From: Eledone cirrhosa
Taxonomy: Eukaryota
Assembly (NCBI GenBank): GCA_964016885.1
Contig: OZ024763.1
Location: 7,006,001 to 7,070,000, forward strand
Direction of reading: 5' to 3'
DNA: 64,000 nt
In this document: piece by piece, positions 1 through 64,000 of the stretch
Layout of the letters: each line of letters starts with the position of its first letter
How positions within the stretch are numbered: the first letter of the stretch is position 1
The notes under the pieces: model-generated
Database searches by the model: none
What the model was told of the DNA's origin: nothing
Seen by the model: the letters and a program-made list of their open reading frames with translations, nothing else
Translations under genes and position numbers: made by a program

Positions 1-144
1 CCCCCTCCTACTCCTGCACAGATTGATATACACCGTGTACACATACACACACATACACACACACACATCTATTTCAGTTGGTCTTTTTATTTATGTATTG
101 TTTGGCAATGTTGTTATTTTCATTCTAGCCTAATTAATGCTTCA

Positions 145-315
145 CACGCACGTGTGTGTGTGTGTATATATGTGTGTGTGTATATGTGTGTGTGTGTGTA
201 TATATGTGTATATATATGTGTGTGTGTGTGTATATATGTATGTGTATGTTACTACCTCTTTGTACATTCAACCAGACATGCTCACACACATACACATATA
301 TATATGTACATAAAC

Positions 316-397
<82 letters not shown>

Positions 398-568
398 TAA
401 ACACACACAGCTAAATCATGCCACAATATAGAACGGACGTATGATGATGATGATGATACGCATACATTAAGTACTTTATATTGGCTCAATTATTAATTAG
501 TGACCACCATTCATACACACACAAACTTATATATATACACAGACATATATATATACACACATATATAG

Positions 569-608
<40 letters not shown>

Positions 609-950
609 ACACACACGTTTGTATACTTAAAATACATTATATTTAAGTTTAATTGTTAATTACCAACCACTCTTCACACACTGTTACACACACATACTGT
701 TACACACACATACACATAGAGAAATACAGACACACTCACACAAATAGTGACATACACATACACTCACACATTCTCAGAAATATAGATACACTCACACAGA
801 CATACAGATAAACACACACTGATACAGACACACACACACCGACACACACACACAGACATACACCGACACACACACACAGACATATACAGACATATACGGA
901 CACAGGCACACACTGACATACATACAAAGACACTCACACCTACACCTACT
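145..950. repeat. Compound (TG)n/(CA)n/(TA)n microsatellite block
   Basis: Dinucleotide runs read directly; explains the VC/HT/YI-rich ORFs. Confidence 0.95.
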
Positions 951-1044
951 CCCCCCTCCCACATGACAAAGAAAGGATGTGAAAGATTAGACTTAAAATT
1001 CCTGCTCTACACATGTGTGACAACAGTGGAGATGGCAGATCAGT

Positions 1045-2306
1045 GATGACAACAGCAACAGCAGCAGCAGCAGCAGCAACAATAGCAGCAGCAGCAGCAA
1101 CAACAATAACAGTAACAACAACAATAACAGCAACAGCAGCAATAATAGCAGCAACAACAACAATAACAGCAACAACAATAACAGCAACAACAGTAATAAC
1201 AGCAATGACAACAACTACAGTAATGACAAGTAATAGCAACAACAACAACAAGAGCAACAACAATAACAGCAGCAATAACAATAACAGTAATATCAACAAC
1301 AATAACAGTAATGATGACAATAAGTAATAAGAACAGCAATGGCAGCGTGACAACAACAAGGACACTGACTACAAGAACAACACGAATGGAAACAGAAACA
1401 AGACAACCATAACAATGACAACGACAACCATAACAATGACAACGACAACCATAACAATGACAACGACAACCATAACAATGACAACGACAACCATAACAAT
1501 GACAACAACAATAACAATGACAACAATGACAACAACCATAACAACCATAACAATGACAACAACCATAACAACAACAACCATAACAACAACAACCATAACA
1601 ACAACAACCATAACAACAACAACCAAAACAACAACAACCATAACAATGACAACAACAACCATAACAATGACAACAACCATAACAATGACAACAACAACCA
1701 TAACAATGACGACAACCATAACAATGACAACAACCATAACAATGACAACAACAATAACAATGACAACAACAATAACAATGACAACAACAACCATAACAAT
1801 GACAACAACAACCATAACAATGACAACAATAACAATAACAATGACAACAACCATAACAATGACAACAACAATAACAATGACAACAACAACCATAACAACG
1901 ACAACAACAACCATAACAATGACAACAACAATAACGACAACAATGACAACAACCATAACAATGACAACAACCATAACAATGACAACAACAACCATAACAA
2001 TGACAACAACCATAACAATGACAACAACCATAACAATGACAACAACAACCATAACAATAACAACAACCATAACAATGACAACAACCATAACAACGACAAC
2101 AACAACCATAACAATGACAACAACAATAACGACAACAATGACAACAACCATAACAATGACAACAACCATAACAATGACAACAACAACCATAACAATGACA
2201 ACAACCATAACAATGACAACAACCATAACAATGACAACAACAACCATAACAATAACAACAACCATAACAATGACAACAACCATAACAACAACCATAACAA
2301 TGACAA
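1045..2306. repeat. Trinucleotide-based (ACA/GCA/ATA/ATG) low-complexity minisatellite
   Basis: Units like ACAACCATAACAATG repeated over ~900 bp; source of the poly-T/L/V ORFs. Confidence 0.95.
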
Positions 2307-2684
2307 GAAGCGAATTGTGAAACTGAATATTTAATCCCTTATTAGTTGTAGGGAGACATGGCTGTGTGGTTAAGGGGTTTTACTTTGAAACTCCCTAGTT
2401 CTTCAGGATTTAATAATATATAATAATATTCTTTGGAGGGATTTAATAATATAACTTTCTCATTATTAAGTTAGTGTTTGGAACATAACTTAACAAAGGT
2501 TCTTACATAGATTTATGATGAAGGGTTTTAAACATCAACAGCTAAGTAGGTATCTTAGAACCAGGGGCAATTTGGTAAGGAAAGGGTATCCAAGAATCTT
2601 TCCTTCTCTCTCACTGTGCCCCCTGAAAGACTCTTTGGAATTTAATCACTTCCAGCTGGTTTTTTCCTTTCTCCTTCCTTCCAC

Positions 2685-3185
2685 AACACCACCATCACCA
2701 TCACAGCACAGCACAGCACACCACACCACACCACACCAAAGCACAGCACCATTACACCACACCATCACATAACAGCACCACTACTCCAACCACACCACAC
2801 CACCACTACTCCAACCACACCACACCACAGCACCACTACTACAACCACACCACACCACCACACCTTACCCACCACCACAGCACCACTACTCCAACCACAC
2901 CACACCACACCACAGCACCACTACTACAACCACACCACAGCACAGCACAGCACCACTACTACCACCTTACCCACCACCACAGCACCACCACTCCAACCAC
3001 ACCACAGCACTACTCCAACCTTACCCACCACCACAGCACCACTACTCCAACCACACCACACCACACCACCACCACAGCACCACTACTCCAACCACACCAC
3101 ACCACAGCAGCACTACTACAACCACACCACAGCACACCACAGCACCACTACTACCACCTTACCGACCACCACCACCACCATCACT
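2685..3185. repeat. CAC/CACCA-rich low-complexity repeat
   Basis: Recurrent cacagcaccactactccaaccacac units. Confidence 0.9.
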
Positions 3186-3390
3186 AGCCAAAGCTGAGTT
3201 TCTTTACCTTCCATTAGGTGTCCTGTTACATGAACCAGCTGGAGATGTTGATAGAATGAGGAGGAAATGGTAGAGTGGGTATTGGCATTGGGTTCTTTCC
3301 ATGTGTGTGTGTGTGTGTGGGTGGGTGGGTGTGTGTGTATATATATATACACACACACTCCATTACTAAATTGCAGTTGGGTTCCTTATG

Positions 3391-3455
<65 letters not shown>

Positions 3456-3767
3456 TATACACATATATATATACACACTAAAGTAGGTGTCCTAAATACC
3501 ATTGTAGTTTATTGAAGAGAAAAGTGGCTGCGTGTATCTGGTTTACAATAGGTCCATCATAGCCCTGTTGGTCTGTGAGAAGTGACACTAAAAGGGTTGG
3601 TCAGGTCTTTACTGTGTGTGTCAGTACCGAAGCGGGGCTACTGACCTCCTGTAGATGGGCTAGAGGTTCACATCTTGCTTACATTTAGTTCATTGTTTCT
3701 ACCGAGTGCATTTTATCTTAACACCAGTACTATAGAGGTTGTCTGGTGCTAGTGTCACTATAATATA

Positions 3768-4790
3768 TCATCATCATTGTTTAATGTCCATCTTCCACGC
3801 TAGCATGGGTTAGACGGGTTTGTCCCATTTAAAGGCAAGTTGGGTCGGATGACTCTCTCTCTCTCTCATATAGGACTTTCTGGCTGGTTTTCTACGGCTG
3901 GATGTCCTTCCTAGCGCCTACCACATTTACAGTGTGTTGGGTGCTTTTTACTGCATCTTTTACACAACCACATTACAGTGTGGACTGGATGCGTTTTGTT
4001 GTGACACCTACACAACTACTTTACAGTGTGGACTGGGTGCTTTTTACCATGTCTTTTACACAACTACTTTACAGTGTGGACTGGGTGCTTTTTACTGCAT
4101 CTTTTACATAACCACATTACAGTGTGGACTGGATGCGTTTTGTTGTGACACCTACACAACTACTTTACAGTGTGGACTGGGTGCTTTTTACTGCATCTTT
4201 TACATAACCACATTACAGTGTGGACTGGATGCGTTTTGTTGTGACACCTACACAACTACTTTACAGTGTGGACTGGGTGCTTTTTACCATGTCTTTTACA
4301 CAACTACTTTACAGTGTGGACTGGGTGCTTTTTACTGCATCTTTTACATAACCACATTACAGTGTGGACTGGATGCGTTTTGTTGTGACACCTACACAAC
4401 TACTTTACAGTGTGGACTGGGTGCTTTTTACTGCATCTTTTACATAACCACATTACAGTGTGGACTGGATGCGTTTTGTTGTGACACCTACACAACTACT
4501 TTACAGTGTGGACTGGGTGCTTTTTACCATGTCTTTTACACAACTACTTTACAGTGTGGACTGGGTGCTTTTTACTGCATCTTTTACATAACCACATTAC
4601 AGTGTGGACTGGATGCGTTTTGTTGTGACACCTACACAACTACTTTACAGTGTGGACTGGGTGCTTTTTACCATGTCTTTTACACAACTACTTTACAGTG
4701 TGGACTGGGTGCTTTTTACCATGTCTTTTACACAACCACTTTACAGTGTGGACTGGGTGCTTTTTGTAGTGACACCTACTCGACGATTTT
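3768..4790 (-). mobile_element. SINE 3' module with (TGA)n tail, internally expanded into a 48-bp minisatellite (~18 units)
   Basis: Tail catcatcat..gtccatcttccacgctagcatgggtt and ggatg(t/c)ccttcct motif shared with 21776, 46810, 57643 and 62033; 48-bp units 3930-4790. Confidence 0.85.
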
Positions 4791-4996
4791 ACACACACGT
4801 GTGTGTGTGTGTATATATCTATATATCTATATCATCACTATACTGAAGTGTGGCTACTGACCACTTCCAAGAGGCTGGAGGGTCACATCTCATTTACATA
4901 CAGTTACTCCTGTCTTCCGAGTGTATGTTATCTTGGCACCAGCACTAGAGAGGTTGTCATATACTTGTGCTACAATAATATATTTATACATATATA

Positions 4997-5080
4997 CAGG
5001 GTGTCCCCCCAGAATGTATACACACTTTGATTACCTGTACAGGCAATATTTATTAGTGTGTATATATTTTTGACACCCTG
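4997..5080. mobile_element. Tiny Tc1/mariner-like MITE (84 bp)
   Basis: TA-CAGGGTGTC...GACACCCTG-TA; second copy in opposite orientation at 45065-45166. Confidence 0.8.
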
Positions 5081-5469
5081 TATATATGTATATATATATA
5101 TGTACATATGTATATATATACATACACACGTGTGCATACATGTCTATATACACATATATATATATATACACATATGTATACATTACACACACACATGTAT
5201 GTATATATATGTAATCTCCTTCTCTTAATTTCGAGTATATGTTTGACAGGCCACCTTCCTGGTGGCAAGATTGTAAAAGAAAAGAAATTGTCATGCCTTG
5301 AATCGCAAGAATGTTTTGCAAATTTTGAAGGTGCCAGCTATCGCAGCCTTTTGTAGACTGTATAAATATATGTATATATGTATGTATGTATGTATATATA
5401 TGTATGTATGTATATGTATGTATATGTGTGTATATATATATGCGTGTATGTATGTATGTAATGTATGTA

Positions 5470-5507
<38 letters not shown>

Positions 5508-5754
5508 CATGATCCTTATTATTTAACGTCTGCTTCCCATTACTATCTTAGAGGGAAAGAATCAAGTTAGTCTTGAAATATGATTGAAGACTTTACAAGT
5601 TCTTCAGTTCCTTTCCAGTTGTATAAATCTAAACCAAGACCCATCCCTCACTCTTCTACAAGACAGCTGTCTTTAATATATTTACAACCTTCACTCCTTC
5701 TCAATCTAAACACAACTTTATTTAGCTTTGTTTGTTTGTTTTTCGCATGCTACT

Positions 5755-6750
5755 CTTTTACTGGTTTCACTCATTAGACTGTGGCCATGCTGGGGCACTG
5801 GTTTCACTCGTTAAGTTGTGGCCATGCTGGGGCACCACATTCTATAGTCTTCTTTTACTGGTTTCAGTGATTAGACTGTGGCCATGCTGGGGCACTGGTT
5901 TCACTCGTTAAGTTGTGGCCATGCTGGGGCACCACATTCTATAGTCTTCTTTTACTGGTTTCAGTGATTAGACTGTGGCCATGCTGGGGCACTGGTTTCA
6001 CTCGTTAAGTTGTGGCCATGCTGGGGCACCACATTCTATAGTCTTCTTTTACTGGTTTCAGTGATTAGACTGTGGCCATGCTGGGGCACTGGTTTCACTC
6101 GTTAAGTTGTGGCCATGCTGGGGCACCACATTCTATAGTCTTCTTTTACTGGTTTCAGTGATTAGACTGTGGCCATGCTGTGGAACTGGTTTCACTCGTT
6201 AAGTTGTGGCCATGCTGGGGCACCACATTCTATAGTCTTCTTTTAATGGTTTCACTCATTAGACTGTGGCCATGCTGGGGCACTGGTTTCACTCGTTAAG
6301 TTGTGGCCATGCTGGGGCACCACATTCTATAGTCTTCTTTTACTGGTTTCAGTGATTAGACTGTGGCCATGCTGGGGCACTGGTTTCACTCGTTAAGTTG
6401 TGGCCATGCTGGGGCACCACATTCTATAGTCTTCTTTTAATGGTTTCACTCATTAGACTGTGGCCATGCTGGGGCACTGGTTTCACTCGTTAAGTTGTGG
6501 CCATGCTGGGGCACCACATTCTATAGTCTTCTTTTACTGGTTTCAGTGATTAGACTGTGGCCATGCTGGGGCACTGGTTTCACTCGTTAAGTTGTGGCCA
6601 TGCTGGGGCACCACATTCTATAGTCTTCTTTTACTGGTTTCAGTGATTAGACTGTGGTCATGCTGGGGCACTCTTCTTTTACTGGTTTCACTCACTAGAT
6701 TGGCCATGCTGGGGCATTCTTCTTTTACTGGTTTCACTCATTAGATTGTA
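5755..6750. repeat. 97-bp dimeric tandem repeat (~10 copies) built from a SINE-tail-like motif
   Basis: Period 97 (5860 to 5957); each unit has two tgtggccatgctggggcac motifs that occur dispersed at ~8880, 51815 and 54410. Confidence 0.9.
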
Positions 6751-6907
6751 GCCATTCAAGAGATGTATTCTCTGGCAATGGTAGTGGTGGTGGTGAGGAT
6801 ATAGTAATGGTGGTGTGGTGTATGTAGTGGTGGGGGATTGGGTGAAGTCTTTATCTGTTATAATAAACCAACAGACCAAGGAATGGTGTATGTTGTCTTA
6901 TATCTAT

Positions 6908-6942
<35 letters not shown>

Positions 6943-7625
6943 CGCATGTAGTCATATTTCATACATAGTTGTATATATTTCTTCGTAATTACCAGAATGT
7001 CTTGAAATAGAAATTATCTGAAGAATAATATTTTGAAAATATCTGTAAATTCTTGTCCACAGACTTCTTTGGTATTTTAAAGTCTAAGGTGAACTTTGGG
7101 TGTTAAAATCTTTATCTGCTGCTTACAGAGGGTTATTTCACATGGTATGGGTCATATGTTGTTTATTGCCATATAATTATATATATATATATACATATAT
7201 ATATACATACATATATATATATAACAACAACAAAGTAGCGGTGTTACATGAGTGATTTATTGCTTAACTCAGTTACAAATGTTTCCCAGGCAGCTGGATT
7301 TACTGAACCTTTTGCACGTATATGTATATATATATATGGAGGGGTAGAGAGGGCCCTTGAGTCTAGTAAGACATCCTCTCTAGTGCTGGTGGCACAAATA
7401 AAAGCACCCAGTCCATGCTGTAAAGTGGCGCTGGTGTTAGGAAGGGCATCCAACCAGTGTATCAATGCCAAAAAACTTATCAGCACAGCAACAAAACAAA
7501 ACGAAACAGCATATTAGAATATAAATATTAATAAAATAGATGTTCTTCTAATCTACTGTAAAACTCATTCTTTGATATACTCATTGACTTTTGTTTAACT
7601 CTTCAATATATATATATATATATAT

Positions 7626-7964
7626 CGTCTGCCTTTCCTTGCTTGCAAGGGTGGGACGGGTCCTCTTCAGCACAGCATCTCTCCATTTGTCATGGTCCCT
7701 CGTCATCTCCTCTGTGAGCTTCAGCGATTTGAGGTCAGCTCTCACCACCTCCGCCTATGTTTTTCGTGGTCTTCCTCTACTGCATCTTACTTCCACCGGG
7801 ATTACTTGGCGCTTCTTCACCCAGCGGTCATCTTCCATGTGCATCACATGGCCATAGCAATGCAGTCTTCTCCCCTGCACACAACAGTTTATCCCTCTTA
7901 TACACAGTTTCACTCTCAACTTGTCCATGCTTGGTCATTCATGCACATTGACATTGCACATCCA
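7626..7964 (-). mobile_element. 5'-truncated RTE-clade LINE (family 1), ORF2 C-terminus and 3' end, degenerate
   Basis: Minus-strand translation ..RRLHCYGHVMHMEDDRWVKK..RGRPRKT*AEVVRADLKSLKLTEEMTRDHDKWRDAV.. matches the RTE C-terminal LRWxGHV/RGRPRKTW/DRxxWR pattern; contains stops. Confidence 0.85.
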
Positions 7965-8023
7965 TCCATATATATAACCCATGCTAGTATGGAAAGTGAG
8001 TGGATGTTAGACGACGATGGTAC

Positions 8024-8055
<32 letters not shown>

Positions 8056-8206
8056 GTATGTTGGGTTATATTGGAGTTTACCAATACATATCATGTTAAA
8101 GATTATAGAAGCTCTATGCTAATCAGTATCTTTGGTCCAGTAGTAACCGAAAAAGGCTGAGGGAGTTTTTTGCCTCTGTAGATTCCACTATAGACTTATG
8201 GCACAG

Positions 8207-8266
<60 letters not shown>

Positions 8267-8393
8267 AAAGTTTTATTTAAAATTGTTGGGTTACAACGAG
8301 TAAATATTTTATAACTGATATAAAGCACTCAACAAGTTTTGGAGTAGATATACGATATTAAACAAATGGAAACTATATTTATAAAACCATATT

Positions 8394-8459
8394 TATTTCA
8401 TTATACATATTTCAGGGATACCATATTAAAAATATGGCATGCCTTCTTCAGATAAAATA
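8394..8459 (-). ncRNA. Minimal type I hammerhead ribozyme (left arm)
   Basis: Minus strand: stem I TATTTTAT/ATGAAATA, core CTGAAGA, stem II AGGCATGCCATATT-TTT-AATATGGTATCCCT, GAA, stem III ATATGTAT, cleavage nucleotide A. Confidence 0.8.
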
Positions 8460-8603
8460 CAATATATAAGCAGTTTTATAAATAAATTTGACGTACCATA
8501 GAATATTCATCAACTTCCATTTAAAAAAGTTGGTTTTTTTAAATGGAAGTTGATGAATATTCCATGGTACGTCAAATTTATTTATAAAACTGCTTATATA
8601 TTG

Positions 8604-8669
8604 TATTTTATCTGAAGAAGGCATGCCATATTTTTAATATGGTATCCCTGAAATATGTATAATGTAATA
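8604..8669 (+). ncRNA. Minimal type I hammerhead ribozyme (right arm)
   Basis: CTGAAGA 8612-8618, stem II 8619-8649, GAA 8650-8652, ATATGTAT 8653-8660, A8661, stem I 3' strand ATGTAATA (one mismatch), overlapping AATAAA. Confidence 0.78.
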
Positions 8670-9091
8670 AATATAGTTTCCATTTGTTTAATATCGTATA
8701 TCTACTCCAAAACTTGTTGAGTGCTTTATATCGGTTATAAAATATTTACTCGTTGTAACCCAACAATTTTAAATAAAACTTTTGCATATATATATATATA
8801 TATAGGAGGGTCAGCTGAAAAGTTCATTGGTTGGACAAGATACTCTCATGGAATGATCAAATGAGGTTTATTCTTTCATGTGGCCATGCTGGGGCATCAC
8901 CTGGCAGAAACTTAGTATATCATATCAACCCCAATATTCTGTAATTGGTTTCAGCTATTAGACTGTGGCCATACTGGGACAGTGGCACCTTGAAGGGATT
9001 TAGCTTATCACACACACACACACACACTCATCTATATATATATATATATATATATACTCCCGATTGAACCCGGGATAAACATATATATATA

Positions 9092-9174
<83 letters not shown>

Positions 9175-9248
9175 GCACACACATATATAGTCTGTCCAGT
9201 ATTTGTTTTGCATGTTCAGTACTTATTTTGATTGCTTTTAGTTGAACT

Positions 9249-9284
<36 letters not shown>

Positions 9285-9559
9285 TAACGATCTCTATCAC
9301 TCTCTCCCCCTCCCTTACTGTCTATCACTCCTCTCTCCCTAGAACTCTCTCTTCTCCCACTATCCTCTCTCTCCTTTCTTTTTCCTCCTTCTCATCTCTC
9401 TCCCTAACAGTCTCTATCACTCTGTCCCCTCCCTCCGTCTGTCCCCTCCCTCAGCACCCCCTCCCACCCTACACTATATTCTGTCACTATTTCAAGAACT
9501 ATGTCAAAGATCTGAGAAACTTCTTTCATTCCAAACAACAACAATAAACTAATTTCTTC

Positions 9560-9630
9560 TTTATCAGTCTCTGCCAAAGTCACGTTCTGATTGGTCCACC
9601 TTCTGATAAACCTTCATCCCCATTGGTTGT
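9560..9630. promoter_or_regulatory. Possible cis-regulatory cluster: two ATTGG (CCAAT) boxes 32 bp apart plus two GATA sites
   Basis: CTGATTGGT at 9587-9595, CATTGGT at 9621-9627, TTATCA 9561, TGATAA 9604, in a non-repetitive island; motif match only. Confidence 0.25.
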
Positions 9631-10285
9631 TCTATGCCATACCTTGTTGTTGTTGATTACCCTCTATCTGACTTATATATATAGTGTGTGTGTGTGTATA
9701 TATATGTATGTATGTGTATATATGTGTGTGTATATATATATATATATATGTTTGCATATATATATGTGTATATATATTTTTTTGTTTAAACTTTAAATAA
9801 GAACCACAACGCTGGTGTGTATTTACCACACACACCCTCTCTTACTCCTTCTCTCACACTCTCTGACTCCTCTCACCCTCTCTCACACCTTCTCACCCTC
9901 TCTCTCTCACTCACTGTTCAGACACACATGCTTTGTTTTAAATCCCAGTTAAACCTTATTGTTGTTATGTAGTCAGGCGTGTGTGTCTGTGTGTGTCTGT
10001 GTGTCTGTATATATGTACACGAGTATGTGTGTGTGTCTGTGTGTGCATGTGTATATATGTGTGTATATAAAGATATATAGATATATGTATTGATACATGT
10101 GCATATGTATATAGATGTGTATGTATATATATATGTCTGTGTACTTGTGTATATATGTGTGTGTATATAAATATATAGATATATGTATTGACACATGTGC
10201 ATATGTATATAGATGTGTATGTATATATATATGTCTGTGTACTTGTGGATATGTGTGCATGTGTATATATATATGTGTGTGTGTG

Positions 10286-10318
<33 letters not shown>

Positions 10319-10524
10319 ATGTGCATATGTTTTTGTTTAACGTGTGTATAACCTATATGTATGTATGTATGTGTGTATGTGTGTATGTGTTGTAGTAATG
10401 TTGTGTTTGCCTGAGTGGTTTGAAAGTAAATTAAAGTTAAGCTACAGCTCAGTGACCCTGGGACAGATTCTCAGACAATCTCTGTAGCATTACACTGGTT
10501 CTATACATTGTTGATTCTTGACTC

Positions 10525-11305
10525 ACACAGGACCTGCTAATACAACACACACACTATATATATCTATACACACACAGGACCTGCTAATACAACATACACA
10601 CATACACACTATATATATATCTATACACACAGGACCTGCTAATACAACATACACACATACACACTATATATACACACACACACACAGGACCTGCTAATAC
10701 AACATACACACATACACACTATATATATATATACACACACAGGACCTGCTAATACAACATACACACATACACACTATATATATATATACACACACACACA
10801 CAGGACCTGCTAATACAACATACACACATACACACTATATATATATACACACACACATACAGGACCTGCTAATACAACATACACACATACACACTATATA
10901 TATCTATACACACACACACACAGGACCTGCTAATACAACATACACACTATATATATATATACACACACACACACAGGACCTGCTAATACAACATACACAC
11001 ATACACACTATATATATATACACACACACATACAGGACCTGCTAATACAACATACACACATACACACTATATATATCTATACACACACACACACAGGACC
11101 TGCTAATACAACATACACACATACACACTATATATATCTATACACACACACACACAGGACCTGCTAATACAACATACACACATACACACTATATATATCT
11201 ATACACACACACACACAGGACCTGCTAATACAACATACACACATACACACTATATATATATACACACACACAGGACCTGCTAATACAACATACACACATA
11301 CACAC

Positions 11306-11337
<32 letters not shown>

Positions 11338-11560
11338 GGACCTGCTAATACAACATACACACACACACACACACACACAGGACCTGCTAATACAACACAC
11401 ACACACTATATATATATACACACACACAGGACCTGCTAATACAACATACACACATACACACTATATATATCTATACACACACAGGACCTGCTAATACAAC
11501 ATACACACACACACAGGACTTACTAATACAATACGTGCACACACTAGTGTTACTAATATA
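10525..11560. repeat. Compound minisatellite (~55-62 bp): constant caggacctgctaatacaaca plus variable (TA)n/(CA)n
   Basis: Constant 20-mer recurs throughout, separated by microsatellite spacers. Confidence 0.95.
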
Positions 11561-12139
11561 ACACACACACACACAATATATACACACACACACTATATAT
11601 ATACACACACTGGAGCTACTAATACAACATATATAGACAGGACTTAACAGCACATATGGTGTCACACTCACACACTGAACACAATTGGTGTCACACTCCT
11701 GAAGGCCTTACTAACACTAACATACACACACACACACACACACATATGGCACCATGCACATACACAACATTCACAGTACTGCCAGAGTTTGTATTGACTC
11801 AGAGGACCTAGTAACACATACACACACCACCACATATGTCACCATACACACCACCACATATGTCACCACACACACCATACACACACACCACGTGTGACCT
11901 TACATGCTGACACATGCGATATTACACACACATCTCACTACACACACACACACCACACATGACCTTACACACACACACCACATATGGCATCAAGAAAGTC
12001 TCTCCATGTTCTGCTCCAGTAGATTTTAGTTTAAATTTACTGCCGTCCTGCTGTCTTTGTCTGGGTTCCTGGGTGCTTCGTTAAACACCATATGTACATA
12101 TCTATGTAATTATTTACTTTAAAACACTTTCCATATACC

Positions 12140-12592
12140 TAACCACCTGAAAACTGCCCCCCCCCCCCCCTCTCTACCTATGACCCCCACTTCTAGAATA
12201 GAAAACTGTTTGGCTAGAAGTGTTTATATTTATCTAAAAATCTTCCATCATAAATTTATCTACGAACCTTGGTTATGTTATGCTCCAAACACCAACTTCA
12301 TATTGAGAGTTACCGTATATACTCGAATGTAAGCTGACCCCACTACTTTGTCTGAGAAATGAACAAAGATCCAAACTTTTTTATGTAGGATTTGAAATTG
12401 GTGGAAATTGTCGAAATATTGACCTCAAATATAAGCCGACCCTCTTCAAACATCGGTTTTGTTTTGGTTTATATTTGAATATATATGGTAAATAAGAATA
12501 TTGCTAAATCCTTTAAAATTCTTGATTAGCAAAATTATTTAAAAGACTTAGATTGTGTCTTTCATTAGAAATTTTTGTAATGAAGGGGTTAA
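12140..12592 (-). mobile_element. piggyBac-like MITE family A (degenerate), interrupted by a pogo/Tc2-like MITE
   Basis: Ends ..gaaggggTTAA; internal gttatgt..ccaaacaccaactt is the reverse complement of the copy at 34165-34596. Confidence 0.7.
12313..12488. mobile_element. pogo/Tc2-like MITE
   Basis: TA-CCGTATATACTCGAATGTAAGC...GGTTTATATTTGAATATATATGG-TA: imperfect TIRs and TA duplication. Confidence 0.7.
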
Positions 12593-12912
12593 TGACATAG
12601 ACTGTCTTTCATTACAAATATGGTAATGAAAGGGTTAATGACATAGACAGTGTCTTTCATTAGAAATATAGTAATGAAAGGGTTAATGACATAGACAGTG
12701 TCTTTCATTAGAAATATGGTAATGAAAGGGTTAATGACATAGACAGTGTATTTCATTAGAAATATGGTAATGAAAGGGTTAAAGACATAGACAGTGTCTT
12801 TCATTAGAAATATAGTAATGAAAGGGTTAAAGACATAGACAGTGTCTTTCATTAGAAATATAGTAATGAAAGGGTTAAAGACATAGTAGACAGTGTCTTT
12901 CATTAGAAATAT
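12555..12912 (-). repeat. 48-bp tandem array of the piggyBac-like MITE terminus
   Basis: Unit is the reverse complement of TTAACCCTTTCATTACCATATTTCTAATGAAAGACACTGTCTATGTCT; ~7 copies. Confidence 0.9.
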
Positions 12913-13166
12913 GACATAGCAAAAAAAAACAAAAAAAAAACGAACCCGTCCATCTTAAATTTATGCAAGAACTTTTAAGTTATGTTCCAAACACCAACTT
13001 ATTAATGAGAGTTATATTACTAAACCCCAGAAAATTCTTGATTACTTCCAGAATCATCTGAAAACTATAGGGGAGAGTGTGTTTCATTAGAAACATGGAA
13101 TGAAAGGGTTATACGTACACACCAGCCCTCCTCTCTATCCTCCTCAGCTCCCCGTTTTTATAATTC

Positions 13167-13183
13167 TGCCACTAGATGGAGGC
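13167..13183 (+). promoter_or_regulatory. CTCF-like motif
   Basis: TGCCACTAGATGGAGGC versus consensus CCASYAGRKGGCRS; one core mismatch; motif only. Confidence 0.25.
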
Positions 13184-13344
13184 CATTGCCATAATTATAT
13201 GACTGCTTCTATTGTAAGTCTAAACAACATAACAATCGATTCATTCAGAATATAATCATGTGTAACAAGTAAAGCCACTCCTTGATTCCAGCTGACTGTG
13301 AATCACCTCCAAACAAATCCATATCTCTCTCTATATATATATGG

Positions 13345-13378
<34 letters not shown>

Positions 13379-13478
13379 GGATATATATATGTATGTATAT
13401 GTGTGTATATATATATATGTATGTATATGTGTGTATATGGATATATATCTATATATATATATATATATATGGATATAT

Positions 13479-13885
13479 CTATCTATCTATCTAAGGCGGG
13501 TAAAATTCCCGAGATCCATGGACGAGTTCTCTCCAGCGGTCTGTCTCTCATTATCGCTGCCATGTCCTGCATCTCCAACAGACCAGTGTCTGTCCTTAGG
13601 GCATCAACATACGTTAACCTTGGTCTTCCTCTTCTAGTGTGTCCATGTAGGGGCTCCCACAGGAGCACTGAGTGCAATGTCAACTCTGGATGTCGGTGAG
13701 CATGTCTAGCCAACCTCAGTCTCCTCTGTGTCACTTTTGAGCTGACTTTTGCTGTAGTGGTGTCTGTGCTGCTGTATGGGTCTGAGACTTGGACACTGAC
13801 CAAGAAACTCACTCAGATGGTGGATGGGTGCTACACGAGAATGCTGAGGATGGCTCTGAACATTAATCAGTATACACTGAGGATG
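13479..13885 (-). mobile_element. RTE-clade LINE (family 2) 3' fragment with 5' inversion
   Basis: 13493-13750 minus strand encodes [38 protein letters not shown]; 13751-13885 plus strand encodes [31 protein letters not shown]; (AGAT)n tail; flanking ATGGATATAT duplication. Confidence 0.9.
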
Positions 13886-13973
13886 GATATATATATGTAT
13901 ATATGTGTGTATATGGATATATATCTATATATATATGGATATATATATGTATATGTGTGTATATGGATATATA

Positions 13974-14008
<35 letters not shown>

Positions 14009-14384
14009 ATATATATTTGTATGTATATGTGTGTCTATATACATATATATATATATATGGATGTGTGTATGGATGTGTATATGGATATATATGTGTGTGT
14101 GTATATATATATATATATGAAGAGACCATCTGTATGGAACCATTATCACTGTCACAACCACCATCCTCATTATCTATATAATCATCAGTCATTAACAAGT
14201 GATGTGTGTGTGTATATATATATATGTGTGTGTGTATGTGTGTGTGTGTGTGTGTGTGTATGTGTGTGTGTGTGTGTGGTGATATTGGCTGTGGTGGTGT
14301 TGATACATTCAATCCTATAACACACACCCATATAATGGGCTTCCACACAGTTTGTCTGCTCAAATGGTGTTGTTGATGTTACTA

Positions 14385-14571
14385 GGGCGGTGGTATGGCA
14401 GTATCGGTAGAGGGTCGGACGCCATGCTTTGTAGCATAGAGTTACGGCCCTTTATGATCTGAGTTCAAATCCTGGCGAGGTTAACTTTGCCTTTCATCCT
14501 TACGGGGTCGATAAAATAAAGTACCAGTAATGCACTGGGTAATTGCTGGCCTTGTGCCAAAAGTAGAAACA
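14385..14571 (+). mobile_element. Full-length tRNA-derived SINE (family S1; central domain resembles Meta/MESC)
   Basis: A-box-like TGGCAGTATCGG, B box GAGTTCAAATCC, domain GCCTTTCATCCTTACGGGGTCGATAAAATAAAGTACCAG; TSD gtt(g/a)atgttacta at 14372-14384 and 14572-14584. Domain name assigned from memory. Confidence 0.88.
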
Positions 14572-14639
14572 GTTAATGTTACTATTGTATATATATCCAG
14601 TTTAGAATAGCTACAATGTCACCGTGGGTGATGCAGGAG

Positions 14640-14827
14640 AGGTTACGAAATGGGTCAGCAAGGGCTCCCACCCTCGAAAAGGACCTGCACTCATTTTCAC
14701 CTGAGAATACTGAACCAACATAAAATGAAGTGTTTTGCTCAAGAATACATCACACAACCCAGTCAAGGAATCACACAACATTATGGTTGTCAGTCCAAAC
14801 ACCCTTACCATTAGGCCATCTACCTCC
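14640..14827 (-). mobile_element. Degenerate tRNA-derived CORE-like SINE
   Basis: Similar to the head/CORE of 55979-56120 (cttgagcaaaacacttcatttt..ctcaggtgaaaatgag on minus). Confidence 0.65.
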
Positions 14828-14968
14828 ACATACAGATAACCTTAAAGCTGTTGTTGCTGTTGTTGTTGTTGTTGTAGCAGTAAAAAGAGGGATCCAGCTG
14901 CAAAAACATTTCATTTTCAATAATCCCTGCTGATATAAAGTCCATCCATGTTGACAATGATGAAAAAA

Positions 14969-14999
<31 letters not shown>

Positions 15000-15219
15000 G
15001 CTATCTACCTATATGTATGTATGCACGAAGAAACATCTATGTATATATATATATACACACACATACATATATATATATATACACACACACATATATACAA
15101 ATGTGTATATAAACACAGAATTGTCTATATATATATATATGTATGTATGGAAGAAAAAAGATTTGTGCGTATGCATATATATGACTGCGTATGTATATAT
15201 GTGTAATTATGTATAATAC

Positions 15220-15273
<54 letters not shown>

Positions 15274-15435
15274 GAAAGAAAGAAAAAAGAAATTCTTAGA
15301 TTTTCTTCGGAGTTGTTTTGAATAAAAACAACTGGAGACCCTAATATGCTGGGTAGATTTAATATATTAACAGAAAATATGGAATATTTGGAGTTATGGG
15401 TGGCTGGGAGAGATATATCAGCCCTGCTCTGTCTT

Positions 15436-16100
15436 TAACCCCTTCATTACCATATTTCTAATGAAAGATACTGTATGACTTTAACCCTTTCATTACCATA
15501 TTTCTAATGAAAGACACTGTCTGTGTCATTAACCCTTTCATTACCATATTTCTAATGAAAGATACTGTATGACTTTAACCCTTTCATTACCATATTTCTA
15601 ATGAAAGACACTGTCTATGTCTTTAACCCTTTCATTACCATATTTCTAATGAAAGACACTACCTATGTCTTTAACCCTTTCATTACCATATTTCTAATGA
15701 AAGACACTGTCTATGTCTTTAACCCTTTCATTGCCATATTTCTAATGAAAGACACTGTCTATGTCTTTAACCCTTCCATTACCATATTTCTAATAAAAGA
15801 CACTGTCTATGTTTTTAACCCTTTCATTACCATATTTCTAATAAAAGACACTATCTATGTCATTAACCCTTTCATTACCATATTTCTAATGAAAGACACT
15901 GTCTATATATTTAACCCTTTGGTTACCATATTTCTAATGAAAGACACTGTCTATGTCATTAACCCTTTCATTACCATATTTCTAATGAAAGACTTTCAGG
16001 ATTTCAGATAATTTTGGCAGGGATTTTGTAATGTAACCAACTTTCACATTAATTATGATGGAATTGTCTTTAGATAAATATAGACATTTTCAGCATAAAT
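15436..16100 (+). mobile_element. 48-bp tandem array (~12 copies) of the piggyBac-like terminus running into a truncated MITE family A body
   Basis: TTAACCCTTTCATTACC.. units to ~15992, then taaccaactttc..attaatt body as at 34260. Confidence 0.85.
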
Positions 16101-16489
16101 AGCTTTGTTAGTATTGCATGTATGTGTAAGTGGTTGGTTGTTTGTGTGTGTGTGTGTATGTAGTGGTGCATGTGTATGTCAGTGTGTACGTATGTGATAT
16201 TGTCAGATTGTAAATATGGTTGTTTGTAAGTGATGGTGTGTGTATATATGTATGTGGTGGTGTGTGTATGTATGTGATAGTGTGTATATATGCGTGTAAT
16301 AGAATTAGTTCATCTGAAATATTGAACAAACAGCTCTTTGTCTCTCTCTCGTCTACCGACAACGTCAGCTTTAATAATTAAGCGAGTTGTGTTAATTTGC
16401 TCTGCATATCATTATTATTATTGATATTATGAAGCCTACAAGAATCATTAGACCGTGAGACTAAATTCTTTGCCGTATATTTGTTTGGG

Positions 16490-17500
16490 TTCCTATGAAG
16501 GTCATCTTTTGTGTTTCATCCATCTGAAATTGCTAAAATAAAGTACCAGTAACGTACTGGGGTTGGTTTAATTAACTTTGACTTCCCCTCCTTTGAAATT
16601 AGTTGGCCTTGTGCCGAAATTGTCATCATCGTTATAGGGTGGTAGCTTGGCAGAAATCAGTAGAGCGTTGAGCGACATGCTTTGTGGCATAGAGTTGCTT
16701 CCTTTTACATTCTGAGTTCAAATCTTGAGGTTATTGGTGGTGGATTGGCAGTAATCGGTAGAGCATTGGACATGTTTTGTGGCATAGAGTTGCTTCCTTT
16801 TACATTCTGAGTTCAAATGTTGAGGTTATTGGTGGTGGATTGGCAGTAATCTGTAGAGCATTGGACGTTTTGTGGCATAGAGTTGCTTCCTTTTACATTC
16901 TGAGTTCAAATGTTGAGGTTATTGGTGGTGGATTGGCAGTAATCGGTAGAGCATTGGACATGTGTTGTGGCATAGAGTTGCTTCCTTTTACATTCTGAGT
17001 CCAAATCCTGCCTAGGTTACTTTTGACTTTCATCCTTTCAGGGTTGATAAAATAAAGTACCAGTAACTCACTGGAGTCAATTTAATCGACTTTCCCTTTC
17101 TCCCCAAATTGTTGGCTTTGTGCCTGAATCAGAAATTATTACTAGGGTGGGGGATCTGCAGAATCGGTAGAGCGTCAGACACCATGATTTGCAGCATAGA
17201 GTTATGGCCCTTCTGAGTTTAAATTCTGCCGAGGTTAGCTTTGCCTTTCATCCTTACGGGGTCAATAAAATAAAGTACCAGTAATGCACTGGGATAATTG
17301 CTGGCCTTGTGCCAAAAGTAGCAACAATTATTATTATTATTATTATTGAGGGAGTTAAAGGGTGGTGGGTTGGCAGAGTCGGTAGTGTTGAACAACATAC
17401 TTTGTGTCATATAGTTAGGTGCCTTTTTGTTCTGAGTTCAACTCTCGCCAAAGTTAACTTTACCTTTCATCCTTACGAAGGGTCGATAAAATAAAATACA
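16490..17500 (+). mobile_element. Head-to-tail cluster of S1 SINEs including a ~95-bp tandem amplification of the tRNA-like head
   Basis: Four heads (tggcag..gtagagc..ctgagttcaaat) at 16635-17010, then a body, then further copies at ~17143 and ~17360. Confidence 0.88.
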
Positions 17501-18077
17501 GTAATCTTTAATATCCGCCATTCCCTCAACTAAACTCTGAGATCTTCTGGAAATGCTCAGAAATAGTCTCTCTCTCTCCCCCCTCCTCTTCCTCCTCCTC
17601 TTCCTTCTCCTCCTCCTCTTCCTTCTCCTCCTCCTTGAAGAAGTCAAAACAAAAGACGAGAGGAGTCGAGACGAAAGAAGCCAACCCTAACCTTTCATTG
17701 TCTTGGCTCTGTTCTTTATTGGAAATTCAATTAGCAAATTATTTAAGATCATGCATGCTATATGCTTGCTGTATTGCACAGCATGCAGCTGCAAGTTGCA
17801 CATACACATGAACGCTACTAACCTACGCACGCATACATCTATATATGTGTGTATGCATACATAGTTGCATCCCCCCCTCTCTCTCTCTCTCTCTCTTCTC
17901 CCATTCTTTCTATTTCTTTGGAGACAATCTTTGACATTTTCTGGTATATATACACAGATACACACACACACACACACATACACACACACACATAGATAGA
18001 TACACACATAGATAGATACATATAGATAGATACACACATACACAGATTCACACACACATAGATACACACACATAGAT

Positions 18078-18109
<32 letters not shown>

Positions 18110-18600
18110 ACACACACACATACACCCACACACACACAGATATACACACACTATTTACCCATTTATATATATATATACCTGCATCACTTTCCTTTATTCT
18201 CACATTTAAACACCCCCTTCCACCTGTCTGTCTGTCTGTCTGTCTGTCATTCCCTGCCTCTAGTTTTCTAAATATATTTAAACTATTCTCTCTCACTCTC
18301 ACTCTCTCTCACTCTCACTCACTCTCACTCACTCTCACTCTCACTCACTCTCACTCTCTCTCTCTCTCTTTCTCTCTCTCTCGAGAGAGTGTTTACATGA
18401 TGGCTGCAACTCGATTTCGAGTAATGCCATCACTTGATATTTAAGCATGAGTATCACAGATGTGGTTCTTTAGCCCTGCTAGGGGGCTTGCCTGTGGCCA
18501 GCAATGCCATTCATCACAGAAAATGTTGCATATCAAGCGATGCCTGTGCTTGAAGCTTTTTTAAGTGAGGAAAGGCTTGTGTGTGTGAGTGTGTATATAT

Positions 18601-18922
18601 ATCATCATCATCATCATACGTCCGCTTTTCCCTGCTTGCAAGGGTGGGACGGGAACAGATTCTGGCTTGATTTCTACAGCTGGATGCCCTTCCTAACACC
18701 AACCTCATTTACAGTGAGTGCTGGGTGCTTTTTTGCAGTGGCACCTCCACGATCACCACTTTGCAGTGGAATGATAGGGACCCCAGTCCCTATCATCTCA
18801 TTTCTGGAGCAATGTGAAATAAAGTGTCTTGCTCAAGGAAACAACACATCACCCGGTCTGAGAATTGAACTCACAATTTTTCGATTACAAGGCCAATGCT
18901 CTAACCACTAAGCCATGTGCCT

Positions 18923-18924
<2 letters not shown>
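18601..18924 (-). mobile_element. Chimeric tRNA/CORE-like SINE (family S2) with RTE-derived tail
   Basis: Near-identical to 55979-56312 with a short internal deletion in the CORE-like part. Confidence 0.9.
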
Positions 18925-18968
<44 letters not shown>

Positions 18969-19023
18969 ATGGAGATGGTAAAACGGCCGGAGCTCAGCTG
19001 TTGGGGGGCATCCTGAATTTTTC

Positions 19024-19102
<79 letters not shown>

Positions 19103-19107
<5 letters not shown>

Positions 19108-19210
19108 AAATTCTGTTATTTGTAACGAAAAATTCTTTATAACGAGATCTACCTAACACATCGAGTGGCCGGGGATTGAAAAAGATTTCGTTATAATGGA
19201 ATTTTACCTG
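19103..19210. mobile_element. Tigger/pogo-like MITE fragment
   Basis: End ttcgttataatggaattttacctg; reverse-orientation relative at 58189-58332. Confidence 0.6.
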
Positions 19211-19768
19211 TGTATATATGTATATGTATATATATATATGTATATGTATATATATATATGTATGTATATATTTATATGTATATATATATATATATAACCA
19301 TCCTTAACCTTTGTTTTACCGCAGTTCTACTTTGCTGTAATATTCCACTGTAGAAGAGGAGGAGGTGGATGGCACTAGGTGAAGAGGACCACTGTATTTT
19401 CCACACCACCACACCACCACCACCACCACCATTACCACCACCACCTTTACCACCATACCACCACCACCACCCCACCTTTACCACCATATCACCACCATCA
19501 CTACCTTTACCACCATACCACCATACCACCACCACCACCACTACCAACAAAACCATCACTACCACCACTACCACCATCACACCACCACTACCACCACCAC
19601 ACCACCACACCACCACTACCACCACCACTAACACCATCACACCACCACCAGCACCCTCTCATCTCTCACTGGATCTGGTGGGGAGGTGGAGAGTGGATGG
19701 TATGGGGAAGAGAAAGGGGAGAAACAATTTTCCTATGCTAGTTAATTCCTAAAAGTCTCTCTTTCTTG

Positions 19769-19814
<46 letters not shown>

Positions 19815-20739
19815 GTCTCTGTCTCTCTCTCTCTGTCTCTATCTCTATCTCTCTATATATCTCTGTCTCTCTCTCTTCAGACTTCAAAGACAGGATTTGC
19901 TGGAATAAAAGTATTTTCTTTCTTGAAGAATTCAGATTGGAGTTGTTGTTGTTGTTGTTGTGGTAGTGGTGGGGTGGTATTGAAGATGGTGGTGGTAGTT
20001 TAGGTGGTGTTGGTGGTATTGAAGGAGCTGGTGGTGGCAGTAGTAGTGGTAAAACCACCACTACTAGCACCACCACTACCATTTCTAGCACACCTTTGAT
20101 CCTACGTCTGCTCAATAATGTCCTAACCTGGGGCTAAACACCAACAACAATACTAAACCAAATATACAACACACAAGTAGCTCTAACCCCTCCCCACCAC
20201 CACCACTACTACAACAACAACAACAATAATAGGATTAAATAAAGAATTTATTGTAGTGGGGGGGGGGATTTTTTAAAGATTGGAATTGTAAAAATTCTTT
20301 GAAAATATTTCCCCCTTTCATGACCTCCTGTACTTCCACCATCACCACTACCATCACCACCACTATAACACCATCACCACCACTATAACACCATCACCAC
20401 CACATCCATCATCATCATGACCACTGCACCACCATCATTACCCCCCCCCCCCCCCCCCTCCCATTAAACCATTAGTTTCTGTGAAGCTGGCAACTTTTCT
20501 GATTCATGTCTACATATATATTTATCAATGGACTAGCTAACACTGTTACCACCACCACCACTATCACTGCCACCACTGCCACCACCACCACTGCCACCAT
20601 CTTTACTACCACCACCGCCACCACTACCACCACCACCACCACCACCACTACCACCACTGCCACCACCACCACCACCACCACCACCACCACCACCACCACC
20701 ACCACCACCAATCCAAATATATGTATCATCATCATTTTA

Positions 20740-20821
20740 CATCTCCACTTGTCATGTCATCTCCTCCGTGAGTTTCAGCGATCTCATGTCTGCTCTCACC
20801 ACCTCCGCCCATCGTTTTCGT
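20740..20821 (-). mobile_element. Short RTE family 1 fragment
   Basis: Aligns by eye to 7678-7768 (gtcatctcctc.gtgag.ttcagcgat..gctctcaccacctccgcc). Confidence 0.75.
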
Positions 20822-21024
20822 CATCATCACCACCACCACTATCAACATCATCACCACCACCACTATCAACATCATCACCACTATCAACACCATCACTATC
20901 AACACCATCAACACCATCACTATCAACACCATCCCACCAGCACTATCAACACCATCACCACCAGCACTACCAGCACTATCACCATCACAACATCCATCAT
21001 CATCAACATAACAACTATACCACC

Positions 21025-21062
<38 letters not shown>

Positions 21063-21067
<5 letters not shown>

Positions 21068-21260
21068 AACGAGTAGGACCCCGACGGTTGAGCTCAAGCT
21101 GTTTCGACAGCTAATTCTGGACTAGTCCAGAATTAGCCGTCGAAACGGCTTGAGCTCAGCCGTCGGGGTCCTACTCGTTCCTATTACCCACTCTTCTACC
21201 CTAAGTATTGAGTACTTTGGTGCGTTATGGTCCACCTGGTTCCTTACCACATTTCCTTCG

Positions 21261-21261
<1 letters not shown>
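21063..21261 (+). mobile_element. 122-bp loopless palindrome plus 77-nt one-sided tail in (TA)n (Penelope-like fold-back insertion)
   Basis: Centre CTGGACT|AGTCCAG at 21123/21124, 3 transition mismatches; unique tail 21185-21261; (TA)n both sides. Confidence 0.7.
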
Positions 21262-21314
<53 letters not shown>

Positions 21315-21317
21315 ATA

Positions 21318-21394
21318 GGTCCTTAAGTATGAAATGTCCGAATTCCTTATGCACTTTCAATTTGAAATCGGACATTTCATACGTAATGGACTGG
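21318..21394. mobile_element. Tiny mariner-like MITE
   Basis: Imperfect TIRs gtccttaagtatgaaatgtccga / tcggacatttcatacgtaatggac in TA context. Confidence 0.6.
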
Positions 21395-21541
21395 TATATA
21401 ATATAATGTATATATAATATATGAAGTAGTAGCAGTGGCATCTATAAGACTAACAGTTAAGCTGGGGTTGGAGGGAGTACATTTCTAATGGACTGACAAA
21501 TTGAGTTAGTGTACAATAGCATTACTATTTTGATACATACA

Positions 21542-21587
<46 letters not shown>

Positions 21588-21775
21588 TATAATTAGGTTA
21601 AATCTATACATATATGTATATTGATTAAGTTACTCATCAATATAAATATGTATACATGCATATATATATATATGTGTGTGTGTATATGTATACATATATA
21701 TATACTTGTATACATCCATATATATATATACTTTGTGTATATATATATATATATATATACTTGTTTGTATATACA

Positions 21776-21776
21776 T

Positions 21777-21807
<31 letters not shown>

Positions 21808-22009
21808 GGTTTAGCGTCCGTGTTCCACGCTTGCATGGGTTTGGACGGGGGTTTTCCCACTTGAGGCAAGAGTGGTTGTCTTGCTCGCATAGGACTGTCT
21901 GGCGGGTTTTCTACAGTTGGATGCCCTTCCTAACACCAACCACATTTACAGTGTGGGGCTGGGAGGTTTTTACCGTGTTGCCTACACGGCCACATTACAG
22001 CGTGGACTG

Positions 22010-22010
<1 letters not shown>
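21776..22010 (-). mobile_element. SINE 3' module with (TGA)n tail
   Basis: Same module as 3768-3930 and 62033-62235. Confidence 0.8.
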
Positions 22011-22046
<36 letters not shown>

Positions 22047-22107
22047 GTATATACATATATATATATATATATATACATATATATACATATATATATACAT
22101 ATTATAC

Positions 22108-22187
<80 letters not shown>

Positions 22188-22214
22188 AATAAATAACAAA
22201 GAACGCTTTACTAT

Positions 22215-22560
22215 CATCATTTCATCATCATTTCATTTTACGTCCACTTTTCCCTGCTTGCAAGGGTGGGGACGGGAACTGATTCTGGCTTGATTTCTAC
22301 AGCTGGATGCCCTTCCTAACACCAACCTCATTTACAGTGAGTGCTGGGTGCTTTTTTGCCGTGACACCTCCACAACCACTTTGCAGTGGAATGATAGGGA
22401 ACCCAGTCCCTATCATCTCATTTCTACAGCTGAGTAAACTGGAGCAATGTGAAATAAAGTGTCTTGCTCAAGGAACACAACACATCACCCGGTCTGAGAA
22501 TTGAACTCACAACCTTTCGATTGCAAGGCCAATGCTCTAACCACTAAGCCATGTGCCTCC
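22215..22560 (-). mobile_element. Chimeric SINE family S2
   Basis: Near-identical reverse complement of 55979-56312. Confidence 0.9.
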
Positions 22561-22604
22561 ATTACTATATATTACTATATATATATATATACATATATAT
22601 ATAC

Positions 22605-22643
<39 letters not shown>

Positions 22644-23013
22644 CATACATTAATATATATATATATACACTACACTAGATGTATATACCCCCCCCCCTCT
22701 TTACACATAAAACAGTAAAGTTCAGAAGTCTATATTAGTCAGGCCCCAGAGCAATACAAACGGCAGTCATCGGGGCGTAAAATACGTATTTGTTTTTTCC
22801 AGCTCTTTACTCCCCGAGTTCAAATCCCACTGAGGTCAACTTTGCCTTTCATCCTTTCAGGGGTCAATTAAATAAAGTACTGGTGGTGGTGGTGGTGGTG
22901 GTGGTGGTGGGGAGGGGCAATATCATTGATTGATCTTTTTCTTCTCTCTCTCTCTCTCTCTCTCCTCAAATTGTTGGTCTTGTGACTGAAATTTAAACTT
23001 GTTGCTTTTCTAG

Positions 23014-23096
<83 letters not shown>

Positions 23097-23694
23097 ATTG
23101 TTGTGGTTGTTGTTGTTGTTGTTGAGCCCAGAGCAGCATTGATCAATCACCCCCCCCCCTCTTTCCTGTGACCCCCCCCCCCCCCCCCTCTCCTTTAAGG
23201 TTTTTTTATATCGTGGACTTTATATTATCTCTCTCTTTTTCTCTTTCCCACTCTTTTCTCATACACTTTCTCCCACACTTTCTCACTCTCCCACACTCTC
23301 TCTCTTTCTCCCACACTCTCTCTTTCTCCCACACTCTCTCTCTTTCTCCCACACTCTCTCGCTTTCTCCCACACTCTCTCTCTTTTTCCCTCTCTCTTTC
23401 TCACTCTCCACACACTCTCTCTTCCTCCCAATTTTGAACCCCCCCCCACACCTCTTCTCTCCCACCCCTTTTTCTCTTCTCCCTAGTTAATCTAATCTAT
23501 AATCCAATCTATATGTTCCAATATAATTAGATGTCGTTTACTCTGAGTTCCTCCTCTTTATTCTGACAAAGTAACCAACTTAATTGGAGCTCTGCTTTCT
23601 TATTTGTAAAAATAACAAAATTAAAATTGATGATGATGATAATTGGATGTTGTTCAATAAAAATTTATTTAATTAGGTTGGCAAGAAATATCCA

Positions 23695-24474
23695 ACTGTC
23701 TGCTTTCTTGCTACTTCTCCGAATTGAGAGACTACAGCTCCGATAATTTGGGCATGTGGTTAGAATGTCTCGGGGAAAGAATCACTGCACAGATTTGAGA
23801 GATCACAGCTCTGATATACAGACATGTGGTTAGGATGTCTTAGGAAAGAATCACTGGACAGATTTGAGAGATCACAGCTCTGATATTATGGACATGTGGT
23901 TGAAATATCTCTGGAAAGAATCCCTGGATAGATTTGTTGTTTGGAGATCAGAGAGTCACTCCAGGTAGAGCTGCTACTTTTCCGGATTGAGACCACAACT
24001 CTGCTACTACAGACATGTGGTTAGAATGTCTCAGGAAAGAATCACTAGACAGATTTGTAGCCTGGAGTTCAGTCACTCCAGGTAGAGCTGCTATTTCTCT
24101 GAATTGAGAGATCACAGCTCTGATACTACAGACATGTGGTTAGAATGTCTCAGGAAAGAATCACTAGACAGATTTGTAGCCTGGAGTTCAGTCACTCCAG
24201 GTAGAGCTGCTATTTCTCTGAATTGAGAGATCATAGCTCTGATACTATGGACATGTGGTTAGAATGTCTCAGGAAAGATTTTATGGGCAAAACCAACCGG
24301 CAAGAAACCCAGGGGTAGACCTCAATCAAAATGGTTGGATAACATCTGAGCTTGGCTGGAGACACTTGGAAATCCAGCCAGATGAGTTAGAGACAGTTGC
24401 TTCTGACAGGACCCGCTGTAAGGAGTGTTTGAAGACTCTACCCCCACAACCCTCTCAGGAATAAGTGGGCGAAG
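23695..24474 (+). mobile_element. 5'-truncated RTE-clade LINE (family 3) with internal tandem duplications
   Basis: Repeated IERSQL.YYGHVVRMSQER blocks, then frameshifted KPTGKKPRGRP..VASDR..LPPQP*, short (GAA)n tail; 12-bp TSD AAGAAATATCCA at 23683-23694 and 24475-24486. Confidence 0.85.
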
Positions 24475-27403
24475 AAGAAATATCCAGATCGTCCTTGGCA
24501 CCAAATGATAATAATGATGATGATGATAATGGATAAAAAGTTATTTAATTAGGTCGGCAAGAAATATCCATAATATCCTTGGCACCAAATAATAATGTTG
24601 ATAATGGATAAAAAGTTATTAATTAGGTCAGCAAGAAATATCCAGAACATCCTTGGCACCAAATAATAATGTTGATAATGGATAAAAAGTTATTAATTAG
24701 GTCGGCAAGAAATATCCAGAACATCCTTGGCACCAAATAATAATGTTGATAATGGATAAAAAGTTATTAATTAGGTCGGCAAGAAATATCCAGAACATCC
24801 TTGGCACCAAATAATAATGTTGATAATGGATAAAAAGTTATTAATTAGGTCGGCAAGAAATATCCAGAACATCCTTGGCACCAAATAATAATGTTGATAA
24901 TGGATAAAAAGTTATTAATTAGGTCGGCAAGAAATATCCAGAACATCCTTGGCACCAAATAATAATGTTGATAATGGATAAAAAGTTATTAATTAGGTCA
25001 GCAAGAAATATCCAGAACATCCTTGGCACCAAATAATAATGTTGATAATGGATAAAAAGTTATTAATTAGGTCGGCAAGAAATATCCAGAACATCCTTGG
25101 CACCAAATAATAATGTTGATAATGGATAAAAAAGTTATTAATTAGGTCGGCAAGAAATATCCAGAACATCCTTGGCACCAAATAATAATGTTGATAATGG
25201 ATAAAAAGTTATTAATTAGGTCGGCAAGAAATATCCAGAACATCCTTGGCACCAAATAATAATGTTGATAATGGATAAAAGTTATTAATTAGGTCGGCAA
25301 GAAATATCCAGAACATCCTTGGCACCAAATAATAATGTTGATAATGGATAAAAAGTTATTAATTAGGTCGGCAAGAAATATCCAGAACATCCTTGGCACC
25401 AAATAATAATGTTGATAATGGATAAAAAGTTATTAATTAGGTCGGCAAGAAATATCCAGAACATCCTTGGCACCAAATAATAATGTTGATAATGGATAAA
25501 AAGTTATTAATTAGGTCGGCAAGAAATATCCAGAACATCCTTGGCACCAAATAATAATGTTGATAATGGATAAAAAGTTATTAATTAGGTCGGCAAGAAA
25601 TATCCAGAACATCCTTGGCACCAAATAATAATGTTGATAATGGATAAAAAGTTATTAATTAGGTTGGCAAGAAATATCCAGAACATCCTTGGCACCAAAT
25701 AATAATGTTGATAATGGATAAAAAGTTATTAATTAGGTCGGCAAGAAATATCCAGAACATCCTTGGCACCAAATAATAATGTTGATAATGGATAAAAAGT
25801 TATTAATTAGGTCGGCAAGAAATATCCAGAACATCCTTGGCACCAAATAATAATGTTGATAATGGATAAAAAGTTATTAATTAGGTTGGCAAGAAATATC
25901 CAGAACATCCTTGGCACCAAATAATAATGTTGATAATGGATAAAAAGTTATTAATTAGGTCGGCAAGAAATATCCAGAACATCCTTGGCACCAAATAATA
26001 ATGTTGATAATGGATAAAAAGTTATTAATTAGGTCGGCAAGAAATATCCAGAACATCCTTGGCACCAAATAATAATGTTGATAATGGATAAAAAGTTATT
26101 AATTAGGTCGGCAAGAAATATCCAGAACATCCTTGGCACCAAATAATAATGTTGATAATGGATAAAAAGTTATTAATTAGGTCGGCAAGAAATATCCAGA
26201 ACATCCTTGGCACCAAATAATAATGTTGATAATGGATAAAAAGTTATTAATTAGGTCGGCAAGAAATATCCAGAACATCCTTGGCACCAAATAATAATGT
26301 TGATAATGGATAAAAAGTTATTAATTAGGTCGGCAAGAAATATCCAGAACATCCTTGGCACCAAATAATAATGTTGATAATGGATAAAAAGTTATTAATT
26401 AGGTCGGCAAGAAATATCCAGAACATCCTTGGCACCAAATAATAATGTTGATAATGGATAAAAAGTTATTAATTAGGTCGGCAAGAAATATCCAGAACAT
26501 CCTTGGCACCAAATAATAATGTTGATAATGGATAAAAAGTTATTAATTAGGTCGGCAAGAAATATCCAGAACATCCTTGGCACCAAATAATAATGTTGAT
26601 AATGGATAAAAAGTTATTAATTAGGTCGGCAAGAAATATCCAGAACATCCTTGGCACCAAATAATAATGTTGATAATGGATAAAAAGTTATTAATTAGGT
26701 CGGCAAGAAATATCCAGAACATCCTTGGCACCAAATAATAATGTTGATAATGGATAAAAAGTTATTAATTAGGTCGGCAAGAAATATCCAGAACATCCTT
26801 GGCACCAAATAATAATGTTGATAATGGATAAAAAGTTATTAATTAGGTCGGCAAGAAATATCCAGAACATCCTTGGCACCAAATAATAATGTTGATAATG
26901 GATAAAAAGTTATTAATTAGGTCGGCAAGAAATATCCAGAACATCCTTGGCACCAAATAATAATGTTGATAATGGATAAAAAGTTATTAATTAGGTCGGC
27001 AAGAAATATCCAGAACATCCTTGGCACCAAATAATAATGTTGATAATGGATAAAAAGTTATTAATTAGGTCGGCAAGAAATATCCAGAACATCCTTGGCA
27101 CCAAATAATAATGTTGATAATGGATAAAAAGTTATTAATTAGGTCGGCAAGAAATATCCAGAACATCCTTGGCACCAAATAATAATGTTGATAATGGATA
27201 AAAAGTTATTAATTAGGTCGGCAAGAAATATCCAGAACATCCTTGGCACCAAATAATAATGTTGATAATGGATAAAAAGTTATTAATTAGGTCGGCAAGA
27301 AATATCCAGAACATCCTTGGCACCAAATAATAATGTTGATAATGGATAAAAAGTTATTAATTAGGTCGGCAAGAAATATCCAGAACATCCTTGGCACCAA
27401 ATA
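24475..27403. repeat. 74-bp AT-rich satellite, ~39-40 highly homogeneous copies
   Basis: Unit aagaaatatccagaacatccttggcaccaaataataatgttgataatggataaaaagttattaattaggtcggc; period 74 (24781 to 24855). Confidence 0.98.
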
Positions 27404-27727
27404 AAAACAGAACTTGAATAACGATTAATGTAGGACCTGAATGGGAAGAAAGAAATCCTAAGACCCGTGCAGAGTGTGTGTGGGGTGTGGAGGTCTGAAT
27501 ATGGCAAAGTTCTTTCAGAGAAGGATAGAGAATGGAAGTGAGAGAGAGAGAGAGATATGGAGGAAAAATTGACCCCAGTACTAGAATGGTAACTCTTGAT
27601 GGAGTCGTGAGGGTGAAGACAAAACCAGGAGGGGTGGGGCTGGAGAAAATGTTCTAAAATGTAGTTTTCTGTAAATGTATAGTCTCTCTCTCTCTTTCTT
27701 TCTCTGTTTCTTTCTCTCTTTCTCTCT

Positions 27728-27778
<51 letters not shown>

Positions 27779-28255
27779 TGGTGGTGGTGATGATGGTGGT
27801 AGTAGCGGTGGTGGTGATGATGGTGGTAGTAGCGGTGGTGGTGATGATGGTAGTAGTAGTAGTAGCGGTGGTGGTGATGATGGTGGTAGTAGTGATGGCA
27901 ATGGTGGTGGTATTTTCATTTGGTGTTGTTGTCATTGTCATAGTAGCTACACTTGTTTCTGTTGGTGGTTAAAACCACCAACAACAACAACAACAACAAC
28001 AGCCCCTCCTCCAACCCCCTCTCATCAAATTGGTGTAATTAGAGAATTGTTATTTCAGAAAGCCGAACAATGGGAAGGATGTAAGCTAAGATAGACTTAG
28101 ACAATTCTTTCAGACAAACAAAATAACCCAGCAGAAAGTAAACGGGTCAGGAACATAAAGCACAAACAATAACGCACGCACGCACGCACACACACGCACG
28201 CACACACACACACTCACACATATATATATATATATATATATATGGCAGAGAGAAA

Positions 28256-28304
<49 letters not shown>

Positions 28305-28362
28305 GTATGTATGTGTGTATATATGGTTAAAAAAATGACAAAACACACATTCAAAGCCATAT

Positions 28363-28396
<34 letters not shown>

Positions 28397-28522
28397 ATAT
28401 ACATGACATTGTTTATCTGCTGAGAAATCTGGGGAAGGAATTGCTCCCTTTTTGTTTATTTTTCTTTGTTTTTATCTCGCATATTTCTTTTACACACACG
28501 CACGCACACGCACGTATAGACA

Positions 28523-28587
<65 letters not shown>

Positions 28588-28922
28588 GCATACACACACC
28601 ATCGTTTTAACGACTAGCCTTTACTGCTAGTAAGGGTGCATACACTCCCACACATACATTTATACATACATACTCATATATATGTATTCACATATATAGA
28701 CATGCATATATACACACATACAGGCATACACTCACACACTCACTTGCACACTCACACTCACACACTCACACTCACACACACACTCACACACTCACACTCA
28801 CACACACACTCACACACTCACACACACACTCACACACACACACACATAGTATATACCTATTCTTTACTGGTGTAAAAGAATGGGTTGTCATCTAAAGTAT
28901 TTGTGACCTTCCTGTTCTGCTG

Positions 28923-30260
28923 CTCCCCCTCTCAGCCCTGTCTATCTACTCCCCCTCTCAGCCCTGTCTATCTACTCCCCCTCTCAGCCCTGTCTATCTA
29001 CTCCCCCTCTCAGCCCTGTCTATCTACTCCCCCTCTCAGCCCTGTCTATCTACTCCCCCTCTCAGCCCTGTCTATCTACTCCCCCTCTCAGCCCTGTCTA
29101 TCTACTCCCCCTCTCAGCCCTGTCTATCTACTCCCCCTCTCAGCCCTGTCTATCTACTCCCCCTCTCAGCCCTGTCTATCTACTCCCCCTCTCAGCCCTG
29201 TCTATCTACTCCCCCTCTCAGCCCTGTCTATCTACTCCCCCTCTCAGCTCTGTCTATCTACTCCCCCTCTCAGCCCTGTCTATCTACTCCCCCTCTCAGC
29301 CCTGTCTATCTACTCCCCCTCTCAGCTCTGTCTATCTACTCCCCCTCTCAGCCCTGTCTATCTACTCCCCCTCTCAGCCCTGTCTATCTACTCCCCCTCT
29401 CAGCTCTGTCTATCTACTCCCCCTCTCAGCTCTGTCTATCTACTCCCCCTCTCAGCCCTGTCTATCTACTCCCCCTCTCAGCCCTGTCTATCTACTCCCC
29501 CTCTCAGCCCTGTCTATCTACTCCCCCTCTCAGCCCTGTCTATCTACTCCCCCTCTCAGCCCTGTCTATCTACTCCCCCTCTCAGCCCTGTCTATCTACT
29601 CCCCCTCTCAGCCCTGTCTATCTACTCCCCCTCTCAGCCCTGTCTATCTACTCCCCCTCTCAGCCCTGTCTATCTACTCCCCCTCTTAGCCCTGTCTATC
29701 TACTCCCCCTCTCAGCCCTGTCTATCTACTCCCCCTCTTAGCCCTGTCTATCTACTCCCCCTCTCAGCCCTGTCTATCTACTCCCCCTCTCAGCCCTGTC
29801 TATCTACTCCCCCTCTCAGCCCTGTCTATCTACTCCCCCTCTCAGCCCTGTCTATCTACTCCCCCTCTCAGCCCTGTCTATCTACTCCCCCTCTTAGCCC
29901 TGTCTATCTACTCCCCCTCTCAGCCCTGTCTATCTACTCCCCCTCTCAGCCCTGTCTATCTACTCCTCCTCTCAGCCCTGTCTATCTACTCCCCCTCTCA
30001 GCCCTGTCTATCTACTCCCCCTCTCAGCTCTGTCTATCTACTCCCCCTTTCAGCCCTGTCTATCTACTCCCCCTCTCAGCCCTGTCTATCTACTCCCCCT
30101 CTCAGCCCTGTCTATCTACTCCCCCTCTCAGCCCTGTCTATCTACTCCCCCTCTCAGCCCTCTCTATCTACTCCCCCTCTCAGCTCTATCTACTCCCCCT
30201 CTCAGCCCTGTCTATCTACTCCCCCTCTCAGCCCTGTCTATCTACTCCCCCTCTCAGCCC
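28923..30260. repeat. 26-bp minisatellite (~51 copies), C-rich on the plus strand
   Basis: Unit ctccccctctcagccctgtctatcta; source of the 467-aa ORF. Confidence 0.98.
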
Positions 30261-31070
30261 ATCTATTAAAACAGTCACCAATATCTAGAGGACATCTCTA
30301 CTGATTTCACAAGATTTGACTTGCAATTCGATCCTTTTAGATGTTTTCTTTTCACTTGTAGATAGTCATCTACAAACCTGACTTTAGAAACCAGGACACA
30401 GAAATGTTCAGTTATATATCATCATCACCATTTAATGGCCATTTTCCCATGCTAGCATGGGTTGACGAGTTATCCTGTTGTGGGCAATGCCAGGCCAGGT
30501 AAACCATGTCTTGCTCATTCAGAACTGATTATGACTTGGTTTCTACAGCTGGATGCTCTTCCTAGCGCCAACCTCATTTACAGTGTGGGCTGGGTGCTTT
30601 TTTTTTGTGACACCTACAGTTATATATGTATACATCATCATCATCATCGTATTTAACAACCATTTTTTCCATGCTTCCATGAGTCAGTCGAGTCATCCAC
30701 ATTGAGAGACAAATCTCGCCAGGGTTAACCACGCTGTACCTTGCTCTGACGGGACTTTAGCCAGGGTTTTTACAGCTGGATGGGCTTCCTAACATCAACC
30801 ACATTTATACACACACATACACACACACTTCTGTGTGTGTGGTTGAACAATAAAGACAGAAGTCAGGTGTAGGTAGAGAGTTAGTTCATTGTTTTACGAT
30901 CGTTTGTGAGGGTCGAATGATTGGTGGAGATGGATGTATTGACTAGCATGGTAGTGGTTAAGTTACCACCCATTACTAGTCTGAAAGACCCTCGATCATC
31001 CTCCACAACCAGGTGGACTCCCATACATACATACATACATACATACATGTATGTATGTATGTGACAAATG

Positions 31071-31147
31071 GAGAGATGCTGTGCTGAATAGGACCTGTCC
31101 CACTCTTGCAAGCTGGGAAAAGCGGACGTAAAATGATGATGATGATG
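31071..31147 (+). mobile_element. Extreme 3' end of RTE family 1 with (TGA)n tail
   Basis: Encodes DKWRDAVLNRTCPTLAS.., then cggacgtaaaatgatgatgatg. Confidence 0.8.
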
Positions 31148-31476
31148 AACCTTATGTTAAGTTATTACCCTAGTAATGGAATTATTAACAATTCTAATAA
31201 ATCTCTTGAAATTCTCCATTAATTAATTGAAACAGTGTATTTCATTAGAAGTGCAGTCACGAAAGGGTTAAGCATGGCAGAGCCTATTTCCTCTTTCTCC
31301 AGGTTAACACAGCTAATTTCTTGGGCAATTTTAACCCAGGTGATGCCCGTCTCCAGGTCTGAATATGGCAAAGTTCTTTCAGAGAAGGTTAGAGAATGGA
31401 AGTGAGGAAGAGTGAGAGAGAGAGATATGGAGGAAAAATTGACCCCAGTACTAGAATGGTAACTCTTGATGGAGTC

Positions 31477-31830
31477 ATACATGTATGTATGTATGTATGT
31501 ATGTATACAAGCATGTATGTATGTATGTATGTATGTATGTATGTATGTATGGAAGCATGTATGTATGTATGTATGTATGTTTGTATGTATGTATGTATGT
31601 ATGTGTTTGTATGTATGTATGTATGTATGTATGTATGTATGTATGGAAGCATGTATGTATGTTTGTATGTATGTATGTATGTATGTATGTATGTATGGAA
31701 GCATGTATGTATGTATGGAAGCATGTATGTATGTATGGAAGCATGTATGTATGTATGTATGTATGTATGTATGGAAGCATGTATGTATGTATGTATGTAT
31801 GTATGTATGTATGTATGGAAGCATGTATAC
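31477..31830. repeat. (TATG)n microsatellite with ggaagca interruptions
   Basis: Read directly. Confidence 0.95.
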
Positions 31831-32001
31831 ATACCTACATAGCTGTAACCCCCCACCCAGCTAAAATACAGTGCAGCCAACATGCCAGACGTGTCTCATA
31901 ATGTGGACGACCCATCTAACCGATGCAGGCATGCAGAAATAGATGTCAAATGGTGATGATGATGATATATAAAGGTTGGGAAGACTCTTCAGCTGTGTTA
32001 A

Positions 32002-32206
32002 CCCTTTAGCATTTAAACTGGCCATATCTAGCCAGAATTCTCTCACCTCTTTCTGTTCAAACCGGCTGTAACTAGCCACTCATACTGATGTTAAGGTATT
32101 GTTCTCAAAATAAATATCCAAATCTCATAGATTCAATATTATGTGAGGTAAAGCCTTTACCGTGAAAATCTAATAGTAAATACAGACTAATGTAAATGTT
32201 AAAGGG
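32002..32206 (+). mobile_element. piggyBac-like MITE family B, intact ends
   Basis: TTAA-CCCTTTAGCATTTA...TAAATGTTAAAGGG-TTAA; relatives at 42029-42342 and 56599-56811. Confidence 0.9.
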
Positions 32207-33856
32207 TTAAAGACAAGACAACGTCCCTTGTGCTAGCCATAGAAAACCTGACAAAGGGTCTGTAAGAATATTCAGTTGTCATACACTCAGTACACTCTAT
32301 AAAGGGGTTGGTCAACTGTAGAAAACAGTTTGAGGATTCTTCAGTTGTGTCAAAGGACATGACAACTTCCCTAGTGTTGGTGATCTACACGATAAACACA
32401 CCCAGTACACTCTGCAAAGTGGTTGGTGATAGGAAGGGCTTCCACCTGTAGAAAACCTGTCAAACACAGTCGGAGGGATTCTTTAGTTGTGTTAGGCATG
32501 ACAACCTTCCCATTGTTGGTGATTTACGCACAGTACACTTGAGGAAGGGCATCCATCAGCAGAAAACCAGGAGGACTCTTCAACTACGTTAAATAAATTA
32601 CAATATTTCTTGTACTGGTGCCATAATAAAATACTCAATAGTGTGGAAATGTTTTGTAATTGAGATGTAGGACCCCTCCACCCCTATTCTGGGGCCTGTC
32701 CGAGTACCTGATAGAGTACGGAAACATGCTCTGGTGATCAACAACTTTCTTTTCCTTTTTAGGGTGTTTGACTTGCAATCATAAGTTCTTGAGTTCGATT
32801 TCTGGACCTGGGTAGCAGGTGGTTGTGTTATTGAGCAAGGCCCTTTATTTCTTCATGTTGCTTTTTATGATAGGCAGTGAGTGTTCTTTCCTGTGAAGCA
32901 TGGCAGCAATGAAAGGGTTAACACCATCCTGCACTTACCACCCTCAGTTGAAATATGACACAATATGTTGTTAATGGCAGAGTATTTCCTTGTCTGCTTC
33001 CGAGTACTGTTCCAATTCTCTCCACGTATCTCCCACTCACCTTCACCCCCCCCACTCACCCCCTCACCTTCACCCCCCACTCACCTTCACCCCCCCCCCC
33101 CACCTTCACCCCCACCTCACTCACCTTCACCCCCACCCCGCTGTCAATGATGCCATTTCGGTGATCTGTACATTAACTGATTTTCAGTTTAAATTTTTTT
33201 ACTTTACCAACCAGGTCAGATGTGGTAATGGTGGTGGTGGTGGTGTTGATTATGGCTTTGGTGGTAGTGTTGTTGGTGGTGGTGGTGTTTGGTAGTGGTT
33301 GTCGTGGTGTTGCTGTTGATTATGGCTTTGGTGGTAGTTTTTGTTGGTGGTGGTGGTGTTGCTGTTGATTGTGGTGGTGGTGTTAGTGTTGCTGTTGACT
33401 GTGATGGTGTTAGTGGTGGTGTTGCTGTTGATTGTGGTGGTGGTGTTAGTGGTGGTGGTGGTGGTGATGATATTGCTTCTGGTAGTGTTGGTGGTGCGGT
33501 GTTGCTGTTGACTGTGATGGTGTTAGTGGTGGTGTTGCTGTTGATTGTGGTGGTGGTGTTAGTGATGTTAGTTGTGGTGGTGGTGATGATATTGCTTCTG
33601 GTAGTGTTGGTGGTGCGGTGTTGCTGTTATTAATGGTGTTGGTTCTAGTAGAGAACCTGGCATTTCCAATGTCTGTAATTGTCAGTTAATTCCGTTCTAA
33701 GCGCCCTCATTTTGTCATCCCCACTTCCTTCCTGATTTCAAAAAAACTATGGGAACAACCAACCCCCTCCTGTCTCTCTTCTAACCATTTTCAAACATTC
33801 TCCCCTCGGTTCCACTACCAAACTCTCACACCATTATTGGTGTTGCTGCTATTCAT

Positions 33857-33890
<34 letters not shown>

Positions 33891-33899
33891 TATTTGTTT

Positions 33900-34100
33900 T
33901 ATTGGCAGAATCGGTAGAGCGTCAGCCAACATGCTTTGTGACCTTTTATGTTCTGAGTTCAAATACCGTTGAGGTTAGCTTTGCCTTTCTTCCTTAAGGG
34001 GGAATGGTTGATAAAGTAAATTACCAGTAACGCACTGGGGTCAATTTGATTGACTTTTTCTTTCCCTTAAAATTGCTGGCCTTGTGCCTAAATTAGAAAT
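33900..34100 (+). mobile_element. S1 SINE
   Basis: tggcagaatcggtagagcg..ctgagttcaaat..gcctttc.tcctt..gctggccttgtgcc. Confidence 0.85.
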
Positions 34101-34108
34101 CCTTACTC

Positions 34109-34139
<31 letters not shown>

Positions 34140-34164
34140 GGTGTCTGTCTGTCTATAAGTTACC

Positions 34165-34596
34165 TTAACCTTTCTGCTACCATATTTCTAATAAAGACAC
34201 TGCTTATTATTTTTAAATCGTGTGGAAAATAAACAAAAATTTGGAGCGATTTTAGTAATATAACCAACTTTCTTATTAATTAAGTTGGTGTTTGGAACAT
34301 AACACAACAAAGGTTCTTACATAAAATTATGATGGCAAGTTCCTACATGAATGTAAACACTTCCAAATGAACAATTTTGTATTGTAGAACCAGGAGTGGT
34401 TTGAAAAAGGTTAAGTTGGTGTTTGGAACATAACTTAACTAAGGTACTTACATAAAATTAACATGGAGGGTTTCTAGATAAATATAAACATTGTAAAACA
34501 ACCGATTTTGTATCATAAAACTAGGGATGCTTTCAGGTGGCTTCCTTTTGTCGAACTAGGGATCGTTTCAGACATGTTTGGTATTGGAAGGATTAA
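34165..34596 (+). mobile_element. piggyBac-like MITE family A with duplicated 3' half
   Basis: TTAA-CCTTTCTGCTACCATATTTCTAAT...GGTATTGGAAGGA-TTAA; taagttggtgtttggaacataac occurs twice. Confidence 0.75.
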
Positions 34597-34604
34597 ATGA
34601 ACAA

Positions 34605-34885
34605 TAATTGTTTCTACTTTAGGCACAAGGCCAGCAAATACCCAGTACATTACTGGTACTTTATTCTATCGACCCCGTAAGGATTAAATGAACAATAATT
34701 GTTTCTACTTTAGGCACAAAGCCAGCAATTACCCAGTGCATTACTGGTACTTTATTTCATCGACCCCGTAAGGATGAAAGGCAAAGTCAACCTCGGCAGG
34801 ATTTGAACTCAGTCTGTAAAGGGACGTAACTATGCTGGAAAGCATGGCGTCCGACCCTCTACCGATACTGCCATTCCACCGAATA
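34605..34885 (-). mobile_element. S1 SINE with duplicated 3' end
   Basis: Reverse complement of 14385-14571; 3' segment plus flank repeated. Confidence 0.88.
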
Positions 34886-36916
34886 ATAAGCCCCAGTAAT
34901 AGTTGTGTTGATTCGTTAAATTTCATTAATTGCCACCTTAATTAATGTTATTTGAGATTTAGTTTCTTCGGTTTATTCTCACGTCAACATCATTTAACGC
35001 TCATTTTAACCTGCTAGCAATATATACACACACATAGCAATATATACACACGCACTCAACTGTGTACACACACAACTTTACACACTTGCACACATTATTT
35101 ATACACACAAAACTGTATATATATATATATATATACACACACACAACTTTATACATAAACACACACACAGACGAGTAAACATTTGTTTTTAATCAAATCA
35201 GGTTTTGCTGTTAGATCAAGTTTCTTACACTTGATCAGCTGTGCTTAAACTTTATTTGCCAACACACATACACACTCTTAGTGTTCTGTACCTCATCAAA
35301 CCACATTAGCAAGACATTCTTGAAAATTACAAAACACCACTATGATTGTATCACATTAAATATTGCAATCTTTACTTTACTGTAATACTGCAGATTTTCA
35401 CGGCAACCTGGCTACCAGTAAAGATACTATAAACATTTAATACAAAACAACACTATGACTGCATCACATTAAATATTAAAGTCTTAACAGTAATACTGCA
35501 AATTTCCATAACAATCTGTCCACCAGTAAAGATACTATAAACATTTAGTACAAAACAACACTATGACTACATCATATTAAATAGGTAAGTGGCTGAGTAT
35601 TTCACAGCCTCATTCACAATATTCTGAGCCAAATCTAGTAACCACTAGACTATTCCCCATTCACAATATTCTGAGCCAAATCTAACCAGTCAGCTATCCC
35701 CCATTCACTAGGTTGTGAACCAAACCCCCTAACCACTAAACTATCCCCCATTCACTAGGTTGTGAACCAAACCCCCTAACCAGTCAGCTATATGCTGTAT
35801 TCACTCCAAGCATGTACTGTTGTAGATTATATGATAAAATTCCTGTAACCCTCCTGTAGACGTCCCCAGTCCTGCTTCTCTCTTCAGTTCTTTGGTTCTG
35901 TTGTCTCAGAAAGAAGCTGCTATATTCCAGATATACACTGGCTTCTCACACACTTGGCCTACATACACCATTATATTATACTATATATATATGTGTGTGT
36001 ATATATATGTGTATATATGATATATATATATATACACATACACACACACGTGTGCATATATGTGTGTGTGTATATATATACACATGTGCATGTATATATA
36101 TACATATATGTGTGTATGTAGATATATTTATGTATATAAAGTCTTTTAAAATGGGGGAACACCTTACACAACTTAATGTGACTCCTTCCTCCCTGCTCTT
36201 TCCCTCCCCCTTTTGTCCAGCCCCACCACACCCTTCTCAACAACATATTTCTCAGAAAAAGTTATGGGAACTTTACTAAACCCGGCTAACGTTACAATCC
36301 CCCCTTTTTAAAATGTTGCACCCCCTCCTTTATTTTTTTAATTTTCTACTTTACAGTTTTATTTTTATTTTTATTTTTGAAATCTAATTTTATCCCCCCC
36401 CCCCCACCCAATGGCCAAGAGGATAGGGTTGGTGTTAGGGGCAGAGGCTAGGGGCTGGGAGAAGGAACAATAAGTTTTTCTCATAATTGTCTTTGGTTTT
36501 CTTTTTTTTTTTTTGTCACCCTCTCCTTCATCCTCAATGGTGGTACCCCTAAACCCACCCTTATCTCACCCCATATCTTTTGTAGACTGTGTCAAGCTAA
36601 TCTAGGGAGAGTGAGATATATATATAATGTGGTGTAGGAGAGTGGGAGAGAAAAAGTGAGAAGGTAGGAGTGTAAGTAAAGAGAGGGTGGGAGTAAAGAG
36701 AGGTAGGAGTGTGTGAGAGAAAGTGAGAGGGTGGGAGTGTGTGAGAAAGTGAGAGAGGTTTGTTAGTAAAACAAACCCCATCTTCTCAACTGTCTCACTC
36801 ACTCAAGCAGGTCACAGCAATGTTGGAGTGGGCGTCCCTGAGTGTAAGTGTCAAGTGTCTTTAAATAGTTTCCTTCTAATTAAGGAGTTAATTAACAAAG
36901 CTCTTTCTCCAAATCA

Positions 36917-36953
<37 letters not shown>

Positions 36954-37247
36954 CTTTTCACACTCTCTCTTTCACTCATGTCTATCTATCTACCTATCTA
37001 TCTGCCCCCCCCCCTTCCACCCTGTTGTGCTACATTCTCAGTTCTCCATCAACACTGGAAATATTCAGCATCATTCTAATAGTGGTGGGGGTGGGGAATG
37101 AGGCTGGTGTATGTGCAGCACCCACTGCAAACACACATGTACATAGATATACCCTACATAGATATATATAAATATATACCCTGCACACACACGTCTACAT
37201 ATATATACCCTGCACACACACACACACGTCTACATATATATACCCTG

Positions 37248-37301
<54 letters not shown>

Positions 37302-37302
<1 letters not shown>

Positions 37303-37492
37303 CTGTTTCTACGTTAGGCACAAGGCCAGCAATTACCCAGTGTATTACTGGTACTTTATTTTATCGACCCCCGTAAGGATGAAAGGCAAAGTTAACCTCG
37401 GTGGGATTTGAACTCAGAATGGCAAGGGCCGTAACTCTATGCTGCAAAGCATGGCGTCCGACCCCCTACCGATACTGCCAATCCACCACCCA
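37302..37492 (-). mobile_element. S1 SINE
   Basis: Reverse complement of 14385-14571. Confidence 0.9.
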
Positions 37493-37593
37493 ATAATAAG
37501 GGTGTAGATCAATATCCAGTGATTTCGATCTGGTTGTTTACAATTTGCTTAACAAATTTGTTTGGGTGTGTACACAAAGGAGTAATTGTTATA

Positions 37594-37629
<36 letters not shown>

Positions 37630-37961
37630 CACACACGTATATGCCCCCAGCACATATCTAGATACACAGGTATATATATACACCCTTCACATACAAACAC
37701 ATATATATATTGCACACACCCATATATACATATACATATATACATATACACATATACACCATGTACACACATATATATATATGTGTATATATATATGTGT
37801 ATATATATATATATATATAGATATATATATATATATATATACACCATGCACACATACTGTCACATACACATATCTGGATATATATATATATATATACCCT
37901 GCACACATACAGAGACATGTATATATACACACCTACATATACAGCCTGCATATATACTTTT

Positions 37962-38032
<71 letters not shown>

Positions 38033-38463
38033 ATTAGGTCCACATTCTCAGACGCATGCATTGATAAATACATTCCTACATGCTTTGATAAACATGTATA
38101 TACACACATGTACACATGTACACAACTCTCACACATAATTAGGTCCACATCCCACATGTTGAGACACATGCATTGACAAATACATTCCTACATGATTTGA
38201 TAAACACGTATACACACATATACACATGTACACACACACACACACACGCACACAGACATGTATTCCCACCTCCACAGATAATCTCCCCCTTCTCTTCCCC
38301 ACTGTCATTCCCTCCACATACAGTGCCCCCCCACCCCCCTTCCCTGCTCCCCCCACCATACTCCCCTCCCACCATACTCCCCAGCTGTTAATGAGGTTTA
38401 CACATCATGTCTTCTGGTAATACTGATGGCTGCAACTTCAACTATTTATTTACACTTAGTCTC

Positions 38464-38496
<33 letters not shown>

Positions 38497-39002
38497 AGGT
38501 AGTGGCAATAGTAGTAGTAGTAGAGGTAGTGGCAATAGTAGTGGTAGTAGTAGAGGTAGTGGCAATAGTAGTAGTAGTAGTAGAGGTAGTGGCAATAGTA
38601 GTAGTAGTAGTAGTAGTAGTAGAGATAGTGGCAATAGTAGCAGTAGTAGTAGAGGTAGTAGTAGAGGTAGTGGCAATAGTAGTGGTAGTAGTAGAGGTAG
38701 TGGCAATAGTAGTAGTAGTAGTAGAGGTAGTGGCAATAGTAGTAGTAGTAGTAGAGGTAGTGGCAATAGTAGTAGTAGTAGTAGTAGAGGTAGTGGCAGT
38801 AGTAGTAGTAGTAGTAGAGGTAGTGGCAATAGTAGTAGTAGTAGTAGTAGAGGTAGTGGCAGTAGTAGTAGTAGTAGTAGTAGAGGTAGTGGCAATAGTA
38901 GTAGTAGTAGTAGTAGTAGAGGTAGAGGTAGTGGCAATAGTAGTAGTAGTAGTAGTAGAGGGAGTGGCAATAGTAGTAGTGGTAGTAGTGGTGGTGGTAG
39001 CA
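38464..39002. repeat. (AGT)n-based minisatellite with agaggtagtggcaat punctuations
   Basis: Read directly; source of the Ser/Leu/Val-rich ORFs. Confidence 0.95.
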
Positions 39003-39003
39003 G

Positions 39004-39460
39004 TGTCCCTATCATTAAAATACTCAATAAACCTCCAATGAGATACAACCTTAAAGGAGATCAGCTAAACCTACATGATGGGACTGTGGTCCCCTATCAT
39101 TAAAACACCCAAGAATTCTATGAGACAAAACCTTGTAAGAGGCCAACTATACCTACCAAGGTGTGAGCTGTAACAACACTGACTGGGGTCCTTATCATTA
39201 AAAAACCTAAGAAACCTCTATGAGGTAGAAACTTGTCTGGAAAGAGGGGGACAGCTAAACCTACATAGGTGTGATCTGTAACATGATAGGACTGGAGTCC
39301 CTATTATTAAAAATCCTGAGAAACCTCATAGGAGGCCAGCTAAACCTACATAGATTTGAGCTGTAACATGATAGGACTGGGGTCCCTATTAAAACACCCA
39401 AGAAACCTCCTATGAGATACAACCTAGGACTGGGGTCCCTATCATTAAAATACCCAAGAA
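39004..39460 (+). repeat. Degenerate array of the cagctaaacctaca / ggggtccctatcattaaaa repeat family
   Basis: Same motifs as 62265-63215 (plus) and 40995-41280 (minus). Confidence 0.8.
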
Positions 39461-39782
39461 ACAGATAGTTTACCCATCACTTACACACACACACACACAT
39501 GGGTATAAGCATACAGACACCTCCATACACCCTACCACATAGACCCCCCCTACATACACCCTACCACATAGACCCCCCCCCCACAGATTTAAAACAACAG
39601 TCCTCCAGTCTCTAAGACTTTTTTAAACAATCTAAATACTGTTTTTTCTAGGATTCACTTGAACCAGGTTGACCCCTTCTAAATCGTTACAAACTGAAGG
39701 TGAGGGGAGATGGCCCTTACTACAATACAGCCTTCAGACAGCATTTGAGTAAATATCCCCTCCACAACACCATCACCACACA

Positions 39783-40455
39783 TTCCCTCTGCACCACCAC
39801 CACCACTACAACCATCATCACCACCACCACCATCCCTTACTACAATATCCCCTCTGCAGCACTACCACCACCACTACAACCATCACCACCACCACCACCA
39901 TCCCTTACTACAATATCCCCTCTGCAGCACTACCACCACCACTACAACCACCACCACCACCACCATCCCTTACTACAATATCCCCTCTGCAGCACTACCA
40001 CCACCACTACAACCATCACCACCACCACCACCATCCCTTACTACAATATCCCCTCTGCAGCACTACCACCACCACTACAACCATCACCACCACCACCATC
40101 CCTTACTACAATATCCCCTCTGCAGCACTACCACCACCACTACAACCATCACCACCACCACCATCCCTTACTACAATATCCCCTCTGCAGCACTACCACC
40201 ACCACTACAACCATCACCACCACCACCACCATCCCTTACTACAATATCCCCTCTGCAGCACTACCACCACCACTACAACCATCACCACCACCACCACCAT
40301 CCCTTACTACAATATCCCCTCTGCAGCACTACCACCACCACTACAACCATCACCACCACCACCACCATCCCTTACTACAATATCCCCTCTGCAGCACTAC
40401 CACCACCACTACAACCATCACCACCACAACCATCCCTTACTACAATATCCCTTCC
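39783..40455. repeat. ~67-70-bp minisatellite with variable (ACC)n
   Basis: ccatcccttactacaatatcccctctgcagcact recurs ~9-10 times. Confidence 0.92.
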
Positions 40456-40994
40456 ACAGCAACAACAGTACCGCTACTACAATAACCACCACCACCAGTA
40501 TAGTAACCATCACCACCACCACTACAATAACCATCACCACCACCACCACCACCACCACCACCACCACTACAACAATAACCAAACCATCACCACCACCACC
40601 ACCTCTACCCTTACTACAATACACTCTGGTGAGTCTTTGATTATCCACCCTTCCCCCCATGGCCATCACTATTCACCAGGATACAGAGACTGTTTATCTA
40701 CCAATACAGCAGCAGAGATACTATCAGTATATATTGGAGTGGGTGGGGCTGGGTGTGGTGCCCCCACCCCCCCAACAATGGACCCTGTTGTTTCAGTTGA
40801 GATTGTTAAAGTAAATACACCAATGTTACCCTGCCCTCCCCCATATACCAGTGCCCCACAAAAACAGGTGGCCCAAACGTCAGTACACACTGAGGGCCAG
40901 TGTTGTTTTTATAGATTATACAGATACCCCCACCTCATGATTTTTTATCAGGGTTCCTTCAGAGTCCTTTCCAAAACAGGAATAAAGGAATTTA

Positions 40995-41280
40995 GGAGGC
41001 CCCAGTCATGTGGTGGTGGTGTTACAGCTCACACCTATGTAGGTTTAGCTGATGTCTTATGATAGGGTCCCCGAGTCCTGTGGTGGTGTTACAGCTCACA
41101 CCTATGTAGGTTTAGCTGATGTCTTATGATAGGGTCCCCGAGTCCTGTGGTGTTGTTACAGCTCACACCTATGTAGGTTTAGCTGATGTCTTATGATAGG
41201 GTCCCCAGGTCCTGTGGTGTTGTTACAGCTCACACCTATGTAGGTCTAGCTGATGTCTTATGATAGGGTCCCCGAGTCCT
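40995..41280 (-). repeat. 67-bp tandem repeat (4 copies) of the cagctaaacctaca family
   Basis: Period 67 (41021, 41088, 41155, 41222). Confidence 0.9.
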
Positions 41281-41424
41281 CTTGTGTAAAGTAACATGAA
41301 ATAAAGCATCTTGCTCAAGAACACAACCTAACACCTTACCCAGTCCAACAATCAAACCCCTGATATAAACATGAATTCAACACCTTAACCACTTGGCCAC
41401 AAGGTGTGGCTTATATTGCTTCTG

Positions 41425-41750
41425 CTGCACATGGTTACATCTGCGCTGCATAACTGCACATGGTTACATCTGTACTGCATAGCTACATATGACTACATTT
41501 ATATTGTATAACTGCACATGGTTACATCTGTGCTGCACAGCTGCACATGGTTACATCTGTGCTGCATAGCTGCACATGGTTACATCTATATTGTATAACT
41601 GCTTGTGGTTACATCTGTACTGCACAGCTGCACGTGGTTACATCTGTGCTGCGTAGCTGCACATGGTTACATCTATATTGTATAACTGCTTGTGGTTACA
41701 TCTGTACTGCACAGCTGCACGTGGTTACATTTGTGCTGCGTAGCTGCATG
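41425..41750. repeat. ~29-bp minisatellite (ctgcacatggttacatctgt..)
   Basis: Read directly. Confidence 0.9.
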
Positions 41751-42028
41751 TCATTATGACAAATGTATTTTTGCCACACCAATCTATCATAGATGGATGC
41801 AGTGTTTATTGAAGCAGGGATGTACGCATGCATTACATAACACATGCATGCACACATCGTTAGCATCATATATTTGCATGTATTTGTGTACAAATCTCAC
41901 ACATCTCGCTTACTTACATTTTTTCACAAACAGTTTACTGAGTGTATTTTACTGTGCCACATACACTAACAAATAACATGTTACTAACACCAATAAGATA
42001 ATTATTCAGCTTAGTACTCTATATTTAA

Positions 42029-42342
42029 CCCTTTATCATTTACATTACTCTATATATACAAAGAGTTACGGCCCTTTATGGTCTGAGTTCAAATCCCGCC
42101 GAGGTTAACTTTTCCTTTCATCCTTACGGGGTCGATAAAATAAAGTACCAGTAATGTACTGGGATAATTGTCGGCCTTGTGCCAAAAGTAGAAATAATTA
42201 CTCTATATATACTATTGTATTTTCATAGTAAAGGCTTTACCTCACATAATATTGAATCTATGAGATTTTAATATTTATTTTGAGAATAATACCTTAACAT
42301 CAGTATGAGTGGCCAGTTACAGCTGGTTTAAATGCTAAAGGG
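42029..42342 (-). mobile_element. piggyBac-like MITE family B interrupted by a 5'-truncated S1 SINE (42060-42196)
   Basis: TTAA-CCCTTT...TAAATGCTAAAGGG-TTGA; SINE flanked by 16-bp TSD ATTACTCTATATATAC (42044-42059, 42197-42212). Confidence 0.9.
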
Positions 42343-42374
42343 TTGAACAAATCTGTGTAATTGGACAAAAGAAA

Positions 42375-42618
42375 GTCTTCAGAGAAGAAACCCACCTCAA
42401 GCAACTGTTTTGGCCCTTAACTTGTGATTGTGTGTGTAGTAGTAAGACATTTGCAGGAGAGATGTGCAGCAGAAGGTCTTCAGAGAAGAAACCCACCTCA
42501 AGCAACTGTTTTGGCCCTTAACTTGTGATTGTGTGTGTAGTAGTAAGAAATTTGCAGGAGAGATGTGCAGCAGAAGGTCTTCAAAGAAGAAACCCACCTC
42601 AAGCAACTGTTTTGGGCC
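42375..42618. repeat. 101-bp tandem repeat (2.4 copies)
   Basis: Period 101 (42375, 42476, 42577). Confidence 0.9.
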
Positions 42619-42813
42619 TAAAATAATATATATAGTTCAAGAATAAACAAGACAAACACAGAGATACAAAGACACAGTCTTATTAGTTTCACACTTGGAA
42701 GAAGTAAATGAAGGTTTTGAGGTACCACCATCCTATATGACTGAATCTGACAAACCACAACATAGCTTCTGCAAAGTGCATTCTGAAACCATGCAACCAT
42801 TCCTGTTGTCTAG

Positions 42814-42863
<50 letters not shown>

Positions 42864-42866
42864 CAA

Positions 42867-42921
42867 ACTGCCTGAAGAGGTCACAGCCAAAGATGGCTGT
42901 CACTGAAATATATATAGCAGT
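42867..42921 (+). ncRNA. Minimal type I hammerhead ribozyme in a 110-bp insert between (TA)n tracts
   Basis: ACTGC-CTGAAGA-GGTCACAGCCA-AAGA-TGGCTGTCACT-GAA-ATATATAT-A-GCAGT-AATAAA; predicted cleavage after A42916. Confidence 0.88.
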
Positions 42922-42965
42922 AATAAACGAAGCTAAATTTTAATCATTTGACTTTTATTTAACTT

Positions 42966-43004
<39 letters not shown>

Positions 43005-43174
43005 CACCCAGTACTCACTGTAAATGAAGTTGGTGTTAGGAAGGGCATCCAGCTGTAGTAACTAAGCCAAAATCAGTTCTGTATGAGCAAGACATGGTCA
43101 TCTGACCTTGCATTGCCCACAACAGGACAACTCATCTAACCCATGTTACTGTGGAAAATGGATGTAGAACTGTG

Positions 43175-43185
43175 ATATGTGTGTG

Positions 43186-43216
<31 letters not shown>

Positions 43217-44020
43217 ATATATGTATGTTTATATACATGTTTATATATATGTGTGTGTGTGTATATGTATGTTTATATACATGTTTATATGAATATTTGT
43301 TTGTGTGTATATGTATGTTTATATACATGTGTTTATATATATGTGTGTGTGTGTGTATATGTATATTTATATACATGTATTTATATATATGTGTGTGTGT
43401 GTGTATATGTATATTTATATACATGTATTTATATATATGTGTGTGTGTGTGTATATGTATATTTATATACATGTATTTATATATGTGTGTGTGTGTGTGT
43501 ATGTATATTTATATACATGTATTTATATATGTGTGTGTGTATATATGTATGTTTATATACATGTTTATATATATGTGTGTGTGTGTATATATGTATGTTT
43601 ATATACATGTTTATATATATGTGTGTGTGTGTGTATATATGTATGTTTATATACATGTTTATATATATGTGTGTGTGTGTATATGTATGTTTATATACAT
43701 GTGTTTATATGAATATTTGTTTGTGTATATGTATGTTTATATACATGTGTTTATATGAATATTTGTTTGTGTGTATATGTATGTTTATATACATGTGTTT
43801 ATATATGTGTGTGTGTGTGTATATGTATATTTATATACATGTATTTATATATGTGTGTGTGTGTGTGTATATGTATGTTTATATACATGTATTTATATAT
43901 ATGTGTGTGTGTGTATATGTATGTTTATATACATGTATTTATATATGTGTGTGTGTGTATATGTATGTTTATATACATGTGTTTATATGAATATTTGTTT
44001 GTGTGTATATATGTATATAC
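43175..44020. repeat. TA/TG compound microsatellite-minisatellite
   Basis: Recurrent tttatatacatg units in (TG)n/(TA)n. Confidence 0.92.
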
Positions 44021-44167
44021 TGAGGTATATATGATTGTAATTCCAGGCAGTAAAAAAATACAGGTTTTTTTCCTTTGTCTTCTCAGTGTAAACTATATAA
44101 AAACCAAGTTAGTTTATAGTTTAACTAATTTGGTTTTTGATCAACTCATTTGTATTACTCTTCCTTG

Positions 44168-44970
44168 CATCTCTCTCCCACACCACCATCTCTCTCTCTC
44201 CTCTCCATCTCTCTCCCACCCCTCCATCTCTCTCCCACCCCTCCATCTCTCTCTCTCCTCTCCATCTCTCTCCCACCCCTCCATCTCTCTCCCACCCCTC
44301 CATCTCTCTCTCTCCTCTCCATCTCTCTCCCACCCCTCCATCTCTCTCTCTCCTCCCCATCTCTCTCTCTCTCCTCCCCATCTCTCTCCCACTCCTCTCC
44401 ATCTCTCTCCCACTCCTCTCCATCTCTCTCCCACTCCTCTCCATCTCTCTCCCACTCCTCTCCATCTCTCTCCCACTCCTCTCCATCTCTCTCCCACTCC
44501 TCTCCATCTCTCTCCCACTCCTCTCCATCTCTCTCCCACTCCTCTCCATCTCTCTCCAACTCCTCTCCATCTCTCTCCCACTCCTCTCCATCTCTCTCCC
44601 ACTCCTCTCCATCTCTCTCCCACTCCTCCATCTCTCTCTCTCACTCCTCCATCTCTCTCTCTCCTCTCCATCTCTCTCTCTCCTCTCCATCTCTCTCTCT
44701 CCCACCCCTCCATCTCTCTCTCTCCCACCCTCCATCTCTCTCTCCCACCCTCCATCTCTCTCTCCCACCCCCCATCTCTCTCTCCCACCCCCCATCTCTC
44801 TCTCCCACCCCTCCATCTCTCTCTCTCCCACCCCTCCATCTCTCTCTCCCACCCCTACATCTCTCTCCCACCCCTACATCTCTCTCCCACCCCTCCATCT
44901 CTCTCCCACCCCTCCATCTCTCTCTCCCACCTCTCCATACCTCTCCATCTCTCTCTCCTCTCCATCTCAC
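44168..44970. repeat. Polypyrimidine minisatellite (ctccatctctctcccac..)
   Basis: Read directly. Confidence 0.95.
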
Positions 44971-45064
44971 CTGCCTCTTTCATTTTGCACCCTCTGCCCC
45001 CATAATGAAGGACCTGAAAAACCAGTAAGATGGCTTGCTACCAACCACTACTACATCATATATA

Positions 45065-45166
45065 CAGGGTGTCCCCAAAAAATGTATACACACTTCAATA
45101 GCATTCTAATAAATATTGCCTTAACAGGTAAAGTGAATGTGTATACATTTTTGAGGGGATACACTG
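45065..45166. mobile_element. Tiny Tc1/mariner-like MITE
   Basis: TA-CAGGGTGTCCCCAAAAAATGTATACACA...TGTGTATACATTTTTGAGGGGATACACTG-TA. Confidence 0.82.
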
Positions 45167-45307
<141 letters not shown>

Positions 45308-45767
45308 ATATATATGTGTGTGTGTGTGTATATATGGCCATGAAACAGCACAAGGAGTTATATAGGTAGATAGACACACACACACACACACGTGTGTGTG
45401 TGTGTGTGTGTATAGTAGACATGATGGTTTAATGTGAAGTAATTTAAAATCTGTGAAACAGGAGCAGGAAAACCACTTTAATAATGACTGTATTTAATTT
45501 GATATAGTTCTATATTAGCTGGGGGCAATAGGGAGAGCCAGTTTTATATAATTACATTGTTGTTTGTATTATTTCAGTAAATATTATAGTCATATAGGTG
45601 TGGGGGATGGTAGGGGGTTACAGTACACGTGGGGGCTGGAAAATAGTTATGTGTGAAAATATGAGGAAATGGTTGTGGGTGTTATACAATGGAGAGATTA
45701 GTAAATTTGATAAAATCATGAAATAACTGAGAATTATAAATCCCTGGGGCTAGTAAAGAAATAATAA

Positions 45768-46300
45768 TTGTTTCTACTTTGGGCACAAGGCCAGCAATTA
45801 CCTCAGTACATTACTGGTACTTTATTTTATCGACCCCGTAAGGATGAAAGGCAAAGTTAACTTCGGGGGGGGATTTGAAGTCGGACCATAAAGGGGCGTA
45901 ACTCTATGCTGCAAAGCATGGCGTCCGACTCTCTACCGATACTGCCAATCCCCAATAATGATGATTATTATTATGGTGGATTGGCAGTAATCGGTAGAGC
46001 GTCAGACACCATGCTTGGTAGCATAGAGTTACGCCCCTTTAAGGTCTGAGATCAAATCCTGCCAAGGTTAGCTTTACCTTTTATTTTTATGAGGTTGATA
46101 AAATAAAGTACCAGTAATGTACTGAGGTAATTGCTGGCCTTGTGCCAAAAGTAGAAACATTATGTTGGTGGTGGATTAGCAGAACCAGTTCAATGTTGCA
46201 CAACATGCTTTGTGGCAGAGTTACGGCCCTTTACGATCTGAGTTCAAATCCCGCCGAGGTTAACTTTGCCTTTCATCCTTACGGGGTGGATAACATAAAG
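45768..46300. mobile_element. S1 SINE cluster: minus copy (45768-45952) head-to-head with plus copy (45974-46158), then a partial plus copy
   Basis: Each copy matches 14385-14571. Confidence 0.9.
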
Positions 46301-46339
46301 TAACAATAGCTAACATTCTATTTCTCTCTCTGTCAGTGA

Positions 46340-46948
46340 CACAACAAAAGGCTCCCAGTCCACCCTGTAAATGTGGTTGTGTAGGAGACATGGTAAAAGG
46401 CTCCCAGTCCACACTGTAAATGTGGTTGTGTAGGAGACACGGTAAAAGGCTCCCAGTCCACCCTGTAAAGTGGTCGTGTAGGAGACACGGTAAAAGGCTC
46501 CCAGTCCACCCTGTAAAGTGGTCGTGTAGGAGACACGGTAAAAGGCTCCCAGTCCACCCTGTAAAGTGGTTGTGTAGGAGACATGGTAAAAGGCTCCCAG
46601 TCCACCCTGTAAAGTGGTTGTGTAGGAGACACGGTAAAAGGCTCCCAGTCCACCCTGTAAAGTGGTTGTGTAGGAGACACGGTAAAAGGCTCCCAGTCCA
46701 CACTGTGAAGTGGTCATGTAGGAGACACGGTAAAAGGCTCTCAGTCCACACTGTAAATGTGGTTGTGTAGGAGACACGGTAAAAGGCTCCCAGTCCACAC
46801 TGTAATGTGGGTGGTGTTAGGAAGGGCATCCAGCTGTAGAAAACCTGCCAGAGACACTGTCTCCTGACCAATCCCGCATCAAATAGAACAAAACAGTCTA
46901 ACCCATGCTAGAATGGAAGATGGACGTTAAACGATGATGATGATGATA
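46340..46948 (+). mobile_element. SINE 3' module with internal 48-bp minisatellite (~10 units) and (TGA)n tail
   Basis: aaaaggctcccagtccaccctgtaaagtggttgtgtaggagacacggt units, then gttaggaagggcatccagctgtag..tggacgttaaacgatgatgatg. Confidence 0.88.
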
Positions 46949-47079
46949 TTTAGTTATGCCAAAGTCTCTGGGGAGGAATACAAGCTAATAGAGTTTCGCA
47001 ATAACTTTTTCTTTTTTTCTATTATATATATATATCTATATATATCTATATATATATATAGGGTGTGTGTGCATTGTAT

Positions 47080-48962
47080 ATGTGATGTGTATGTATCGTG
47101 TGTGGTGTGTATGTATCGTGTGTGGTGTGTATGTATCGTGTGTGATGTGTATGTATCGTGTGTGATGTGTATGTATCGTGTGTGGTGTGTATGTATCGTG
47201 TGTGGTGTGTATGTATCGTGTGTGGTGTGTATGTATCGTGTGTGGTGTGTATGTATCGTGTGTGTGGTGTGTATGTATCGTGTGTGTGGTGTGTATGTAT
47301 CGTGTGTGTGGTGTGTATGTATCGTGTGTGTGGTGTGTATGTATCGTGTGTGTGGTGTGTATGTATCGTGTGTGGTGTGTATGTATCGTGTGTGGTGTGT
47401 ATGTATCGTGTGTGGTGTGTATGTATCGTGTGTGGTGTGTATGTATCGTGTGTGGTGTGTATGTATCGTGTGTGGTGTGTATGTATCGTGTGTGGTGTGT
47501 ATGTATCGTGTGTGGTGTGTATGTATCGTGTGTGGTGTGTATGTATCGTGTGTGGTGTGTATGTATCGTGTGTGGTGTGTATGTATCGTGTGTGTGGTGT
47601 GTATGTATCGTGTGTGTGGTGTGTATGTATCGTGTGTGATGTGTATGTATCGTGTGTGATGTGTATGTATCGTGTGTGATGTGTATGTATCGTGTGTGGT
47701 GTGTATGTATCGTGTGTGGTGTGTATGTATCGTGTGTGTGGTGTGTATGTATCGTGTGTGATGTGTATGTATCGTGTGTGTGGTGTGTATGTATCGTGTG
47801 TGTGATGTGTATGTATCGTGTGTGTGGTGTGTATGTATCGTGTGTGGTGTGTATGTATCGTGTGTGGTGTGTATGTATCGTGTGTGGTGTGTATGTATCG
47901 TGTGTGATGTGTATGTATCGTGTGTGGTGTGTATGTATCGTGTGTGTGGTGTGTATGTATCGTGTGTGGTGTGTATGTATCGTGTGTGTGGTGTGTATGT
48001 GGTGTGTGTGTATCGTGTGTGGTGTGTATGTATCGTGTGTGTGGTGTGTATGTATCGTGTGTGTGGTGTGTATGTATCGTGTGTGGTGTGTATGTATCGT
48101 GTGTGGTGTGTATGTATCGTGTGTGTGGTGTGTATGTATCGTGTGTGGTGTGTATGTATCGTGTGTGGTGTGTATGTATCGTGTGTGATGTGTATGTATC
48201 GTGTGTGGTGTGTATGTATCGTGTGTGTGGTGTGTATGTATCGTGTGTGGTGTGTATGTATCGTGTGTGTGGTGTGTATGTGGTGTGTGTGTATCGTGTG
48301 TGGTGTGTATGTATCGTGTGTGGTGTGTATGTATCGTGTGTGTGGTGTGTATGTATCGTGTGTGGTGTGTATGTATCGTGTGTGTGGTGTGTATGTGGTG
48401 TGTGTGTATCGTGTGTGGTGTGTATGTATCGTGTGTGGTGTGTATGTATCGTGTGTGTGGTGTGTATGTATCGTGTGTGGTGTGTATGTATCGTGTGTGG
48501 TGTGTATGTATCGTGTGTGTGGTGTGTATGTATCGTGTGTGTGGTGTGTATGTATCGTGTGTGGTGTGTATGTATCGTGTGTGGTGTGTATGTATCGTGT
48601 GTGTGGTGTGTATGTATCGTGTGTGGTGTGTATGTATCGTGTGTGTGGTGTGTATGTGGTGTGTGTGTATCGTGTGTGGTGTGTATGTATCGTGTGTGGT
48701 GTGTATGTATCGTGTGTGTGGTGTGTATGTATCGTGTGTGGCGTGTATGTATCGTGTGTGGTGTGTATGTATCGTGTGTGGTGTGTATGTATCGTGTGTG
48801 TGGTGTGTATGTATCGTGTGTGTGGTGTGTATGTATCGTGTGTGGTGTGTATGTATCGTGTGTGGTGTGTATGTATCGTGTGTGGTGTGTATGTATCGTG
48901 TGTGATGTGTATGTATCGTGTGTGGTGTGTGGTGTGTATGTATCGTGTGTGTGGTGTGTGAT
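47080..48962. repeat. 20/22-bp minisatellite (gtgtatgtatcgtgtgtggt)
   Basis: Read directly; source of the 651/685-aa HTY-rich ORFs. Confidence 0.98.
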
Positions 48963-49535
48963 GTAGTTTTGAAGACCGGAAAAGCTGGGCTGGGCTGGCA
49001 TGGTTCATCAATTATAAGTATGCTGCACTAAATTACTCCTTTGAAAGTTCCCTGAAGACCAACATTTCACACACTACACCCCACCCCCCACCCTCCCTCA
49101 CACCACCCAACCATTACCCCCTAACCATTACCCCCTCCACTACCCCTACCACAATATAAAACAGCAGGGTAGAGAGATATAATCACTTGTGGTTAGGCAG
49201 TTCGATTTACTATTGCAAGGCCTTTGGTTCGACTCCTGGGTTTGGCCGGGCCAGTGTATAGTAGTGGCCTTGGGCAAGATTACTTTTCTACTTTTCATTG
49301 TATGGATTGAAGCCCTACCATTAAAATACTTGATAAACCCTCATGAGAGAGGGCAACCTTGTAGAAAGCCAGCTAAACCTGCAGAGTCGGGAGCTGTAAA
49401 TTTCACGCACACGCACACACACTCACACACTCACACACACACAATTGTTTCATTTATTGGCCACAAGGGCCTATCTATCTATATATAAATATACGATATA
49501 TTAACAAATGGAAACTATATTTATAAAACCATATT

Positions 49536-49600
49536 TATTTCATTATACATATTTCAAGGACACCAAGTTAAATTATGGTGTGCTTTCATCAGATAAAATA
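49536..49600 (-). ncRNA. Minimal type I hammerhead ribozyme in a Penelope-like pLTR fragment (~49490-49640)
   Basis: Minus strand: TATTTTAT-CTGATGA-AAGCACACCA..TGGTGTCCTT-GAA-ATATGTAT-A-ATGAAATA; flanks align to the 8.3-8.5 kb arm. Confidence 0.82.
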
Positions 49601-51088
49601 TAATATAGAACAGTTTTATAAATAAATATTGACATACCCTTAAATAAATATATATATACAGATAGATATATATATGACCAAAATTGCGGGAGGACTCAAT
49701 AAGGGTTGTATGTGTGGGTATATATATATTTGTGTGTGTGTGTGCGCACAAAAGCGGGATCTTTTGAAAAACACACACGCATACACATATATAAACACAC
49801 ATACAATCAATAACCACCCACAAAAGCATCTCTCTCTTTCTCTCACATCATTCTGTTTGTATTAGCGACTGTATAACACCTCACTCCAACCCCCTGCTCC
49901 GCCCAACCCCACTCTGAAGTGGTACCAACTACAACATGCTTCTTTGCCCATCTTAAAACATTAACCCTTTACACATCCACATTAAAAATAGCTGTATAAA
50001 TGTGTGTTTCTTCCCCCTCTCTCTCTCTCTCATTTTCTCTCTCTCTCTCTCTCTCATTTTCTCTCTCTCTCTCTCTCATTTTCTCTCTCTCTCTCTCTCA
50101 TTTTCTCTCTCTCTCTCATTTTCTCTCTCTCTCTCATTTTCTCTCTCTCTCTCTCTACACACACACATATACATATATACGCACGCACACACATGCTTCT
50201 GTTTTAACTCCAAGCATGGTTTGTTTTGGCAGCTCTCTGTGTGTGTATTTTATCCACCCCTCCCTACTCACCCTCATCTACACCCCACACTCATAAATAA
50301 TTGTATTAATTTACTGCCAACCTTGGCCTCATTCATTATCAGCAACATGTAATAGGAAGGAGGCAGGCATAGCTGTGTGGTTAAGCAGTTTATTTTGCAA
50401 CCATGTGGATCTGTGTAGTCAGTTAAAACCCTGTCTCTTCCTGTCATTGGAAGGGCAGGGACGTTTCTGCCAGGAGTTGTGACTGACACAGACAGTATCA
50501 GCAATAGAAAGACCTGACCCCATCTAATGGTCAACACCTTTCCTCTGCCAGGAGTTGTCACTGACAGACAGTATCAGCAATAGAAAGACCTGACCTCATC
50601 TAATGGTCAACACCTTTCCTCTGCCAGGAGTTGTCACTGACAGACAGTATCAACAATGGAGAGACTAACGGAATAGGTATTTCCTTGGTCTGATCACCCA
50701 TTTACCTAAGTTAACATCTTCTGACCCTTCCTTACACAGCGTTCCAGTTTTTACTAATGTTATTTCTAAGCAATAGCAATTAACGAATTTCTTTCATTAA
50801 TTCCACTGCTCCAGATTAACTGCTGTAATAATTAGTGTGTTATTTAAAGACATTCCTGCTAATTAGTGCTGAAAGCTCTTGTTAAGAAAATATCTCTGAA
50901 TGTCAACCAAATCTCACAGCAATACGCTGTCTCCTACTTGTCTTCTCTTATAATCGAATACATCTCGAGATTTATTGAAGCCTCTCAAGTATTTCAGCTT
51001 CAGCTATTTACCTGCTGTCATCATCATCATCTACACACACACACACACACACCAAGCATGGAAAATGGATGTTAAACAGTGATAATGA

Positions 51089-51155
<67 letters not shown>

Positions 51156-51266
51156 GAATTTTATTTCTCGCACACTTATATATTTGTTTGCCATCTTCAA
51201 TCTCCCTATCTTTATTCTGATTGTTCGCGTGACTAGGTTTTTGTGGAGCTTATACTCAACACGTTA

Positions 51267-51326
51267 TTTATTAGGCTCTGATGATTCCTGCCAAAAGGTG
51301 AGGATGAAACACTGTAAGTGAATAAA
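51267..51326 (+). ncRNA. Degenerate hammerhead ribozyme motif in a ~310-bp insert (51150-51460) next to (TA)n
   Basis: CTGATGA 51278-51284, stem II TCCT/AGGA plus GCC/GGT (U.U closing pair), GAA-ACACTGT-A, stem I GCT/AGT plus TTTATT/AATAAA. Confidence 0.55.
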
Positions 51327-51681
51327 GACTGTTGGAGTATGTAAGCGAACTTTGGTTTCTTTTGCATATAACGGCTCTGTTCTTCTACATTGAACTAACA
51401 CAATACTGCCATAATACGGTGCGTGCCTGTTTATGCACATACGCTCCGTGCTTTACATAAATATATATATATGTAATCGTTTAATCCATTCTCTACGCTT
51501 GCATGAATTATATATACAAATGACAGTAGGTGATAGCTATTTACATATTTTAGTCATCATTTTGTCTACACATACACACACCAAGTGACTATATATATAT
51601 AATTACATTTTTAAGTTTCCATGTAGAGCATGTTATATGAATAAATTGTTTCTTATAAAAGCTTTTGGTCCACCCTATATG

Positions 51682-51714
<33 letters not shown>

Positions 51715-51839
51715 GTATATATAATAGCTGTGTATATATATAAGCCGGATGGCTGGAATAGGTAAGAATAAATGAGAATATATAGACTTTTACCTGTTCC
51801 AGCCATCCGGCTGAGGCCATGCTGGGGCACCGCTCTTGG

Positions 51840-51920
<81 letters not shown>

Positions 51921-52944
51921 TAGGGTATCTTTCCGACAATATATAGAGGCACTGTATTGACATAGCATTTCTTTGGGTGTTTTGTTGAACACAGCAGAGC
52001 CCATCTCCTCTTCAGGTCACACACACACATATATATATATATACACACACACACGTGTGTATATATATGTATATATATATATATCATCATCATCATCATT
52101 TAACGTCCATCTTCTATGTTAGCATGGGTTAGACGATTTATATATAAAAGCAGAATGTCTGTTTGTCCACTGCTGTTGTTGCTCTGTCAGCCATGAGAAA
52201 TTATGTATCACGTGATATTAGTTTTAAGTGAGAAATCACACTACATCGGAGCAAGTTGAAAATGCCGCCCCGACCAAAATGTAGACAGACACCTTATAAA
52301 ACCCTCTTTTAGTTACAGGTTTTCCTTTGTCATGTGTTATATTACCAGAACACACTGTGGTTGTAACCCAGTCTAACTGGATAGAGGTTTTCACAGCTGT
52401 TGCTTCTGTAATTCTACCCACTTGTAAAACCTGTGAGGGAGTCCCTCCACATTTCTGCAAGTCTGTGTAAAAGCTACCCCACCACTGCTGCAAGCGTGTG
52501 TGTGTGTGTGTGTAAAAGCCCCCCCCCCATTGCTGCAAGTGTGTATGTATGTGCTTGTGTGTGATTGTGTGTGTGTAAAAGCTGCCCCCCCCCCATTGAT
52601 GCAAGTGTGTATGTATGTAGGTGGATGTGTATGTGTAAAACTTGTGATGGAGGCCCCTCTACATTGCAAGTGTGTGTGTGTGTGTGAGCCTTCTCCATAC
52701 ACATTACTGTGTGTGTGTGTGTGTGTGAGAGCCTCCCTCCTACACATTGCTATAAGTATGTGTGTGTGTGTGTGTGTGTGTACAAAGGCTGTGAGCCTTC
52801 CTCACCTCCATATTGCTGCATGTGTGTGAGGGGGGGGAGGGTCTTCAGTAAAGTACTTCCTGTTTTGTTTTCACTTCCTCTTTAACTTTCTTAGTCTTCA
52901 GCTATTTGTTACTTATGTCAATGGTGGAGGTAGACCACACCACC

Positions 52945-53490
52945 TACACCACCACCTACACAACACCTTCAGCATCACCACCTCCACCATCACAACCTAC
53001 ACCACACCACCAACACCACCATCACAGCCTACATCCCACCACCATCACAACCTACACAACACCTTCAACATCACCACCGCCACCATCACAACCTACACCA
53101 CACCACCAACACCACCATCACAGCCTACATCCCACCACCATCACAACCTACACAACACCTTCAACATCACCACCGCCACCATCACAACCTACACCACACC
53201 ACCAACACCACCATCACAGCCTACATCCCACCACCATCACAACCTACACAACACCTTCAGCATCACCACCTCCACCATCACAACCTACACCACACCACCA
53301 ACACCACCATCACAGCCTACATCCCACCACCATCACAACCTACACAACACCTTCAGCATCACCACCTCCACCATCACAACCTACACCACACCACCAACAC
53401 CACCATCACAGCCTACATCCCACCACCATGACAACCTACACAACACCTTCAACATCACCACCACCACCATCACAACCTACACCCACCACC
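52945..53490. repeat. 96-bp CA-rich minisatellite (~5.5 copies)
   Basis: 32-codon periodicity in ORF 52906..53646. Confidence 0.92.
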
Positions 53491-54301
53491 ACCACTATTA
53501 TACTCATGTGTTATTGTGGTGGTGGTGGTGGTGGGTGTGATGTAGGTTGTGGTGGTTATGGTGGCATTGTTGATGGTGTAATGGTGGTGGTGGTGTGTAG
53601 GTGGAGGATTGTAGTGTATGTTGTGATGGTGGTGGTGGTGGTGTAGTTGGAGCATTAGGTGGAGGTGTAGGAGGGTATTCTGTGGTGTATTCCTCCCATT
53701 CAAGATATTGAAATAGCAGCCGTTGGTTTACTCTAGCGTGACAGTCAACACTCTGACTTTACTATGTTTCAAATGAAAGACAGCCTCCTACTTTTAACCC
53801 TTCTGTTGCCATATTTCTAATGAAATTCACTGTCCCCTATATTTTTCAAATCATTTGGATGGGATCATCCATGTTAACTCTCATATCTGAAGAAGTGTGG
53901 ATTAAGGGTTGGGATCAGGTCACATGATCACACCCCTGGTGGTTGATATCGGAAACAATTGTAATATACAATAAAGTTTCTTAAGCTGCAAAATCTGACT
54001 CCTTATGCTCTCCCCCTCTCTCTCTTTCTCCCCCTCTCTCTCTTTCTCCCCCTCTCTCTCTTTCTCCCCCTCTCTCTCTTTCCCTGCCCCTCTCTCTCTT
54101 TCTCCCCCCTCTCTCCCCCTCTCTCTCTTTCTCCCCCTCTCTCTCTTTCTCCGCCCCTCTCTCTCTTTCTCTCTATCTTCACCTCTCTCTCTCTCTATTG
54201 CCACACAAAGAATTCCTTAGGTACCTGCTGGGTGTGTGGTGTATTAAGGTCATGACATTTTTCTGTGTGTAGACAAAAAACCATTGAAAATTAGTGACTT
54301 G

Positions 54302-54356
<55 letters not shown>

Positions 54357-55035
54357 GTGGATTCATTCATCTTTTGGCTTCTATATTCTTTTCTTTTACT
54401 GGTTTCAGTCACTGTGGCCATGCTGGGGCACCACCTTGAAGGGATTCGGTCAATCATATCAGCCCCAGAACTCTCTTACTGGTTTCAGTTATTAGACTGT
54501 GGCCATGCTGGGGCACTGCCTTAAAAGGGTTTAGTCCATCATATCAGCCCCAGAACCCCCTTTCTGGTTTTAGTCTCAATGTTGTTTTTTTTCAAGTCTT
54601 GTATTTATTTTATTAATGTTTTTTTTGTCAAACCACTAAGTTCCATGATGTAAATTCACATATGTATGCATGTCTATGTGTATGACTGCTTTTATATGTG
54701 TGTGTCTGAGTGTGTGAATGTCTCTCTCTACACACATACTCTCTCTCCCTCTCTCTCTCTCTCACCACCCAGTCTAATTTATTCACATCACACTCTCTTT
54801 GTCATTTACATCTATTACACAATAATGGCAGTAGTTGAGCTACCGGTTATTGTTGTTATGTGGGAGTCTCTACATACATACATATACATACACACACACA
54901 CACATAGACATATATATATATATATACACATACACACACATATAGACATATATATATATACACATACATACATACATACATACACATATAAGAAGACGGT
55001 CGGGGGGGGGGGGGGGGGGTTCTGGCACATGGCCG

Positions 55036-55363
55036 CTCCAGCCACCCCACTACAGTGCCCAGCCCCAGCCACCCCACTACAGTGCCCAGCTCCAGCCACC
55101 CCACTACAGTGCCCAGCCCCAGCCACCCCACTACAGTGCCCAGCCCCAGCCACCCCACTACAGTGCCCAGCCCCAGCCACCCCACTACAGTGCCCAGCCC
55201 CAGCCACCCCACTACAGTGCCCAGCTCCAGCCACCCCACTACAGTGCCCAGCTCCAGCCACCCCACTACAGTGCCCAGCCCCAGCCACCCCACTACAGTG
55301 CCCAGCCCCAGCCACCCCACTACAGTGCCCAGCCCCAGCCACCCCACTACAGTGCCCAGCCCC
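55036..55363. repeat. 27-bp minisatellite (12 copies)
   Basis: ccagccaccccactacagtgcccagc(c/t). Confidence 0.95.
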
Positions 55364-55642
55364 AACATGGTTAGTGTTATTGCGATATATATTTGTTGTT
55401 GTGTTCATAATTGTTTTGGCATTAATGCTAGCGTGGAAGATGGACATTAAATGATGATGATGTATATATATATATACACAGTCACTTGGTGTGTATATAA
55501 TCACTGACGTAATGGAGCAGTAAAACACCCCCCTCTCTCTCTGTAGTTACTACTTCATTAATCAATACACCAGTGTTCACTCGGTCACATTCTATATCTG
55601 TCTATTTATGTGTGTTGTGACTATATATATGCGTGTGTGTCT

Positions 55643-55676
<34 letters not shown>

Positions 55677-55681
<5 letters not shown>

Positions 55682-55936
55682 ATACTTTGGGAGGGTCATG
55701 TTGCCAATAAGAAACACATGCACCAGTTGCTTTCACTTCAATTTATTATATATTTATAAATTTACAAATCTACAAACTTATAAATTTCTGGTTGGTTGGT
55801 TGGTTCCACAACCAGATAGTTGTTTATATATATAGTCATAGTCTTATTGGCAACATGACCCTCCCAAAGTATAACAATATCGGTTTCAACACACGATTTC
55901 AGATAAAGAATCTTGCTAAACAAATTCAGAAACGAA

Positions 55937-55939
<3 letters not shown>
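55677..55939. mobile_element. (TA)n-embedded insert with perfect 36-bp inverted repeat and one-sided 62-nt tail
   Basis: 55677-55712 versus 55842-55877; tail 55878-55939. Confidence 0.6.
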
Positions 55940-55978
<39 letters not shown>

Positions 55979-55980
<2 letters not shown>

Positions 55981-56312
55981 AGGCACATGGCTTAGTGGTT
56001 AGAGCATTGGCCTTGCAATCGAAAGGTTGTGAGTTCAATTCTCAGACCGGGTGTTGTGTTGTTTCCTTGAGCAAGACACTTTATTTCACATTGCTCCAGT
56101 TTACTCAGCTGTAGAAATGAGATGATAGGGACTGGGGTCCCTATCATCCCACTGCAAAGTGGTCGTGGAGGCGCCACGGCAAAAAAGCACCCAGCACTCA
56201 CTGTAAATGAGGTTGGTGTTAGGAAGGGCATCCAGCTGTAGAGATCAAGCCTGAATCAGTTCCCATCCCACCCTTGGAAGCAGGGAAATAGTGGACGTAA
56301 AATGATGATGAT
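55979..56312 (+). mobile_element. Full-length chimeric SINE family S2
   Basis: A box TGGCTTAGTGG, B box GAGTTCAATTC, CORE-like ccttgagcaagacact..ctcagctgtagaaatgag, 12-bp hairpin, ggaagggcatccagc module, RTE family 1 tail plus (TGA)n. Confidence 0.92.
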
Positions 56313-56322
56313 ATATATATAG

Positions 56323-56355
<33 letters not shown>

Positions 56356-56598
56356 CACACACACATATACTCACAACACACATATATACTCACACACACA
56401 CACATATATATATACTCACATACACACATATATATATATATATATACTCACAATACACACACATATACTCACAACACACATATATACTCACACACACACA
56501 CACACATATATACTCACATACACACACACATATATTTAATATAAAGAATGGTGTGCTCTTGTGTGCAGATGCTATAGAATAAGGGTGGATACCCATAA

Positions 56599-56811
56599 CC
56601 CTTTAATGTTCAAACTGGCCAAAACCAGCCAGAATTCTCTATCCCTTTCTGTTGAAACTGGCTGTAACTGGTCGCTTATTTGATGTTAAGGTATTCTCAA
56701 AATCTCATAGATTTGATATTATGTGAGATATTATGTGAGATATTTATGTGAGGTAAAGCATTTACCATGAAAATATAATAGTATATATAGAGTGATGTGA
56801 ATGGTAAAGGG
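56599..56811 (+). mobile_element. piggyBac-like MITE family B
   Basis: ATAA-CCCTTTAA...TAAAGGG-TTAA; colinear with 32002-32206. Confidence 0.85.
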
Positions 56812-57110
56812 TTAAAGATGGACAAAGAAGTTGCTATCAGCTGCTCTATGTATATATGAGAGAGAGAGATTGGGTGTTATCCATTTGTTGCTGAAACAAC
56901 AAGAGCTCAGCCATCGGGCACTAACTCTTGACAATATATAGACCGAATAAGGTGCAAATGCCACATTGTAAACATACACTTGGTTAGCACCCCCCGGATA
57001 GGTTTTGTTCGATAAAAATGCATTATATATTTTATTGAGCATTGAGTGAGTAAAGTGTGCAAGCAAGACTATAGATGATACTTTAACCTCGTCATATATA
57101 TATATATATA

Positions 57111-57371
57111 CTATTAATAATGAGTTCAAAACTCAGGCAGTCCTTTACAATGAAATAGCTCAAAGAAAGAAGTATTTCTGAGCCGTGTAATACAAGTTAA
57201 TATAAATTAATATATTTGATAAACACAAATACCAACATATCCGTGTTTGTATTGTAAATGTCTAAGTTAGCTAACTGTAAATGACAATCTAGCTAACTTA
57301 GTCATTTACAATACAAACACGGATATGTTGGTATTTGTGTTTATCAAATATATTAATTTATACTAACTTGT
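57111..57371. mobile_element. Fold-back insert in (TA)n: 81-nt tail plus palindrome with 82-bp arms
   Basis: Arms 57192-57273 and 57290-57371, 16-nt spacer. Confidence 0.65.
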
Positions 57372-57384
57372 GTATATATATATA

Positions 57385-57611
57385 GGAAAATGTGTGAGAT
57401 CCTTGGTACAGTTAGGTATATTTAAAAAAACGAAAAGAATGACTTCACTTGTAGTTCTAAACATTTGGATTAAATTTTATATTATTTTACAATTTGGTTT
57501 TATAGAAACCAAATACTAAAATCTACAAAACCAAATTGTAAAATCGTATTATAAAATTAAATCAAATTTAGAACTACTAGTGAAGTCATTCTTTTCCTTT
57601 TTTTAAATATA
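57385..57611. mobile_element. Second, more diverged fold-back insert in (TA)n: 32-nt tail plus ~90-bp-arm palindrome
   Basis: gaaaagaatgacttcact..gtagttctaaa..ttttacaatttggtttt mirrored by aaaaccaaattgtaaaa..tttagaactac.agtgaagtcattcttttc. Confidence 0.6.
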
Positions 57612-57642
57612 TAAATATATATATATATATATATGCGTGTTA

Positions 57643-57900
57643 TCATCATCACCGGTTTACGTCCATTCTTCCACACAGCATGGGTTAGATGGGTTGTCCT
57701 GTTGGCAATGCTAGGTCAGGTGACCAGGCCTTGCTCATATGGAACTGATTCTGGCTTGGTTTCTACAGCTGGATGCCCTTCCTAACACCAACCTCATTTA
57801 CAGTGAGTGCTGGGTGATTTTTTTACCATGGCGCCTACATGACCACTTTACAGTGTGGACTGGGTGCTTTTTGTTGTGACACCGACACAACCATTTTACA
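57643..57900 (-). mobile_element. SINE 3' module
   Basis: Shares ggaactgattctggcttg..ggatgcccttcctaacaccaacctcatttacagtgagtgctgggtg with S2 but has a different extreme 3' end. Confidence 0.8.
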
Positions 57901-58399
57901 GTAGGAGGAGAGGTGGGGGCATACTGTCTATATGCTTCAGCTTTGGCTTGTACCCGTGGGAAGTCAGGTTTTCTGTATTACTGCGTAACACCAGAGGTCT
58001 CAGGTCCCGTGTCATCACCTTTGAGAGGTGTAATTGGGCAAGGTATTATATCGAGGCAAATAACTTTATCTACTCTGGAATTTATACATAACCTTACTTA
58101 TTGAGTATGCTGAGATGCAACTGGTACTAGCAGGGAGACCTTATGCTAGTCCCATTAACCTCTTTTATATATATATATATAGAGAGAGAGGTAAAATTCC
58201 ATTATAACAAATTCTTTTTCAATCCTCGGTCACATGCTTGATTGATGTGTTAGGGTGATCTCGTTATAAAGAATTATTCATTACACATTTTTTTTTATAC
58301 CCTTTGAATTTTGTTGTAACGGAATGTCACTCTCTCTCTATATATATATGTATATACATACCCACCACCCCACCTTCTTAGAAAATAAGAGGGAGGGGG

Positions 58400-58716
58400 G
58401 ATCGAGGACCCCCTTTGGTCACGAATTTCCATGGGATTTGCACCGAGAAAGTTTCCTTCCGAGGCACAAGTCCGGGCAAGGTTCCTTGTGAAAGACCTCC
58501 AGCCTCCCCTCTCCACGCCACCGATGTTGTCCAAGGGAAAGGCAATGGCTGATACAGCTTGGCACCAGTGGTGTCTCAACTCATTTCTACAGCTGAGTGA
58601 ACTGGAGCAACGTGAAATAGTGTCTTGCTCAAGGACAATGCAAAGCTTGGTCTGAGAATTGAACTCACAACCTTTTGATTGCCAGCCCAATGCTCTAACC
58701 ACTAAGCCATGCACCT
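58400..58716 (-). mobile_element. tRNA/CORE-like SINE sharing the S2 head but with a different 3' half
   Basis: Matches S2 from the head to ctcatttctacagctgag, then unrelated sequence (..gaggcacaagtccgggcaagg..). Confidence 0.8.
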
Positions 58717-59044
58717 TCAACATCATAATCTAATGATTGTTTTATTTATTTATTTATTTTTTCCCCCCCCTATTAGCAAGGGTTGAAATACATCTATATG
58801 TATATATATATAGGGATATATATACATATATACACATTTAGGGATATATATATATATATAAATCTGTTACTCTACTTATATTTCTATTTACATATTTCTC
58901 ACTCTACCAACTTTATTTATTTGTCTCCCCACTCTCTTTCTCTCTCTCATTCAGTGTCTGTCTGTCTGTCTCTCTACTCTAATACACCACCCCACCCCAC
59001 CCTACCATCTCTATGGTTCTATCTTACACACACAAGACAAAACA

Positions 59045-59845
59045 TCACCACCACCACTACACCACCACCACTACACCACCACCACTACACCACCACCACC
59101 AACACCACCACTACACCAACACTACTACACCACCACCAACACCACTACACCATCAACACCACTACACCACCACCACCACCACTACACCACCACCACTACA
59201 ACTACACCACCACCACTACACCACAACTACCACCACCACCACCACCACTACAAGGCCACCACAACCACCACCACCACCACTACACCACCACCAACACCAC
59301 TACACCACCACCACCACTACACCACCACCACTACAACTACACCACCACCACTACACCACAACTACCACCACCACCACCACCACTACACAACCACCACCAC
59401 CACCACACCACCACCACTACACCACCACTACACCACCACCACACCACTACACCACCAGCACCACTACACCACCACTACACCACCACTACACCACCACCAC
59501 CACACCACTACACCACCACCACCACCACACCACCACCACCACCACCAGATATACAGGATATACCACACAGAGCTGTGTCATCAAACTGCAGCAGTCTGCT
59601 CCAGTGTAAAACTGCAATGGAAATATTTATATTGAGTTTACACTGCTGCTGCTGCTACTGCTGCTGCTGCTGCTACTACTACTACTGCTACTGCTACTGC
59701 TGCTGCTACTGTTACTGCTGCTGCTACTACTGCTGCTACTACTGCTACTGCTGCTGCTACTGTTACTATTGCTGCTGCTACTACTGCTGCTACTACTGCT
59801 GCTGCTACTGCTGCTGCTGCTGCTACTACTGCTGCTACTACTACT
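59045..59845. repeat. (CAC/TAC)n and (CTG/CTA)n trinucleotide low-complexity tracts
   Basis: Read directly. Confidence 0.95.
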
Positions 59846-60273
59846 CTCCTATCACCACTCCCCTCTCCACACACACATGTGTTTATATATATATATATCT
59901 ATAGTTCTGCCTTCCATTTTATGTTGTTTCCCACCACCTATATTTCTAATGTACAGAAGACTGTGAGAGGCAGACAGACATTTTAAATGAGACAGAGACT
60001 GTTTATACGGGAGAGACTGTCAACAGGGAAAGATGGAGAGGCAGAGAGAGACTGTAAACGTGATAGAGAGAGAGACTGTCAACAGGGAAAGATGGAGAGG
60101 CAGAGAGAGACTGTAAACGAGAGAGAGAGACTGTAAACGTGATAGAGAGAGAGAGAGACAGTGTAAACAAGAAAGAGGGGGAGGGTTTAGTAAGAGGAAA
60201 TGAAACATTAGACATCAATTTCCTTGCTGTTCCACACCCACATCCTTGTTGTTATTATATATATATATGTTGT

Positions 60274-60309
<36 letters not shown>

Positions 60310-60311
60310 AT

Positions 60312-60342
<31 letters not shown>

Positions 60343-60779
60343 ATTATATATATATATATATATATATGTTGTTATTATATATATATATATATATATATAT
60401 GTTATTATATATATATATATATGTTGGTATATATATATATATATATATATATGTTGGTATATATATATGTTGGTATATATATATATATATATATATATGT
60501 TGGTATATATATATGTTGGTATATATATATATATATATATATATGTTGGTATATATATATGTTGGTATATATATATATATATATATATGTTTGTATGTAT
60601 GTAACAACTTATACGCGCTCCCGCGCGCACGCACATTGTTTATAATGTATTAGATATTTCTAATTGCTTATCTTGACGATGATATAGCAACTGACTGACT
60701 GCTTGAATGTGTCAAAGACATGACAACCTCCCTGGTGTTGGTGATTGTAACCCTCCTCGAATCGATGTCTGCAGTCTAG

Positions 60780-61137
60780 TGTGCTGGTGCCACAACAAAA
60801 AGCACCCTGTCAACTCTAATGTAGTCGTGCTGGTGCCACAACAAAAAGCACCCTGTCAACTCTAATGTAGTCGTGCTGGTGCCACAACAAAAAGCACCCT
60901 GTCAACTCTAATGTAGTCGTGCTGGTGCCACAACAAAAAGCACCCTGTCAACTCTAATGTAGTCGTGCTGGTGCCACAACAAAAAGCACCCTATCAACTC
61001 TAATGTAGTCGTGCTGGTGCCACAACAAAAAGCACCCTGTCAACTCTAATGTAGTCATGCTGGTGCCACAACAAAAAGCACCCTGTCGACTCTAATGTAG
61101 TCGTGCTGGTGCCACAACAAAAAGCACCCTGTCAACT
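60780..61137 (+). repeat. 46-bp minisatellite (~7.7 copies) derived from the SINE middle module
   Basis: gtgctggtgccacaacaaaaagcaccc.. resembles dispersed tagtgctggtggcacaaataaaagcaccc at 7381. Confidence 0.9.
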
Positions 61138-61349
61138 TTCATGTTTCATTGCCATGCAACGTGTATACATCATCATCATCCACGCTAGCATGGGTTAGAC
61201 GGGTTCGTATAGGACTGTTGTTTCTGGCTGGTTTTCTATGGCTGGATGCCCTTCCTAACCCCAACTACATTTACAGTATAGCTGGGTGCTTTTTGCCGTC
61301 TCTTACAGGACCACTTTACAGTGTGGGCTGGGTGATTTGTGATACCAAC

Positions 61350-61383
<34 letters not shown>

Positions 61384-61598
61384 ATATATGTGTTATATTA
61401 TATATATGTATCAATCTGTCATTCTAATTAAACATGTTGTTATATATTTATTTATTGTATTTTATTTTTCTACTTTCAGTTTGTTAACCCTGAGCAGATT
61501 GGTTATGTTGGGTTTGCCAATCTCCCCAACCAGGTTCACAGAAAATCTGTGAAGAAGGGTTTCGAGTTTACTCTACTTGTGGTTGGTAAGTAATATAA

Positions 61599-62011
61599 CT
61601 ATCTATCTAGGCTGTGTAAAATTCCTGAGATCCATGAATGAGTTCTCTCCAGCAATCTCTGTCCTTCATCATCGCTGCCATGTCCTGCGTCTCCAAGAGA
61701 CCAGTGCCTGTCCTTAGGGTATCAATATATGTCAACCTTGGTCTCTCTCTTCTAGTGTGTCCATGTAGGGGTGGTCTCACAGGACCACTGAGTGCAGTGT
61801 CAACTCTGAATGTCAGTGAGCATGTCCTGCTAACCTCGGTCTCCTCTGTGTCACTTTTGAGCTGACTTTTGGGATGCTCCCATACAGCTCCGAGTTCTTC
61901 ATCCTCAGTGTATACTGATTAATGTTCAGAGCCATCCTCAGCATTCTCGTGTAGCACCCATCCACCATCTGAGTGAGTTTCTTGGTCAGTGTCCAAGTCT
62001 CAAACCCGTAC
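61599..62011 (-). mobile_element. 5'-truncated RTE-clade LINE family 2, colinear copy
   Basis: [65 protein letters not shown], (AGAT)n tail. Confidence 0.9.
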
Positions 62012-62032
62012 ACACATATATATATATATAGA

Positions 62033-62235
62033 CATCATCATCGTTTTAATGTCTATCTTCCACGCTAGCATGGGTTGGACGGGTTTGTCCCACTTGAGGC
62101 AAGATTGGTCGGGTGACCGTGTCTCGCTCATATAGGACTATCTGGCAGGTTTTCTACGGCTGGATGCCCTTCCTAACACCAACCACTTTACAGTGTGGAC
62201 TGGGTGCTTTTTATCGTGACACCTACACGGCCACT
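62033..62235 (-). mobile_element. SINE 3' module, unexpanded form
   Basis: Contains a single copy of the 48-bp unit that is amplified at 3930-4790. Confidence 0.82.
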
Positions 62236-62264
62236 ATATCTACATAGGTAGGAGTTTTAACAAC

Positions 62265-63215
62265 ATGACTGGGGGGCCCCTATCATTAAAACATCCAAGA
62301 AACGTTCTGTATGATACAATCTCATAGAAAAGTTAAACCTACATAGGTTAGAGGTGCAGCAATAACATGACAAAAGTGGGACTCCCTATCATTAAAACAC
62401 TCCAATGAGCTACAACCTTGTTGGTGACCAGCTAAACCTACAGGTGTGTCAGCTGTAACAACAACATGACAAAACTGGGGCTCCCTATCATTAAAACACC
62501 TGACAAACCTTTAATGAGCTACAACCTTGTAGGTGACCAGCTAAACCTACAGGTGTGTCAGCTGTAACAACAACATGACAAAACTGGGGCTCCCTATCAT
62601 TAAAACACCTGACAAACCTTTAATGAGCTACAACCTTGTAGGTGACCAGCTAAACCTACAGGTGTGTCAGCTGTAACATGACAAAACTGGGGCTCCCTAT
62701 CATTAAAACACCTGACAAACCTCCTTTAATGAGCTACAACCTTGTAGGTGACCAGCTAAACCTACAGGTGTGTCAGCTGTAACATGACAAAACTGGGGCT
62801 CCCTATCATTAAAACACCTGACAAACCTCCTTTAATGAGCTACAACCTTGTAGGTGACCAGCTAAACCTACAGGTGTGTCAGCTGTAACATGACAAAACT
62901 GGGGCTCCCTATCATTAAAACACCTGACAAACCTCCTTTAATGAGCTACAACCTTGTAGGTGACCAGCTAAACCTACAGGTGTGTCAGCTGTAACATGAC
63001 AAAACTGGGGCTCCCTATCATTAAAACACCTGACAAACCTCCTTTAATGAGCTACAACCTTGTAGGTGACCAGCTAAACCTACAGGTGTGTCAGCTGTAA
63101 CAACAACATGACAAAACTGGGGCTCCCTATCATTAAAACACCTGACAAACCTCCTTTAATGAGCTACAACCTTGTTGGTGACCAGCTAAACCTACAGGTG
63201 TGTCAGCTGTAACAT
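62265..63215 (+). repeat. 106-112-bp tandem repeat (~8-9 copies)
   Basis: gctaaacctacagg at 62431, 62540, 62649, 62755, 62861, 62967, 63073, 63185. Confidence 0.95.
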
Positions 63216-63509
63216 CACAGGATGATATACATTCTTATGAGGACATCTAAAGAGTTGGAAGTTGTACATTTCATCTCATTTCATTTAACAGAGAGAGAGA
63301 GAGAGAGAGTAAGAGAGAGAGAAAGAGAGAGAGAGTGAGTGAGTGAGACAGTGAGAGAGAGAGAGGGAGATAGTGAGTGAGACAGTGAGAGAGGGAGATA
63401 GTGAGAGAAACAGTGAGAGAGAGAGGGAGACAGTGAGAGAGAGAGCCCTAGGCACAGATGGTAACATACATGTCTAGTGTTGCTATTTTTATATCTTCAC
63501 AATCCTGGT

Positions 63510-63922
63510 GATGGTGGAAATAGCTGTGGTGATGGTGTTGATGATGATGATGTGTGGTGCTGGTGGTGATGATGATGATGATGATGCCTGTGGTGATGGT
63601 GTTGATGATGATGATGCCTGTGTGGTGGTGGTGATGATGATGATGGCTGAGTGGTGGTGATGGTGTTGATGATGATGGCTGAGTGGTGGTGGTGATGATG
63701 ATGCCTGTGTTGTGGTGTTGATGATGATGGCTGAGTGATGATGGTGGTGATGATGGCTGAGTGATGATGGTGATGATGATGCCTGTGTGGTGGTGATGAT
63801 GATGATGATGGCTGAGTGGTGGTGGTGGTGATGGCTGAGTGGTGGTGGTGATGATGATGATGCCTGTGTGGTGATGGTGATGATGATGGTGGCTGAGTGG
63901 TGATGGTGGTGATGATGATGGT
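63510..63922. repeat. (GAT/GGT)n low-complexity minisatellite
   Basis: Read directly. Confidence 0.92.
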
Positions 63923-64000
63923 TGTTTACAGAGAGATTTTCTCAGGATTTCCTCCCACATCCTGTTTCATTTTTTTATACTAAAACATCCACTCAAATAA

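Follow-up and report, generated by a model that had tools for sequence, protein, structure and literature searches.

A ribozyme-bearing palindrome in Eledone cirrhosa, probably a head-to-head pair of a dispersed, Penelope-like repeat

Penelope-like elements (PLEs) are described as having inverted, 5'-truncated copies, tails and a bias towards (TA)n (PMC8557442). PMC3846280 gives head-to-head inverted pseudo-LTRs (pLTRs) as their usual form, with self-priming on antisense RNA as the explanation, and inverted pLTRs are elsewhere listed as a routine feature (PMC8969392); the way in which the inverted ends arise is still described as unresolved (PMC8557442; PMC3846280). Minimal hammerhead ribozymes are reported to occur mostly singly, with some opposite-strand pairs 100–700 bp apart and with a palindromic helix III, and the one minimal hammerhead that was tested as a monomer was inactive (PMC4209133). 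The protein of an anole element cuts and extends both strands and is predicted to form a dimer, and reverse transcription of this element starts at two internal sites, which define its tail (PMC11167929). The inverted, opposite-strand arrangement of hammerheads is thus, as such, already in print (PMC4209133; PMC3846280).

In the current work, we describe a palindrome at 8264–8785 of a 64-kb stretch of DNA (the window, analysed at its full length), which probably consists of two hammerhead-bearing repeats of 270 nt joined 5' to 5' within (TA)n and likely placed there in one insertion by a Penelope-like enzyme. The original prediction, made from the letters of the window, had announced a near-perfect fold-back with a 6-nt loop, one 14-bp indel and few substitutions, and both its coordinates and its differences were confirmed: the arms span 8264–8528 and 8535–8785 around a loop at 8529–8534, they differ by three substitutions (left-arm positions 8316, 8398 and 8500), and the right arm is without a 14-bp segment that is present in the left arm at 8375–8388. 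These 14 bp are retained in a single-armed relative at 49486–49646, and all four arm differences seem to fall on the right arm. The palindrome is bordered by (AT)n on both sides (Table 1), and a mirror comparison of the sequence beyond these flanking microsatellites returned weak matches only (E 0.03 or worse). No ATG-started frame of note was found inside the palindromic unit, in keeping with the absence of coding capacity that had been claimed for it. The right flank starts with a segment at 8805–8830 that we take to resemble a mariner-type terminal repeat, and beyond it matches a 97-bp tandem array at 5751–6670.

Table 1. Features of the palindrome and its surroundings (positions in the window)
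Feature	Position	Strand	Basis or remark
(AT)n microsatellite, left target side	8210–8263	.	sequence
Left unit, optional 3' tail, 84 nt	8264–8347	-	X15 loose (TA)n before 8348; X1 depth drop; end of the 49486–49646 copy
Left unit body, pseudo-LTR-like, 5' boundary near 8535	8348–8535	-	X15 joints 8461/8535, 8472/8535, 8462/8535
Left type I minimal hammerhead motif, stem I 8 bp, predicted cut after 8402	8394–8459	-	
Splice-donor-like motif, GT at 8496–8495	8490–8497	-	alignment; inference
6-nt loop	8529–8534	.	by reads, part of the left unit 5' end, no spacer
Right unit body, ~8 nt shorter at the 5' end	8536–8701	+	14-bp deletion between 8-nt direct repeats
Right type I minimal hammerhead motif, one U-U mismatch in stem I, predicted cut after A8661	8604–8669	+	
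Right unit tail, 84 nt	8702–8785	+	mirrors 8264–8347
(AT)n microsatellite, right target side	8786–8804	.	sequence
Joints with head-to-head side length	8337/8469, 8395/8479, 8461/8535, 8472/8535, 8477/8507		X15

The two outward-reading type I hammerheads of the original prediction lie where they had been placed. In each arm, a CUGAAGA core (minus 8451–8445 and plus 8612–8618) is followed by a stem II region of 31 nt and then by GAAA, stem III is the self-complementary UAUGUA, and the type I features (CUGANGA and GAAA core, NUH site, three helices) are all present; the geometry of the plus-strand motif agrees with the cleavage position predicted after A8661. The palindromic short helix III and the long helix II are as in metazoan PLE minimal hammerheads. 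The AATAAA that the original prediction noted behind the ribozyme shares bases with stem I, within DNA that is very rich in A+T, and is evidence of nothing. The computational search for the motif gave a divided result: a strict hammerhead descriptor found four motifs in the window versus none in 100 block-wise dinucleotide shuffles, but of the 52 matches that an Rfam search gave at E<=10 none was to a hammerhead; they were to hairpin-driven microRNA families only, below the gathering score. The identification therefore depends on the descriptor and on covariation. When the four window motifs (both arm motifs, that of the 49486–49646 relative and one at 42872) were aligned, 59 of 60 cells paired and 8 of the 15 pairs changed on both sides, a level reached by none of 500 shuffles, and slid structures scored far worse; these are four related sequences, from which the tested structure was itself drawn. 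The closing pair of stem II is A-U in three of the four aligned motifs and G-U in the fourth, instead of the conserved G10.1-C11.1, and the unpaired base after A9 is likewise lacking.

Read variants add a further view of the motif. Among the variants for the X runs over 8264–8600, of which 40 were listed and 37 further rows fell outside the listing, 14 of the 40 lie inside the hammerhead motif, and of these none affects the 12 invariant core positions, one is at N7 and one in loop II, seven keep pairing, and five break stem II pairs when taken singly. The commonest listed change in stem III, at 52% of X1 depth, yields a perfect palindrome. By the listed variants, core nucleotides are thus conserved among copies, as had been anticipated, and the hammerhead motif is, from this pattern and from the covariation, under selection in the repeat family.

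Part of the arm is contained in 10 of the 17 listed public runs, four of which (X1, X4, X5 and X15) were mapped on 8264–8600 and supply the figures given here. Matches were found in 4,651 of 16,517,967 contigs in X1, 81 of 8,254,286 in X5 and 4 of 36,057,305 in X4, and in 35,508 of 12,467,656 reads in X15. Summed depth in X1 peaks over the 3' side of the hammerhead and falls by three orders of magnitude towards 8535 (3.6 million at 8384–8395, 49,000 at 8492–8503 and 3,300 at 8528–8539); it is the shape of this depth that informs, as summed depth is not copy number, and the fall-off towards the 5' end partly reflects subfamily divergence upstream. Depth also drops at 8348, where loose (TA)n ends occur in X1, X5 and X15 (6,422 X15 reads run on as (TA)n), and the single-armed relative at 49486–49646 (minus strand; 87% identity over 163 nt) is without the tail, ends at the place equivalent to 8348 and has a hammerhead with compensatory stem II changes. 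Taken together, the depth drop, the (TA)n reads and the end of this copy identify 8264–8347 as an optional tail, so that there are two 3' ends, 8348 and 8264, and the palindrome carries the tail on both arms. The single arm, a repeat of about 270 nt, is the family, and it is present in very high copy. In one low-depth X4 contig of organism B (record 9), the tail region seems to be tandemly repeated, with loose ends at 8267 and 8324, which suggests that the 84-nt tail can form arrays.

Of the 15 joints listed, 10 join opposite strands, all at different places. The starts of X15 reads (8438/8441) and their ends (8281 and 8485) coincide with SphI and MluCI sites, and five of the ten opposite-strand joints have sides exactly as long as 5'-to-5' joining predicts from these library cut sites (Table 1); three others are ambiguous, and two resemble tail-to-tail joining. 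In three joints, one of which has two letters in the gap, an arm begins at 8535, and this recurrent start implies that the apparent loop belongs to the 5' end of the unit, which recurs. About 21 X15 reads from four starts pass through a like centre into a mirrored arm, versus 355 covering 8508. Twenty of the 21 carry at 8555 the family-majority base, which is missing from the 8264–8785 locus, with at least two haplotypes visible; these reads therefore derive from other copies. Support per joint is 5–21 reads, except for one joint with 86 reads that all share a start, and all of it comes from the same reduced-representation library; its double-digest design under-samples symmetric palindromes, and PCR chimeras may be among its reads, so that the joints serve as indications and give no rates. 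Depth and joints alike display the 5' truncation and the inverted, 5'-truncated partners expected of PLEs. Consequently, the expectation of a mobile family rather than a one-off fold-back holds for the single arm; for the palindrome it holds in part, since a like centre recurs in the ~21 reads, but fold-back joints occur at many places and ten of them each differ. The palindrome is a recurrent head-to-head pair, whose members are most likely Penelope-like pLTRs.

These joints also bear on two other accounts of the symmetry. The whole palindrome could be a replicating non-autonomous unit, copied in one piece (as hairpin RNA or as DNA) with a fixed centre, and the centre-crossing reads, with their foreign base and their haplotypes, speak for this, as does the under-sampling of symmetric palindromes in a double-digest library. 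We nonetheless consider it unlikely: those reads are few beside the 355 over 8508, ten other joints differ, X1 depth over the centre is below 0.1% of the peak, and a shared 5' boundary alone would yield near-identical centres repeatedly. Alternatively, a single copy may have come first and acquired its mirror arm later by fold-back at the DNA level (a break, hairpin priming or template switching beside (TA)n), with no element enzyme involved. Several unrelated fold-backs in the window, of which three adjoin (TA)n or A+T runs, and the apparent placement of all four arm differences on the right arm are in its favor, whereas on either side the mirror breaks off precisely where the tail ends, the flanks past (TA)n are unmirrored, and the partners in the other joints are cut at varied points, as described for Penelope-like insertions; such an origin is improbable.

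A miniature inverted-repeat element (MITE), mobilized through its terminal inverted repeats by a DNA transposase that targets TA, would account for perfect inverted termini in a TA context, but the copies are not, as a rule, bounded by both inverted termini. Instead, coverage is polar, copies are mostly single-armed (as at 49486–49646) and end mainly at 8348 rather than 8264, and the ribozyme is conserved; the MITE reading was accordingly rejected as very improbable. Homology of the arm to a DNA-transposon terminal repeat, which would have counted against the original prediction, is thus not what the copies show. It is scarcely credible that the palindrome is a fold-back artefact of long reads or assembly. 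No record in the mapped runs spans the 8264–8785 locus, and the 14-bp deletion of the right arm is not among the listed indels, but the flanks beyond the microsatellites are unmirrored, which argues against a fold-back read, the arms differ by four events, and independent short reads cross a like centre.

Under the preferred reading, that of paired insertion by a Penelope-like enzyme, the RT-endonuclease would nick both strands of a symmetric (TA)n target, and each nick would prime a cDNA that begins internally on its template RNA, either at the tail end or at 8348; the latter end coincides with a TATAT match to the target. The two cDNAs would then be joined where each stops, at their far ends. 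Usually, one or both would stop early, or a single one would be kept, whereas at 8264–8785 both would have run almost to the shared 5' boundary, possibly the RNA start. Either a non-autonomous short RNA or the 5' portion of the mRNA from a full element may have served as the template. A donor-like motif lies 39 nt inside the 5' boundary and is kept in the 49486–49646 copy (alignment of two copies); as a candidate splice donor, it would fit a template from the 5' part of the full element's mRNA, with a retained 5'-UTR intron. A more specific version, which we put forward tentatively and at less than even chances, is that a Penelope-like enzyme has made the family from a short RNA, with a fixed 5' end and two internal priming sites, and that the pairs are the footprint of simultaneous two-strand priming by a dimeric RT-endonuclease at symmetric (TA)n.

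Folding predictions bear on what such a pair could do once inserted. Each strand has only one sense ribozyme, and read-through RNA contains a 250-bp hairpin; the transcript of the full palindrome has a predicted fold of -379 kcal/mol, and a hammerhead imposed on it carries a penalty of 87 kcal/mol on the plus strand and 78 kcal/mol on the minus strand, as against 5–9 kcal/mol in a lone arm. The lone left arm is itself predicted to adopt the monomer hammerhead fold at a frequency of only ~6 in 100,000, a rarity that would be expected for a dimer-type motif. In a head-to-head pair, moreover, transcription always passes through the antisense arm first, so that the downstream ribozyme is paired as it emerges. 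The proposed competition between ribozyme and hairpin, acting as a self-silencing switch, was therefore rejected: the hairpin is favoured by 78–87 kcal/mol, and the complement of the ribozyme is made first. With this hairpin, and with a single sense ribozyme per strand in a type that is expected to need a dimer, we predict no catalysis by the inserted copy in read-through RNA, and the 8264–8785 locus is most likely an inert insertion. In transformed Drosophila, siRNAs that match inverted Penelope regions have been reported (PMC3681739); small-RNA or editing pathways could likewise act on the hairpin.

The search for a parent element covered the window, sequence collections and published consensus sequences. 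No RT or GIY-YIG gene was found in the window, where motif scans gave chance-like matches only and six ORFs had no Pfam match. Two minus-strand frames at 13483–13812 and 61607–61918, likewise with no Pfam match, seem akin to the C-terminus of a non-LTR retrotransposon protein. Two exact family patterns had no loci in metagenome, viral and prokaryote contigs (four collection scans), and four short family motifs had no match in the Naiad/Chlamys/Hydra consensus supplement, where 70-letter line breaks could hide a motif. The original reading of PLE-type minimal type I hammerheads in an inverted pLTR arrangement is supported, while membership in Penelope is not proven, as no RT or endonuclease gene is linked. 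The arm motif adds a hammerhead variant that is apparently undescribed so far: in the literature covered, with Repbase, Dfam and most subscription papers outside it, we found neither this variant nor, beyond the papers cited here, a coding-free head-to-head hammerhead unit. The density of microsatellites and the SINE-like repeats of the window would fit an octopus. In Octopus vulgaris, PLEs are reported to make up 6.83% of the genome in 190 families (PMC13282606), so the arm family may already sit in a repeat library.

Other repeats in the window deserve mention. It holds five hammerhead motifs from three families. A 118-bp solo hammerhead unit of another family (42858–42975, plus strand), located between two (TA)n runs, has the same GAAA-UAUAUA-UA stem III and C-C stem II mismatch, with compensatory changes in stems I and II. 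The fifth, hammerhead-like motif (51273–51325, plus strand) was missed by the strict descriptor and matches model R1 weakly (E 0.81); its U-U closure and palindromic stem III resemble listed Hydra-clade motifs, and it lies 129 nt from a (TA)n run. Coding-free fold-backs at 21066–21181 (116 bp, 95%), 57192–57371 (180 bp, 94%) and 57432–57596 (165 bp, 80%) lie beside (TA)n or A+T runs, are without a hammerhead core and are single-copy in the window. An inverted pair of a SINE-like repeat with many further copies in the window occupies 45764–46163, and a 201-bp MITE-like element with perfect 36-bp terminal inverted repeats adjoins (TA)n at 55677–55877.

A family this short and very abundant, with its recurring 5' boundary and its many different head-to-head joints, makes it possible to tell self-priming on antisense RNA apart from priming on two strands, and offers a useful test set for how inverted Penelope ends form. 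If the tentative proposal of a short-RNA product with two-strand priming is true, many thousands of copies would allow a direct count-based test of inverted-end formation, and the genome would have in the pairs an intrinsic supply of hairpins for silencing, with the ribozyme locked off.

Among known systems, Hydra-1_Obim and the octopus Naiads share the (TA)n preference, and Hydra elements bear hammerheads (Craig et al., 2021, supplement); Hydra-1_Obim was rejected as the parent because its listed hammerhead has other stems. Non-LTR retrozymes are likewise short, non-coding, equipped with a type I hammerhead and related to pLTRs, but they are described as head-to-tail tandems that allow dimeric cleavage (bioRxiv 10.64898/2026.07.22.740005); 8264–8785 is no such tandem, being head-to-head with one sense ribozyme per strand, and a retrozyme identity was rejected. 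In Poseidon of Anolis (PAc), as here, two 3' ends define a tail downstream of the hammerhead and the target is A+T-rich (Frangieh et al., 2024); its ORF starts in stem II and its priming proceeds without homology, whereas no ORF starts in stem II here and the 8348 end falls on the TATAT target match. The minimal hammerheads of metazoan PLEs (Cervera and de la Pena, 2014) agree with ours in being type I with a long helix II and a short palindromic helix III, and in occurring as mostly single, dispersed motifs with some opposite-strand pairs at 100–700 bp; unlike those described, helix II has 9–13 bp with a conserved C-C mismatch here, A-U or G-U replaces G10.1-C11.1, and no extra base follows A9. 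The closest likeness in layout is to the inverted pLTRs of endonuclease-bearing PLEs (Adineta Pen2/Pen3; Craig et al., 2021, fig. 2; Repbase Penelope-13_HM), which share the head-to-head inverted copy, the 5' truncation, the optional 3' tail and the microsatellite target. The palindrome differs from them in having no ORF between the arms, near-perfect symmetry and a tail at both ends, and its tail has 84 nt versus 30–40 nt for PLEs; Penelope-13_HM is, like the palindrome, listed with a hammerhead on each strand and a (TA)n preference.

What the first reader, a model, noticed from the sequence alone, without database searches (positions are those of the whole stretch)
42861..42970. Solo, intact-looking hammerhead ribozyme as a 110-bp insert between (TA)n tracts
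Seen: all core nucleotides are present (CUGAAGA, GAAA, UH) with a 5-bp stem I, an 11-position stem II, stem III ATATATAT (a perfect palindrome), an AUA cleavage site and AATAAA directly after. The insert starts only 6 nt before stem I. Established: such minimal hammerheads are typical of Penelope-like elements and are proposed to cleave as dimers. Inference: stem III is itself (AT)4, the same sequence as the target microsatellite, suggesting a link between ribozyme sequence and (TA)n targeting, or trans-pairing with (UA)n-containing transcripts. If intronic, it could cut a host pre-mRNA.
Basis: partly seen in the sequence, partly recalled or inferred. Interest (0 to 1): 0.8.

Follow-up and report, generated by a model that had tools for sequence, protein, structure and literature searches.

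The report
Truncated Penelope-like retrotransposon end with hammerhead
The hammerhead-ribozyme-shaped insert is real, but it is an ordinary leftover: the last 110 bases of an abundant Penelope-like retrotransposon family that sits in (TA)n repeats, and this lone copy is predicted to be inactive.

Summary
The motif is as described: a type I hammerhead at 42867-42921 between (TA)22 and (TA)16. It is not a special solo element. An 18-mer of it has 8,482 exact matches in the genome (control 0). [quoted passage not shown] That parent carries the Hydra-clade signatures RWK, DKT and CxCX5C, and lacks CCHH. Craig et al. 2021 already report (TA)n insertion and hammerheads for this clade.

The proposed link between the (AT)4 stem III and targeting is not supported. 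All 25 published Hydra-clade families with a listed hammerhead have AC...GT stems, and 24 are marked (TA)n. A sister family in this window mostly has ATATGTAT and also ends in (TA)n. Junctions at stem III are rare (7 and 11 places, against 6,434 intact copies) and no more frequent than controls. Pure (UA)n RNA cannot form stem I, so it should not be cut. Flanking (UA)n is predicted to block the fold instead. Verdict: new member of a known kind, low interest.

The parts
42817..42860 (.). Upstream (TA)22 tract, likely the left part of the target microsatellite
42861..42970 (+). 5'-truncated 3' end (part of the pseudo-LTR) of a Hydra-clade Penelope-like element; 42859-42972 if the TA microhomology at each end is included
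   Evidence: 114/114 identical to L031:3017-3130 and L031:1276-1389; same 3' end as most TA-ended family copies
42867..42921 (+). Type I minimal hammerhead: stem I 42867-71/42917-21, core 42872-78, stem II 42879-904, GAA 42905-07, palindromic stem III 42908-15, predicted cut after A42916
42922..42927 (+). AATAAA, kept in family copies; role as a poly(A) signal untested, and the copies examined end in (TA)n rather than poly(A)
42971..43002 (.). Downstream (TA)16 tract at the family's main 3' junction, 54 nt after the predicted cut site

Best explanation
The insert is the last 110 bases of an abundant Penelope-like retrotransposon family with Hydra-clade protein motifs, likely left by a target-primed reverse transcription event that aborted early, and its lone hammerhead is predicted to be inactive. 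Shown: identity to the parent's pseudo-LTR, the parent's RT and nuclease motifs, two fixed 3' ends about 54 and 150 nt after the cut site, and (TA)n flanks. Inferred from the PLE literature: the element's GIY-YIG nuclease nicked a (TA)n tract; RT started internally on uncleaved RNA at the +54 site; it copied through the ribozyme and stopped 6 nt past stem I, joining the target by a 2-nt TA microhomology. Targeting is likely set by the protein (the CxCX5C linker, as Craig et al. propose), not by the ribozyme. In the parent transcript the hammerhead likely cleaves only as a dimer through the 8-bp palindrome, or with protein help. This copy lacks the upstream ~120 nt of the pseudo-LTR and has no partner ribozyme.
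For: 8,482 exact 18-mer matches, control 0; 6,434 copies with stem III and both sides intact. L031 has an inverted copy with tail, then pLTR, tail, ORF, pLTR and (TA)36, with a 4,097-bp unit. ORF motifs read in L031, L033 and L035: RWK, DKT, YRDD, CNCRNPESC, LVY..YIG, CKLC, CRH. 1,287 protein relatives of 8,000 scored, best E 2e-109, mostly ~700 aa, one labelled reverse transcriptase domain. Of 89 sampled copies, 53 end in (TA)n after the main end and 28 after the tail; 31 of 45 parsed TA-ended copies end 54-57 nt after the cut. Craig 2021 section 11 and files S1/S2. Frangieh 2024: two internal RT start sites define the tail, ribozyme mutants still insert, and the ribozyme needs protein. Monomer stem III costs 3.4 kcal/mol and has P=0.15.
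Against: Pfam found no RT or GIY-YIG family in the parent ORF pieces, and the PDB sequence search found nothing; the domain calls rest on motifs and homologues. No tree with reference Hydra proteins was built. The unit is 4.1 kb, while Hydra elements are generally <3 kb. The tail is ~96 nt, not 30-40. All parent copies read had frameshifts or stops. No empty target site and no cleavage data were obtained. Inactivity is a folding prediction only.
Confidence: 0.9

Rival explanations
1. The (AT)4 stem III helps target (TA)n: the cleaved RNA, ending in (AU)4A, anneals to the nicked microsatellite and primes reverse transcription.
For: The (AU)4 strand can pair with (UA)n (-4.1 kcal/mol as an RNA duplex). 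7 of 10 pattern matches are copies that stop at stem III and run into (TA)n. AT-only or nearly AT-only stem III occurs in both families studied, unlike the published Hydra ribozymes.
Against: 7 such ends against 6,434 intact copies. A control window of similar width downstream has 4 places (7 vs 4, p=0.55). 5' junctions at the cut site: 11 of 16 matches, against 13 loci in the window upstream of stem I (p=0.68). All 25 published Hydra families with a listed ribozyme have AC...GT stem III, and 24 are marked (TA)n; the authors' descriptor may bias the stems listed. Naiads insert in (TA)n without canonical hammerheads. Other motifs in this genome with stems ATGATCAT, ACGTGTGT, ACCTCTAGT or ATGCGCAT are also followed closely by (TA)n (parents not traced).
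Confidence: 0.04
2. The copy acts as an active or domesticated ribozyme that cuts a host transcript in cis, or (UA)n RNAs in trans.
For: All core bases and stem I are intact. Thousands of copies could supply dimer partners in trans.
Against: It is 100% identical to the parent pLTR, so youth explains why it is intact. A trans substrate needs (AU)4A followed by GCAGU; pure (UA)n cannot form stem I. With its flanks, the stem III strand pairs with upstream (UA)n (P about 0.6) and stem I drops to about 0.05. A single S. mansoni minimal hammerhead showed no cleavage in vitro. No Pfam hit reached its cut-off in 145 of 179 window ORFs, so no host gene is shown.
Confidence: 0.04
3. It is a non-LTR retrozyme or SINE-like unit that moves as a 110-nt element in its own right.
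For: A near-identical insert between (TA)n exists at C11:40.32 Mb (L075). Many family copies are short: alignment to the parent stops 117-129 nt upstream of the core in 21 of 45.
Against: It is not a tandem array, whereas retrozymes are defined by tandem units. Only 13 loci start within 12 nt of stem I directly from (TA)7, and their start points differ. The common short form is about 230 nt, not 110.
Confidence: 0.02

Closest known systems
Hydra-clade C-terminal EN+ Penelope-like elements (Craig et al. 2021, PMC8557442), including Hydra-1_Obim
   Same: RWK, DKT, CxCX5C linker, no CCHH, CxxC and CxH around the conserved E and N, hammerhead near the 3' end, (TA)n insertion, pLTR, inverted 5' copy and tail.
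   Different: A different family from Hydra-1_Obim, whose ribozyme core 15-mer gave only 4 hits here, none in a hammerhead. The unit is 4.1 kb rather than <3 kb, the tail ~96 nt, stem III is AT...AT with an AUA triplet rather than AC...GT with GUH, and there are long insertions in the ORF.
Minimal type I hammerheads of metazoan PLEs (Cervera and de la Pena 2014, PMC4209133)
   Same: Short stem I (5 bp), long stem II, small palindromic helix III suited to dimers, and many dispersed single copies from truncated PLEs.
   Different: No bulged base between positions 9 and 10.1. This copy has G10.1-U11.1 (42 of 76 parsed copies; 34 have G-C). Sequence variation within the family is low.
Poseidon PAc of Anolis (Frangieh et al. 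2024, PMC11167929)
   Same: Two fixed RT start sites bounding a tail; AT-rich targets; genomic copies run through the ribozyme uncut.
   Different: A different clade. In PAc the ribozyme and start sites lie in the start of the ORF; here both ends lie upstream of the ORF and targets are pure (TA)n.
Non-LTR retrozymes (bioRxiv 10.64898/2026.07.22.740005)
   Same: Non-coding, PLE-derived, type I hammerhead.
   Different: Retrozymes are tandem arrays; this is a single truncated end.

Membership tests
Type I minimal hammerhead ribozyme | Core CUGANGA, GAAA, UH in type I order | tested here: met
Type I minimal hammerhead ribozyme | Stems I and II; short palindromic helix III | tested here: met
   one C-C mismatch and a G-U closing pair in stem II
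Type I minimal hammerhead ribozyme | Match to an Rfam hammerhead model | tested here: not met
   whether Rfam models cover PLE minimal variants was not checked
Type I minimal hammerhead ribozyme | Self-cleavage after H17 | not testable with these tools
   needs an in vitro assay or RNA end data
Penelope-like element (EN+) | Parent ORF with RT followed by a GIY-YIG nuclease | tested here: met
   motifs; homologues; Pfam silent on the parent pieces and below cut-off RVT_1 on one homologue
Penelope-like element (EN+) | Partial tandem with pLTRs, inverted 5'-truncated copy, tail at one end | tested here: met
   L031; 21 of 64 clusters hold opposite-strand copies, 16 of them one tail end and one main end
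Penelope-like element (EN+) | Hammerhead inside the pLTR | tested here: met
Hydra clade | RWK motif and DKG changed to DKT | tested here: met
   MRWKAF and HADKTN in L031; L035 has RWK but EKT
Hydra clade | CxCX5C linker; CCHH absent; CxxC and CxH around E and N | tested here: met
   CNCRNPESC, one Cys inside LVY..YIG, CKLC, CRH; read by eye
Hydra clade | Insertion into (TA)n | tested here: met
   81 of 89 copies reach (TA)n at the main or tail end
Hydra clade | Generally short (<3 kb); a tendency in the paper, not a strict criterion | tested here: not met
   unit of 4,097 bp
Hydra clade | Placement with reference Hydra RTs in a tree | not tested
   reference sequences were seen only in a paper supplement
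Non-LTR retrozyme | Tandem units, each with a hammerhead | tested here: not met
   single copy in the window

The most novel reading that the evidence does not exclude
The AU-only stem III lets the target site act as an off switch. In read-through host transcripts the flanking (UA)n pairs with stem III and unfolds the ribozyme, so thousands of dispersed copies cannot cut host RNA, while the upstream pseudo-LTR copy in the element's own transcript, which has no adjacent (UA)n, stays competent. This would couple ribozyme sequence to the target microsatellite by tolerance rather than by targeting.
Probability: 0.08. Interest if true: 0.55.

Novelty: new member of a known kind. Interest (0 to 1): 0.17.

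Why it matters
By itself this copy matters little. The family is of modest use. The role of hammerheads in EN+ PLEs is still open, and a young family with over 8,000 near-identical ribozymes, natural core mutants and two fixed ends allows simple tests. One is orientation bias inside introns; another is whether core mutants founded subfamilies. It also adds two abundant Hydra-type families with AUA-triplet ribozymes and ~90-96 nt tails in what is likely an octopod genome (inferred from the repeat landscape and an Argonauta protein hit).

Tried and rejected
The DNA search of the own genome with the 110-mer gave nothing; that tool skips very common words, so this is uninformative. Rfam gave only microsatellite-driven hits, all below their gathering scores. 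Pfam on the parent ORFs gave one sub-cut-off Dam hit and nothing on the second family's pieces. The PDB sequence search gave no hit. Sequencing runs: no RNA holder listed, which is no evidence on expression. Laid contigs of 4 runs cannot show RNA ends. They show the family in other samples, and within the 55-nt ribozyme the only frequent variants in run X1 are a loop-2 change and U11.1>C, both structure-neutral. Their much greater depth over the pLTR than over the ORF start is not a copy number. The Hydra-1_Obim core 15-mer gave 4 hits, none in a hammerhead. A cofold of two ribozyme copies pairs the palindromes, but its MFE swaps stem I and is not the active double hammerhead. Earlier scan findings: none returned. 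Lunse et al. on dimer cleavage is not held; I saw it only through a review's passages. An empty-site test was not attempted because contigs break at long (TA)n.

Full report
Observation. The sequence shows (TA)22 at 42817-42860, a 110-nt insert and (TA)16 at 42971-43002. All named motifs lie where stated. Stem II has one C-C mismatch and closes on G10.1-U11.1. Stems I and II form the MFE structure, with z -1.61 and 12 of 200 shuffles as good. My descriptor found 4 motifs in the window; 27 of 30 Markov shuffles gave 0 and 3 gave 1. Rfam has no hammerhead hit here.

It belongs to a large family. An 18-mer spanning the core and stem II has 8,482 exact matches in the 3.0-Gb genome, reversed control 0. 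A 32-mer across stem III has 6,434. I examined 89 distinct copies from the first ~53 Mb of contig C1, not a genome-wide sample. Of these, 53 run into (TA)n at the main end, 28 after a further tail, 4 have a tail followed by other sequence, 1 has a tail followed by the ORF leader, and 3 are other. Thirteen of the 89 failed strict parsing and were dropped. Among the 76 parsed, stem III is ATATATAT in 72, stem I is intact in 72, and pair 10.1-11.1 is G-U in 42 and G-C in 34. Of 45 TA-ended copies, 31 end 54-57 nt after the cut site; the 22 tail ends fall at 146-167 nt. The window copy ends at +54.

Parent. L031 reads (TA)35, tail and inverted copy, pLTR, tail, ORF region, 3' UTR, pLTR, (TA)36, with 4,097 bp between the direct ribozymes. 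The window insert matches its pLTR at 114 of 114 bases. ORF pieces in L031, L033 and L035 (all interrupted) show RWK, DKT, YRDD, CNCRNPESC, LVY..YIG with one internal Cys, CKLC and CRH. These are the diagnostics that Craig et al. 2021 give for the Hydra clade (section 11 read). That section also states that canonical hammerheads are present and that almost all families insert into (TA)n. A protein search gave 1,287 relatives among 8,000 scored. Against: Pfam and PDB searches did not name the domains, the unit is longer than the usual <3 kb, and no tree was built. The arrangement (pLTR, inverted copy, tail) matches section 6 of that paper.

Is the start 6 nt before stem I special? No. Alignment to the parent stops 117-129 nt upstream of the core in 21 of 45 TA-ended copies, within 12 nt in 1, and extends the full 1,400 nt tested in 4; some stops may be subfamily divergence. 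Genome-wide, (TA)7 followed within 12 nt by stem I gives 29 matches at 14 places in 13 loci, this one included, with varied start points.

Does (AT)4 link the ribozyme to the target? I ran four tests. (1) Copies ending at stem III: 7 of 10 matches, the other 3 being repeat expansions, against 4 places in a 9-position control window downstream; p=0.55. (2) Copies starting at the cut site: 11 of 16 matches, 5 being internal expansions or variants, against 13 loci upstream of stem I; p=0.68. Both classes are below 0.2% of intact copies. (3) Craig et al. files S1 and S2: 26 of 27 Hydra families are marked (TA)n. All 26 listed ribozyme rows (25 families) have AC...GT stem III and none is AT-only, though their descriptor may bias this. 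(4) A second family in this window (8264-8785; 49486-49646) has 1,439 exact 22-mer matches. Its parent is about 50% identical in the RT and has an RWR variant of RWK, DKS/DKT and CNCRNKSKC. It ends in (TA)n at two fixed sites. Among copies sharing its commonest stem II start, 20 have ATATGTAT and 3 have ATATATAT. Other hammerhead-shaped motifs in the 554 kb of fetched loci have ATGATCAT, ACGTGTGT, ACCTCTAGT or ATGCGCAT and are also followed closely by (TA)n (parents not traced). Targeting does not need (AT)4.

Activity. The monomer's 2-bp stem III costs 3.4 kcal/mol and has P=0.15. The 8-bp palindrome duplex is -3.2 kcal/mol, weaker than six published Hydra stems (-3.6 to -9.7). With natural flanks the (AU)4 strand pairs with upstream (UA)n at P about 0.6 and stem I falls to about 0.05. 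From hammerhead architecture (established knowledge), a trans substrate must supply U16.1, H17 and the 3' strand of stem I, here GCAGU, so pure (UA)n is not a substrate. Cervera and de la Pena (parts 1-2 of 4 read) found no cleavage for a single S. mansoni minimal motif and low cleavage for dimers. Frangieh et al. (parts 1-2 of 4 read) found that a PLE starts RT internally at two sites bounding the tail, inserts equally with a dead ribozyme, and needs protein for cleavage. This fits the two fixed ends here and the fact that copies run through the ribozyme uncut.

Host context. No Pfam family reached its cut-off in the 145 longest of 179 unmasked ORFs. Whether the site is intronic is unknown. 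No RNA run was listed.

Literature scope. Searches found no paper on this family or on an (AT)n stem III; subscription papers and Repbase/Dfam were not available. Also seen: passages of PMC6765202, PMC6962438 and PMC13282606 (recent Penelope-like families in Octopus vulgaris, hammerheads not mentioned), part 1 of 5 of the retrozyme preprint (its supplements were not seen), and parts 1, 2, 52 and 53 of 59 of the Craig supplement.

Verdict. A real motif with an ordinary origin: a 5'-truncated end of a Hydra-type PLE family, likely new as a family but of a described kind. The AU-only stem III is a small departure from published Hydra ribozymes; its most plausible effect is silencing by the flanks, which is untested.

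Noticed in passing
window 8264-8785: Inverted pair of pseudo-LTRs of a second Hydra-type PLE family between (TA)n tracts, with hammerhead cores at 8451 (-) and 8612 (+), stem III ATATGTAT and a tail at both ends; 1,439 exact 22-mer matches in the genome; parent unit about 4.1 kb.
   Followed up: yes
window 49486-49646 (-): Older, diverged truncated copy of the second family, hammerhead core at 49592.
   Followed up: partly
L031:2908-2955: Alignment of many short copies stops 117-129 nt upstream of the ribozyme core (21 of 45), at CATATG just before an inverted repeat CCAGTTCC...GGAACTGG; this may mark a transcription start or a template-switch point.
   Followed up: partly
L031:3131-3230 and the second family's tail: Tails are ~96 and ~89 nt, longer than the 30-40 nt described. 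Both hold a GAGTGCT motif, and similar GAGCACT motifs occur at the ends of published Hydra consensus sequences. The second family's two ends continue as TATAT and ATATAT in the parent, a possible primer microhomology.
   Followed up: no
L001, L011, L038, L039, L045, L049, L050, L096, L150: At least eight further hammerhead-shaped motif types with palindromic stem III turned up by chance in 554 kb of fetched DNA, so the genome likely holds many PLE ribozyme families.
   Followed up: no
L084 (C25:1021200-1021420): Local triplication of the ribozyme 5' half interleaved with (TA)n, likely a slippage duplication.
   Followed up: no
window 24513-27404: Tandem array of 39 copies of a 74-bp unit at 99% identity.
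   Followed up: no
window 58648-58715 (-): Weak tRNA-like match (32 bits), likely a SINE head.
   Followed up: no
window 13492-13812, 61610-62034 (-): Translations resemble the C-terminal end of RTE-type LINE proteins (recalled resemblance; no Pfam hit).
   Followed up: no

Follow-up and report, generated by a model that had tools for sequence, protein, structure and literature searches.

The 64-kb stretch of DNA analyzed here (the window) contains four motifs that by their anatomy are type I hammerhead ribozyme sequences and that are predicted to self-cleave only as dimers. The joint explanation toward which we lean is that these are dimeric hammerheads from the 3' ends of Penelope-like elements (PLEs), with covarying helices and with a C.C mismatch in stem II that was likely kept by selection. 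A structure-based scan of both strands placed the C3 residues of the four strict motifs at 8451 (-), 8612 (+), 42872 (+), and 49592 (-), compared with zero such motifs in each of 60 shuffled windows. Relaxing the scan added one site, at 13877 within a microsatellite, a count that is covered by the shuffle range of 0-2. All four motifs have the core CUGANGA plus GAA plus NUH with A15.1-U16.1, share an AUA cleavage site, and have stems I, II, and III placed around the core with stem I open, as in the type I layout. Stem I is 8 bp long in the motifs at 49.5 and 8.4 kb and 5 bp at 42.9 kb, and is broken at pair 4 in the motif at 8.6 kb; stem II has 10-11 positions, 9-10 of them paired, and stem III comprises 2-3 bp as a monomer and 8 as a dimer.

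The 49.5-kb motif occupies 49536-49600 on the minus strand, these coordinates being the exact ends of its stem I. In order, it consists of the 5' strand of stem I (positions 2.1-2.8, 49593..49600), which forms 8/8 pairs with 49536-49543; the catalytic core CUGAUGA (C3-A9, 49586..49592); the 10-position 5' arm of stem II (49576..49585, with the mismatched C at 49582); a 10-nt loop II (49566..49575) that varies between copies and in reads; the 3' arm of stem II (49556..49565, with the mismatched C at 49559 and U at 11.1); a segment at 49544..49555 made up of GAA, the 8-nt near-palindromic stem III AUAUGUAU (49545-49552), and A17 (49544); and the 3' strand of stem I (1.1-1.8, 49536..49543). From this anatomy, the predicted cut at the AUA site falls between 49544 and 49543. 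The other motifs are at 8394-8459 (-, C.C at 8441/8417), 8604-8669 (+, C.C at 8622/8646), and 42867-42921 (+, C.C at 42882/42901), the last having an 11-position stem II and a perfect stem III palindrome. Position 7 of the core is A in the 8.4- and 8.6-kb copies and U at 49.5 kb, just as the initial annotation had described it (CTGAAGA to CTGATGA). The stem I break of the 8.6-kb motif is a U.U at pair 4; the base change responsible (within 8653-8671, +) disrupts stem I in the AUA register and makes an alternative register possible, in which the site is GUA, the monomer stem III has 4 bp, and stem I has 5 bp; this is probably due to chance.

Stem II reads A-U, A-U, G-C, C.C, A-U, C-G, A-U, C-G, C-G, A-U at 49.5 kb; A-U, G-C, G-C, C.C, A-U, U-A, G.U, C-G, C-G, A-U at 8.4 and 8.6 kb; and G.U, G-C, U-A, C.C, A-U, C-G, A-U, G-C, C-G, C-G, A-U at 42.9 kb. 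The pair changes that the initial annotation had listed relative to the 8.4/8.6 copies are exact (pair 2 G-C to A-U, pair 6 U-A to C-G, and pair 7 G.U to A-U), and the C.C mismatch it had pointed out is found at pair 4 of every motif (49.5, 8.4, 8.6, and 42.9 kb) and is a real family trait. On the core side of the C.C loop helix II is a 3-bp stem, and beyond the loop it forms a distal hairpin; stem II with this loop belongs to the minimum-energy fold of every copy (z -2.0 to -3.0, the 42.9-kb motif having z -3.0). A C-G at pair 4 would stabilize stem II by 6.4-6.7 kcal/mol, putting the cost of the C.C at ~6.5. The purine 10.1-pyrimidine 11.1 closing pair is A-U (49.5, 8.4, and 8.6 kb) or G.U (42.9 kb) and never G-C. 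A coding role for stem II was rejected, the AUG in the 8.4-kb stem running into a stop after four codons.

The copies at 8.4 and 8.6 kb are the two arms of a single fold-back of 560 bp (93% alike, with identical stem II), and as such a duplicate they were counted once, giving three lineages in all. Between the 49.5- and 8.4-kb copies there are 5 changes over the 18 paired bases of stem II, 2 double-sided, and every pair is preserved; the simulated chance of this pattern is 0.026-0.029 with transitions only and 0.005-0.006 with two thirds transitions. The 49.5- and 42.9-kb motifs have double-sided changes at stem II pairs 2 and 3, with a simulated chance in the same range (0.005-0.03), and differ at 9/10 bases of stem I with 4 double-sided changes and zero broken pairs, a comparison that presumes homology of the two families (A, with the 49.5-, 8.4-, and 8.6-kb copies, and B, at 42.9 kb), between which BLAST itself shows no match. 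That families A and B are homologous is suggested by their having the core, the distal stem II, and the palindrome in common. The 42.9-kb motif had been called otherwise dissimilar, which is true of the BLAST comparison with 49.5 kb but not of stem II, where pairs 4-7 and the last three are identical. Stems I and III are, as had been claimed, kept between 49.5 and 8.4 kb, where they are identical, but this reflects descent rather than covariation, and stem I is broken in the 8.6-kb copy. Judged on these sequence comparisons, we consider the covariation to be real and stronger than was originally stated. For the helices, the pair-keeping changes support the accompanying proposal of structure under selection, but what the covariation records is selection on past active lineages of parent elements, not on the present fragments. 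The divergence is uneven, as 5/18 paired bases of stem II (49556-49585) differ between subfamilies vs. 2 changes and 1 gap in the 70 nt downstream (49486-49555), an excess hinting at mosaic copies or fast stem turnover.

Each motif sits in a fragment of 110-240 bp flanked by TA repeats, in a window whose DNA is microsatellite-rich and of animal type. The 49.5-kb fragment (family A subfamily 1, 49486..49646, -) lies between TA-rich microsatellites, shares 87% identity with 8345-8505 (163 aligned columns), and is likely the 3' end/pLTR of a PLE. It lacks the ~80-nt tail of the 8.4-kb copy, ending where that copy continues into the tail, as most read copies also do. The 8.4-kb motif is carried by a tailed subfamily 2 fragment (8264..8505, -), the inverted duplicate of which (8558..8785, +) has a 16-nt deletion and one stem I change. 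These make up the 560-bp fold-back (8245-8804), which lies between (TA)n tracts and has a hammerhead on each strand and the 16-nt deletion in its right arm. The family B fragment (42861..42971, +) is also located between (TA)n tracts. The window contains three further long palindromes (21063-21184, with arms 95% alike; 45764-46163, 85%; and 57192-57371, 94%), a tandem array at 24475-27407 with a 74-bp unit in roughly 40 copies ~99% alike, and an Rfam tRNA match at 58648-58715 (-, 32 bits vs. a threshold of 29) that is probably a tRNA-derived SINE, since it lies within a repeat also seen near 18804-18925.

In published accounts (PMC8557442, PMC11167929), PLEs target microsatellites, leave truncated and inverted copies, and may or may not carry a tail. 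All of these features are seen here, the truncation being at the 5' end, and the fold-back copy and the drop in read depth with strand-switch joints at 49644 also agree with the descriptions of PLEs. Of the RT plus GIY-YIG reading frame that a PLE has upstream of its pLTR hammerhead, no remnant was seen next to any copy: 76 window frames, chosen from 202 left after complexity filtering and from a few short frames, gave 0 Pfam matches. As no reading frame was found, we infer the PLE parent. The fragments are likely the 3' ends of PLEs inserted in TA microsatellites, and the parent probably belonged to the Hydra clade. That clade is recognized by protein motifs (RWK, DKT, CxCX5C) and RT phylogeny; the pointers to it here are only the (TA)n target, the U at 11.1, and, by eye, a likeness of the tail. 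That likeness concerns a weak hairpin of the family A tail (8326..8346, -, and 8703-8723, +), composed of RCUC, an inner stem-loop, a 2-nt bulge, and GAGY, then RCU; the same layout is seen by eye in the published tails of Hydra-2_Amil, Hydra-2_Ajap, and Hydra-1_Crog. The fold at 8326-8346 is not significant (-2.2 kcal/mol, z 0.43) and its loop varies in loose-end reads; besides the hammerhead, this hairpin may be another RNA element conserved in these PLEs. Read depth collapses at ~49644, where strand-switch joints cluster, and at 49639-49644 longer copies, seen as loose ends, extend upstream with a short self-complementary AACCG/CGGTT-like motif. Words of this kind also occur, by eye, upstream of some of the published Hydra-clade hammerheads (PMC8557442).

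The Hydra-clade hammerheads tabulated by Craig et al. (2021; PMC8557442, File S2), which include Hydra-1_oBim of Octopus bimaculoides, resemble the motifs described here in being type I, in having (TA)n targets (in nearly all families), in lying ~100-200 nt from the 3' end, and in their palindromic 8-10 nt stem III and frequent cleavage-site A. U directly precedes GAA in 18/26 of those rows, and here too U occupies 11.1; Penelope-13_HM and -17_HM have G.U closure, as at 42.9 kb. In contrast to the motifs here, stem II in those rows is 3-7 bp and fully paired, and a C.C was seen by eye in 0/26. Hydra-1_oBim carries another hammerhead, and in the published material the window sequences have no match in Hydra-1_oBim or in either of the two octopus Naiad consensi. 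An octopus Naiad parent was considered because the core search of the Naiad paper permitted only 7-17 nt spacers; it was rejected, with three of four probe words absent from the supplement (in which line breaks could hide a word) and the fourth inside a reading frame. For Naiad_Obim in particular, the printed 3' end is unrelated.

Likenesses to the minimal hammerheads and variants of PLEs whose alignment was printed by Cervera and De la Pena (2014; PMC4209133) include a long helix II, the lack of a loop-loop contact, and a dimer-forming palindromic helix III. The closest row is that of Drosophila willistoni, with an 8-nt palindrome, an AUA site, and U before GAA. The initial annotation was right that the closing pair is A-U or G.U and the site AUA, but neither is special, as published PLE hammerheads share both: by eye, the closing pair of helix II is G.U in 8 and A-U in 3 of the 56 rows (11 in all), and 2/56 have AUA. 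A U.U pair at 10.1-11.1 has been published as well (PMC3088659). An unpaired nucleotide between A9 and G10.1, a PLE-type trait, is absent from the motifs here, in which the base pairs with U11.1, and it is also missing in some of the published rows (PMC4209133, PMC8557442). The difference lies in helix II, which here has 10-11 positions and an internal C.C, a combination found in none of the 56 rows; a 1x1 mismatch at pair 4 occurs in two of them (U.U in Clonorchis 2 and C.A in S. purpuratus 1) and C.C in 0/56.

The absence of C.C from those 56 rows is partly a matter of ascertainment, because the printed PLE descriptor (PMC4209133) specifies a perfect 3-7 bp stem II and gaaannuh and cannot detect these motifs. 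The Rfam (release 15) hammerhead models have, by pattern, the same catalytic core as the motifs here, and gave no match at E up to 10 in the three regions searched; nor was a hammerhead family among the Rfam matches listed for the window (150 of 301). With a perfect-stem descriptor and no Rfam match, such motifs would be under-reported. Pattern scans for relatives found both stems in 0/160 stretches in one set (at least 112 metagenome plus 48 viral) and 0/60 in another (57 prokaryote-genome plus 3 viral), and family-specific scans of viral sequences gave no match. The literature searched, which does not extend to Repbase or to the PLE variants with dimer cleavage in Lunse et al. (2017), contained no description of a C.C mismatch in hammerhead stem II and none of such a motif among octopus or cephalopod hammerheads. 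The suggestion that the C.C is undescribed stands for this literature and for 82 published rows (56 + 26, by eye). As for the tertiary contact and the protein binding suggested with it, a base-specific contact with stem I is unlikely because the two families share almost no stem I bases, and protein binding is plausible as a hypothesis. Within this literature the C.C loop is the only new feature; A-U/G.U closure, AUA, and the dimer-type stem III are already published.

Variation among related copies was examined in public sequencing runs, nine of which, from six studies, contain the stretch, none being recorded as RNA. Related contigs number in the thousands, and the copy number is very high. 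Four runs were compared at 80% likeness, namely X1 (5012 contigs), X5 (51, with another organism label), X14 (27758 reads of a RAD library, which is locus-biased), and X10 (12), with a variant threshold of 3%. Among the variant rows listed (40 of 65), 10 sites are in helices and none falls in the catalytic core; 9/10 of these helix sites preserve pairing, either alone or through the partner's listed change, the remaining one being U11.1 to C, in X14 only. Within the same listed variants, pairs 2 and 6 each vary on both sides, in every case toward a restored Watson-Crick pair; the change at pair 5 produces a wobble, and three stem I sites retain pairing. A G-to-A variant in stem III perfects the palindrome, loop II sites vary, and in loose-end reads there are subfamilies in which pair 8 is mismatched as well. 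Both mismatched C residues read as G on the plus strand (49559 and 49582), and as no G-to-C change on that strand reached 3% in any of the four runs, the C.C is not repaired to C-G at that level or above. In X1 and X5 other sites explain every G-to-A and G-to-T place, which leaves both C residues unvaried in these two runs; in X14, one G-to-A and one G-to-T place are outside the variants listed. This constancy within family A has little power, as pairs 3, 7, 9, and 10 are likewise without a listed read variant, clipping of reads of the other subfamily within stem II hides linkage (the variant table itself having none), and the two X14 places are unlisted.

The four motifs are predicted to cut only as dimers. 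All 8/8 positions of stem III are self-complementary in each of the four motifs, giving the short palindromic helix III, which costs +4.7 kcal/mol as a monomer hairpin vs. -2.2 to -3.2 kcal/mol as a two-copy duplex (-2.2 at 49.5 kb). Co-folding of two 8.4-kb copies returned the double-hammerhead fold (one of three motifs), whereas 42.9-kb copies paired with each other only at stem III and 49.5-kb copies at neither stem. PLE hammerheads are reported to be dimer-dependent and weak (PMC4209133; reviewed in PMC6765202), one of them is reported to be protein-assisted and dispensable for insertion in vitro (PMC11167929), and AUA is a natural but slow cleavage site (PMC1636495). We propose that the parent element would be transcribed as a tandem, that the two copies would pair their 8-nt palindromes into stem III and exchange stem I strands to form the dimer fold, and that the dimer would then cut after AUA, with the C.C of helix II serving as a putative docking or hinge site, most plausibly for the element's own protein. 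The fragments in the window are probably solo, 5'-truncated products and inert, and the 8.4- and 8.6-kb copies, as a pair, would fold onto each other.

Two alternatives bear on the origin of the fragments and of their compensatory changes. We think it unlikely that each fragment is a monomer from a non-LTR retrozyme, which is non-autonomous and built of tandem 150-450 bp units, rather than an end of an autonomous PLE. Like the elements here, animal retrozymes are short, high-copy repeats that carry a type I hammerhead, and amphibian types cleave as dimers (PMC7229834); retrozymes exist in molluscs and have been argued to derive from PLE pLTRs (PMC7229834; bioRxiv 2026.07.22.740005), and both the lack of an ORF in the tested frames and the very high copy number in reads would fit. 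However, retrozymes as described have a tandem array and canonical loop 1/loop 2 contacts, neither of which is present here (PMC7229834), and canonical retrozyme hammerheads have a 4-bp helix II with loop-loop contacts (PMC4209133). No head-to-tail tandem of the unit was found in the window, only two small groups of backward joints were seen in reads, and the copies lie within (TA)n and end at different points on both sides. More improbable still is that the compensatory changes stem from correction of the hairpin at the DNA level (template switching between arms) or from mosaic recombination instead of selection on the RNA. The uneven divergence of the 49.5- and 8.4-kb copies noted above (~70 nt downstream of stem II being nearly unchanged) is in its favor, as is the capacity of the family to form fold-back insertions. 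Yet arm-to-arm copying should erase the C.C, which is sited between the changed pairs 2 and 6, and it sits poorly with the G.U pairs in stems I, II, and III, which are valid on the ribozyme strand only, with the covariation of stem I over a 45-nt span, and with a core invariant save for position 7.

The serious competitor accepts the same PLE hammerheads and takes the C.C to be a neutral, tolerated accident of their common ancestor, inherited together with a distal stem II that changes slowly, and we put its probability only somewhat short of even. The identity of pairs 4-7 and the last three between 49.5 and 42.9 kb indicates that this block may be little diverged or exchanged; there are only three lineages; the 1x1 mismatches at pair 4 noted above (U.U and C.A) demonstrate tolerance among the published PLE rows, and the loose-end variants add their own at pair 8; and weak activity is in any case reported for PLE hammerheads (PMC4209133). 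On the other hand, loop II, stem I, and pairs 1-3 have turned over almost completely between the families while both C residues stayed, and in X1 and X5 neither C-to-U nor C-to-G reaches 3%, though loop II varies. The chance of both C being kept by drift over the three lineages is roughly 0.014-0.19, under assumed rates chosen post hoc. Weighing these points, we lean modestly toward the C.C having been kept by selection, in a comparison that spans only three lineages.

As to what would be selected, a docking site for protein or an ion is our tentative first choice, tuning of stability or a hinge appears rather less likely, and an RNA tertiary contact is doubtful. Docking is ranked above the other two because C-to-U, inferred to destabilize about equally, was not seen. 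The element's own protein would be the most plausible partner of such putative docking, although the literature search on C.C loops as protein sites gave no usable precedent. It is conceivable, and we hold it no more firmly than docking itself, that the long helix II, C.C loop, and distal hairpin together form a docking site for a PLE protein or a new dimer tertiary module.

The finding adds a hammerhead family that standard searches (perfect-stem descriptors and Rfam) have missed, the kind of ribozyme itself being known. If the C.C is neutral, the motifs represent an ordinary transposon fossil. If it is selected, it would provide a natural site at which to test what PLE hammerheads do and why protein help seems to be needed. 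Should the docking or module reading be true, it would define a very abundant, cephalopod-type class of hammerhead missed by published descriptors and Rfam, and docking would offer a handle on why the weak hammerheads of PLEs need protein to cut.
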